Below the pieces are notes generated by a model, which was given only the letters and a program-made list of their open reading frames with translations, was not told where the DNA came from and made no database searches. Made by a program: the position numbers and the translations under genes. A stretch of 64,000 bases of DNA from Octopus vulgaris (lineage: Eukaryota), in assembly GCA_951406725.2 (NCBI GenBank), contig OX597825.1, forward strand, positions 45,570,001-45,634,000, written 5' to 3'. Position 1 is the stretch's first letter. The number at the start of each line of letters is the position of its first letter. Shown here piece by piece: positions 1 through 64,000 of the stretch.

Positions 1-2
1 TA

Positions 3-1764
3 CCATATTTTGCAGTTTATTAGATGCATTTTTTTTCTACAAAATATCTCCAAAAACCACCCTACATCCTATAAACTGAAGGTCAGTGACAGGAGCTATA
101 AGCCATTGAAACTAAAACAAGTCCAGTGTTTCAAAATTACAGTTAATTGATAACATTTTGAGACTAGCTATTTATGAAATACAGATATAGTACTGGGATA
201 TTGACAGAAAACAAAATTCCTCCTTCTTTTTTCTTAACAATTGAAGCCACAAAGCAGCGTCATTTATGGTAGGCACTTAAAAATAATGCTACTGTATACT
301 ACACTATTGTTAGAACATGCTGGATATTTTCACTTTATTAGGTACCAGTAATCATATTTTCACTTTATTACCAGGTACCAGTAATCATATTTACCATATG
401 CCATAGTTACAGTGTCAAATATTGCCAAGCAAATATGATGGCCCAACAACAGCTGTAGCAACCATTTTTGTTTATACTGATAATCACTGACAAAGACATG
501 TCAGTATTAACTCTGAGACCCTCACTATATAGAGCTGCGTACACAACAGCATCAGCAACTGTTTCATCAGTTCAAATTGGGAGATCATCATAACTTAGGA
601 TCAAAGGGAAATGAATAGTAATAAGATTATCTCCACCATATTGAAGTACCATAAATTTTTACATTTCCAGATACGATACCCATTTTATGTATGATGGCTG
701 GGAAAAAGAGACATGCATACACCATACATTTTAAATTAATGGTAGTTGATTATGCCAAAATACATAGCAACAGACCTGCAGAGAGGGAGTTTGGGCTATT
801 GAGAAGATGATAAAAGTGTGGCATCAACAAGAAGACAGATTGAGGACAGCACAGAAGAAAAAGCATAATCTTCATCGCAAACCAGCAAGATGGCCAGGAC
901 TGGAAGATGAAATTAAGAACAAGATAATAAATGAAAGGAATTATGGTCGTGCAGTGTCTACATCAACTATAATAAATGAGGTCAGAGCTTGGGCAAAACA
1001 AAATGGGATCGAAGATTTTCGTGGCACTGCAAGCCTGTGTTACCAGTTTATGAAATGCAGTGGTTTATCAATGAGGACCCACTCTAGGATTGCCCAGAGA
1101 ATGCCTGATGAATACAAAGACAAAATCATAGAATTTCACAGGTTTGTAATTAATGCCAGAAAATAAACCATGTACAAGCTCAGCCAAATTGGAAACATGG
1201 ACTGGGTCCCCCTCAATTTTGATGTTCCTTCTAACAGGACTGTTGATTTACTTACTAATAAAAATGTAACTATTAAAACTTCAGGTAATGCAAGAGAGAA
1301 AGTGAAAACAGACTATTGTGAAGTCTTTTTAAAAATATGATGGAACAGAAGATGACCTTGTTTATGAGGCTAGTGACACTTCAGAGTTTGATATTGATGA
1401 CCCCGATGGTGTGAATGCAGAGAACAACTCTGAAAGTGATTGTTGGAATGATGAAAATAGTGATTTTTCTGGTTTTGTAGACAGCAGTGAATTTTCTGGG
1501 TATGAAGATGAATAAAATTATAGTTTTTCCTTTTTCTTTCCTCAATAATCTGATGACAGTATTTTAAAAATAAAAGTGAAGAACTCCAATAGATTTAACA
1601 TAACATTTAATGTTCTGAAGTCACAGCTGAAAGAACAAGTTGAGACAGGCTTTTGCTGATGTTCACTAACAGAGTAAATATTACTTGGTATTAAGCACTC
1701 TTGACTTTTTTTTCTGATTATTACCTTCTAAATTGGGATGCGTCTTATAAGCTGAGAAATATGG
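3..1764 (+). mobile_element. Internally deleted pogo (POGK/Tigger-like) DNA transposon
   Basis: Imperfect ~26-bp TIRs: CCATATTTTGCAGTTTATTAGATGCA at 3 and TGCGTCTTATAAGCTGAGAAATATGG ending at 1764. TA flanks both ends (1-2 and 1765-1766). Confidence 0.85.
691..1300 (+). pseudogene. pogo transposase remnant: Brinker-like DBD, CENP-B-type HTH and start of the DDE_1 domain
   Basis: MAGKKRHAYTIHFKLMVVDYAK.. frameshifts into ORF 807-1166 (WPGLEDEI..FRGTASLCYQFMK..GLSMR). After a stop it reads IGNMDWVPLNFDVPSNRTV..IKTSG. Most of the DDE domain is deleted. Confidence 0.85.
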
Positions 1765-2755
1765 TAATAGGATATTTTAACATCGAATGGCTAGAAGGTT
1801 CCACCTGAGTAAAATTGGAATCAAAGGGGTTCATAAGCAAAAATGGTTGAGAAACAATGCAATTGTCAATGTCACCTCGTTTTTAACAACAAAATATATG
1901 TATTGATTTTATAAATACCTTGAGGAAGTCATCCACCATCACTAACTTGCAAGATTACTGATTAAAAAGCAAAGGTTTTTGCGTATTATATGGCAGGCAA
2001 GCTCTCTTACCTTTCAAACTAGAGCTAGATCTTTTCTTATTTAAAGGTTTCCTTTCTTCTAACTTTGCAGATTAATTCATGGTGCACAGCACTGCTTTTG
2101 GTTAATTTTAAATATAATATAATGGAAATATACTGTTTTTTATAACTAAAATGGCTATGTAAGTAGAACTATAAATAAAGTCATTGCCACATCTTCTGAC
2201 TATTTTGCTTCTGGCTCCAAACTGAATTTACAATAAAGGGAGGGGTTTTTTTCTTTCTTTTTCTGTACTGCTACAGTGCAACTGCTAGTGAACTAATTGA
2301 AAGACTTGGAATCATGAGGGGAATATAGACAGACATATCTAAACATATCTTCAAAGGTGGTGTGAGTCACCTACTTTGTTGTCTTGGATAGGTCAGAGAT
2401 AAAGCACATTTACTATTAAGAGTAGTGAGAATAAAATTAGCAGATTTGAAGTACCAGAGGGTTCAGGAGATGGCTGCGTATAGGGTAAGGTGATATGAAC
2501 CTAGTTACTTTGATTAGGTAGGAATCAAACAATCCAATGGACGAATCAAAACTTAAGCCATATAATCAGCTCTCAAATAGGGTACCTTATAATCAACTGT
2601 GCTCACCTGAATTAGCAGTTGAACAATATTCTAAATGCCTGCAAAGAACTGGTTAAGTTCTTTATATCTGTATTTTAAAATTGATTTATATTTTTATATT
2701 TCTAAAGATTGCTTTGCATTTCATATACACACAATTCTTTCTCTTTTTCTTTTAG

Positions 2756-2836
2756 GCAACTCTGTCATTTTGGAGGGCTATTGGTGGAAATTCTGATGAA
2801 ATAGATGACTCATCAGACACTGATGTTGAAACATGA
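2756..2836 (+). CDS. Probable last coding exon of an unidentified host gene (ATLSFWRAIGGNSDEIDDSSDTDVET*)
   Basis: A long polypyrimidine tract plus TTTAG acceptor (2735-2755) precedes 26 open codons, TGA and an AT-rich UTR-like tail. Phase 0 is assumed. Confidence 0.6.
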   Translation, partial: ATLSFWRAIGGNSDEIDDSSDTDVET

Positions 2837-4949
2837 AATATTACTACCTATCAACATAGATTTATATATGAAATTGCATTTTCATGCATTTTACTGTTGT
2901 ATATAAACTAAAACGTATCTATATATATAGAAAAGTAACAAACATTTCCATGTCTAAGAAGTAAAATTTAAAGCTGTTTTTACCTAATATTTCAGAGAAA
3001 TGCTTACCATTTAAATCAATTACTACTTTAACACATCTTACCCATAAATAACAAAACTTTTTATTCTTCTGTTAGTTATCCTCATATTCTTGTGTCATAG
3101 TATGTTTCTTATTCATAGGGTAGTGCTTATTTTTCAGGAAATACACAGCCATGAATATGTTCAAATGCCACTGAATTATCTTTTCCTTCTATTGCATATC
3201 TGCAAAAGTAAACAGAATACCATGTATATCTTGAATATAAAATACAATACAGGAAGGCTAACATTTTCCTCCAATCTTAAAATTCAGTCCAAGATTTTGT
3301 AAGGATTTGAATATATAGTAATCTATATTACCTGTAGTAGATTAGCTATATTTGAGTCAATTGATTATTTCCTCTAGACTTCACAGAAAAAAAAGAAAAT
3401 AGAAAAATAAGGAGAAAAAAAAAAACAAGATAAAAGAAGCCATTATTCATTATATCAAGAAATATTTTCTTTTATAACTTTTATTATTTTTGCAACACCA
3501 AAAACTACCAAGAGTCTTAGATATCTCAGAAACTGGGGGGAAAAATCATTCTAGGTCATGGGCCAGAAAGGTTGCCGGATGGTTTAGCAAGAGCAATTGC
3601 TCACATATATTAAATGTTAAAAGATTATCTGATATACTGTTGATTCATTGAACTGTGTTTTTATTGACTTGAGCCAGATGATTGTTTTACTACTTTTACT
3701 TTTAACAGACTTTTTCTCTTTATAGCTGTTTATTTCATTTATCAATAAACAGATTAGCATCCATAAACTAAAGATAGTCTGAATGACTCTCTCAAAATAA
3801 TATAGTAATTTTGACACTTGTGTAACATTATTAATATAAGAAGCAGAATGAGTGGTAGCATAATGACTAGGATTGGAGGAAGCTGTAAAGCTCAAGGAAC
3901 TGTTATTTTTTAGATAAATCTTACAAAAAACTAAGAAGTGAGGTACAGTGTAAGAATGAATTATGATTATTGAAATCAAAGCATTGCAGTAAAAGACAAA
4001 TACACTTAATATGAAGGGTGTTGAATATTAACTTACAAGAAAATTTTGGTGTAAAATATGGAGATTAAAAATATTGGCCAGTGTGAGCAAAAAAAATGAG
4101 AAAACAAGCATATGAATAGAAATGGTCAATACTAGTTGAAAAGACACTGTAAATTGGTGGTGGAAGGTACTTTCGACAGAAATAATCCAAAATTTATTAA
4201 ATTGTGTCAGACCTGCTGAGATTACACATCTACACTCACCAACTGCAACTACTTGAACCAACAAAAACCCAAGTGAAATAGCATCAAAAATTCTAGAAAG
4301 ACCAATCCTTCATATCACTAACCCAGATATCCCTAACACAAAAAAAATCCATGATGGATTTAAATCATTTAAAAACACTCCTACATGTACAATTCTATCA
4401 TCAGCATTAGCAAAGTTTTCAAATCCATTCCTTGCTAGTAACTCATATGGAAAATACCACCACTTTAAGAAACAATGCAGACCACTGGTTAGCAATCTAC
4501 TTCCTCTCTATCCCTACACATTTCCACACCTCCATACCACATATCCAAATAACATTACACTCACACCATTTTGAGGACTCAGCTCCACAATAACAAAAAC
4601 CACTTAGCAGCTACCAAATTCACTATCTTCTTTCTTCACACCCAATAACACAAATGCAGAAAATGTGCTGTTTTGTCTCTTAGTAAACATTCTGTTGATT
4701 GCAATCTCTCAAAGTGAAATTTTCTCTTTGAGTTGTTTCTTCTAATTCTTTTTAGCCACCAACTTTATCAGTCACTTTTTAAAATATATATGACCATTTT
4801 TACTTAATATTCATAAATTATTGTTTCAAGATGAATTATGCATACAAATCTAGTCTATCTTCCTCTCTCACTGTGTTCCTCTCTTTCTCTTTCATTTTCT
4901 GCTTTGATTTGCCTACTTATCAAAACTGCCATAAGACATATTTCTCACT

Positions 4950-5760
4950 CTTAAGCAAAAACCAGTTTTATTAAGTAGGAATGCAGACAAATTACAAATC
5001 CCTTCAGCTAGATAGCCCTGCTCGATCTCTAGAAAGGTCATAGGCAGAAACTCCATAAGATGTACCCAGTGTAAGCTACAGACACATAAGAGGTGCAGCA
5101 ATATCAGAGGAAGGGTAACAGGGAAAATAGTTTTTGTGTTTGGAAGGTGCACAGGTACAATAAACACTAAAAATGTACAGAAAATAGACTCCATTACATG
5201 CAAGAGGGGAAAACTAGAAGTAGTCAATAGCTTCCGTTACCTAGGTGACCAAATCAGTAGCTGGGGGTGGATGCTCTGAGAGCTTGGCTGCTAGAATAAG
5301 AATAGCCTGGGTTATTCAGAGAACTCCTACCTCTGCTGATAATAAAGGACCTCTATCTCAGAGTGAAAGGCAGACTGTATGATGCCTGTGTGCAAACAGC
5401 CATGTTACAGAGCAGTGAAACATGGGCTGTGACATTGGAGGACATGTGTAAGCTTGAAAGAAACGAAGCTAGTATGCTTCGCTGGATATATAATGTACAA
5501 CAGAGTGTAAGCATCCTGAGAGAAAAGTTGAGCTTAAGAAGCATCAGTTATGGTGTGCAAGGGAGACAAGTGTGCTGGCATGGTCATGATGCATATGGAC
5601 GAGGACTGCTGTGTGAAGATGTGCCACACTTTAAAAGTGGAGAGAACCTGTGGTAAACCCAGGAAGACATGGGATGAGGTGTTGAAGCATGATTTTTGAA
5701 TGTTGGGCCTCATGGAGGCAATGACAAGTGACCAAGACCTTTGGAGATATGGCCGTGCTT
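4950..5760 (+). mobile_element. RTE-clade LINE 3' fragment with a PHD-like Cys/His finger
   Basis: Translates as PCS..RK.IGRNSIRCTQCK..THKRCS, LEVVNSFRYLG, KGRLYDACVQTAMLQSSETW and ERNEASMLRW. Confidence 0.85.
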
Positions 5761-6272
5761 GAGAAGACCCATCAAACCAAGTGAGATCATAGTCATGACC
5801 AATGCTAATGTTGCATGACTGGCATGTAAAAAGCAACCTTCAAACATTGGGAAATATTCTGTGCTAAGAAGACCTTTCAAGCTAAGTGAAATCATAGTTG
5901 TGGCCAAAGCCAGTACCAGATGGTACTGGCTTTGCCCAAATGATGCCAAAGCCACCCATGCTGGTGGCACATAAAAAACACCATTTGAGCATTGGGCTTC
6001 ACAGAGGCAGTGACAAGTAACTGAGATCTTTGGCAATATACCATGCTATCAAGCCAAGTGATATGATAGTCATGGCTGATGCAAGTGTCACATCTATGAC
6101 ACCTGTGCCAGTGGAACATAAAAAGCACCCACTACTCTTGAATTGGTTGATGTTAGGAAGGGCATCCAGATGTAGAAATCTTTCCAAATCATATTGGAAC
6201 TTGGTGCAGCTCCCTGGCTTACCAGTTTTCAGTCAAACCATCCATGCTGTGCCACCATGGAATGATGATGAT
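5760..6272 (+). repeat. RTE-tail-related SINE with internal tandem subrepeats, ending in (GAT)n
   Basis: Carries the TTAGGAAGGGCATCCAG..CAGTCAAACC.TCC..(GAT)n tail, also seen at 30926-30980, 34545-35110 and 36130-36612. Confidence 0.6.
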
Positions 6273-7169
6273 AATCTCCCCACCTTCATAGCTCTATATT
6301 TGTATGTGTGTGTGTGTATAAAGTAGAATTAGAGATAGAAAGTACAGTGTTATATATTTGAAGAAAATAGGAATGGCTTTTCTGATCATTTTTCCACTCT
6401 AATAATTAGATGTTTATAAATCATTAGTTATTTAATCATTTATAAACATGTAATTATCAGAAAAGCCATTCCTATTCATTTTTTCAAATATGTGTGTGTT
6501 TGTATATAATGTTTTTTATACATATTTTTCTTTGTACATATGCATGAATGTGCATATATATATGTATATTTTCACAGGCCTTCTACACATGTACCTCCTT
6601 ACAACCATACATTCAGATCAGTAAGCGAGATTCTATGTAGTTTATATACATGCCTTTCGGACAATGGCTGGCACCCATTGTGTTGATTATATGTGGTGGC
6701 TTATCAATGAATGGTGGAATAAACAGCAAATCAAACATTTAGAGAAATATCTTCGACTATGTACAGAAAGGGTGTGAATTCATGCAAAACTTTAATACAG
6801 GCACGCAAAAGATGGTAAGTTTACTGGAATCCTGTTGCCAACACTTCATTTTAGATCCAAAACTTTAGGGCAGCCACCCTCCGAGTCTGCATAATGAGAG
6901 GGAGATCAGGTAAGCTTGCAGAAATAGGTGCACAAATTCTGCTGAATTGATAAGAATGACATGGTGGGTTAATTTGGCATTCTGTTAGAAGAAACAGAGA
7001 TAGATAATTGAGATGATCAGGTAGTATGATAGAATTATTTGACTAACCATTGACAAAATAATTGACATTACCTCCACATTCAGGACTAGTACATAAACAG
7101 ACAAGCTTTTTATGAAGACTTTCTGCAGATTACTTTGATAACAGACTTCATTATCATAGCTGGCAATTT

Positions 7170-10100
7170 TAATGGCCATATTGAACAACACCATGGTGCC
7201 TTTTCTGGACTAAATGAGGAGGGGTTACGACTTCAAGAGTTCTGTGATGCAAATGATCTCACTCTCTATATATGAACTTCAGTAAATCAATCAGTCAGGT
7301 GAACAAACAAGCTAGATAGATTTTACTTTCACCAGAAAGCAGGGCTGGCAAATGACTAAATGGAAAGTCTTAAGTAAAGAATGTACCTCCCAGCAGATAC
7401 TATTGATTACTGAATTCAAAGTAAAGACTTACTGACTCAGAGACAAAAGATGATTTGGAGAAGAAAAACCTGGAACTTGAAGGATCATAGATTTAGAGAG
7501 TTATTAAATGACGCTCTTAGCAGGAGGAAATAGAAACTTATAACAGAACAAAATTGGCAGTATTCAAGGAACAATCTGCCGGGAGCTATAGACTGGTGCT
7601 AGGTCCCAACCAAATATAGTGATTTGGTGGTAGAGCAATATTGTTGACAATGCCATAACAGCAAAGAGACAAGCTAGGGAAAATTGAAAGAGAAAGGGGG
7701 GGCAACAGAAAACATCTCTTCAGTTTGGCTTTCACTTTCCAACACCTTTAATTTTGTTCGAATTAATTTCAAATTTGGTGTACTGATGTAGTTTTGTATG
7801 CTAATTATGAAAATGAAATTCATTTTTGCTTTAGCTTAATAAATAAAAACTTAATAGCTTTTAAAATTTAGGGTAATTTTAGCCAATTGTAAACCATTGG
7901 TGCTTGTTTTAATAGTAACAAGCCAAACTGTTACTTAAAGATTGAATTTACACTATGAATAATGCATTAATTGTTTTTCTCAAATTTGGTATACTGATGT
8001 AATTTTTCACACTGAATCTGATTTTGTTATTCATTTGCTCTAGAAAAATTGTAGAAAAATGTTACTAATTGATTAACCCCAGGTCGGACTGAATCCTAAA
8101 CCCTAACTCAAACCATAAACCCCAACCCTAAGCCTTAGTTCTAACCCTAGTGTAGCTGAAACTTTCATTGTTGAATTTTCACTGAACTACAGTAGTAATA
8201 TACCGTTTTTTTTTACTTTTGCAAAAAAATTTTATTGATAATTTCATTAATGATTTTTCCTTTTTATATTGCCTATTCCAATGTTTCACTTCATTCATTT
8301 AAATTTACTAAAACATCAAAATGTATAAGAACTTTCGTCATAATATATTGCTTTCATTTTGTTAGCATGCAGAGAATGCCAGCTTCCAAATCATGTTTTC
8401 TGATTGGGTAAAAATCGTCAAACTTTAAGCCTCTGTAACATTTTCCTAAAATTTTTCTGGAACAAGTGAATAACATCAGCTTCAGTGTAAGAAATTACAT
8501 CAATATACCAAAATTCCAAAAATGTGAAAGCCAAGCAGAAAAGATCAAAAAGAAACTATAAGGTACACTTAGCAAAGAGAGAGGCAAAGAAGTATGTTCT
8601 ATGACATGAGAATCTGTGGTTTGGGGTGTTTTGCTTTGTTAGAGTACTAAAAAAATTGAGATGGGGAAAAGTGTGTATAGAGTGAAATGAGTAACACTAG
8701 CTCTCATTGACATAGATAAGAAAGAATGCATGGTGAAGAGAGAATCTATTTCATGTAAACCCAACAGGGAATCTAGCTATCTAAGTATGGTACTGTAGCA
8801 AGTCATAAAAGGCAGCAATATGACGTAATGGTCATTTAGCCAAACAAGGATAATTAAAATTACTGCCCATATATGAATTCTAAACTTTCTTCAAAGAAAT
8901 CTTTCACAAAATGCAGGTCTTAGAATTCGGACATGAGCAGTTATAAAAACCCTGATTTTTGGGAAATTACTGTGATTGTAGGATGTTACTAAACTCCACG
9001 ACACTCACTCCTTGAGATATTGGCTATTTTTTATGCCATGTCTATGACTTAAATCCAACAAGACTTATTTGAATTGTTATGAACTCTAGTAGTTAGTATG
9101 AAGGATTAGCTAGTGTGAATTTTAAGTCGTAACTCTCTACGACAAAATGACTTTACTGTAAATGCTAAATATACATAAATAAACTAATGTAGTAATTATT
9201 TTCTCTTTCTGCAATTATGAAACTGTATTTTTTTTATAGCGGTTAACACAAATTTATTTATCTTCAACATACATACATGTCCGTTAGCGTTTCAGAGTAT
9301 ATATTTCTCGCTAAGGATTTATATATAATGATAACACTTATAAGTAAGTTATAAGTGACGTGTTTATCAATATAGATTCCTACTTCAAAAGTTAAAAATA
9401 TTTATTATCTATTTCCAAATGGGAAACCATTACAAAAGTAGTGGTAGACAAACGGTAACTAAACTGGCTATAGTACATAGAGTAACAAAGGGCATGAATG
9501 CAGCTGGGCCATCAGGAATATTTACTGTGTCATACTCAATGACTAGTGCTGTAGTATCGTAAACTGCTACAAAGATAAAAATGTACTGTTGGAATCAGGT
9601 TATGAAGGTTAAAGAAATGGTTATTGCAAAATTGATTAGAGAAAGATTAGCTTGAATGAAATGCGGTTGGGCTCTGTCACAGGAAGAGGCACCATTAATA
9701 CCATATTCTTTGTGAGACAACTGCAAGAGAAGTATATGGCTAGGAGTAAAACCCTATATCAAGCATTTATCACTCTCGAAAAAGCCTTCAGTGCTCAATA
9801 CTTAATCTTTTCCCATTTATCATAGTCCTTCAAACCATAACAGGAATTTAATACTGGTTATTCATAGGAACTGTATACTGATAACAGTAATCCTTATAGC
9901 AGAATCAGTAGAAGAATTGAAACAGTAGTTTCAGATATGGAAACACAGCCTAAAATTGAAGGACCTTAAAGTAAACTTAGTGAAAATAAAAGTTTTAGTA
10001 AATAGCAAGGAAGATAGCACCAGGGGCATAGCCCTGCTTTGTTTGCAGAAGGTAGATTTTACGTGCAGCAGGTGCACTAAGAGCTCTTGGGGAACATTAT

Positions 10101-10450
10101 CTTTTAAATGTATGGATGTTGAAGAGCTGATTGTATCATGCTTATGTGTGAAGTGTGTTGCTGCACAGCCTTAAAATATGAAGGATCTGCTACAACTAGA
10201 AAGAAATGAGGTGAGCATGCACCATATCAGTACACTGAAATATAAATGAACTGAGACAAACAGGAGTGTAAAGGGAATCAGGTAGTATGGGCATATGAGG
10301 CGAATGAAAGATAACAGCTGCATGTGAGAGGAAGACTTAGGATGAAGTTAAAAATTATCTGAAGGTGTGATATCTGATGAAGGTGATGGTGGAGAACTAT
10401 GTCAGCTATGGAAACATGATGTTAGTAGATATGACATCTTATGTAAGCTT
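7170..10450 (+). mobile_element. Highly degraded RTE LINE interrupted by insertions
   Basis: Endonuclease-like NEEG..L.EFCDAN (7212), AAGPSGI (9499) and GRGT...IFFVRQLQEKY (9682) occur in the expected order. Confidence 0.65.
7714..8545. mobile_element. Non-autonomous DNA transposon (MITE) with internal telomere-like CCCTAA variants
   Basis: Inverted termini ATCTCTTCAGTTTGGCTTTCAC / GTGAAAGCCAAGCAGAAAAGAT, plus a subterminal inverted AATTTGGT.TACTGATGTA motif. Confidence 0.65.
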
Positions 10451-11329
10451 AGGAAAACACATGATTATTGCCTATTCTGTATCCTCATGTCTCAGTATTT
10501 CTTCTACTCACTATACTTAATCTATCTCATCTCCACATCACCTCTTCTGCTCACTTTACCATATCACCTATAATCGAGAGGGAAGTACTTGATGGAGGCA
10601 TTTTATACATTCCTAACCTCTTAACTCTGTCATCCATATCTTGTTATACACTTGTCATCTTTCTAAATTAGGATCCTCGAGTGGAGAGGGATTGTACTCT
10701 GGCAGACATTTCTCACCTTCTCTGGGGATGCACTGGCTTCTCACCATCACTTTATCTCTCTCTTCCCACTCAACCCACCTCCATCATCCTTATCACTCTC
10801 TATTCCACTAACCCACTGTCACAACTTCTCTTTCCCTAGCACTGCTTCTGATCCCTAATATTAATTTTCTTTCCCTCCTCTTTGTTACTCTCTCTGCTAC
10901 CATCCTGTTACAAATCTATTCCATTATGCTCCAACTTTGCTTTTACCTGGTGTCCTGAAAAAAGTACCCAGTACATTCTGGAAGTGGTTAGTAAAATCCT
11001 CTTGTAAGTGGAGTGATGTCTATATCATCTCAAAATAGTTGACAATTTCACCATCAACTATTTTAACTAAAGGTAGGCAGTCAACTGCAAATCATGGTTT
11101 AAATATTTTGTTCACTGCAATGAAGTCAGAATAAAGTAATTAAATGTAGCAATTATGCCACTAGTACTTTAACTCACAAATGATGTATTCTGATTTTAAA
11201 AAAAGAAATTGGGTAGAGGGTAATGATTGGGCGTAACAATGCACAGGAGACTCAATGCCTAGGCGGATCCGAGAACTCAGTGAGGATAGCTTCTTTGTAA
11301 AAAAATTTTTTTTTCTCGCTTACCAACTA

Positions 11330-12600
11330 ATGTACAGACGGTATTGGCGAATATGGTTGACACCAACTCTATAGATCAAATCGCTTCATCTGCAGATAGA
11401 ATAATGGAATTCTCTCGCAGACCCACTAGGGCTGATTTGGTTATTGCTTCATCATCTTGACATCAGCCTGATAATAAAAATGGAGACACCATGTTGAAGG
11501 CTATCGCCAAATAGCTCAATTCTGCCATGTTAGACAGCATTCGTGAAGCCGTTCTTTCTCTTCTCAACAATGTAACAGTTTTTCAATCAACAATTCTTCG
11601 GTGTGTTGGTACCATGCACGTCATTGTAACAAGCCTTGTACTTTTAAAGTGTCGGAAAACTGAACCTAGAGAACCTGGGCATGTCAGACCTCTCTCACAA
11701 CTTTTCAGCTTATTGTGCTTTCTTCATTAGGGATCTAGTCTCAAACAGGTCGTTCATGCTCAATACAGGATCAAGTTGCAGTATTTTGCCATTACGGTTC
11801 AGCTCTAACAAGCCACAGTTATTCAATATTTCCTTGCGGTGAACCAGTTTGCAACATAACCTACGGTTAGGTATCTTTAACTCTAGACCTTGCCTTGCAT
11901 CGAGATTTCAAATGGAATTTTGTCATCGCTGACCTGCCTCATACTATCCTCGGGGCAGACTTAGACCACTATTCACTTCTGGTAGATGTCAGAAAACAGA
12001 GACTTGTTGATACTACCACATCTTTATCCACGCCTGCATGTGAATCTACCGCTGTTATCCTCAGCCCATCGTTTTTTGTAGCTGCTACCAGTAACCAGTT
12101 CCATATTCTTGCCTCATTTCCCCGAGTTAATGGATCTCTCATTGAAGCCTACCCAGACAGGCTGAATTCGAGCACATGCTCCAGCTCAGTCTTATATGTC
12201 CTACTAGCCCTTGGGCATCTCCGCTACACTTAGCTCAGATGGGTGAAGCGGATTTTAGATCCATTGGTGATTACAGGAGACTTAATGCTATCACCACGCC
12301 CGATCATTGTCCCCTACCTAACTTAAAGGACTTCTCTCATTTACTCCATGGTTACACTATATTTTCCAAAGTGGATCTGGTACGTGCGTATCACCAAATC
12401 TCGATGGACCTGGAAGTATCTAAAACTGCCGTAACCACTCCGTTTGGTTCATTCGAATTCCTGTCTATGCCTTTTGGTCTGAGAAATACTGCCAGTACAT
12501 TCCAGCGTTTCATCAACGAAGTCATATGTGGATTGAATTTTGTTTTTGCTTATGAACATCATCATCATCAACATCTATCTCAGTTGTTTCAACACCTGTG
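11330..12600 (+). pseudogene. Ty3/Gypsy gag-protease-RT remnant
   Basis: WNFVIAD..ILGAD, SPWASPLHL, GDYRRLNAIT, FSKVDLVRAYHQI and MPFGLRN.ASTFQR, with many frameshifts. Confidence 0.85.
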
Positions 12601-12908
12601 AGCATATCATTGTTTACGTACCAGATGGTGACCCCTCTTTCTCGCATGCAATTATAAAAATTATAGGATGTCACTTACTGACAATTACTATAAGATGTCC
12701 TCTTAGGGTTAAAAAACATCGCAGTAGAGACCGTTTGAACAGACAGCCATGTTAAAGTGGTAGATACAACTACTATGTTAATCTCTTAAGGAGATTTTAG
12801 AACTAGAATTTTTGCTTGTTGCAAAATCAGCAACTGTGTGTTCCTTTGAAATATATATATATATATATATATATTGCGAGTTGCTACCATCTCTAGCAGA
12901 CGAGGTAT

Positions 12909-12959
12909 CCAGTACTGAGGACTGGTAGAAATGGCCTGAAACGAGAACTAGTCTATTGG
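12909..12959 (+). ncRNA. Candidate type I hammerhead ribozyme
   Basis: Stem I CCAGUA/UAUUGG, core CUGAGGA, weak stem II (GGU/GCC), GAAAC, GUC cleavage triplet at 12951-12953. Confidence 0.55.
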
Positions 12960-15900
12960 TCCAGTCGCTGGAATGTGGACGGAGTTCGCTACCTTGCTCG
13001 CAATCCATGCATCGTTAACCAGCTAGAGGTGATGTTCAAAAAATCCGTTCAAACGGACAGCTATGTTAAGGTAGGTACAAATATTACTTATACATACATA
13101 TACAAACACACACACATACACACACATATATTTATATATTTTTTTTTTAATGCTTAAGGAATATTAGGAGTGTATCTAGAAGTATTTATTAGCACAACAA
13201 TCATTCCAGTGTCATTCTGCACTGGTCCCTAGCGCGCGTGCATATACATGTATGCATTCATGCGAAAAGAGACAGAAACACACGCGCATACACACAGACA
13301 CAGCCATACATAACACGCACGTACATAATCACACAAACTCATAAACATAGACACTCAAGTACGCACACGCAAGGAAGCAGACGTACACTCACACACATAC
13401 ACACATGAATATGCAGAATACATACTTACGTACATACATGCATTCATACATACATACATTGTGACTGATGAACAAGCTGGTGAAAAGAAGTGAGTGTGGG
13501 GATGTGCCGTGTTACACGTTCATATCTATGTGTATACGTATGTATGAATACATCCCCACTATTGGCACTATATTGTTAGTAAACAGTATGAACTGGGTCT
13601 AAGGCGGATACGCACCATGTGTATTACTCCACAGTACATAGACGGTTCATAACAGGCTAAGCAAAATAAACACGTAAAACCATAACAATGCCTTCAGTGA
13701 GTTGTCTATCATCCCATCACGAACGAAAGAATGCACAACATGGTGGTAGCGATAAATAATTAATCGAAAACTGTGCCTTTACAACAAACCTGAATATCGC
13801 GTCGTCTTCGGGGACACACACGAGGATCCAAAATGGCGGCCCCTATCGCCGTACAGATGAATCTACATCCGACCATGAACTTGGACGCCGATGATATCGT
13901 GGAAGCGTTCAAGAAGTTCAAACAGAAAACTCAACTGGCTTTCAAAAGCTTCCTGAAAGGTACAACCGCCAATGGAAAGGTAAGCTACATTCTTTTATGG
14001 ATGGGAGAGAAGGGCCTAGACCTATTCAATAGCTAGGACATGTCAGAATCGGATTGCAATAACCCCAGATACACTTTTAGAGAAATTTGAAAGGCACCTG
14101 GAGCCCAGATCAAACCATAGAATTCATAGATAGGAATTCCAAGGCCTGAAACAAGACCCACAAGAAACGATTGACAACTTCCTGTCCAGACTAAAGAATG
14201 TTGCAAATTCAGAGACAACGACGAACGGATTGTTGATCAACTAATATGGGGATGTGCTCATAAAGAAGTCCAGAAATCCCTCATAGGTAAGGACGCTCTC
14301 CAGTTAATAGAAGCAGTAGACACTGCAAGAGCATTCGAAGCCAAACAAATGTCCTCACTTACTTCACAAACAAACACAATAGGCAGCAGTGTAGATATTG
14401 TATCTAGGCACAGGACGAAACATACCCGCAAAGAACATGCCAATACTGTGGTATGGAGCATGAGTTCAATAACCGGAAGAAATGTCCTGCAAAGCATGTG
14501 GAAAACCCACCCACTGGAAAAAAATGTGTAGACTAACAAAATCTCAGAAATACAAGCCCCAATTTTCAAAGAGGAACGGGAAGAGAAGACAAAGAGATAT
14601 ACATGCCCAACAACAGGAACAAAAACCCTCAGAGGAGGAATTCTTGGCAGTCGGCACAATAAATGTGCATGAGATGGGAAATGACAACCAGAAAAAAAAT
14701 GAGGCGTACACAACAATACAAATACAAAAGAAGTCAGGCAAGAAACGAATAGACATTGACTTAAGGCTAAAAGATTGACACTGGAGCCCAGTGTGATATC
14801 TTGCCTGTCAACCTCTACAAAAAGATGTTCCCAGAACACATGACACAAGAGGTTAAAGTCAAAGAAGGAATCCTCACACCAAATGATGGGACCAGGATTC
14901 CACAACTGGGCAAAACAACAATCACAGGGACTCACAAAGGAAAAATAATCAAGTGTTCTTTTAATGTCAGAAGGACCAGCAATTCTTGTCAAAAGCTTAA
15001 TATTGTGTCAATCAATGGTGAAGTGAAGGCAGTTCTGAGCGGGATTGACATATCAAAGACCGACCACCAATCACAAATAAAGAAGAACTGATAAGCATGT
15101 ACCCAGATTGCTTTGACGATACAGTCGGGTGTTTTGTGAAATGTCGATACCATATAACAGTCGACCCCAATGCCAAACCAATTGTTCACCCACCTCACCG
15201 CGTTCCATTAGAATTAAAAGAGAAACTTAAGACAGAGTTGGACAGAATGGAAAAAAAAGAAATAATCACCAAAGTGACACAACCAACAGACTGGGTGAAT
15301 TCAATTGTAATCAAAGAAAAACCCAATGGTACCCTACGGATATGCCTCGACCCAAGGGACCTGAACAAGGCATTAAAAAGAGAGTACCATCCAATTCCAA
15401 CCCTTGAAGAAATCACACCATCATTAGCTGGATCCAAATTATTCAGCAAACTGGATGCCAGTATTGGGTACTGGAATGTAAAGATAGACAAAGAGTCATC
15501 CATGCTCACTACCTTCAACACACCATTTGGCAGATACCGATTCAACCGACTCCCATTTGGATTGAAGGTGACCCAAGATGTTTTCCAGCACCAAATAGAT
15601 GAGACCTACCAAGGCTGCAAGGGAGCAATTGGAATAGCAGACATCCAAGTGCATACATGACTTCAATTTACATGAAGCTATGGAGAAAACCCGACAAACA
15701 GGTATCAAACTCAATGCAGACAAGTGTGTGATAAAAGCAAAAGGAGTGCAAATTCTTTGGAATTATATACTCTGCAGAGGGAGTGAAACCAGACCCCGCT
15801 AAAGTGGAAACCATCAGAGACATCAAAGAACCCAAAGATAAGAAGGAACTCAGGAGCTTCCTGGGACTCATCCACTACATGGGAGCCTTCATACCCAAGC

Positions 15901-16619
15901 TGGCTGATCACACTACAAATCTCCGAGAACTAAACAAATATGACGTAGAGTTTGATTGGATTTTAAAGCAATTAAAAAGCTCATCAGTAAGGAGACAACT
16001 CTGTACTACTATGACAGACGCAAACCAGTAATACTCCAAGTCGATGCTTCTATGAGAGGAGTTGGTGCAGCATTGATACAGGAAGGTAAACCCATTGCAT
16101 ATGTCTCGAAAGCTCTCTCACCCACAGAGACAAGGTACGCAAATATTGAAAGGGAACTTCCATACATAGCTGTATGGCAGACATTTCAATATTGAAACAG
16201 ACCATTGCCCGCTAGAACAAATACACAGAAAAAACCTCACAAAAGCACCAGCCAGACTGCAAAGATTACTGTTAAGGCTTCAAACATACGACTACGATAT
16301 CAGGTACAAGCCAGGAAAAGACCAGATATTGGCGGATGTTCTTTCCAGACTATCCTCACATGATAAACAGGAGATGGAAGGACAAAGTATAAAGGTCCAC
16401 CACATTGTAAATGTAACAAACACAAAGCTAGCAGAAATCAAAGAGACCAGCAAAGATGAACTCCAGCTCCTTACTCAGATGGTGATTCAGGGGTGGCCAG
16501 AAAAGAGACATCAGGTGCAGCCCCTCATTCGTGAATATTGGGCCATCCATGATGATATATCAGTGGAGAATGGAATCCTTATGGCTGGATCCCGAATAAT
16601 TATACCCAAATGTCTTGCA

Positions 16620-18107
16620 AACAACTTGCACATGCAAGTGCTACCAGTTAAAAGCTCCGTATATCGGAAGCTAGCAAGTGTATGGGGTCATCAGGAGAGA
16701 ATGCGCGCCGTTTCGGGGCCTACCTCTCGACGGCATCAATGCGCACGCGCCCCCTCACTGATATGAGGCCCCGCTTGCTAGATCAGCTGGTTATGAAGAA
16801 CTCAATATACTTCTAGCCATCGCTTATCGTCTCTTTTTAACCAAATCCAGTGGCTAGCCTTCTCCACTGTAGATTGGATATCAGTCATGGTGGTATTGAC
16901 TTTACGATGAGTTAGGCCTAGCGATAACAACAGTCGTCTCACGCTGTGTCCTACAAACCCTCTACATCCGACTTCGATAGGAAAATGTTCCGCTTTCCAG
17001 CCTGCGTCTTCACATTCCTCGAGGAGGTTTTCATAACGGTTCAATTTTCGAGCCCGAGCGGCATCCATATTATCTTCGTGAGGAACCGTTAGCTCAACTA
17101 TATTTACAACTTTCTTTCTTTCACACATCAAAATATCTGGTTTTTTCGAAACTGGGATGGGAAAGAAAACCTGGCACCCAGGTAAATCTGCAGTTACCTC
17201 CCAATAGCCGTTCCACTTTTCATTTTTCTCAGGAAGTTTTTTGGTCTTCTTCTTGAAACGGATCCGCTGACCTGGTCGCACGAAGGTAATGAAATCTCTT
17301 GATGGTACTTTTAACGATTTTTCCACAGTGTTGTTGAGATGAATTTGGTTCTTTATAGCATTGAAGATAACCCTAAGGACCAAGTTGTGCCTTCATGTGT
17401 ACCTCTTCAATGCTAATGAACAGTTGGAAAGAATATGTTTTAGTGTACCGACCTTTCCACATTTGCAGATGTCATTCTCTAAGACGTTCCATCTTACTAG
17501 ATTCGTAGGTGATGGCAAAACATCATAAGATGAATGAATCAGGAAACTCAGCCGAGATGTCGTCCACTTCCACATCTCATCCCAACTTATCTTCCTCTCA
17601 GCAACATGTTCTTCCCATCTCGTCATCTGACCTTGATGAACACATCGGATCAAATGAAGCTCTCTTCTCTCTGCTTCTCTTGTTTTGACGCTGTTGCTAA
17701 CAACAGATCTGCGTTCACACGGCATCATACTTGCAAACGGTCTGAACTAATCTGCGCCAAAACCAAATCCTTTCTGATGGTTCTGCCTTGCTCCCACCAT
17801 ATCTCTGTGTATAAGAGAAGACAAGATGTTGTCAGTTTCTGCTTCTGTTTTCCACTGCCTGGCTGTTTTCACCTCTGGTGGGTTACGCCTGATTTCCATA
17901 TCCTTCGATTCTCTCAGCATCATGACCGTCCGTATCTTCCCCAACTTATATATTTCGACTATTGATGCTATTGGTAGCTGCAACGAACCTCTTTTACGAT
18001 AAAGAGCTGAGCTGTTCAACATACGAGGTAGACCTACCCACTTTCTAATGAACACATTACATTTTTGTTCAATCCTTTCAACTCGTGACAATGCTACTTC
18101 GTATATT
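16620..18107 (-). mobile_element. 5'-truncated HERO-clade non-LTR retrotransposon (RLE endonuclease)
   Basis: C.C...TLKHILSNC zinc knuckle, RHN, KKPDIL, IVELTVPHE and PIEVGCRGF. Inserted between Gypsy IIIPKC and KEILDKIH. Confidence 0.9.
16671..16781 (-). ncRNA. Non-circularly permuted (pseudoknotted) hammerhead-like ribozyme in the HERO 3'UTR
   Basis: Minus strand reads GGGGC-GC-GUGCGC-AUUGAU-GCCG-UC-GAGAG-GUAG-GCCCC-GAAA-CGGC-GCGCAU-U-CUCUC-CUGAUGA. This gives four complementary pairs plus an outer stem CUAGCAAG/CUUGCUAG. Confidence 0.75.
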
Positions 18108-19123
18108 AAAGAGATTCTTGACAAGATCCACCAAGGGCATCTAGGAATGGAGAAATGCAAGCTCCGAGCCAAGTCAGCTGTATATTGGGTAGGCATGTAC
18201 AAAGACATAGAAAAGACAGTTTCTACATGCCACATCTGTCAAAAGTACAGAAACTCACAACAAAAGGAGGAAATGATATCTAGTGACATCCCAAGAAGAC
18301 AAACTATTGGAGTAGATCTGTTCACAGAGAGTTAAGAATGGTATTTGATAATGGCCTGCTACTACACCAAATTTCCATTTGTGAGAAAAGTGGCTCAAGG
18401 ACTTCTAGCAGAGCAAGGAATACCAGAGCAGATCAAATGTGACAATGTAACCCAGTTCACATAGCAAGAATTCAAAAAGCTAGCCGATGAATATTGGTTC
18501 AATATTACAACCACATCTCCACACTACCCCCAAAGACAGGTGCAGACAGTGAAGAGAACACTAGTCAAATGCCGAGAGACTAAGGAAGACCCACACCTGG
18601 CACTTCTGTCCCTACGAGCGACACTACTGAGAGCTGACATGAAATCCCCAGTAGAATTGCTGAATGGTAAGAAGTACAAAACTACCCTGCCAACTAAGAT
18701 CCAACCTCCTATTGACCAGGTAGAGACAAGGGCAAAGCCACTCAAGAACAATCAGAGAAATATTACAACAAACATGCACAATACTTACCTGAGATACTTG
18801 GAGGACAACATGTGCACACTGAAGACGCTATAACAAAAACATGGATCCCAGCACGTTGTCAGTAGAGCTGAAACTCCAAGATCGTATATTATAGAAACAG
18901 AATCTGGTAGGCAGCTGAGACGTAACAGGGCCCATATCCGCCCAACACCAAAGCTATCGAGGATAACATGTACAACACCTGCTGCATCAGCTACAACATC
19001 AACAAGAACCACAACACCCACAGCAGATGACGGCACACAGAGAATCCGTACACCTAGGACACCAGTGTGGAGCAATAGATCCATCAGATAGAGATCAAAC
19101 ATTTCACCACCAATTCGATACGG

Positions 19124-22100
19124 TTAAAGAGAAGGAAAAAAGAAAAGGAAGAGATAAATAACTAATTCTGCTAGATTACAAAGCAGAAAACCACGTGAGT
19201 GGTTTAAAGGCACATCACACTTTAATGGCTGTGCATTTGCAAACCAGGAACAGGAGTTTGCCACTAAGTACCTGGTGAACAAGAGAGACAGTGACGTTCT
19301 TGTAATCACAAGGTGTAACCGCATGTGTAGGCTATGTAATATTTCTGTGGAAGGCATTACGCATGTGATTAGCAGCTGTCCTAAATGTCGTCACGGTACT
19401 ACCTTCCCTATGCGACACGATGTTGTTGCTAAAACAATTTACAAAACCATCCACAAAAAAGACTGTCTTGAAATAAACTTAGAAAATCCATTTGTCATGG
19501 AATACATTCGTAAACACCAACTCAAGGAATTCTGGTGGACTATTCTCATCAAAATTTCTATCAGCATAACAGGCTGGATATTGTTGTTTGGGACAGAGGG
19601 GCAAAGGTATGTGTAGTGATCCTATATAACGGTGCGCGCTCGCGCACCGTCCATTTCTGTTTCGCGCGTGCGGAGTTGGTGCTTTCACCACCGGAAGAAG
19701 GACCATTTGCCTACGTGGCAGTTTAGCCGCGAGGCAAGGGGGCGTAGGACGTTGACCACCAGCGTCCAGTAGGCAGTGACCTGAGACACAGCTATCGAAG
19801 GTACAAGACGTGTAGTTCTCTCTCTCTGTCCGGATTTGATAGCAGCAGTCAGGCTTTTCATAGAAGAAGACGCGTATTATCTTCGTTTCCCCCTGACATT
19901 TGTTGCCGACCACATCATCTTCTCTCTCCGGACGCCATTTTGACCAGTATCGTTTGCATTTGAACACTGTAAATTCTACAACGATAAAGTTCATCTCTGA
20001 CACATCCATACCAAAGGGATACCAGATACACCACTTATTTGTTACTGTCATAAGAGAATAAAGTAGATATATATTTTTTACGTTTGCGTCCTGTTGTTTC
20101 TGACTGGTAGAATCTGGATATTAAAGCAACGGAAAGTGATTGCACCAACTGCACCCAAAAAGTGCAGAGAAGCCATTCACTGTCGTTTCACTGGTGACCC
20201 CCCGACGTGATTCTGGTCTTAAACCAGAGATCACTTAACAACAAAGAAATCCAGTTTTTCTGCCAAGTCTGAACACGATCAACTCTACGCATTCATCTTT
20301 CGACGATTTGTTTCCGGTCCCCTCAAACAGTTATAGAAGGAGCCTTTCTTATTCTTCAGTAATAATGACGGACGCCATCATATCAACGATGCCTTTTCTC
20401 TGCCGTCGTCATCGCCATCGTCGTCTTTCGATTTCACGTCGTCGTTATCTTCGTCGCCATCACCACTAAGCAACAATGTGTCTCAAGTCCACCATAGTCG
20501 CCTTCATCACCGTCGCCTTCAACACCGTCGACCTCAACAATATGTAAATAGCAACTCGCGGAAGTTTAGCCCACACGCTGTTCGTGTATACACACCGGAA
20601 TTAACAGCACAGTCTATCTGCGAGATCTTCTGTACCCAGTTAACCTGTCACAGCATTGAAGCCACAACCGCTACACGACATGTGTTCAACCGGCATCTGC
20701 ATTTGTGATCTCAACATTCTGTTACAGAACGAACTGCTATTATGCATCAGGCTATTACGGACTGGTAAATTAACTCCATCTTGTCTGAAATAGCCCTGAG
20801 AGACTTTTTTTCCTATGCGCTGTATTTTTATTTTGCTCGCATTCACCTTGTTTGTATTTCTGTCGCACACACGTACACACACATGCTTTTCTCGCTTGTT
20901 TTTCCATGCTAAATTTGCCTTTGTGGACACACCTCATTTCTGTAAGACCCTAGGGGTCACGTATACATAGAGAGGGTTGTTTGTCCATCATAACGCGCCA
21001 GCATGTCACACTTTTGTTCCTGTACGAACGAGGCATATAATCGCTCAAGCACTGGCTGGCAGCTCAGCCTTACTACATTAACCACTGGCATATTCATTGC
21101 TGTTTTTCGGTCTGGCAAACCCTATTTCATTCATGCACCTTTGCTCTGCACGTGTACTGCCTTGTTTTGGCAACACGTTTGCGTTAGCTTAGTTCTTTTC
21201 CCGACTCAAAGAACGTCGGATGTTCACATGCGCTGCGCCCATGTTTTAGGCGTAATTTTTTTCCCTGTTAGACCCCTGTTGGTCACGTAATTAACAGAGA
21301 AAATTATCTGTCTCGCGCATCACACCAGCATGCTTGCACTGTCACCTTGCTAACCTTACACTTTCAGCTGAAGCACTGTCTGCCTTTGTGTTACTAGCGA
21401 TCTATCTGCCAGTTCCATTTCCTCTCCTGCAGCAATTGATTTAACTGCTATTTCGCATGGACCAACCACCTTTAGAGGAGTTGGATTTAACTTCGCCTAA
21501 GTTTATTAACTGTAGGTTTGCCTACCTTCCGCTCCCTACAGCGGAAGGCTCTATTCTTATTCACGCATGCACTTTTGATTTTTGCTCATTTTGAGTATTT
21601 TTTCTCTTTTTTCCTTTTGGTAAATTTCTTGTGTATGATGTAAATTTTGCCATTTTTATTATATTGTGTGCTATTTGGTTATCTGGTGTCCACCTTGAGT
21701 TTTATAGTCACTACAAGGAATTTTGTTCGTGCTTGGGCACTGGAGGGGAGCTTTGTAATGATCCTATATAACGGTGCGCGCTCGCGCACCGTCCATTTCT
21801 GTTTCGCGCGTGCGGAGTTGGTGCTTTCACCACCGGAAGAAGGACCATTTGCCTACGTGGCAGTTTAGCCGCGAGGCAAGGGGAGCGTAGGACGTTGACC
21901 ACCAGCGTCCAGTAGGCAGTGACTTGAGACACAGCTATCGAAGGTACAAGACGTGTAGTTCTCTCTCTCTGTCCGGATTTGATAGCAGCAGTCAGGCTTT
22001 TCATAGAAGAAGACGCGTATTATCTTCGTTTCCCCCTGACATTTGTTGCCGACCACATCATCTTCTCTCTCTGGACGCCATTTTGACCAGTGTCGTTTGC

Positions 22101-22400
22101 ATTTGAACACTGTAAATTCTACAGCGATAAAGTTCATCTCTGACACATCCATACCAAAGGGATACCAGATACACCACTTATTTGTTACTGTCATAAGAGA
22201 ATAAAGTAGATATATATTTTTTACGTTTGCGTCCTGTTGTTTCTGACTGGTAGAATCTGGATATTAAAGCAACGGAAAGTGATTGCACCAACTGCACCCA
22301 AAAAGTGCAGAGAAGCCATTCACTGCCGTTTCAGTATGTACTATCGTAGAGGTTAGCTGCCCTGCTGATATAAATATCTCTGAAAATCAAAGAAAAAGAG
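19124..22400 (+). mobile_element. R4/Dong-type LINE 3' fragment split by an LTR element
   Basis: QEQE.ATK, CRLC..E.ITHVISSC, RHD and HNRLDIVVWD up to 19611, resuming as TIVEVSCPAD at 22339. Confidence 0.8.
19612..22333 (+). mobile_element. Young non-autonomous LTR retrotransposon (580-bp LTRs, 1.56-kb non-coding interior)
   Basis: LTRs at 19612-20190 and 21754-22333 (TG..CA, about 7-8 differences counted by eye). 5-bp TSD GTATG, tRNA-Trp PBS TGGTGACCCC(CC)GACGTGATT at 20192, PPT GGAGGGGAG at 21742. Confidence 0.95.
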
Positions 22401-22606
22401 GATCACTAGGTCTTGTTGTTACATTTTTTCGGGTTTTTTTCTTTGGCACCCACATAAATGAATACAGCTGAAGTTCCTTTTCAGATTTAATTAGTAAAAC
22501 ATCTTTTTTGTTATCACCAGCAAAAAGCAGAAATTATATAACATTAATTAGGTTCTAATTAATGAGGTGGTGTCAGCTGTTACAATTTTCCCCGAGTGCA
22601 GGGTAC

Positions 22607-22824
22607 GTTGTGACACTTACTTGTTACGTGTAGTTTTGTTCTAGATGGCTGATAGACAACTCAATGAAGGCATTGTTATTGTTTTACGTGTTTATTTACT
22701 TTACTTGTTACACGAACTGTCAACATCTATACATTAGACACAGTTCGTACTGTTTACTAACAAAATTGTCCCAAAAGTATATACGATCATGTTTTAGTAA
22801 TGGGATCTTGAGTACATATATAAC
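22607..22824 (-). mobile_element. Solo LTR related to the Gypsy LTR at 13510-13740
   Basis: The reverse complement shares TTGTTAGTAAACAGTA.GAACTG and AAATAAACACGTAAAAC.ATAACAATGCCTTCA.TGAGTTGTCTATCA with 13574-13711. Confidence 0.7.
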
Positions 22825-23707
22825 ACATTTGTGACATTTTTTTTTCTTGTGTGAAACACTTTTCAGACTAATAGCTTTTTGCTATATATATGTTAACCGA
22901 TTATTAAAATGATTATATTTATTAAAGAGATAACTGAAATCACAAAAATTTCTTGTTTTTCAGTATACACATTTGTGACATTTCATTTTTGTGAGAAACA
23001 TTTTTCTGACTAATAGGTTTTTGCTATACATATGGTAGCCGATTATTAATCAGATTATATTTATCAAAGAGATAACTGAAATCACTTTTCAGAAAACAAA
23101 ATGTGTCAAAATATTGCAAATAAGCATAAAAACGAGAAACGAATGGCAAATGCGAATTTCATGTTATTTAGTGTTCTATTTTGTGATTTATCATTTTTCA
23201 ACCAAACACTTTTCAGATTAATAACATTTTGTTAAATGTATGTTAGCTGATTGATAATACGATTGTATTTATCAAAGAGATCGCTAAGCTTGAAAATATG
23301 AAAAATATTGCAAATGCAAATTTCTTGTATTTCAGTCTACACATTTGTGACATTTCATTTTTGTGAGAAACATTTTTCTGACTAATAACACTAATAAACG
23401 TGAACAAACTTGCAAATGTTTTAAAAGGTTCAGTTGCATATCGAAACGATTTCATGGTCAGTGCTGTAACACGCCCACCACTCAAGTTTGCAAGTTTGTT
23501 CACGTTTTTATGCAATATTTTGACACATTTTGTTTTCTGAGAAGTGATTTCAGTTATCTCTTTGATAAAAATAATCTTATTTATAATCGGCTAACATATA
23601 TATAGCAAAATGTTATTAGTCAGAAAAATGTTTCTCACAAAAATGAAATGTCACAAATGTGTATACTGAAAAACATATATATATATATGTTAGCTGATTC
23701 ATAGTAC

Positions 23708-25498
23708 TGTAGCAATATCGTCTCTCATTGCTATCTTCACTGTTTGAGAAGAGTATTAAGAATAACCTCGATCGAGATTACAAACAGCTTTGGCTAGTTC
23801 AACATTGTTGCAAACACTAATTCGATTAGCTGACACGTTGGTCTCTACTACGCTCGCACCGCTGGTTATAACTTGGCGCAAAATGCCTCCGTTTATTTTC
23901 GCGCCATAGTTCCAAGCAGCCAATCACAGCTTTCCATTTCTGAAGTTCATTGGGAGCTATGTAAAGCTTATAAAAGAAGGTTTCTCAAACAAATATTCGT
24001 CTTAGGTTTCCAGTCCTTCTCAGGGCGAACCTCTGACCACACAGAGCTCTTCTTAGGCTTTTAGTTCTTTTAAGAGCTAAGTCTCTGACCACACAGAGCA
24101 TACTCGACCAAGTTCCAGTTCGAGGCAGGCGACCACCATTAATACAAGATGTTACAGATACCTCTCATACTGTTAGTGTGAAATATCACCATGAAGAAAA
24201 CGGTTACAGGATATCTATAACTAGAGAAAAATAACCAAGCAGAAAATAATGAAGAAGCAGCAAGAACCCTAGAGAAAAAAAAAAAAAAGATATATATATA
24301 TAATGTCAATTTTATCGCCGTTTTGTCGTAGACAAAACGTCTGGCAAGAGGCTATATGTAGCAATATCGTCTCTCATTGCTATCTTCACTGTTTGAGAAG
24401 AGTATTAAGAATGACCTCGGTCGAGATTACAAACAGCTTTGGCTAGTTCAACATTGTTGTAAACACTAATTCGATTGGCTGACACGTTGGTCTCTACTAC
24501 GCTCGCACCGCTGGTTATAACTTGGCGCAAAATGCCTCCGTTTATTTTCGCGCCATAGTTCCAAGCAGCCAATCACAGCTTTCCATTTCTGAAGTTCACT
24601 GGGAGCCTGGTGAAGCTTATAAAGCAAGGTTTCTCAGACAAATATTCGTCTTAGGTTTCCAGTCCTTCTCAGGGCGAACCTCTGACCACACAAGAGCTCT
24701 TCTTAGGCTTTTAGTTCTTTTAAGAGCTAAGTGTCTGACCACACAGAGCATACTCGACCAAGTTCCAGTTCGAAAAGCAGGCGACCACCATTAATACTGT
24801 TAGTGTGAAATATCACCATGAAGAAAACGGTTACAGGATATCTATAACTAGAGAAAAATAGCCAAACAGAATATATAATGAAGAAGCAGCAAGAACCAAT
24901 CGACAAACATCGAAGATTTAATTTGTACACAAGACGACTACAGATTCAGCTATAGCGGTTCGGTGAAATTCTCGCCACGGAAAAAACGGCTACAGTAACA
25001 TGTCTGGAAGTATATTCATATCAAGAGAAAGATAAAAACAACGAGTGATTCAATTAATCTCAACTGCGACATGCAATACCTTGATATAGAACTCTTACGC
25101 TGTACCTCATAAACGGTAAATCAATTATCTGTTCTTGGGTTCTAGTTTCTTCTAAGAACTACCTTAAGCCATCTGTTATTACCTGTTGCCAGGCCGATAC
25201 CAACAACATGAACTGTGAATCAAATCCCATCGTCATTTCACTGGTCAGTACCTTTTTACGCCTAACGAACACACAGACACAAAAACATGCTAACGCTTAC
25301 GAACTCTTAGAATCCACATGATTGTAAAATATGTAAAATAAATAATGTATATATCTTAAAAAGAAATCTTGTTGTCATTCCAAACTTATGTGTATTGCCG
25401 CTGCATGTATTATATAGTCAGTAAATAAATTATTAAGAATGGGATCGCGTGCGACTGTCTCTTATACGGTACGACCAAGCGTGATCCTATTTCTTATA
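23708..25498 (+). mobile_element. Internally deleted LTR element: partial LTR (23708-24270) plus full ~1.14-kb LTR (24357-25498)
   Basis: Two near-identical copies start TGTAGCAATATC. The end TATTTCTTATA approximates the inverted terminus. GTAC is duplicated on both flanks, and the satellite reads through across the insertion. Confidence 0.75.
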
Positions 25499-26358
25499 GT
25501 ACGATTATATTTACCAAAGAGATCTCTGAAATCAGAAAACTTCACGATACAAATTGTCAAAATATTGCTAAGCTTCAAAATAGGAACAGAATTGGAAATG
25601 CAAATTTCATGCTTGCAGAGTGCTATTTACACATTTGTGATTTATCATTTTTCTGATAAAAACACTTTTCAGACAAATAATGTTTTGTTAATTATAAGTT
25701 AGCTGATTGATAATACGATTATATTTATCAAAGATATCCCTAAGCTTGAAAATATGAAAAATATTGCAAATGCAAATTTCTTGTTTTTCACTATACATAT
25801 TTGAAACATTTTATTTTTGACAGAAAAACTTTTCTGACTAATAACCTTTTGCTACATATATGTTAGTCGATTATTAATCACATTATAGTTATTAAAGAGA
25901 TAACTGAAATCAGAAACCTATTCAGAAAACAAAATGCGTCAAAATATTGCAAATAAACATAAAAATGTGAACAAAATAGCAAATGCGAATTATTTAGTGT
26001 TCTATTAATAAATTTGTGATTTATCATTTTTCAACCAAACACTTTTCAGATTAATAACGTTTTGTTAAATATATGTTAGCTGTTTGATAATTTATCAAAA
26101 GAGATCGCTAAGCTGGTAAATATAAAAAGGATTGCAAATGCAAATTTCTTGTTTTCAGTATACACATTTGTAACATTTCATTTTTGTGAGAAACACTTTT
26201 CTAATAACATTTCGCTATATATATGTTAGCCGATTATTAATCAGATTATATTTATCAAAGAGATAACTGAAATCACTTTTCAGAAAACCAAATGTGTCAA
26301 AATATTGCATATAAGCATAAAAATTTGAACAAACTTGCAAATGTTTTAAAAGGTTCAG

Positions 26359-26418
26359 TTGCGTATCGAAACGATTTCATGGTCAGTGCTGTAACACACC
26401 CTCCACTCATCAGTGCAA
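26359..26418 (-). ncRNA. Satellite type I hammerhead, copy 2
   Basis: UUGCA-CUGAUGA-GUGG..CCAU-GAAA-UCG-UUU-CGAU-A-CGCAA. Confidence 0.75.
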
Positions 26419-26468
26419 ACATAACCAGATACATAAATGTAAATACTAATAAATACCATAAATACTAC

Positions 26469-26512
<44 letters not shown>

Positions 26513-27396
26513 GTTGATTCATAAAACGATTATATTTACCGGAGAGATCTCTGAAATCAGAAAACTTCTCACGATATAAGCATAAAAACGTGAACGAAAT
26601 TGCAAATGCGAATTTCATGTTTTTTTATTGTTCTATTAACGCACTTGTGATTTATCATTTTTCCGATAAAAACACTTTTTAGACAAATAACGTTTCGAAA
26701 ATGCAATTTTCTTGTTTTTCAGTATGCACATTTGTGACATTTCATTTTTGTGAGAAACATTTTTCCGACTAATAACATTTTGCTATATATTAGCTGATTA
26801 ATAATACGATAATATTTATCAAAGATATTGCTAAGCTTGAAAATATGAAAATTACTGCAAATGAAATTTCTTGTTTTTCACTATACATATGTGACATTTT
26901 ATTTTTGACAGAAAAACTTTTTGCTATATATATATATATATTTATTAAAGAGATAACTGAAATCACTTTTCAGAAAACAAAATGTGTCAAAATATTGCAA
27001 ATAAGCATAAAAACGTGAACAAAATGGCAAATGCGAATTTCTTGTTATTTAGTGTTCTATTAATAAATTTGTGATTTATCATTTTTCAACCAAACATTTT
27101 CAGATTAATAACGTTTTGTTATTAATATATGTTAGCTGTTTGATAATAAGATTATATTTATGAAAAGTGATCGCTAAGCTTGTAAATATAAAAAGTATTG
27201 CAAATGCAAATTTCTTGTTTTTAGTATACACATTTGTATCATTTCATTTTTGTGAGAAACACTTTTCTAATAACATTTCGCTATAATCAGATTATATTTA
27301 TCAAAGAGATAACTGAAATCACTTTTCAGAAAACAAAATGTGTCAAAATATTGCATAAAAACGTGAACAAACTTGCAAATGTTTTAAAAGATTCAC

Positions 27397-27456
27397 TTGC
27401 GTATCGAAACGATTTCATGATCAGTGCTGTAACACGCCCACCACTCATCAGTGCAA
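27397..27456 (-). ncRNA. Satellite type I hammerhead, copy 3
   Basis: Same core, with stem II GUGGU/AUCAU. Confidence 0.75.
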
Positions 27457-28891
27457 ACATAACCGGCTACAAAAATATAAATACTAATAAATACCATGCG
27501 AATCCAACACATATATATGTTAGCTGATTCATAGTACGATTATATTTACCAAAGATTTGTGAAATCAGAAAACCTGACGATACAAATTGTCAAAATATTG
27601 CTAAGCTTCAAAATAGGAGCAAAATTGGAAATGCAACTTTCATGCTTTCACATGTGTGATTTATCATTTTTCTGATAAAAACACTTTTCAGACAAATAAC
27701 GTTTTGCAATATATATGTTAGCTGATTGATAATACGATTATATTTATAAAAGCTTGAAAATATGAAAATTATTGAAAACGCAAATTTCTTGTTTTTCACT
27801 GTACATATTTGTGACATTTTATTTTTGACAAAAAAACTTTTTGCTACATATATGTTAGTCGATTATTAATCACATGATATTTATTAAAGAGATAACTGAA
27901 ATCACTTTTCAGAAAACAAAATGTGTCAAAATATTGCAAATAAACAAAAATGTGAAAAAAATCGCAAATGCGAATTTCATGTCATTTAGTGTACTATCAA
28001 TAAATTTGTGATTTATCATTTTTCAGACAAACACTTTTAGGGCAAATAAACGTTTTGTTAACTGATTGATATTTATCAAAGAGATCGCTAAGCTTGAAAA
28101 TATGAAAACTATTGCAAATGCAAATTTCTTGTTTTTCAGTATACACATTTGTGACATTTTATTTTTGTGAGAAACATTTTTCTGAGTAATAACATTTTGC
28201 TATATATATGTTAGCCGATTATTAGATTATATTTATCAAAGAGATAACTGAAATCACTTTTCAGAAAACAAAATGTGTCAAAAAATTGCAAATAAGCATA
28301 AAAACGATTTCATGGTCAGTGCTGTCACACGCCCACCACTCATCAGTGCAAACATAACCAGATACATAAATATAAATACTAATAAACACCGTATAACATA
28401 TAAATATATATATTTATATGTTAGCTGATTCATAATACGATTATATTTACCAAAGAAATCTCTGAAATCAGAAAACTTCTCACGACACAGAAATGTGCCA
28501 AAGTATTGATAAGCTTGAAAATAGGAACAAAATTGCAAATGCAAATTTCAGGCTTATTAACACATTTGTGATTTATCATTTTTCTGACAAATAAAGTTTT
28601 AGCTGTTTGATAATAAGATTATATTTATCAAAAGAGATCGCTAAGCTTGTAAATATAAAAAATATTGCAAATGCAAATTTTTTGTTTTCAGTATACACAT
28701 TTGTGACAATTCCTTTTTGTGAGAAACACTTTTGTAATACCATTTTGCTATATATAGGTTAGCCGATTATTAATCAGATTATATTTATCAAAGAGATAAC
28801 TGAAATCACTTTTCAGAAAACAAAATGTGTCAAAATATTGCATATAAGCATAAAAATGTGAAGAAACTTTTCAAATGTTTAAAAGGTTCAG

Positions 28892-28950
28892 TTGCGTATC
28901 GAAACGATTTCATGGTACTGCTGTAACACGCCCACCACTCATCAGTGCAA
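28892..28950 (-). ncRNA. Satellite type I hammerhead, copy 5
   Basis: Same core, with stem II GUGGU/ACCAU. Confidence 0.75.
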
Positions 28951-30181
28951 ACATAACCGGATACAAATAATAATGCGAATAAGTATAAAAACTTGAACGA
29001 AATTGCAAATGCGAATTTCATATTTTTTTAAATGTATTATTAACGCACTTGTGATTTATCATTTTTCCGATAAAAACACTTTTCAGACAAATAACGTTTA
29101 TATGTTAGCTGATTGTTGATACGATTATATTTATCAAAGTTATCGCTAAGCTTAAAAATATGAAAAATATTGCAAATGCAAATTTCTTGTTTTTCAGTAT
29201 ACACATTTGTGACATTTCATTTTTGTGAGAAACATTTTTCTGACTAATAACATTTTGCTATGTATACGTTAGCCGATTATTAAACAGAAAACAAAATGTT
29301 TCAAAATATTGCAAATGTGTGATCTTTTGGATAAATATAATCTTATCAGTCAGTTAATTATTTTTACCCAAGCATCACTGAAATCATAAATGTTTTCAGA
29401 AAGCAAAACGTATCAAACTATTGCAAATAAGCATAAAAAAAGTGAACAAAATTGCTAATAGAAATTTATTGTTTTTTAACACTTATTTGCAATATTTTGA
29501 CACATTTAATTTCTAAAGACTTGTGAGATTTTAGTGATCTTCTGGATAAATTTAATCACGATTGTTTTCAGAAAACAAAATGTGTCAAAATATTGCAAAT
29601 AAGCATAATAAAGTGAACAAAATTGCTAATACACATTTGTTTTTTTAGTTCTTATTTGCAATATTTTGACATATATTTTGACACATATTTTGTTTTCTGA
29701 AAAATTTGAGATTTTAGTGCTCTCTTGGATAAATATAATTTTATTATCAGATCACTGAAATCACAAATGTTTTCAGAAAACAAAACGTATCAAAATATTG
29801 CAAATAAGAATAAAAAAGTGAACAAAATTGCTTCTTTAAATTTGTTGTTTTTTAGCACTTATTTGCAATATTTTGACACATTTTGTTTTCTGAAAATGTT
29901 TGAGATTTTAGTGATCTCTTGGATAAATATAATATTATTAGTCAACTTATATTTACCCAATTTCTTGTTTTTCAGTATACATATTTGTGAGATTTCATTT
30001 TTGTGAGAAACACTTTTCTGACTAACATTTTGCTATATATATGTTAGCCGATCATTAATCAGATTACATTTATCAAAGATTTAACTGAAATCATTAAAAG
30101 TTTTCAGAAAAAAAATGTGTCAAAATATTGCATATAAGCATAAAAACGTGAACAAACTTGCAAATGTTTTAAAAGGTTCAG

Positions 30182-30241
30182 TTGCGTATCGAAACGATTT
30201 CATGGTCAGTGCTGTAACACGACCTTCACTCATCAGTGCAA
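30182..30241 (-). ncRNA. Satellite type I hammerhead, copy 6 (stem II weakened)
   Basis: Same core, but the stem II 5' strand is mutated to GUGAA. Confidence 0.6.
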
Positions 30242-30290
30242 ACATAACCAGATACATAAATATAAATACTAATAAATACCATACGTATAT

Positions 30291-30349
<59 letters not shown>

Positions 30350-30363
30350 GTTTTATGAATAAG

Positions 30364-30421
<58 letters not shown>

Positions 30422-31274
30422 AGCTGATTCATAAAACGATTATATTTACCGAAGAGTTAACTGAAATCACAAAAATTTTCAGAAAACAAAATGTGTCAAA
30501 ATATTGCGATTAAGCATAAAAACGTGAACAAAATTGCAAATACGAATTTTATGTTTTTTTCGTGTACTAATAACACATTTGTGATTTATCATTTTTCTGA
30601 TAGAAACACTTTTCAGACAAATAGCGTTTTGTTAATTATATGTTAGCTGATTGATAATACGATTATATTTATCAAAGATATCGCTATGCTTGAAAATATG
30701 TAAATTACTGCAAATGCAAATTTCTTGTTTTTCTCTATACATATTTGTAACATTTTATTTTTGACAAAAAAACTTTTCTGACTAATTTTGCTATATATAT
30801 GTTAGCCGATTATTAAACAGATTATATTTATGTTAGCTGATTCATAATACGATTATATTTACCAAATATCTAAGGGATATTAAATATCCAATATACTTCT
30901 GGATGTGTGCCTAATTATTTATAACCAGTCAAACCGTCCAACCCATGCTAGCATGGAAAGCAGACGTTAAATGACGTTAAAAACAACATTCGAGCGTGGT
31001 CGTGGTCGTTGCTTACTATTGCATGGCAATATCGCAATTGGGTATTAGGTATGGGTGGGCGTAAATTAGCAATTTACCCAGGATTTATAAGGCAAATAAG
31101 TAAATGGAAGAGGATATCCAATAGACAAACATCAACCAGTAAACATTCAATTATAACTAATTAGTAAATGATTACAAACATATGTGTTGATACAAATTAA
31201 CGAATGAAATATGTCAATAACTACAGAAACAGATATATACATCTACATATACTATATATATATATATATATATA

Positions 31275-31305
<31 letters not shown>

Positions 31306-31817
31306 ACATATACTATATATATATATTATATTTGACCCCTAATATATTCACTTGATTAATAAGATCCAAAGTATCAAAATATTCAAAACCTGCCAGCTAA
31401 ATATAAAGTTGATGTATATAAATATAAAAAAATCTCTGTATTCTCTATAAATGGTCACTGTGACCATTTGACATTGACCTAGTTTTCCTAATACATATTC
31501 TGTTTGCCAAATAGTAGTAAACGGCCTCTGTAGCATTACAACCCTTTCTCTCTACCTCAATTTCTTTATATAGAACTTTGACATCTATTTCACCCCTATT
31601 TCTATAAATAGAAAATCTTTCTTATCTCCTTTCAATTGATCATTCTTCCCAAACCTTCTAGCAGTTCAAAACAACTGAATATTCTTCAGTCAGTTGATAA
31701 ACTCTACTACCTTAATGTTCTTAAAATTTAAATCAACATCTTTGTCTATATATCTACCTTCTATATAATATTATCAATTGATATGAAAATTATGTATTAA
31801 TGGAAAACCTCTATTAA

Positions 31818-31883
31818 TGGCTGATGATTGCTCACTATTTTAAAACATTTAATAAAATGATGTAGCGTGAAACGATCGTACCA
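31818..31883 (+). ncRNA. Minimal type I hammerhead (Penelope-type)
   Basis: UGG-CUGAUGA-(UGCU..AGCG)-GAAAC-GAUC-GUA-CCA with palindrome ACGAUCGU. An inverted partial copy lies at 32081-32101. Confidence 0.7.
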
Positions 31884-31912
31884 AATTACCGAAGTTATTC
31901 TTGTTGCTTATT

Positions 31913-31999
<87 letters not shown>

Positions 32000-32307
32000 T
32001 ATATACATATCATCAATGATAATAAAGGGTAAAATTAATTAATCAATTTATAATTAATAATCTTACCAAACTACTAGCTTGGTAATTTGGTACGATCGTT
32101 TAAAAGAACCTTTATCGGTAAACTTATACAAAAATTATTATAATTATAATCATAATTAGGGCTTAGCAAAATTGCTTCACCACATACCGAAATTTAGAAA
32201 TAGCAGTTAAATACTATTCTACTACCATAAGATATCTCCCAGACAGCAATATTCTCAACTTACACAAGCAAAGAGAAAAAAATAACGAACCCACCTGGCT
32301 TTGATTA

Positions 32308-32376
32308 ACTATATACACGTTTCTGGATTAAAGATATATAAAATAACTCACACCTTATTTCCTTCATCAGTGTAGT
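32308..32376 (-). ncRNA. Minimal type I hammerhead, degenerate
   Basis: ACUACA-CUGAUGA-AGGA..UCCA-GAAAC-GU-GUA-UAUAGU, with one stem I mismatch. Confidence 0.55.
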
Positions 32377-32549
32377 ATTTCAATTATAAATTTGAGAGCA
32401 CTAGCAATCAAGATATTCGACCAAGCACCAATGAGCAAAATTAATATCCCAAAAGCCAGTACTTCTGAATTCATATAGACGAGTAGACGAGTATATATAC
32501 ATATATATATGTATATATATGTATATATACATATATATATATATGTATT

Positions 32550-32608
<59 letters not shown>

Positions 32609-32610
<2 letters not shown>

Positions 32611-32853
32611 TGCAATTGTTTTCGTTCCAGCATCTCCCTATATATATATATATAGGGAGATGTACTCACATAGCAAGTGATTTGATCTGAGATCGTGTGC
32701 TGGAACGAAAACAATTGCAGCATGGAAGGTGTTTGTAAGCCATTTAAGAAACACACAAAAGCAGTTCGATTCACTTCAACATTTAAGTTGAAGTGAATCG
32801 AATGGCTTTTGTGTGTTTCTTAAATGACTTACAAACACCTTCCATGCTGCAAT

Positions 32854-32856
<3 letters not shown>
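32609..32856. repeat. Nested inverted repeats between (TA)n tracts
   Basis: Near-perfect ~70-bp arms at 32712-32784 and 32791-32856, plus a second pair at 32609-32632 and 32698-32721. Confidence 0.8.
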
Positions 32857-32889
<33 letters not shown>

Positions 32890-32894
<5 letters not shown>

Positions 32895-34513
32895 AAAACA
32901 CGGACGGGACATTCGAAGCCTTCAATCTTCAGTCAAGAACCGGATCATCCTCGCAATTTCTTCTGATTAATCTTGAGATTGCTCCGACCTGGTGTGCATT
33001 AGATTCCTTGGAAGAAAGCCTCGAATGTGTACACAACAAGGACGGGAACAAATAAGAATACAAAAATATGTAAAAATAATAATGATAACACGAATAAGAA
33101 TACGAAAATACGTAAAAACAATAAGGATAATAATAACAAAAACAGAACGTCACAGACAGGCGTCTTTTCGACAGGACGGGTGAACTTGAGCTGGCGCATT
33201 GGAAAAATGCCTTGAGGCGAAGAGAGAAAAATAAATGTGTTTAGCCTAGACGGCTGCTGACCACGAAAAGGCAGGACAGCAGTCCAAAGTTAGTCACGTG
33301 TGAGAAGAGAGAGGAGAAAAGAGGGACAGAGGAAGAGAGAAAAAAGGGAACAAGGAACAAAGGACGAGAAGAGAGAGAGAGAGAGAGAAAGAGACAGATC
33401 AAAGTGGAGTGCAAAGTGTGAAAGGCAGAGAAATGTAGAAGAGGGGGGAGAGAGAGAGACAGTCTTATAGAGTCGTACCATGTTTAAAGAAAAATGCACT
33501 TACATACAAGATCAAAAAGGGTACGGGCGTCGCCATATATATATGTATATGTAAAAAAACACAAACTGGGACAAGAACGCAAAACATTTAGAAGACGATA
33601 CAAAAAACACGGACGGGACATTCGAAGCCTTCAATCTTCAGTCAAGAAACGGATCATCCTCACAATTTCGGCTGATTAATCTTGAGATCGCTCCGATCCG
33701 GCCAGCCCCAAGGAAAAACTAAGCTACGAGCATTAGATTTCTTGAAAAAAGGATCAAATGTATACGAAAGAAGAACAGAAAAATGGACGATGCCACACGA
33801 ATATAAATACAAAAAACAATAATAGTAATAACAGGACAAAAGCAGCGGGTGTCTTACGACTATAGACAGTACAACTTAGCTGGCGTATTTGGAAAAAAAT
33901 GCCTTTTTCGGCAGACGAAGAAAACGATGTTCTCGTGGCGGTGGTCAGAAGCCGAAAGGCTGGTTGACCAGCGGTCATGTGAGAAGAGAAGAGAGAGAAA
34001 AAAAGGGGGCAAAGGAATCAAAGAGAGAGAGAAAAGGGGGGAGAAGAGAGAGAAAGAAGGAATTAAAGAGGGGAGAAGAAAGAGAGCGTGCCAAGGATTG
34101 GCTTGGCGACAGAATCAGTGAGGTGCAAAGTGAGAAAGACAGAGAAATGTGAGAGAGTGGGGGAAGAGGAGACCAAAGAACCAGAGGCAAGAAAGGAGAG
34201 AAGGAGGAGGAGAAGAGAGAGAGAGAGAAAGAGACAGATCAAAGAGGAGTGCAAAGTGTGAAAGGCAGAGAAATGTAGGAGAAGAGGGAGAGAGAGACAG
34301 TGTTATAGAGTCGTACCAAATTTAAAGAAATATGTACTTACATACAAGACCAAGAAGGGTACGGGCGCCGCTATATATATGTATATGTATATGTAAAAAA
34401 ATACAAACTGGGACAAGAACTCAAAACATTTAGAAGACGATACAAAAAACACGGACGGGACATTCGAAGCCTTCAATCTTCAGTCAAGAACCGGATCATC
34501 CTCGCAATTTCAG

Positions 34514-34518
<5 letters not shown>
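32890..34518 (-). mobile_element. Non-coding tandem element (units ~710 and ~840 bp), each unit carrying a permuted hammerhead, inserted in (TA)n
   Basis: CACGGACGGGACATTCGAAGCCTTCAATCTTCAGTCAAGAA recurs at ~32899, 33608 and 34450. Spacers are purine-rich and both flanks are (TA)n. Confidence 0.8.
33635..33709 (-). ncRNA. Non-circularly permuted hammerhead-like ribozyme (most complete copy)
   Basis: GGCUG-G-CCGGAUC-GGA-GCGA-UC-UCAAGA-UUAAU-CAGCC-GAAA-UUGU-GAGGAU-GAUCCGU-U-UCUUGA-CUGAAGA. Confidence 0.75.
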
Positions 34519-34544
<26 letters not shown>

Positions 34545-34548
<4 letters not shown>

Positions 34549-35109
34549 AATCGAAATCGAACCAAATTCGACAACTAGCACCCATGCCAACCTCCCTTCA
34601 TTGGACACTAAACTCTGCTTGCGAAGACCTGTTGGGGCAAGTGAAATCGAAATTGAACCAAATTCGATGACTTGCACCCGTGCCAGTGGAGCGCTAACAG
34701 CTCCATCCGAGCAGGATCACTGCCAGAGCAGCTGTCTGGCTTTCATGCCAGTGGCACATAAAAAGCACCACTTGAGCATGATCGTTACCAACGTCACCTT
34801 ACAGGCACGTGAACAAAACATTCAAGCGAGGTTGTTGCTAGTGCCACTGGACTGACTCTTGTGCAGATGGCACGTAAAAAACACCATTTGAGCGTGGCCG
34901 TTGCCAGTAGCGCTTGACTGGCCCTCATGCCGGTGGCACATAAAATCACCCACTACACTCTTGGAGTGGTTGGCGTTAGGAAGGGCATCCAGCTGTAGAA
35001 ACTCTACCGGATCAGATTGGAGCCTGGTGCAGCCATCTGGTTCGCCAGTCCTCAGTCAAATAGTCCAACCCATGCTAGCATGGAAAGCAGACGTTAAATG
35101 ATGATGATG

Positions 35110-35110
<1 letters not shown>
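34545..35110 (+). repeat. RTE-tail-related SINE
   Basis: Same family tail as 5760-6272, ending in (GAT)n. Confidence 0.65.
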
Positions 35111-35151
<41 letters not shown>

Positions 35152-35198
35152 TATTAGAGACAAAACCACTATTTTGCAAAAATGTATGTGTGTGTTTA

Positions 35199-35632
35199 TA
35201 TATTTAGGGCTAAACCACTAGGTGGATAACCATACACTAGATCACATACGATCTAACTACAAAAAAAGAATGTTCTCCAGAGAAAATTCAGCAAACACCA
35301 GAACATAAGCGGGCAAGACAGATGAAAGTTATATAAAAATCAAGAATTAATCATATACCGGTTTCGTCTGTTACCGAATAAATTACTTACATAATCCTTC
35401 ATCCGCAGACTCATCAGTATGATCGTTCCAATTCAATATAATTTGAAAAACTAAACACCGGTTGTCCATATAAAACTAGACATGTGTTTAGTTCTACGGA
35501 TTACACTGGGGTTATTTTCAAATGTCTAAGTTCTGGTGCGCTAAATTCTCTGGAGAACATTCTTTCTTTGTAGTTAGATCGTATGTGATCTTCTAGCATA
35601 TGGTTATCCACCTAGTGGTATAGCCCTAAATA
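35199..35632. repeat. Penelope-type inverted terminal structure: ~90-bp arms enclosing a hammerhead
   Basis: 35199-35288 is the reverse complement of 35543-35632, with small indels. Confidence 0.75.
35350..35423 (-). ncRNA. Minimal type I hammerhead
   Basis: AUCAUA-CUGAUGA-GUCUG..CAGAC-GAAAC-CG-GUA-UAUGAU, with perfect stems I and II and palindrome ACCGGU. Confidence 0.85.
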
Positions 35633-36129
35633 TACCACTAGATATTGAAATTTTTTCTGATTTTTCAGATTTTTTATATGCTAAGCTACTGGTTTTAAAT
35701 TTATATTAATTAAATTAATATTCAATTTACCTCCCTCATTATTTAAATATTATTTGGATAATGGATGTGCTCCTAGGCTTTTTCAGAGGGTCCAAATGTT
35801 AGGGAACTAACATGTGTGAATGTCAGTTAAAAAGTAGAGCAGGGTGAAATACGATAAAATAAAATAAAATACTGTGATAGACATTGTAAGGAAAGGTAAG
35901 GTAAGGATTTCAATTAAGGTGTTAATATAATCCATGGTATTCCATCCTGTGGTAAGTCGATGAATAAAGTCACGCTCAGGAGGAATTTCCAAAGGCTGCA
36001 GTTTACATTGTGTTTCCATTATGCTCATTTAATAAATAGGTATAATTGAATGTTTACTGGCAGATGTTTGTCGATTGGATATCCTCTTCATTTTCTTATT
36101 TGCTTTATATATATATTAATTGTTGAAGA

Positions 36130-36880
36130 GGACAACAAACGTTAAGACAAGGCAAACATCTCAAGTCATATACATTATTGTTATTGGGGAAAAAATTTTT
36201 TCTAATAGTAATAATGGCACTATAATAATAATACTGGATCACCTCTTCTAATGCCCCCTCTGTTGTAGCAAGACACCTGCTTCTGTCTCTATGTCTCTTT
36301 GTCACATTTTGATTTTTCATCCTCAGAGACAAGTTCTCCTCTTCAAAATTCCTTGTCTTGTTACTTGGTGACCCTGCCAGTGCTGGTGCCACATTAAAAG
36401 TATCCAGTCTACACAATAATGTTGTTGGCGTTCGGAAGGGCACCCAGATGTAAAATCACGCCAAAACCAACCTTACCTGTGCTTGTGCCACATAAAAAGC
36501 CCTGCCAAAACAGACATAGTAGCCTAGGGTAGCTTTTCTATCTGGCCAGCTCCTGTCAACCATCTTACCCATGCATGCATGGTAGATGGACATTAAATGA
36601 TGATGATGATGACATATATATATAATGTCATTGTTCATGCTCAACAAAGTGTAAGCATTCTGAGAGAAAAGGTGGACATTAGAAGCATCAAATGTGATGT
36701 GACTGTACTCATATGGGTCATGTGATGCATATGGATGAGGACAGCCATGTGAAGAAGTGTTGCACTCTAACAGTGGAGAGAACTTGAGGAAGAGGTTGAC
36801 CCAGGAAGACATGGGACAAGGTGGTGGGGCACAATCTCTGTATGTTGGGCCTTGCAGAGGCCATGACAAGTGACCATGAC
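36130..36880 (+). repeat. RTE-tail SINE followed by an RTE 3' fragment
   Basis: SINE tail ends at 36612. Then LREK.DIRSI..GHVMHMDE..PRKTW, homologous to 5515-5740. Confidence 0.65.
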
Positions 36881-36999
36881 CTTATTAAGGGTATACACGT
36901 CTGTGGGGTGCTCAACCACTTGCATTTTAATTTCCTAAGCAGGCTGCTTCATTGGTCAGATCAATTGGAACCCTCATTATCATAACCAACAGAGAACAA

Positions 37000-37450
37000 C
37001 TTTTTGGGAGCAATTGACAGCATAGATATTTGTGACCTCATAGGATTATTTATACAAGGTACGTTAAATACGAAATTCTTGACAACAGTGCTTGATCTAT
37101 AGAGGGACAATGCTCTACTCATTTCTAGAGGCACAAACAAGCACACCCTGGACAGATTTATCAAAGCCCTGACTTACAAACTTAATTCCCTTGGACTTAA
37201 GATTACCATCTCTAGATCGTCCTTGCCATAGTCAATTTCTTAGAAATAACACTCACTTTGGGCACCGATTTATATAGTTTCTACTGCAAACCTAATGATA
37301 GGCTGTTGTATATCAACACAACTTCCTGCCACTCACCTGTAGTCTTGAAAAACCTCAGAAAGGGTATTACAAAGACGATTTTGAACATCCTCAAATAAAG
37401 ATGTTTTTGACAATGCTTGTCGACAGTATTGCAAAGATAGTAGCTTAACT
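37000..37450 (+). pseudogene. Penelope-like reverse transcriptase remnant
   Basis: YRD(N)AL catalytic-like motif at ~37098 and YCKPNDRLLYINTTSCHSP at ~37282. Confidence 0.55.
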
Positions 37451-37611
37451 ACCTCTGTTGGCCCTGGGCTGTATCCAGAAGCAAGTGTCCTGGGTCAAGT
37501 ACACTTACAACCTCTCCACTCATGGATATTCCACAAACAAAGGACAACTCAAGACATTCATAGCATCCATGGAGTCATGGGAGATGTCAGATATTAGTTA
37601 AGTATAACTGT

Positions 37612-38321
37612 GGAGGTGCATGGCTTAATGGTTAGGGTGTTGGACTCAAGATCATACGATTGTGGTTTCGATTCCTGGACTGGGCGACGTGTTCTTGAGC
37701 AAAACACTTCATTTCACATTGTTCCAGTCCTCTTGGCTGTTTAAAAATGACAGACCAGCAGCCAGTCCAAGGAATGGTATATCTATAGAATCCATTCTCT
37801 GTGTGTGTGTGTGTGTGTTCTAGGATCTTGGGCATCCTCCATCTGATTGCACTCAAATTTGATATGTAGATACCTATGGTGTTAGGGTGTGTATAAGTCT
37901 TGAAAAAATTATGAAACTCGATTCTAGGTGAGAATGCGATTGATAAAGCCATGGGAATGTGCATTTGTACATGCAAGTACATCAGCTGTTGCAATCGATA
38001 CTATGCATACACGAGAAAAATGCATGTGCAGTTTGCTCAAAAAAAGCCAGCTGGTTTGAAATAATGCCACAAAATGCAGTATATTTAAGAGACCCAAAAA
38101 GTAAGATGCAAAGGAGATATTTTCTTCAAACTTAGCATGAAGGAAGGAAAGACTATTTGGTTTCTCAAGAAGTTTTTTTTTGCCTTAACTTCAAGAAAAC
38201 CAAAAATTTTATTGAAATAAAGGCATGCTTAATTATTCTTTAATGAAAAGAAAACACTGATTGATTTTTATTCAGCAGATATGATTCAGCACCATCCATT
38301 GGACAGTAGGGGGGGGTTGCT

Positions 38322-38359
<38 letters not shown>

Positions 38360-38660
38360 AGAGAAACTGGAAACCAGTCCTATGCTCTTTACAAAGAAAT
38401 GTAGACTAACCAGTTATTTAAGGCATTGATTGTAGAGTTGCATGACTTTGTGGTTAGAGTGTTGGACTCAGGATCATAAAATTGTGGTTTCGATTCCTGG
38501 ACCAAGCTATTTATTGTGTTCTTGAGTAAGACTATTCATTTCATGTTGCTCCACTCTACTTAGCTGGCAAAATGAATCATCCTGTGACAGATTGGCATCC
38601 TGTCCAGAAAGGAATATATATTCAGGAGAAACCGAGGAAACCAACCCCATGCTCCTTAAG
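37612..38660 (+). repeat. Two tRNA-headed SINEs (37612-37790 and 38436-38660)
   Basis: A-box-like TGGCTTAATGG and B-box GGTTTCGATTCC, with a shared body GTGTTCTTGAG.AA.AC..TTCATTTCA. Confidence 0.7.
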
Positions 38661-39279
38661 GAGTAATATGGACTAACCCCATAACCATACATATTTGCCT
38701 CAGGGTCACCTCCCTTTGCATTTTCTGGAGGGATTTACTCTTTTAACCTTTTTAAATATGCACTAAATTACCCCACAAGCCAGCAGGAGTTTGTTATTAT
38801 AGCATATATGATTTGAGCAGAGCCAGTCTTACTCACTCTTCCTTCAAACTTGTATTAGTCTGGTACAACAAAGTGGTTATCAGGATGTAGGATTTGTATG
38901 GAGTTACCTTCTCTTGGATGAGTAACTAAAAAGCTGAAGGGCCTCATCTGCCCTGGGTCCGTTAGGATGTCTGTGGGTAACCTTCTTCCAGATACATTTC
39001 CATGAAATGCTAATTAACCTACAGCTGGGGCCCTGGTAAGTGCTACTACTCTGGGTCTCCGAGTAGACCTGGGAACAATAGTGACTAAGACATGGGCTCA
39101 CACTCCACAAAGTCTTGGAACTTCCAAACCAAGTCTCCACAATCAGATACAGTCTAAAGTCAAATCCAGAATTAACAAACTATAAACCACAAATAATATA
39201 CTGTTTCTTCTTTTATTCACTTTCCTTAAATGTTTACCTTGTTTCATCCCACTTCACCTTTGTTTTAGTTAACCCTTTA

Positions 39280-40326
39280 GGAGGTGCAGGAGCGGCTGTG
39301 GTAAGTAGCTTGTTTACCAGCCACATGGTTCCGGGTTCAGTCTCACTGCGGGGCACCTTGTGAGTGGATTTGGTAGGCGGAAACTGAAAGAAGCCTGTTG
39401 TATATATGTATGTATATATATGTGTGTGGGTATGTGTTTGTGTGTCTGTGTTTGTCCCCCCAACATTGCTTTACAACTGATGCTGGTGTGTTTACGTCAC
39501 CGTAACTTAGCGGTTCGGAAAAAGAAACTGATAGAATAAGTACTAGGCTTACAAAGAATAAGTCCTGGGGTCAATTTGCTCGACTAAAGGCGGTGCTCCA
39601 GCATGACCACAGTCAAATGACTGAAACAAGTAAAAGAGTAAAAAGAGAGAGTCAAATGTAATGTTTATTTATTCACATTATTTTGAATTATCAATGCATT
39701 ATCTTGTAGATCTTGTAGATTTCAATATTGCGATTCTTTATTTTTAGAAAGACATTGTTGGGGAGGTACGAGAGGCCAGATCTGGCTGGTTTAAATGTCA
39801 AAGGGTTAAACCCAGCCTTGTTATCTCTAGCCCCACTGTATGGTACCTTGGGCAAATGTCTTCTACTATAGCCCAAAGCTGACCAAAGCCCTGTGAGAGA
39901 ATTTGGAAGAATGAAACTGAAAGAAGCACATTGTACGTGTGTGGTAAGAACTTTGCTTCTCAACCACCTGGATATGGGTTCAGTTCCACTGCATGTCATC
40001 ATGTGTAAGTGCTTTCTACTATAGCTTTGAGCTAACCTTAAAGCCTTGTGAGTGGATTTGGTAGACAGAAACTGAAAGAAGTCCATGGTATGTTTGTGTG
40101 TTTGTTCCTCAAACCACTTGACAACTGATGTTGGTGTGTTTACATCCCTGTAACTTAGTGGTTCAGCAAAAGAGGTCAACAGAATAAGTACCAGACTTCA
40201 AATAAATAAGTACTGGGGTCAATTCATTCAACTCAAAATTCTTCAGTATAGCCACAGTCTAATGACTGAAACAAGTAAAAAGATAAAAAAGATAAAGGTA
40301 TATATATATGTATATATATATCTATA

Positions 40327-40360
<34 letters not shown>

Positions 40361-40549
40361 GGTCGCGGGTTGAGTCGGGGTTAACCACAGTAAATAAGGT
40401 ACTCAATACATAGCAGAGTAAATTAATTTATTTTATAGAAGGAGTTTACAGGACTAGAACTGTTTCATTCAAAAGAAATCATCAGGAAGCTTCCTGATGA
40501 TTTCTTTTGAATGAAACAGTTCTAGTCCTGTAGAAGCTCCTTCTATAAA

Positions 40550-40580
<31 letters not shown>

Positions 40581-42435
40581 TATACACACACACTCTTTAC
40601 TCTTTTACTTGTTTCAGTCAGTTGACTGCGGCCATGCTGGAGCACTGCATTTAGTCAAGCAGATCGACCCCAGTACATATTCTTTGTAAGCCTAGTACTT
40701 ATTCTATCGGTCTCCTTTGTTGAAGCGCTAGGTTACAGGGACGTAAGCACACCAGCATCGGTTGTCAAGCGATGTTGGGGGGGACAAACACAGACATGCA
40801 AACATGTACACACAAATACATATATATATATATATACATATATATGACTGGCTTCTTTCAGTTTCCATCTACCCAATCCACTCACAAGGCTTTAGTCAGC
40901 CCGAGGCTATAGTTGAAGACACAATATATGTGGCGAGCTGGCAGAAATGTTAGCACACCAGGCGAAATGCGTAGCCGTATTTTGTCTGCTGTTACGTTCT
41001 GAGTTCAAATTCCGCCGAGGTCGACTTTGCCTTTCATCCTTTCTGGGTCGATAAATAAAGTACCAGTTTCGCACTGGGGTCTATGTAATTGACTTAATCC
41101 GTTTGTCTGTCCTTGTTTGCCCCCTCTATGTTTGACCCCTTGTGTGTAGTAAAGAAATATATAGAAGACACTCGCCCAAGGTTCCACACAGTGGGACTGA
41201 AGCCAGAACCATGTGGTTGGTAAGCAAGCTACTTACCACACAGCCACTCCTGCGCCTGGGGGGATATATCATCCAGGTGGATACTGTGGTGGCTCTCAGT
41301 CATGTTCCAGTTTACGGCTAACCACATCTATGACTACTTTTAGTTGTCAGTCACTCTGTAAATTCCTCTGATGGTAATTCCATGTTTGCTTCATTGTCTG
41401 GAATATATATTAGTAATAATTGTAATGATATTGAATATGGAGACTTATTCATCCTCAAAATTTATTTTCTCTTATTTTACAATTTTATACAGTGTATTAT
41501 TATGGTCTGTCTGTCTGCCTGTCTGTATGTGTATGTGCGTGTGTGTATGTTTGTTTCTCCCCGACCACTACTTGACAACCTGCGTTAATTTATTTATATC
41601 CCTATAATAGAGCAATTTGGCTAAAGAGAAAGTAGAATATGTAACTAGACAAAAACACTAAAAAAGCAAGTACTGAGGTTGATTTATTCAACTAAAACTC
41701 TTCAAGGTGTGCTCCAGCATGACCACAGTCCAATTACTGAAACAAATAAAAGATAAAAATCTATAATCAGTGATTTATGATTTATGGTTTTCTAACATGG
41801 ACACCTACACATGAGGAAAACTCTAAATGGTGTGTACACAAGAAAACTTTACGCTGTTCTAAACAGCTCAAGATATTGACAAATAGCTTTGCCAAGCCTT
41901 CGCAGATATCACAGAACTATTAATCAGAGAATTAGCAAAACATATGAAATATCAAAGAGACAATTAACAGAACTATGACAGAGCTGTAACAAGACATCTC
42001 ATGTGGCTGTGTGGTAAGAAGTTTGTATCGTAATCACATAGTTCAGTCCTATTGCATGGCACCTTAGACAAGTACCTTCTACTATAGCCTTGGGCCAACT
42101 GAAACATTGTTAGTGGATTTGGTAGATGGGATCTGAAAAAAAGCCCATTGGCGGGTTTCTTTCAGTTTCCATCTATAAATCCACTAATAAGGCTTTGGTC
42201 TTCCTGAGGCTGTGTGTGTGTGTGTTCATGTCTGTGTTTGTCCCTCACCACCACTTGACAAGCAGCATTAGTGTGTTTACATCCCTATAACGTAGTGGTT
42301 CGGCAAAAGAAATTGATAAAATAAGTACTAGGCTTTAAAAAATGAGTCTTGGGTTGATTTGTTTGACTCACCCCCTTCAGAGCGGTGTCCCAGAATAGCC
42401 ACAGTTAAATGACTGAAACATGTAATAGATAAAAG
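39280..42435. repeat. Cluster of one SINE family in both orientations, with nested copies
   Basis: GTGGTAAG.AG.TTG..GGTTCAGT head and GACTGAAACAAGTAAAAGA tail at 39280, 39830, 40595 (minus), 41520 and 42000. A different SINE is nested at 40928-41160. Confidence 0.75.
40430..40551. ncRNA. Palindrome encoding back-to-back type I hammerheads (plus copy 40488-40538)
   Basis: AGCUUC-CUGAUGA-UUUC UUUU GAAU-GAA-ACAG..CUGU-A-GAAGCU. The palindrome centre AAGCTT supplies stem I. Confidence 0.75.
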
Positions 42436-43270
42436 AAGTGAGCATCAACAACGATTTCAGTGATGAATTTAGTGTGAAGGCATATGTCCACCAGGGTCCA
42501 GTCCTCAGTCCTCTCCAATCCCTCTAGGTCCTATAAGCCATTACAGATGAGTTTAAGACTGTCTGTCCATGGGAACTCTGATATGCTGAAGATCTACTTC
42601 TCATTGCTGAATCTATAGGGGAATTAGAGGGGAATTCCAGGCATGGAAGCTAAACCCAGAATCAAGAAGATTTAAGATAAACCAAGCAAATATGAAAGTG
42701 TTTGTAAGTAGGAAAGAAAACAGGATGCTGGTACCCTCAGGGAAATAGCTTTGTTCAGCATGTAGAAAAGGGATAGGTATAAACTTCTCATGCTGCACTC
42801 AATGTAAGTTAAGAACACACAAGAGATATTGCAGAATCCCAGAATACCAGAGAACATAAGCTTCATATGTGATATATTCACTGGAGTAGTATTTTCTATC
42901 AACACACCAGAAATAGAATCCCTTGAATGTCTGAATGGCTCACTAAAAGTAGCTGATAGATTTTGTTACTGAGGTGATGTCCTCGACAGTTACTCTGAAA
43001 GTATAGTAGCCAGAGTAAATACAGGTTGGAAAAAGTTCAGGGAGCTACTGTCCCTGCTGGCAATGAAGGTTTTTTTTTCCTCTTGGAGAGAAGGACTGAT
43101 TGTGTGATGTCTGTGTTAGAACTGGCATGTTCCAATAGATGTAATGTCAGTGTGAATGAAAGTCAAAGAACTACTGAGCTAAAAAAAAACTGGGTTCAAG
43201 AGGAATCAGGTATCAGAGAAGATTGCACTGGAATGAGCATGTGATGTGTATGGAAAATAATGGTAGATTA
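42436..43270 (+). mobile_element. RTE LINE RT/PHD fragment
   Basis: VHQG.VLSP, WELxYAEDL and CSACRKGIG.N..CTQC. Confidence 0.75.
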
Positions 43271-44353
43271 TGTGTGAAAGGGGGCAATTATACATTGGCT
43301 TACTACTTGCTATCCTCCAGGCCAACATCTTTTCCATTTTGTTTGTTGATGCCATGAGAAATCTATATATATTGTGAGAGGCAAGATTCTCCATTAATCT
43401 CATAGCTGTACAACAGATAAATCTTCCTTACTAATGGCAATTGATCTTATTCTTCTATTAACAAACCTAATCATCCATTTCTTTATACTTGAGAAGATAG
43501 AAATTGCAAAACTATTTGTTCAAAAAATCCAATACTTTTGTACGTTGGGTGCACTGGAAAGCAGCTCCTGAACTGAGAGGCTTTTCTAAATACCTCACTT
43601 TACCTAACTTTCACCCAATCATGTTTTTTCACTTTTGTAACTTTTGTTCTCAAACACATTCACTACATCACTAAACCTAATAGCTTCAGTTTCACACAAC
43701 TTCCTCTATATGAGTGTAGTGAGGCCTGCTGGAAGTTCCCTCATGCGCATGCACAGAAAACTAGCAGCAGCGAAATTCCCTCTTTTTGCTCTCTTGAATG
43801 CCAGCAGCTGAACAAGACAGACATGTTTTATCAGCTCTCTCAAGCTGCTACCTCATGGCATGTCTTCGCTATGCTTGAACGGACAGGATTGACTCTCTCC
43901 GCTTGACTACTGTGATAACCTCTTAGGCTGCCGATTCGCCCAGAGGAAGAAATGTATATATTGCGAATCAAGAAATAAATATTTATACTGTTGAAGTTAA
44001 TCGGAAGTCTTGACTCTTTCCTTCGATTAATATTTAATGTAAAGGATGCAAGCTGCACCCATCCAGTGTGGGGACCTCCCATCCTGTTACATGAGCACCA
44101 AAATTCTCAAAATACCTTCCCTTTCCTTTAATCTTTCTTGTACTTGTTCAGCCATTGGACTGCGACCATGTTGAGGCACCACATTGAAGGGTTTAGTTGA
44201 AGAAATTTACCCTTGTACTTATATTGGTAATTATTTTATTTGTCTCTTTGTCCAAATTGCTTATTACAAAGATGTAAACAAACCAACACCAGTTGTTATG
44301 CAGTGAGCATAAGCATGAACACACTTACACACAAGCACATGCAAACACATATG

Positions 44354-44564
44354 CGGGAGGCACTGAAAAGTTCCTAGCTTTGGGTAAAAGAAAACACAGG
44401 ATGATCAGTTATGATTTTATTCAACATATGCCCCTCTCAGAGTCACACACTTGTTGCTGCAATCTCTCAGTTTTTCTAAGCCCTGTAAAAGAACTTGGAA
44501 GATTGGGCCTCCAGCCAGGCCTTTCGCGACACCCTAAAAGCCAGAAACTTTTCAGCCCCCCTTG
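44354..44564. mobile_element. Mariner-type MITE nested in a minus-strand SINE
   Basis: TIRs GGGAGGCACTGAAAAGTTCCTAGCTTT / AAAGCCAGAAACTTTTCAGCCCCCCT. Confidence 0.65.
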
Positions 44565-44874
44565 GCAGGCTTCCACACAGATTCCATCAACCAGATTTTA
44601 CTCATGAATCATTGGTCAACCCACAGCTATAGTAGAAGACACTTACTCAAAGTGCCATGCAGTGGGACTGAACCCAAAACTATGTGTGCAAAGCACACAG
44701 TAATGTCTTGCCTATTGACTAATCTTAGCATTTAAACCAGCCACATCTAACCCAAATATTCGACCTGTTTCATGCTCAGACCAGTCAGATCTGGCCTCTC
44801 ACATCGACATGACAATATCATTCTAAAAACATACAATCATATTATCAAAATGTCAAAGCTATGACATATATGGG

Positions 44875-45216
44875 AGGGGGAGATCCCAATTCAGTCATGA
44901 ATGACCATGGGATTGCACCTAGAAAGTTACTCTCCGAGGCACAAGTCTGGGCAAGATTGTTTGTGGAAGACCAGCAGTCACTCATGCACACCAGTCTCCT
45001 GTCTCCATGCCACCGATGTTATCCAAGGGAAAGGCAAAGGTCGATACAGCTTGGCACCAGTGATGTCGCAACTCATTTCAACAGCTGAGTTAAATGGAGC
45101 AACGTGAAATAAAGTGTCTTGCTCAAGAACACAACACACAGCCTGGTCCTGGAATCAAACTCAACAACCTCATGATCGTAAGCTCGAAGCTCTAACCACT
45201 GAGCCATGCACCTTCA
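44875..45216 (-). repeat. tRNA-headed SINE (plus-strand sibling at 62320-62655)
   Basis: Reverse complement of 62320-62655, with A/B box-like head. Confidence 0.75.
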
Positions 45217-45769
45217 AAAAGCTATGAGATAATGTGTGATTAATTTAAAACAATGTGAATAAATAATCATCACATTTGACAGAATAAACTGAATGCTTGA
45301 GGGTTAGAGTTCAGCTATTGGTCTCTGACCTTACAACACCCACCTTACGTTCCCTGGCTATGTCACCTTCCCCTGCTGCCATTACCACACCACACTTTCT
45401 GCTGTTACTCATACTATTTGACACAACCAACCACAACTTGCTTGCTTTAAGCAAGACTGTTGAGAGCAACACATATCTCCCAACTCTTCAATTTTCTTTT
45501 TTTCATTTGGGAAAAGGGGATTTTTTCCTAAAATACAGAATCATTAACCAACCGTCTATCTTTTACTTGTTTCAGTCATTAGACTGTGGCCATACTGGGG
45601 CACCACCTTAAATAATTTTAGTTGAACCCCAGTACTTCTTTTCTTTTTAAGCCTTGTACTTATTTCATCAACCTATTTTGCTGAACTGTTAAGCTGTAGG
45701 GATGTAAACACACCAACACTGGCTTTCAAGAAATAGTGGAGCTAAATACAAACACCATTACACACACAC

Positions 45770-45823
<54 letters not shown>

Positions 45824-46767
45824 AATGTGTAATGGTGTTTGTCTGTGTGCGTGTATTTGAGGTTACTTTAACTCCTCCCACACCATTCAACTGATTTTAA
45901 TGATTTTCGGCACATAGGTAGAGCACATGTCCTGAAGTTCATATAAGGCTGGAATTTTTCGAAAACTCGATAATGCTCAGTTGGCATTGATTTTTGTGAG
46001 CTCAATCAGACGTTTGAATGGAAATTCCCATAACGATGTTATTTTTCCTGCAGCTTTTGCATTTTTTGTCTAATTTTGATGAAAATTGATGAGTGAGTGA
46101 GGCTCATGGCAGTGAGTTGATGTCAGTATATGGCATTGCTAAAAAAATCGATAATTGTGCCTAAACTGGTTTTATAAAATCAATAAGCATTTTGCATGCA
46201 AATACCCATAAGGATTTTATTTTTGGCTGTAATTTTTATATTTTTCATCTGATTTTAATGAAATTTGAGATATAGGTAAATTTTGTGGTAGGGGAGAAGC
46301 TAAAGGTTTTAATTTAATTCCTCCTCCGCCTGCCACACATCTACTCATCCTGCAACAGCCTGCTGAATCAAATATTACATATTAATGGGTAATAGTTGGC
46401 GTGGGGAATGTAGAAGATTTCAATACAAGGTCAGAGGTGGGCTTAACATCAACACAGAAAACATTAGCAATGCTGGGTCCAACAGCTGGTATATATATAT
46501 ATAGTCCACAGATGAAATCCAGAAATTCTCCATATGGTAGTACTCAAAAGATTCAAACTTAGACTCCGATGTCTTTACAGAGGATCAATTCCACAAATAA
46601 AGAAAGGCTATAAGGAGGTAAGGGGGATCAAGGTGTGTGGGTATAGAGGCAATTTTCTTTATCTCCTTTTGCAAAATATGAATACATATATTCATATTTT
46701 GTATTTCACACCCAAACTATTATATTTAATATATTTAATGTATCTAACTTATTTTTCCACAGAGGTA

Positions 46768-48059
46768 CGAGGGGCGTTCAATAAGTAATGCCTCTGACCC
46801 ACTTGCCTTTGTTTGATCTAGCTGAAATTTTGCATGTGCAATTATTGATATCTCTATAGATTACGTGGCAAATTACAGCTCCGAACTAATTGTGGTTTCT
46901 GATTTACAGGTGTTTGAACTGAGTCAAGTGTGAAATGGAGCCTGTTGAGTGTCGAGCAGTGATCCGGTTTTTGTATTTGAAAGGACGCACACCACAGGAG
47001 ACTTTTGATGAAATGAAAGTAACTTATGGTGATGATGCCCCATCATATGACCTTGTAAAACGCTGGCATCGTGAATTCAAACATGGTCGGAACTCTGTGG
47101 AAACAGCTCTCAGATCTGGTCACCCCCTTCTGCCATTGATGAGGCATCTGTCCGTCAAGTTGAGGCTGCCATTTTGGAAGATCGATGCATAACTATTCGC
47201 CAAATAGCCCATGAGGTCAAGATTAGTACCGGGTCTGTGGAAACTATCATTCATGACCATTTGCATATGCAAAAGGTGTCTGCCAGATAGATTCCCAGGT
47301 TGCTCATACCTTTCCAGAAGCAAGAACGCGTCGAGTGCTCGAGGATGAATTTGGAGATGTGCCAAGAAGATGAGTCAAAATTTTTCAAAATACTGATTAC
47401 ACAGGATGAAACCTGGGTCCATCACTATGATTCAGAGACCACGGCCCAGTCAATGCAGTGGATGCACCGTGACTCACCTCCTCCAAAGAAGGCGAGGGTG
47501 CAGCCCTCCGCTGGCAAGGTCATGCTCACAGTCTTCTGGGACCAGGATGGAGTAGTGATGACAGATTTCCTGGCAAAAAGTACCACAATTACAGGAGCCT
47601 ATTATGCTTCACTTTTGAGGAAATTAAGAGAAGCTATCAAAATCAAGAGGTGGGGCAAGCTCAGCAAAGGCATCCTCCTCCTGCAGGACAACGCTCCGGT
47701 CCACAACTCGCGTGTCGCCAGATCAGAAGCACAGGCGTGCTGCTATGAACTCCTCCCCCATCCCCCATACGCTCCTGACCTTGCACCCTCTGATTTTCAC
47801 CTCTTCCCAGCCATGAAGTTGTTTTTGAAAGGAAAGCATTTCACAGATGATGCAGCCTTGATTTCTAAAGTCACGTCGTGGTTGGAGGACCAAGCTGGGG
47901 TCTTCTACAAAAACGGTCTCCAGCGCTGCATCAAACGATGGGAGAAATGTGTAACTCTGGGTGGTTCCTATGTAGAAAAAGACTAATAACTGTGCCAAGT
48001 TTTGTTGCTCTACTTCTATGGGAAGTGGGTCAGGGGCATTACTTATTGAACACCCCTCG
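46768..48059 (+). mobile_element. Full-length mariner transposon (1292 bp)
   Basis: TIRs CGAGGGGCGTTCAATAAGTAATGCCTCTGACCCACTT / AAGTGGGTCAGGGGCATTACTTATTGAACACCCCTCG, with TA TSDs. Confidence 0.97.
46935..47986 (+). pseudogene. Mariner D,D34D transposase with one frameshift (~47125) and one stop (~47288)
   Basis: ITQDETWV, LLQDNA and YAPDLAPSDFHLF. The WVP motif appears as *IP. Confidence 0.95.
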
Positions 48060-48225
48060 TAGCTGATATAGAAGCGAGTATGATGACTGTTCTCTATTGT
48101 CAGAGTTGAATTGACACATCCGGTTTGCGGTTGCTGTGAAAAGGTAGTGAAACAAAAAGGGCATGTATTTGCAAGAAATGAAATCACTTTCTTGCCAACC
48201 CAATGTATGTATGTATGTATATATG

Positions 48226-50415
48226 TTTTTTCATGGTAGTTTTTTAAAGAATCCATTCATAAAAAATTTTTTTAAGTAGTGTTGGTTTGCCACGAGGATA
48301 TAGTTTTTAGTTCCATTTATTCTTTTTCTCCATTCATAATTTTAAATGACGTTTACTTTCCATGACGCGTATTCTTTTTTTACATAAGTTATTTCTATGG
48401 TAACGTAATTTTGGTTTGATTTTTTTAACGGCTAAGAATTTAATTTCACTTTATAATTTGAAACTGACTTGTAAGTATGTATTTTATTTATCCTTATGTC
48501 ATATTGTTATTTTTGATATTCTGGTTAATTACGATGTATTTAATGTTGTTTTCATAGGAGTGTTTATGTATATGAGATTGTGTGTGAGTTTTTAGTTGTA
48601 TAATTTATTTATCTGTATGAGTGTGGGTGTGTAAATATTGTTGTATATATCGAGTTTAGTGAGTATGTATATGCGTATATTTGAGGGAGTATATGTATCT
48701 GTTGTGTGTGTGTGTTTTGCCTGTGTGTGTGTTTGTGTGTGAATGTGTATATGGGTTTGTTATTTAGGTTTTGGGATGTATGTGTTAATTTGTCTGTGTG
48801 TGGAGGGAGTGGTTTTTGGTGTATATTGAGGTTTATAAGTTAGTATAGGTATGTGTATAAGTCGTGGGTCTGTGGTTTACGTGTGTGTATTTGTGTGTGA
48901 ATGTTTAGGTTAGGGGGATTGCTATATAGGTTTGTTATAGAGTTTAGCAAAGGGAGATTTTATCGTTATATGTTTTTAAGATTTTTGGTTTATCATGGTT
49001 TTTTTAGGGAATTCGTGGTAATTTGTCTATTTTCGATGTTGGTTGTTTTATTGCATTGTTTCATTCATAATTTTTGAGTGGTGTTTGTTTTGCCACGTGA
49101 ATATTATTTTTAATTCCATTTATTCCATTTCTCCATTCATTAATTTAGAGATGTTCGTTTCCGGAGCGGTTATACTTTTTATACATAGGTTAAGTTCCTT
49201 GGTAAAGTAATTTTGTTCGTGTATATGTTGAGGCTTATATGTACTTGTGGGTGTGTGTGAGTGGGGTGGGTGTTTGTATTTGTTATGGGTGTGTGGTTTA
49301 CATGTGTGTTTTTGTGTGTGAATGTATAGGTTAAAGGGATTGCTATATAAGTATGTTATAGTGTTTAGTAAAGGGAGGTTTTATCATTTCTGTTTTGTGA
49401 GTTTTAGCTTATCATGGTAGTTTTATAAAAGAATCCATTCATAATTTTTGTGTTTATTTGTCTGTGTGGGGTTGAGTGGGTTTTTGGAGTATATGTTGAG
49501 GTTTATATGTATGTATTGGTATGTGTAAGTGGTGTGGGTATTTGTATATGTCGTGGGTGTGTGGTTTATGTGTGTGTATTTGTGTGTGAATGTTTAGGTT
49601 AGGGGGATTGCTATATAGGTATGTTATAGAGTTTAGTAAAGGGAGATTTTATCATTATATGTTTTTGTGAGTTTTGGTTTATCATGGTAGGTTTGTTAAG
49701 GAATTCGTAGTAATTTGTGTATATTTGCGATGTCTGTTGTTTTATTGCATTGTTTCATTCATAATTTTTAAGTAGTGTTCGTTTTACCAAGTGAATATAA
49801 TTTTTAATTCCATTTATTCCATTTCTCCGTTCATAATTTTGAGTGATGTCCGTTTTCTAGAGCGTGAATGTGGGTTGTATGTGTGTGTGTGTGGGAGTAT
49901 GAATAAGTATTGTGTTGAAGTATTTAGCTATTTTATTTATTTATAGTTGCCTAGACGTTTTTATGTGTATGTATAGGGATATATATATAGGTGTGTGGTT
50001 TAGTGTATGTAGTTAGATATGGTTATATATAATTAGGTATATGTGTATGGGTGTATATATAGTTTATTATTATATTATTATTATTTTTTTGTTTTGTTTT
50101 ATATTTTATATTTTATATTTAATTGTTGATAGGTTTATTTTAGTTTATATATTGTTTATATATTGATTATATATGGATTATATATAGGTTATATATGGAT
50201 TATATATTTATATTTTTTCATTCATACTTTAATTATTTTAAAATTATTATTTGTATATTTTAAAATATTGATATTTTAGATTGAAGTCCACCTGAAGATT
50301 GTCGATCAAGACAAGAAACGATTGTAGTGGCGTTTTTTTTGACTATTTATTAAAATTTTATGTATTGATTAAGTCTTTCCTTGTTTGTTTTGCAAAATAG
50401 TGGTTTTGTCTCTAA

Positions 50416-50423
<8 letters not shown>
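48226..50423 (+). mobile_element. GT-rich non-coding Penelope-type element with internal direct repeats and a 3' hammerhead
   Basis: Strong G/T strand skew and repeated blocks at ~48780-49200 and 49450-49865. The end TTTTGCAAAATAGTGGTTTTGTCTCTAATAAT is also found inverted at 35150-35181. Confidence 0.55.
50288..50330 (+). ncRNA. Minimal type I hammerhead
   Basis: CCAC-CUGAAGA-UUGUC..GACAA-GAAAC-GAUU-GUA-GUGG. Confidence 0.85.
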
Positions 50424-50447
<24 letters not shown>

Positions 50448-50451
50448 CTAA

Positions 50452-50879
50452 ATAAAAAGTAAAAGAGTCAAAAGGAAGAGTAAATATGGTTAGGCAGCTT
50501 TTTAATCACTACAAATGTTTCAATGCATACAGATCCTCGTATATACAGGATTTAAAGTTTAAATTAAATTATTTAATGATTTACCTGTATAAGAAGATCT
50601 ATATGTATCTCCTCAGGCGATACTCAGTTGCTGTCTCCGTAAGTAAAGAAGAAGCCATGGATGTTGTAGCATGGAAATCTGTATTTGCTTATGGAGACAG
50701 CAACTGAGTATCGCCTGAGGAGATACATATAGATCTTCTTATGCAGGTAAATCATTAAATAATTTAATTTAAACTTTAAATCCTGTATATACGAGGATCT
50801 GTATGCATTGAAACATTTGTAGTGATTAAAAAGCTGCCTAACCATATTTACTCTTCCTTTTGACTCTTTTACTTTTTAC
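50452..50879. ncRNA. ~195-bp inverted repeat, each arm holding a hammerhead with extended stem II (50505-50621 minus, 50710-50826 plus)
   Basis: AUCGC-CUGAGGA-[~88 nt, CAUAUAGAUC/GAUCUGUAUG]-GAAAC-AUUU-GUA-GUGAU. Confidence 0.7.
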
Positions 50880-50905
50880 TTTTTACTTTTTATTTTCACA
50901 CACAA

Positions 50906-51150
50906 GGAATACCTAAGACTAGAATTGGTAAACACAGTGGGGAGGAGGAGGAAGATGGTGTTGATACTGAGATGGCAGCTTCTGGTTGGGCTGCTGTAAC
51001 AACAACAACAACATCAATGACTGCAGTGACACATTCTTCAGTTGGTTTGTCAGGAACTGGTAGAAAGAAGCGGGAAATTATGACAGGAAAAGCAGCTAGA
51101 GTTTCAAGTGACTTTGATGGTGGTAGTTGTAGTGGTGGTGCTAGCAAGTG
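50906..51150 (+). CDS. Possible low-complexity exon (IPKTRIGKHSGEEEEDGVDTEMAAS..)
   Basis: Open frame of ~80 codons after a pyrimidine tract and AAG. Splice sites are weak and no homology is recognised. Confidence 0.25.
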
Positions 51151-51311
51151 GTACTAGTGGTACAAGCATATTTGGTAGTAGTAGTTGTGATAGTAATCAC
51201 AGTATTAGTAGAAGCAACAGCAGCTGTAGCAGCAGTAGCAGTGGTAGTAGTAATTATAGTAGTATCAGCAGCAGTAGTAGTAGTAGTAGTAGTACTTGTC
51301 GGTGCAGCAAT

Positions 51312-53072
51312 AGTAAGCCTGGTATCATTTTCAAATAGGTTTCAGTACCTTTTCTTATCATTCCCAGAGATCCCACAATCACTGGTACTGTAGTCGCCCT
51401 GAGATGCCACATTTTTTCAATTTCCATTAGCAAGTCCTTATATTTACTAATCTTGTCAAATTCTTTTGCTGCTATATTGTGATCGCAAGGAATACTCATG
51501 TCAATTAACAAACACATCCTTTTTGTCTGATCTTTTATGATGATATCCAGTTTATTAGCTTTTATAGTTCTGTCAGTATGTACGGGAAAGTCCCATAGAA
51601 TCGACACATTTTCTCCCTCAGTCACAGCTTCAGGATGGTGTTTATACCATTTGTCAGCGGTTTTGATTTTATAATGCCGACATATTGTCCAGTGTAAATA
51701 CTGGCCGACTCTGTCATGTCTTGCTTTATATTCTACAGGTGCTAAGACTCTACACCCTGAGATTAGGTGGTCTATTGTTTCAATCTCATCATTATAGAAT
51801 CGGCATTTTGTGTCAGCTCCATTATTTATCACATTGGCTTGGTAGTTCCGGGTTAATAAGCATTGGTCTTGAGCAGCTAATATAAAACCTTCACTCTCCG
51901 CTTTTAGCCCTGAGCTTCGTAACCATTGGTGCATGTGTTTCTGGTCAACATCAGCTCGTTTGCTACAGGCCACATACTTGCCATGCAGAGGTTTCTGTTC
52001 CCATCTGCTAGCTAATTTTTCATGCGCTTTTGTCTTTGCAATCAATTTTATTTTCTTTGCAGCGGCAGTGGGTGCATTTCCTTCAGCCTGATCGATCTAA
52101 GAGATCAGTAGCGAATTTTTTGCTCTCTTTCAGAATAGAGTGAAGTTTTTTCAGTCTTTCATGTTTTTCAACAAGTTTTAGCATCCAATCGTTGGTTGCT
52201 TCAAGGTATTTGGCCAGTCCGATTGTGGTGGTTTTGTACGTAAGTTCAAGCTCGATCAAACCTCGTCCTTCTTGAGCTCTGGGAAGGTAAAGACTTTTGT
52301 CTGCCTTTGGACGGTGCATCTTATTACAAGTCAGTAGCTTGCAGATTTTTCTGTCAAGTTTCATTATTTCACTGGTATTCCAGTTAAGCACATTGAAGCT
52401 ATAAAGAACAACTGGGACTGCTAAGGAATTTATGGCAAACACCTTATTATATGCATTCAGCTCAGACTTCAGGATTGCTCGAACTCTTCTATAACATTCC
52501 TTCCTAACCTTCTCTTTCATGCTTGCATGCTGGATACCAGAGCCTTTATTTATTCCTAGGTATTTATAGGTTTGTTCCTGCTCAAGTTCCTTTATTACTG
52601 TTTCAACATCTAATTCGATTGAGCTTGACTTTACCAATCTCCCTTTCTTAAAAGTGGCTTTGGCACACTTTTCAAGACCAAACTCCATCCCGATATCATC
52701 ACTGAATCCTTTCACAGTATATAAGAGTCCTTCAAGCTCTTCATCATCTTTGTCATATAGTTTTGAGTCATCCATATAAAATAGATGGCTTATTTTCCTG
52801 TTGTCAATGTTGTAGCCATATTCAGTTCACTTGAGAGTGGTATTAGTGCTATGCAGAAAATTAGTGGTGAAAGTGAGTCAGCTTGGAAAATGCCACAGTT
52901 TATGCTAATATTGTTTGAGCACAATACTCCATTAGAATGATATAACTGGAGCCTCGTGTTCCATAGTGACATATACTTTAAAAAATCTGAAATCTCAGGA
53001 GAAATTTTTAAAATGCCCAGCGATTTCAGAATCCACGAATGTGGTATGCTGTCAAAGGCTTTTTTGTAATCA

Positions 53073-53073
<1 letters not shown>
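51312..53073 (-). mobile_element. R4/Dong-clade LINE (RT to RLE), truncated and frameshifted
   Basis: GIFQADSLSP, YMDD, YKYLG, CRF..ETIDHLISGC, RHD, ANKLDII and LIDMSIP. Bounded by (AGT)n and (ATT)n. Confidence 0.92.
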
Positions 53074-53134
<61 letters not shown>

Positions 53135-53337
53135 GGTAGCGGACTTGCAGAATTGTTAACACGCTGGATGAAATGCAGTATTTCACCCATTGCTATGTGC
53201 TGAGTTCAAATTCCACTGAGGTCAATTTTGTCTTTCATCCTTTCGGGGTCGATAAAATAAGTACCAGTTGAACACTGGGGTCAATGTAATTCATACATCC
53301 AAAATTGCTATACTTGTGGCAAAATTTGAAACCATTA

Positions 53338-53403
<66 letters not shown>

Positions 53404-53405
<2 letters not shown>

Positions 53406-53968
53406 GGGTTGTCCGGAAAGTTTGTGCCAATTTTCAAAGGAAAGAAAAATGTCAATAAATACTTGCCATTACATTTTCAATCAAGCAAATATGAACCATT
53501 TTGTCGCACAATGCATCTCCATCTTTCCTTTAACTTGAAAATATCCTCTTCCCAGAATTGAGGTGGTTTCATGGCAAAGAATTCATCAAGGTATCTTTTT
53601 ACCTCATCCACGGAATTGAAATTTTTACCATTAAGACTATTCTGCAGAGACCTGAATGAGCGGAAATCTGAAGGAGCAATGTCTGGTGAATATGAAGGGT
53701 GGGGTAAGACATCCCAGCCAAGCTACAGCAATTTTTGTCTGATCCCCAAAGCATCGAGTGCCGAAAATGAACTTTCTTATCTTCCGTTTTAAAGGGTTAC
53801 AGAATTAACACAGGTTATAGGAACAAATCTTCTTCCATGAAAAGATAGCTTAAACTGTGCTCTAAATGGAGGTTGTAGTCAAATCCTATTTTATGGACTC
53901 TACCAAGTTCTAAAATAAGTCGAAAGGTAAGCTACTATAAATCGGTACAAACTTTCCAGACAACCCAA
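53404..53968 (-). mobile_element. Internally deleted mariner inserted in (ATT)n
   Basis: TIRs TTGGGTTGTCCGGAAAGTTTGTGCC / GGTACAAACTTTCCAGACAACCCAA with TA flanks. Minus strand encodes HPSYSPDIAPSDF. Confidence 0.9.
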
Positions 53969-54020
<52 letters not shown>

Positions 54021-54022
<2 letters not shown>

Positions 54023-54747
54023 GATGGCAAGCTGGCAGAATTGTTAGTATGCCGGACAAAATGCTCAGCAGCATTTTGCCTGTCTTTATGTTCTGAGTTC
54101 AAATTCTGCCGAGGTTGACTTTGTCTTTCAACCTTTCAAGGTCGATAAATTAAGTATCAGTGAAATCTGAGGTCAATGTAATCGACAAGTCCCCTCCCTC
54201 AAAATGTCAGGTCTTGTGCCTTTAGTGGAAAGGATTATTATTATTATTATTAAGGCGGTGAGCTGGCAGAATTATTAGCACACTGGATGAAATGTGTAGC
54301 AGTATTTCGCTTGTCACTTTATTCTTAGTTCAAATTCTGCCGAGGTCAACTTTGCCTTTCATCCTTCCAGGGTCGGTAAATTAAGTACCAGTTGCATACT
54401 GGAGTCGATCTAATTGACTGACCCCACTCCCCACAAAATTTAAGGCCTTGTGCCTAAGAAAGGATTATTAATGTTGTTGGTGTTGTTATTATTAAGGGGG
54501 CGAGTTGGTAGAATTGTCAGCACACCAGGCAAAATGCTTAGCAGTATTTCATCCATCTTTACGTTCTGAGTACAAATTCTGCCAAGGTTGACTTTGCCTT
54601 TCATCCTTTTGGGGTCGATAAATTAAGTACCAGTGAAACATTAGGGTCGATGTAATCAACTAGTCCCCTTCTCCAAAATTTTAGGCCTTGTGTCTTTAGT
54701 AGAAAGGATTACCATTATCATTATTATTATTACTATTATTATTATTA
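54021..54747 (+). repeat. Trimer of (ATT)n-associated tRNA-SINEs, copy 1
   Basis: Three heads of the type AAGGCGG.GAGCTGGCAGAA..GAGTTCAAATTC, each ending AAAGGATT(ATT)n. Further monomers at 53133, 61440 and 61705. Confidence 0.85.
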
Positions 54748-54983
54748 CTTATTATTACCTAAGGTGCCATGTAATGTGACTGAACCTAGAACTGTGTAGT
54801 TGGAAAACAAACTTCTTACCAAACAGCCATGCTTATATATATACATACACATGCATGCACCCATTCTTACACATATACACACATACTTATACAACCACAC
54901 ACACACACATGCACAAACACACACAGACACACACATACCTGTGCTTACACACACATAACTTTATTATATCTCTTATTTTCCAG

Positions 54984-56260
54984 TGAGTCTTGGAGAGAAT
55001 GAAATTAGACATGAAAGGAGGAACCAAAGGTTGCTGAATGGTACTCGCAGAGTCCAAAACAACAGGAAATTGTTTCGAGCCAAAACTACAGTTAGCTCCA
55101 AAAAGTCATCTGTGAATCCTTCTTTTACCTCATCATCTTCCAAAGGCATCTTTGACCAACACGAGAACATTCCAACAGCACCACCACCAACAGCAGCAGC
55201 AACAAAGCCAACATCATCTGCAATGAGTAAGAAAAAGCTATCAGGCTCTTCCTCCACCTCATCATCTGGCAGAGGCAGTTTTGTCCGTCAGAAGAAGTTA
55301 CCCCTACAGACAGCATCAGAGGAAAATGCTGCAAACCAAACCTGTCGTAGTGTTGACAACAGTTTCCGACCAAACGACAGTAATCCGCATATCCTGAAAT
55401 GGTTGCAGAAGAAAGACAAAGACTTCTGGCAACAGAAACGAGAGATGAAGGTGAGAAAGAAGCTGGAAACTGAGAACAGAAAACTCGATGCAGCCTTCAA
55501 AGCAGATCGTCAGCTCCGCTCGAGTGCAGCATTTGAAGAGTGGATGCATCACAAGGCAAAGGAAAGAAATTCCTGTCTGCAAGTTCTACTGCAAAGAGCT
55601 CCATTGACGTGTCTCAGGAGCCAAAACAAAGCCCAAAACCCACATATGGGTTTCCGTTTATGAGTAAGGAACAGCATGAGGGTGAAGGTGATGGCAATGC
55701 TGGTGTTCAAGAGCAGACGTTGTCTGCTCCTCAGAAGGGTTCAGGTTTTGTTAAAGCAGGCAAAAGTTTGTTGCATGAGGAGAATCTTGAAGTGAATTTC
55801 TTGAGGATGACAAACCTTCAGAATTGGCAAACAAAAACCCAGTTTCCAACTTCACATCAAGTCAAGCTGAGACTGGAACAGATGTTCCTCTTGATAATCC
55901 TGGGAGTTCAACAAGATTTGCTGACTGTGGTGTTGATCAAAATAAAGAGGAACTTGAAATAGCTAGCAAAACTGAGAAGCACAATGTATGGCAAATGAGA
56001 GGTTAGTGTCAGAACACAAGAAATCCAGTTTGATATTCCAGCAACCAGATGAGGACAATAGTAGAAATCAGGGAAAAGAACAAAGTTTCTATGGGAAGCC
56101 AGAATCACAGTCATCATCACCTCCAACTCCACTGCCACTGGTAATGAAGAAATCAACCACTAGACCTAAAACTGCCCATGGACGCCGATCAAGGTCCTCT
56201 ACAGCAACAAGCAGAGATAAATGTCTTGTATCCCCTCAACTCATGCCACTTCCATCTTAA
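54984..56260 (+). CDS. Large terminal-type exon of a basic coiled-coil protein, broken by about three frameshifts
   Basis: TTATTTTCCAG acceptor, then consecutive overlapping ORFs (54983, 55540, 55824, 55988) with coding-like composition. WLQKK..AFEEWMHHK recalls CCDC34/CCDC181/MAP9-type motifs (weak). Confidence 0.6.
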
Positions 56261-56844
56261 TTTGAATCCACAGATATACAGAAAATACTTGTCCCCATCT
56301 ATCTATGCCACTTTGAACACTATAGACACAAGCTGTCTAACCCAAATGCACAGATTCATAAAAGACACATATTTCGCCTTACCTTTATGGCTCCCATCTC
56401 TATATACACAAGTTATCTAACGGGAATATCCAGACATGAAAGAAAGGAATGTCCTGTATCCCCACCTGTCCGTACCACTTCTAATACTGAAGACACCAGT
56501 TGTTTAACCTGAATATCTAAATATGCAAGAAATAGATGTTCTGTGTCCCTCATTTCCATCTCTATAGACACAAGTTATCTAACCTGAATGCACAGATATG
56601 TAAGAGAGGAGTATTATGCATCACTCTTGCCTCTAACTCTCTCCTCATTATAGGTATATACTATTATGAAATCTGGACACACATATTATATGTAACAGCC
56701 AAACCTGTATCACAAACACATGGATTCCTCTGCAGTCTGCAGAAATGGTAAACAATTCAGTTAGGATCAAATGTTGGTTCCCTTTAAAGCCTCAAAAAAA
56801 AAAAAAGTGTAAAGAAGAAAATTAGTGCTCTGTTGATTATGATG

Positions 56845-57392
56845 ATGATGAGTTCCAGCTGATCTGATTGACAGAACAGCCTGCTTGTGAAATTAACATG
56901 CAAGTGGCTGAGCACTCCACAGACATGCGTACCTTTAACATAATTCCAGGCAGGTTTAGTTTGACACAGAATATGATAAGGCTGGTCCTTTGGAATAGAG
57001 GTACAACTCATTTTTGCCAGCTGAGTGGATTGGAGCAACATGAAATAAAGTGTCTTGCTCAAGGACACACAAAAACTGGCACACCATCGGTTACAGCAAT
57101 GAGTATTTCAGTTGATCAACAGAACAGCCTGCTTGTGAAATTAACGTGTAAGTGGCTGAGTATTCCACAGACATGCATACCCTTAACATAGTTCTCTGGG
57201 AGATTTAGTGTGACACAGTGTGTGACAAGGCTGGCTCTTTGGAGTACAGGTACAACTCATTTTTGCCAGTCAAGTTGATTGGAACAATATAAAATAAAGC
57301 TTCTTTCTCAAGGACACAAAACTGCTGGAAATTGAACTCACTACATTATGATCATGAGCCAAACTCCCTAACCACTAAACCATATGCCTTCA
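56845..57392 (-). repeat. tRNA-headed SINE with internal tandem duplication
   Basis: CAGAACAGCCTGCTTGTGAAATTAAC.TG.AAGTGGCTGAG occurs twice (56871, 57120). A related fragment lies at 36885-36985. Confidence 0.7.
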
Positions 57393-57824
57393 TAAACTTC
57401 AAATAATAGTTACAATGGACCACATAAAGTTGTAGTCACTCATTATAAACTTACTGTAGTCCTCCACTCTACCAATACAGCTGCTGACAATCTACTGACA
57501 TCCAAGGTCACACCTAGAGAGACTTGTAAGAAGCGATTGTGCTGGGACCTTCATCTACAAGAATATGAAGTCCTCCCACCAAATTCTCTGTACTTATATA
57601 TTGGTGAATCTATTTAATCTTTTTTCTAATATTAATTTATTCATTAGGTTATGATGAAATGACTGTGTGGTTTATGTTACATAATCAATGCTTACGTTCA
57701 TGATTTTCCAAGTTGTTAAATGATTTGATTCATGTTGTTGAAATGGCTGTAACCAAGAAATAAATGTGATACCAGTACCTCTATTCTTTCACTTGTTATA
57801 TACATACATACGTATGTACATATG

Positions 57825-57856
<32 letters not shown>

Positions 57857-58224
57857 CCTATATACCTACATACATACATACATACATACTTAGATACATA
57901 CATACTTAGATACATACATGCCTACATACATACATACTTACATACCTACATGCATACATACATACTTACATACTTAGATACATATATACGTACATACATA
58001 CCTACATACCTAATACAAACATACATATACATACATACTTAGATACATATGTATGTACGTACATATGTACATACATATATATATACATACCTACATACCT
58101 ACATGCATACATACAAACATACATATACATTTAAATACATATGTATGTACGTACATATGTACATACATACATACCTACATACATACATACCTACATGCAT
58201 ACATACAAGCATACATACATACCT

Positions 58225-59964
58225 GATGGCTGCCCCCTCGTTATGTCAGCATCATAGGAAGACCCTTCCCATCTGGAAGTGTAACAGCGATGCCCTTCCT
58301 GACATCCCTCCTTACTTTCTCATGTGCAACTCGAGATTTCTCAAAAGTGGCTGTCCCCTCGTGCACAATCCTTCTCCACCTGCTACAATCAATAGCTATG
58401 TCTTCCCATGTCTCAGGAGAGATGCAAGCATCTCTTAAGGAAGCCTTCAGCAAGTCCTTATACCTCTTTTTTGGTTTATGTGGAGGTCGTTCTCCTATAG
58501 CTAACTCTCCATAAAAGAGTTGTTTTATCATCCTTGAATCCTTCATCCTGACCAGATGACCACTCCATCTGAGCCTCTGCTTTAACACAAGAGATCCTTC
58601 CAATATTTCACACCGAGATCCTTCCAATATTTCAAGATCACTGATGCGGTCCTTCCACTTAATGCCATAGATCCATCTGAGACACATCTGATGGAAACGT
58701 TCCAGTAGTTTGAGGTGGTATCGATATGTGACCCACATCTCGCAGGCATAGAGAAGAGAAGGGAGCACACATGCCTTGTACACCTTTATCTTTGTCTTTC
58801 TACATATATCTTGCTGACTCCAGAGGCGCTTTTCTAGCCTTCCGAAAGCAACACTTGCTTTCCTAATTCTATATGGAATTTCATCATCCAAATTGCTATA
58901 TCTATTAATAGTGCTTCCCAGGTAGACAAACTGATCAACTACATCAAGTCGTTTACCATACATATAGATATTTGGTACACTATACTGCTTACCAGGGGCA
59001 GGTTGATGCATGACAACAGTTTTCTTGAGATTGACTGTCAATCCTAAGGCAGTGCAAGCATCAGAGAATGCATTCAAAATGTGTTGCATATCAATCTCTG
59101 CATACAAAAGGTCTCTTATGATAGAGGTAAATACCTTTGTTTTTGTAGCAAAGTACCTGATATTAAATATGCTGCCAGAGGTTTGATAATGGATGTAAAC
59201 ACCGTATCTGCGGTTTTTGAATGCAATACAGAACACCATCGCAAAATATATGGAAAATAGGGTCGGTGCCAGAATATCCCCCTGTTTCACTCAATTTTGT
59301 ATTGAAATGGGATCTGACATTTTCCCTCTAACATTCACCCTACCGTTCATGTTCATGAAAAGACCTAACCAAAGCAACGAACTTTTCAGGACACCCAAGT
59401 TTCTGGAGGACTTTCCACAATGCTTTTCTATTGATGGTATCAAAGGCTTTTGTCAGACCGACAAACACCTGATACAAATCCAGACCCTGTTCCTCACACT
59501 TCTCCTGAAGCTGTCTAGCTGAAAAGATCATATCAGCAGTGCCATGTCCCACATGAAAGCCAGATTGACTTTCTGGAAGAACACAATCTGCAATGTATTT
59601 CAGCAGATGATCCAGAAGTATCCTGCATAAAACCTTTCTTACGACAGACAGCAATGATACTCCTCTATAATTACCACAATCATTCCTGTTGCCCTTTCCC
59701 TTATACAGGACCACCATTACTGTATCTCTCCAGTCCTCAGGTACAGATTCAGTAGTCCATATCTTACCAAACAAAGAGTGAAGTTTCTGCAGAATTTTCT
59801 CACCACCATGCTGTAACAACTCCACATGTATGCCATCCATACTCGGAGACTTCCCATTATTCAACCTTGAGAGAGCCATTGCAACTTCTTCCAACTTTGG
59901 TGGTTCTGCGAGTGCTGCCTTCACAGGTAATCCAGGGATGAGATTGAGAACAACATTCCATGTA
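58225..59964 (-). mobile_element. RTE/BovB-like LINE, 5'-truncated, embedded in (CATA)n
   Basis: GKSP.DGI, NYRGVSLLS, QSGF, KAFD, KQGDILAPTLF and QFVYLGS. (CATA)n tracts at 57800-58222 and 59965-60112. Confidence 0.92.
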
Positions 59965-60123
59965 ACATACATACCTACATGCATACATACATGCATACCT
60001 ACATACATACCTACATACATACATACATACCTACATACTTACCTACATACATACATACATACAAACATACATACATACCTACATACATACATACCTACCT
60101 ACATACATACATATGTAGAAAGG

Positions 60124-60153
<30 letters not shown>

Positions 60154-60155
<2 letters not shown>

Positions 60156-60856
60156 GATGGCAAGCTGGCAGAATTGTTAGTATGCCGGACAAAATGCTCA
60201 GCAGCATTTTGCCTGTCTTTATGTTCTGAGTTCAAATTCTGCCGAGGTTGACTTTATCTTTCAACCTTTCAAGGTCGATAAATTAAGTATCAGTGAAATC
60301 TGAGGTTGACGTAATCGACAAGTCCCCTCCCTCAAAATGTCAGGTCTTGTGCCTTTAGTGGAAAGGATTATTATTATTATTATTAAGGCGGTGAGCTGGC
60401 AGAATTATTAGCACACTGGATGAAATGTGTAGCAGTATTTCGCTTGTCACTTCATTCTGAGTTCAAATTCTGCCGAGGTCAACTTTGCCTTTCATCCTTC
60501 CAGGGACGGTAAATTTGCATACTGGAGTCGATCTAATTGACTGACCCCACTCCCCACAAAATTTAAGGCCTTGTGCCTAAGAAAGGATTATTAATGTTGT
60601 TGGTGTTGTTATTATTAAGGAGGCGAGTTGGTAGAATTGTCAGCACACCAGGCAAAATGCTTAGCAGTATTTCATCCATCTTTACGTTCTGAGTACAAAT
60701 TCTGCCAAGGTTGACTTTGCCTTTCATCCTTTTGGGGTCAATAAATTAAGTACCAGTGAAACATTAGGGTTGATGTAATCAAGTAATCCCCTTCTCCAAA
60801 ATTTTAGGTCTTGTGTCTTTAGTAGAAAGGATTATCATTATCATTATTATTATTAC

Positions 60857-60870
<14 letters not shown>
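60154..60870 (+). repeat. Trimer of (ATT)n-associated tRNA-SINEs, copy 2
   Basis: Near-identical to 54021-54747, including the spacer variants. Confidence 0.85.
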
Positions 60871-60899
<29 letters not shown>

Positions 60900-61660
60900 G
60901 AGCAGCGCATGTCATCCAAGTGAAACTAGGGCACAAATAAAAAAATCCCAATATATCCATCATGAGTACCTGCCTGATAAAGGTACCCCAACATCACAAC
61001 CATATGTATGCAGCATGGTGACCTGATATCAAGATAAACTGCACTTGACTTTGCAGGTGGGGCCCAGTTAGAATTTTCTTCAGTTTGAGTAGCCCATCCC
61101 ACTTAAATGGACCCTGAATAAAGATTGTTTAAAGATGATGAATGAAACACCTATGTTTCCAGAGATAAATTATTCAAAACCTAAAGAATTCTTCTCAACA
61201 CATGGCTATCATGTTTCTCCACTACTCCTGCTTGTGATCAGAGATGCACATATTGTCAACCACCAAGGGACATGCTCAACTGGTTAAGCTCAAACAACTG
61301 ACAAGCAAATCTGTGGTATTGAGCAGAATATTTGCTGTAGCCCATCTTTTATATGAAGACAAAGCAATATACATGATAACACTTCATGAAGCCACTGCCT
61401 ATTACTGCATCAGGACATTTATTATTATTATGGTTGCTAAAGCTGGCATACCAGGTGATATGCTTAGTGACATTTCCACCATTCTTACGTTCTGAGTTCA
61501 AATTCCGTGAAGGTTGACTTTGCTTGTCATCCTTTTGAAGTTAATAAATTAAGTACTAGTGAAACACCGGGGTCAATATAATCAACCCTAAATATTTCAG
61601 GCCTTGTGCCTGTAGTAGAAAGGATTATTATAATAATAATGATAATTATTATTATTATTA

Positions 61661-61706
<46 letters not shown>

Positions 61707-62705
61707 GGCTGGTATTATTGTTAAAGCTGGTAGAATTGTTAGCTAGCAGCATTTCATCCATCTTTACATTCTGACTTTGTCTTTCAACCTTTTGGAGTCA
61801 ATAAACTAAGAACCAGTTGAAAACTGGGGTTGATCTAATTGACTTATCCCCTCTAGCTATTTGCTAATTTTCTCTCCTGATGAAGGATGCCATGTAATGT
61901 CTGCATGTGACCATCATGCATATCCATACTTTTTGCACATTCCATCTGCTAATTATGATCATTATGATTATTATTTGATTTAAGACTCCCGCAAACACCT
62001 GTCAAGTTAAAGGAAACTATGCATTCTCCCCTTAGTTTTTTTAATTTTTTTATACTCCATGTAAAATTAAATAGATTTGTCAAAATATATATAAATATCT
62101 ATATGCTTGTAAATCCAATCAGTAATGATCGTTTCATTAGGAGTATATAGAATATTAAGAAAGAGAGGAGCTATAAGATGAATATATTTATTTCACTTGT
62201 TGACATCCATATAATGATGATCATTTCATAGCCTTTATTACAGAGAAACAATTTATTTTAGTATATAATAAATAATAAATTATTTTACATGCTTGTATTA
62301 ATGTATATGATATAAATTGTGAAGGCACATGGCTCAGTTGGTTGGAGTGTCGAGCTTACAATCATGAGGTTGTGAGCTCGAATCCCAGACCGGGCTGTGT
62401 GTTGTGTTCTTGAGCAAGACACTTTATTTCACGTTGCTGCAATTCACTCAGCTGTAGAAATGAGTTGCGACATCACAGGTGCCAAGCTGCATCGGCCTTT
62501 GCCTTTCCCTTGGATAACACTGGTGGCAAGGAGAAGGGAGGCCAGTATGCATGGGTGACTGCTCATCTTTCATAAACAAACTTGCTCGGACTTGTGTCTC
62601 GGAGGGTAATTTTCTAGGTCCAATCCCATGGTCAGTCATGACCGAAGGGGGTCTCTCATATAATATAAATTATATAGTACAGATGTATGATTTATAAAAA
62701 TAACA

Positions 62706-64000
62706 TAGTAAGCCAACTGGAAAGAAAGTCAAAAGGAGAGCAAGCTAAAACGAGTGCAAGCCAAAAGGAGAGCAGGCCAATTGTGGTAGTAGTGGCTAAT
62801 TCAAATTTGTTTTTTAGTACTTATTTGCAATATTTTGACAGATTTTGTATCCTGAAAACTTTTGAGACTTTAATGATCTCTTGGATAAATATAATCTTAT
62901 TATCAATCTGTTAACTTATATTTACCCAAGAGATCAATCAAGTCACAAAAGTTTTCAGAAAACAAAATGTCAAAATATTGCAAATAAGCATAAAAAAGTG
63001 AACACAATTACTAATTCAAATTTGTATTTTCGTACTTATTTGCAATAAGGAGAGCAAGCAAACTGGAGAGCAAGCCAAAAGGAGTGCAAGGCAAAAGGAG
63101 AGCAAGCCGAAATGAGAGCAAGCAGAAAGGAGAGTAAGCCAACTGGAGAGCAAGCCAAAAGGAGTGCAAAGCAAAAGGAGAGCAAGCAGAAAGGAGAGTA
63201 AGCCAACTGGAAAGAAAGTCAAAAGGAGAGCAAGCTAAAAGGAGTGCAAGCCAAAAGGAGAGCAGGCCAAAAGGAGAAGTCAAAAGTTTTCAGAAAACAA
63301 AATGTCTCAAAATATTGCAAATAAGCATAAAGAATAGAACACAATTGCTAATTCAAATTTGTTATTTTTTAGTACTTAATTGCTATATTTTGACACATTT
63401 TGAATCCTGAAAACATTTGAGACTTTAGTGATCGCTTGGATAAATATAATATTATCAAAGTTAACATCACTAACAAAATGTGTCAAAATATTGCAAATAA
63501 GCATAAAAAAGCGAACAAAATTGCTATGCAGTTTGTATCCTGAAAACTTTTGAGACTTTAGTGATCTCTTGGATAGATATAATCTTATCATAAAGTGAAC
63601 ACAATTGCTAATTCAAATTTGTTGTTTTTCGTACTTATTTACAATATGGAGAGCAAGCCAAAGGGAGTGCAAGGCAAAAGGAGAGCAAGCCAAAAGGATA
63701 GCAAGCAGAAAGGAGAGTAAGCTAACTGGGAAGAAAGCCAAAAGGAGCAAGCTAAATGGAGTGTAAGGCAAAAGGAGAGCAAGCCAACTGGAGAGCAAGC
63801 CAAAAGAAGTGCAAGGCAAAAGGAGAGCAAGCAGAAAGGAGAGCAAGCCAACTGGAGAGCAAGCGAAAAAGAAGAGCAAGCCAAAAGGAGAGCAAGCAGG
63901 AAGGAGAGTAAGCCAACTGGAAAGCAAGTCAAAAGGAGAGCAAGCTTTAGAAAGGAGTGCAAGCCAAAAGACAAAAGTTTTCAGAAATTTGTCAAAATAT
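62706..64000. repeat. 16-bp minisatellite arrays (GGAGAGCAAGCCAAAA variants) within the fold-back satellite backbone
   Basis: Arrays at 62706-62780, 63047-63282 and 63648-63970. The backbone matches 29290-29960. Confidence 0.85.

Follow-up and report, generated by a model that had tools for sequence, protein, structure and literature searches.

In the hammerhead satellites of cave crickets, the monomers are short and uniform, with each monomer organised around the ribozyme. The hammerhead satellites of newts and schistosomes also have short, uniform monomers, as described in the available text of PMC7229834. Metazoan non-LTR retrozymes are non-coding repeats of low GC content that bear a type I hammerhead (Cervera and de la Peña 2020, PMC7229834; Li, Clavereau and Pollet 2026, 10.64898/2026.07.22.740005), and their known units reach 972 bp (10.64898/2026.07.22.740005). 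Penelope-like elements also carry hammerheads, in their pseudo-LTRs (Cervera and de la Peña 2014, PMC4209133), and inverted 5′ pieces are described for Penelope insertions in the accessible part of Craig et al. (2021, 10.1101/2021.04.23.441226). In the Athena/Terminon system, C-rich telomeric repeats lie directly 3′ of a sense hammerhead and an RT is encoded, according to the accessible part of Arkhipova and Yushenova (2019, PMC6431247).

We analysed a stretch of 64,000 nucleotides from Octopus vulgaris (GCA_951406725.2, contig OX597825.1, positions 45,570,001 to 45,634,000 of the forward strand), hereafter the window; its contig is called C12. Like the newt, schistosome and cave cricket satellites, as far as the available descriptions of these extend, the window contains a tandem array of non-coding DNA with repeated type I hammerheads. 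Whereas each of their monomers is built around the ribozyme, in the window the ribozyme appears to be a late import into a mostly hammerhead-free satellite. The array also differs from metazoan non-LTR retrozymes, in that it holds only ~125 bp of a retrozyme-like monomer, embedded in an unrelated satellite at irregular spacing and with a mismatch at the cut site.

Organization of the satellite patch

The satellite, predicted to be 8 kb long, measures 8.06 kb when a 1.8-kb insert is counted (Table 1). Its monomers are degenerate, 140–220 bp long and mainly in one orientation, with some inverted pieces. All six GC-richer modules of the original prediction were found at their positions (23434, 26359, 27397, 28302, 28892 and 30182), with a GC content of 44–47% versus 25% in the satellite. 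Their spacing of 590–1290 bp agrees with the expected 0.6–1.3 kb without the insert, the successive distances being 1130 (insert removed), 1038, ~900, ~590 and 1290 bp. The modules do sit within a modular satellite, but a higher-order unit with a hammerhead in each, as originally proposed, was not recovered: there is no regular repeat, a complete motif is present in four of the six units, and TRF with periods up to 2000, including the published 2 7 7 parameters, gave no period spanning the modules. The window array therefore lacks the uniform-monomer tandem (~150–1000 bp, one hammerhead per unit) of non-LTR retrozymes; as in these, it is non-coding, has a GC content below 45–50% and carries no LTR, PBS or PPT, the LTR-like piece being a later insert. 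No ORF of 150 aa was found in 22810–30866, no telomeric repeats were found in the window, and nothing to the left of 50927 in the window matched an exon of P0001, a predicted protein nearby.

Table 1 Features of the satellite patch (positions in the window)
Feature	Position	Strand	Remarks
AT-rich satellite patch	22810..30866	.	~25% GC; interrupted by the insert and six hammerhead modules
Truncated hammerhead module	23427..23484	-	Ends within the CUGAUGA core
Inverted satellite arm	23483..23675	-	Adjoins the truncated hammerhead; part of a fold-back duplication whose spacer is ~70 bp
Solo-LTR-like repeat	23708..25498	+	TG...TA ends; 4-bp target duplication GTAC
Retrozyme-derived fragment, ~125 bp	26344..26470	-	Takes the place of a satellite-monomer segment, with short shared words at its borders
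Complete type I hammerhead motif	26352..26426	-	Core 26375-26413; A·C at first stem I pair
Complete hammerhead motif	27390..27464	-	A·C mismatch; additional G·U in stem II
Partial hammerhead module	28302..28359	-	No cut site
Complete hammerhead motif	28885..28958	-	A·C mismatch
Patchwork of short satellite pieces, orientation alternating	29317..29945	.	Without hammerhead
Complete hammerhead core, stem II damaged	30175..30249	-	A·C mismatch

The LTR insertion was correctly recognized in the original prediction. It comprises a 560-bp partial copy followed by a complete 1.14-kb copy (24357–25498); other copies of the repeat are 89–97% identical, and all six of those inspected have a 4-bp duplication, one with a mismatch. 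The insert is younger than the array and lies outside the ribozyme unit.

The satellite family is present on many contigs, with 141-bp arrays on C27. On C17, C19 and C23 it lies close to contig ends, and on C7 it adjoins telomeric repeats. The hammerhead is missing at 17 of the 19 other satellite places fetched. The large arrays on C27, C19, C14 and, immediately right of the window, C12 do not have it. The AT-rich flanks of the modules are thus a satellite independent of the hammerhead. Hammerhead-free arrays are equally rich in inversions, and satellite pieces without the hammerhead are also dispersed in the genome.

Hammerhead fold and predicted cleavage

The core pattern CTGATGA-N(5-35)-GAAA had 10 matches in the window versus 2.2 ± 1.5 expected from shuffles, a count attained in none of 100 shuffles. 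Five of these matches correspond to satellite modules on the minus strand; the sixth module (23434) is without the beginning of the core. A CUGANGA...GAAA...UH core with three helices and an open stem I, as in type I hammerheads, was found in four of the six modules. With respect to the proposed minus-strand fold, the core is as described in these four complete copies, whereas the quoted stem II, GUGGU/ACCAU, is exact only at 28892 and in the partial copies, the remaining modules having GUGGA (26359), AUCAU (27397) and GUGAA (30182). Stem I is longer than proposed, with a further 4-bp helix (GGUU/AACC) past an internal loop. Cleavage is predicted after AUA, at 26364, 27402, 28897 and 30187, and also at 23439 in the truncated copy. 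As the original prediction stated, C stands opposite A at the first stem I pair in all four complete copies, leaving the innermost stem I pair beside the cut site unpaired, while the truncated module at 23434 keeps the ancestral U. Its suggestion of attenuated cleavage is consistent with mismatch data in the available text of PMC3138052, where a mismatch at the base after the cut lowered cleavage at least 500-fold in trans-acting minimal ribozymes; by these data, weaker cleavage is to be expected with the A·C pair. Neither truncated module breaks at the cut site: that at 23427 forms the spacer of the fold-back duplication, and that at 28302 has a deletion from loop III on, via a 5-bp microhomology into satellite.

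Energy folding did not return the hammerhead as the minimum-energy structure of the window modules (z −0.2 to +0.8), the forced hammerhead fold lying 1.4–5.9 kcal/mol over the minimum, nor was it favoured in five dispersed copies; folding energies were therefore counted neither for nor against the motif. Stem III is predicted to pair at −7.9 kcal/mol as a duplex between copies versus −1.0 kcal/mol as a hairpin. Rfam scans of the modules (E up to 1 and up to 10) and of one dispersed parent copy gave no match to a hammerhead family, the Rfam hammerhead models being poorly suited to long stem II variants; another hammerhead in the window scored 17.4 bits versus a cut-off of 34.

A dispersed parent family

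The module corresponds to ~125 bp of an element that is dispersed in the genome and 477–495 bp long (67 loci fetched; monomer lengths of 477, 489 and 495 bp in three loci). Genome searches scored the best 40 candidates, and copy counts are therefore lower bounds. Module matches occur at at least 34 places outside the window (34 among the best 40 matches). At 22 of the 24 outside loci compared, likeness to the array is essentially limited to the module and simple repeats, and the outside loci share a longer unit among themselves. The captured fragment at 26344 consists of ~45 bp of 5′ flank, the hammerhead and ~10 bp of 3′ flank.

The parent element is circularly permuted; its 3′ end is fixed and consists of (TA)n, its 5′ ends are scattered, and 5′ inversions are frequent. 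More than one monomer in one run was found at 14 of 59 parent loci, and pieces in both orientations at 26 of 59, giving the Penelope-type anatomy of a partial tandem with an inverted 5′ piece; 38 of 94 parent 3′ ends lie at monomer positions 242–260, most followed by a TA-type microsatellite. As in non-LTR retrozymes, a monomer a few hundred bp long with a type I hammerhead is combined with more-than-unit copies, although no tandem of two complete monomers was found in the 67 dispersed loci (best 40 of 341–893 candidates scored). Further similarities to metazoan non-LTR retrozymes are the permuted monomer, the mainly solo or partial-tandem copies, the Penelope-bearing genome and a palindromic stem III suited to dimeric cleavage. 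A long stem II, a 5-bp proximal stem I and a palindromic loop III are shared with the hammerheads of Penelope-like pseudo-LTRs, and the parent agrees with Penelope-type insertions, as described in the available text of Craig et al., in its partial tandems, 5′ inversions and microsatellite 3′ ends. Unlike in the pseudo-LTRs, the parent family was contiguous with an RT or GIY-YIG frame at none of 71 loci, five of which have Penelope fragments nearby that are not contiguous; the window has no such frame either. Intact 781-aa RT + GIY-YIG frames exist in the genome, two of which end at (TA)n; the parent family was found at none of 42 GIY-YIG loci and stretches, a small sample against 6136 candidates, and no autonomous element sharing sequence with it was found in the loci compared.

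In the parent helices, 87% of 938 cells pair, versus 27–39% in slid controls. Cells changed on both sides numbered 38 versus 19 ± 3 in shuffles (none of 500 as high), a count that includes related sequences and amounts to roughly four double changes of independent origin, for some of which CpG decay is another explanation. Compensatory base-pair changes separate two parent subfamilies. The core columns are conserved at 0.90 versus 0.84 for matched flanks (p = 0.014) in a sample partly found by a hammerhead query, which favours the core. Judging from the compensatory changes, the motif is a true type I hammerhead. We infer that the parent is a non-LTR-retrozyme-like family, putatively mobilised by Penelope. 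With its two covarying subfamilies, it seems to be a cephalopod retrozyme family not previously described, and literature searches found no paper on octopus or cephalopod retrozymes.

Two further signals in the parent ends were discarded. An excess of 5′ ends at the cut site, taken as a sign of cleaved RNA, was rejected as weak and reference-dependent: starts within −10 to +12 of the cut numbered 10 of 94 with one reference (p = 0.013) and 4 of 95 with another (p = 0.68), and only two or three were clean on inspection. Another grouping of 3′ ends, around position 166, shifted with the reference used.

Probable capture by the satellite and a local C variant

The satellite–hammerhead join of the window is also found on C7, with a near-duplicate, which may be an assembly artefact, on C13; both joins are identical on C12 and C7, with short shared words at each. 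The chimera was found at three places among the best 40 of 73 candidates and has reached at least two contigs. The eight chimeric rows all cluster together (support 98/92), in a position nested within the 35 dispersed rows. Since the chimeric copies are one clade inside the dispersed family and have the same joins, the hammerhead was likely captured once by the satellite. C13 and C7 are 98.8% identical in a 1.16-kb flank and 81–88% identical in repeats rich in TA runs.

On C7, hammerhead-bearing units alternate with telomeric repeats. Four copies there have GUAA instead of GAAA and a broken stem III; A13 is essential for hammerhead function. The alternation is similar to that in the Athena/Terminon system as far as the available text describes it, but on C7 the G-rich repeats are on the hammerhead strand, the cores are broken and no Penelope-like match is present. 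A Terminon-type reading of C7 was rejected, the polarity being opposite.

Of 53 dispersed copies, 51 have U as the base after the cut, and none has C. A genomic count, as suggested in the original prediction, gave four occurrences of the exact C 23-mer, all in the window array, and 11 of the U 23-mer; by this distribution, the C variant is private to the window array and evidently arose locally. Pairwise divergence is 5.5% in the hammerhead versus 6.3% in the adjacent satellite. The four complete copies show no change at any of the 11 core positions; this would occur by chance with p = 0.17, so weak selection may still have acted. The comparison of core with flanks that the original prediction had named as its test thus divides: in the dispersed parent family the core is conserved better than its flanks, and within the window array no such excess is detectable.

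A 254-nt contig from a run presumed to be RNA matches 27307–27560 with no differences and bridges the cut site at 27402, and parts of the array are covered, at depths of 2–5, by contigs of three such runs. Together with a DNA-like run (X8), these contigs establish that the window sequence exists outside this assembly, and they bear on neither expression nor cleavage; an assembly artefact was rejected for the window. The parent monomer had only short matches of 80–95% in the presumed RNA runs, and no contig of three such runs covers the parent hammerhead, assembled contigs being unable to show absence.

Origin and amplification of the array

We consider it probable that the hammerhead is a passenger of the satellite and that the array was amplified at the DNA level. 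This reading is based on the privacy of the C variant, the multiplication of broken-core copies on C7, the varying unit lengths, the lack of a break at the cut site and a divergence about equal to that of the satellite. The same local C variant, broken C7 copies and divergence speak against the originally proposed amplification through RNA, and the ribozyme of the satellite envisaged there proved to be a fragment of a dispersed element, within a satellite family mostly without hammerheads. The array is thus unlikely to be a ribozyme-driven satellite. The passenger ribozyme itself is likely decaying and is predicted to cut poorly.

The parent family would have spread as RNA and self-cleaved, perhaps as a dimer via the palindromic stem III, and a Penelope-like element may have reverse-transcribed this RNA at (TA)n sites. 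The ~125-bp hammerhead piece would then have been captured by a microhomology-guided template switch or by gene conversion and multiplied as the satellite was duplicated at the DNA level. The present array could have been shaped by unequal exchange, slippage and fold-back events, and the LTR-like repeat was presumably inserted into it after it had formed. The capture, or the transfer between chromosomes, may have included an RNA step.

The fold-back at 23483 lies next to a 5′-truncated, U-bearing hammerhead and has TA-rich ends. It resembles the inversions of the dispersed copies and those reported for Penelope insertions in the accessible part of 10.1101/2021.04.23.441226, and it counts against a purely passenger ribozyme.

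Alternatively, the chimeric unit could have been a short-lived non-autonomous retroelement, with U-form read-through RNA of satellite and hammerhead reverse-transcribed by a Penelope-like enzyme, which would have created the join or taken it to new chromosomes, and with only the later local copies made as DNA. The fold-back with its 5′ truncation and the similar inverted U-form copy on C7 would fit this, as would the identical joins on C12 and C7/C13, the short shared words at both joins, which suit a template switch, and the active-looking Penelope-like frames in the genome. We nevertheless regard it as unlikely, given that hammerhead-free satellite arrays are just as inversion-rich, that hammerhead-free pieces are dispersed too and that the chimera is confined to three places among the best 40 candidates. 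Somewhat more doubtful still is a telomere-associated satellite mobilised by the retrozyme hammerhead, whose chimeric RNA would have been cut, reverse-transcribed by Penelope-like enzymes and seeded on new chromosomes, once in telomeric repeats, the slow-cutting A·C form still processing antisense satellite RNA; if true, a satellite would have been caught acquiring ribozyme-assisted retrotransposition.

A large modular retrozyme satellite copied by rolling-circle RNA, in which the A·C pair weakens cleavage so that multimers survive, appears improbable. Consecutive complete cores at 26364 and 27402, the core unaltered in all four complete copies, the pairing of stem III between copies and the length of known retrozyme units (up to 972 bp; 10.64898/2026.07.22.740005) are compatible with it; the units, however, vary in length and make-up (0.6–1.3 kb) with no TRF period, do not break at the cut site and diverge about as much as the satellite, the C form is confined to the window locus, and dead-core copies were multiplied on C7. 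Retention of the ribozyme by the host, for trimming antisense transcripts of the satellite to unit-length RNAs with a chromatin or telomere role, is very improbable, for although four cores are intact and the satellite lies near contig ends and beside telomeric repeats, its large arrays are without the hammerhead and neither divergence nor core conservation gives a sign of selection.

Implications

No general principle is altered by this finding. With U and C forms both occurring naturally, the pair next to the cut site could be tested simply in a ribozyme that is full-length and possibly dimeric. The route to a hammerhead satellite would here be opposite to the usual one, an existing satellite taking up a ribozyme fragment instead of a retrozyme growing into a satellite, and tandem hammerheads in satellites need not imply amplification through RNA.

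Hammerhead modules in a degenerate satellite

All six GC-richer modules of the original prediction were found in the window, within an AT-rich satellite patch, and in five the minus strand reads CUGAUGA...GAAA (10 matches to this core pattern across the window against 2.2 expected). Four contain the complete hammerhead motif: stem I has 5 bp and is extended by a 4-bp helix, stem II is long and interrupted, and stem III has 4 bp closed by a UUU loop. As proposed, in all four the first stem I pair is an A·C mismatch (the C form), and the copy at 23434, whose core is truncated by a fold-back duplication, has the pairing U (the U form). In the copy at 28302, a deletion through 5-bp microhomology ends the motif short of the cut site. 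Neither Rfam nor energy folding picked out a hammerhead in the window modules. The regular higher-order units, each with a hammerhead, gave way on analysis to a patchwork of degenerate monomers; the LTR insertion placed inside the array was confirmed as a young solo-LTR-like repeat, which also has deep contigs in sequencing runs guessed to be RNA.

Features of the window and of related loci in the host genome (bare coordinates are window positions)
Feature	Position	Strand	Remarks
AT-rich satellite patch	22810-30866		
Module	23434		incomplete motif
Module	26359	minus	predicted cut after AUA at 26364
Module	27397	minus	predicted cut after AUA at 27402
Module	28302		incomplete motif
Module	28892	minus	predicted cut after AUA at 28897
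Module	30182	minus	predicted cut after AUA at 30187
Solo-LTR-like insert	23708-25498		4-bp target duplication; ends TA, not CA
Satellite in P0003 exons	29783-29923; 62817-63046		translated
Near-perfect hairpin	32715-32853		~140 bp
Second type I hammerhead	35350-35423, within about 35140-35625	minus	5 kb from array
Predicted exon	54995-55660		
Hammerhead-free satellite array	from 62800-63600, continuing at C12:45.634-45.648 Mb (L094, L111)		~15 kb
Sister array, C7	L091:6270-9180 (C7:109.398-109.401 Mb)		
Sister array, C13	L102:3530-6380 (C13:22.78 Mb)		
Lone satellite pieces	L112:5137-5320; L113:5022-5210		
Similar hammerhead, C4	L239:7150-7215 (C4:100.760 Mb)	minus	
Penelope-like frames, C16	L234:2745-5087; L235		781 aa, intact

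The satellite occurs on many contigs of the 2.8-Gb host genome, as 141-bp arrays on contig C27 and elsewhere as large patchworks, small dispersed pieces and sites near contig ends. The hammerhead was absent from 17 of the 19 other satellite places fetched, the two exceptions being C7:109.40 Mb and a near-duplicate on C13; the satellite is a family separate from the hammerhead's parent element. The window is C12:45,570,001-45,634,000, and the hammerhead-free array that starts at its right end lies near the contig middle. Two lone pieces are embedded in unrelated sequence, one inside a small element bounded by terminal inverted repeats and the other a fold-back with 12-bp inverted ends, and indicate that the satellite moves as short hammerhead-free DNA patches. 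Coding exons of the public gene prediction P0003 include translated satellite, so this model is probably wrong in part. Proteins labelled Octopus vulgaris (95-96%) and O. bimaculoides (89%) match the exon at 54995, which identifies the host as an octopus.

A dispersed retrozyme-like parent family

The module was found at no fewer than 34 places outside the window among the 40 matches listed in a genome search. At 22 of 24 such loci compared, likeness to the window array was essentially limited to the module and simple repeats; the outside loci have a longer unit in common, with monomers of 477, 489 and 495 bp at three loci. We mapped 59 loci of this family and then added 8; among the 59, more than one monomer stood in a single run at 14, and pieces occurred in both orientations at 26. 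The 5' ends are scattered, 38 of 94 3' ends lie 242-260 positions after the cut site, and most of these 38 run into a TA-type microsatellite. The partial tandems and two orientations resemble Penelope-like insertions, for which 10.1101/2021.04.23.441226 describes partial tandems and inverted 5'-truncated pieces; animal retrozymes are regarded as non-autonomous Penelope derivatives (10.64898/2026.07.22.740005). Judged by sequence, the family shows most testable retrozyme features, and the 70-88% identity among its copies marks it as old.

A second subfamily is set apart by paired substitutions in stems I and III and in the extension of stem II. Its stem III holds a perfect 12-base palindrome; among metazoan type I hammerheads, both a palindromic stem III and dimeric cleavage have been described (PMC4209133 and PMC7229834). 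In a covariation test of 43 rows (39 dispersed, 4 window), 87% of cells pair against 27-39% in slid controls. Both-sided changes occur in 38 cells against 19 +/- 3 in shuffles (reached by 0/500), a count that represents about four independent events, some of which CpG decay can mimic; measures counting pairs or types gave no excess over shuffles (120/500 and 250/500). Conservation is 0.90 in the core columns and 0.84 in matched flanks (p=0.014; the way copies were selected favours the core), and the core is intact in just 16 of the 45 copies that cover the motif. The parent hammerhead is read as a real type I motif with predicted catalysis.

GIY-YIG matches are abundant in the host genome (148 of the best 150 scored among 6136 candidates), which carries intact 781-aa RT and GIY-YIG frames; both of those inspected end at (TA)n. 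No sequence common to these elements and the parent family was found among the loci compared, so a Penelope-like helper is something we only infer. The C16 frames, present in many copies, have an RT / cysteine-rich linker / GIY-YIG layout and, at their 3' ends, a minimal motif resembling a hammerhead, in which the core takes the variant form UUGAUAA, then (TA)n.

The second, unrelated hammerhead in the window, whose stem II is long and whose loop III is the palindrome CCGG, lies between inverted repeats and ends at a (TA)n run; it scores 17.4 bits against Rfam Hammerhead_1, below cut-off, and represents another Penelope- or retrozyme-type insertion. The C4 hammerhead, of similar build with the same stem I and a different stem II, lies in a short insert flanked by TA runs and probably represents a further retrozyme-like family. 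The hairpin, with only sub-threshold microRNA-family matches, is probably a fold-back repeat.

Probable capture by the satellite and fate of the ribozyme

On C12 and C7 alike, a retrozyme piece takes the place of part of a satellite monomer at two identical joins, each at a short word common to donor and satellite. In a midpoint-rooted tree of the captured stretch (43 rows, 126 columns, bootstrap not fully settled), which omitted partial copies, the eight chimeric rows, comprising the four complete window copies and four of the five C7 copies, fall in a single group (support 98/92) nested within the younger subfamily, and split into separate window and C7 sub-groups. The piece was thus likely captured once. 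The C7 and C13 sister arrays consist of satellite-hammerhead units in alternation with interstitial telomeric repeats, which on the G-rich strand start at short matching words, like new telomere addition at breaks; the structure may represent a chromosome end that became internal. The C13 copy, densely strewn with TA runs, is possibly mis-assembled.

Of 53 dispersed copies, 51 have U directly after the cut and none has C, and the exact C-form 23-mer occurs four times in the genome, always in the window array (U form, 11 times); we conclude that C arose there and was then copied. For trans-acting minimal ribozymes, it is reported that stem I mismatches impair cleavage most at the innermost pairs (PMC8495972), that a mismatch at the base after the cut lowers it 500-fold or more, and that AUA is a slow triplet (both PMC3138052). 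In four C7 copies GAAA is replaced by GUAA and stem III is broken; these copies sit within a 1057-bp tandem containing telomeric repeats. The core-versus-flank comparison, positive in the parent family, showed no clear excess in the window array: the four complete copies diverge by 5.5% in the hammerhead, 6.3% in adjacent satellite and 14% in the retrozyme 5' flank, and their unchanged core has p=0.17, a low-powered result from four intact cores. The ribozyme was likely dispensable after capture.

Amplification through RNA, as originally suggested, is disfavoured by the multiplied broken cores on C7, the local C form, unit lengths differing twofold and array breaks, none of which coincides with the predicted cut site. 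An RNA step early in the history of the chimeric unit is possible, since the fold-back adjoining the truncated U-form copy looks like a Penelope-type insertion and the chimera is present on a second chromosome, but it is unlikely, inversions being equally abundant in hammerhead-free satellite arrays. We found no report of octopus or cephalopod retrozymes, or of hammerhead capture by an unrelated satellite, in literature that excluded most subscription journals. The idea of a hammerhead satellite stands for the motif within a modular satellite but not for a retrozyme array, whose tandem monomers the window array lacks; on its sequence, it likely behaves as a satellite with a passenger ribozyme.
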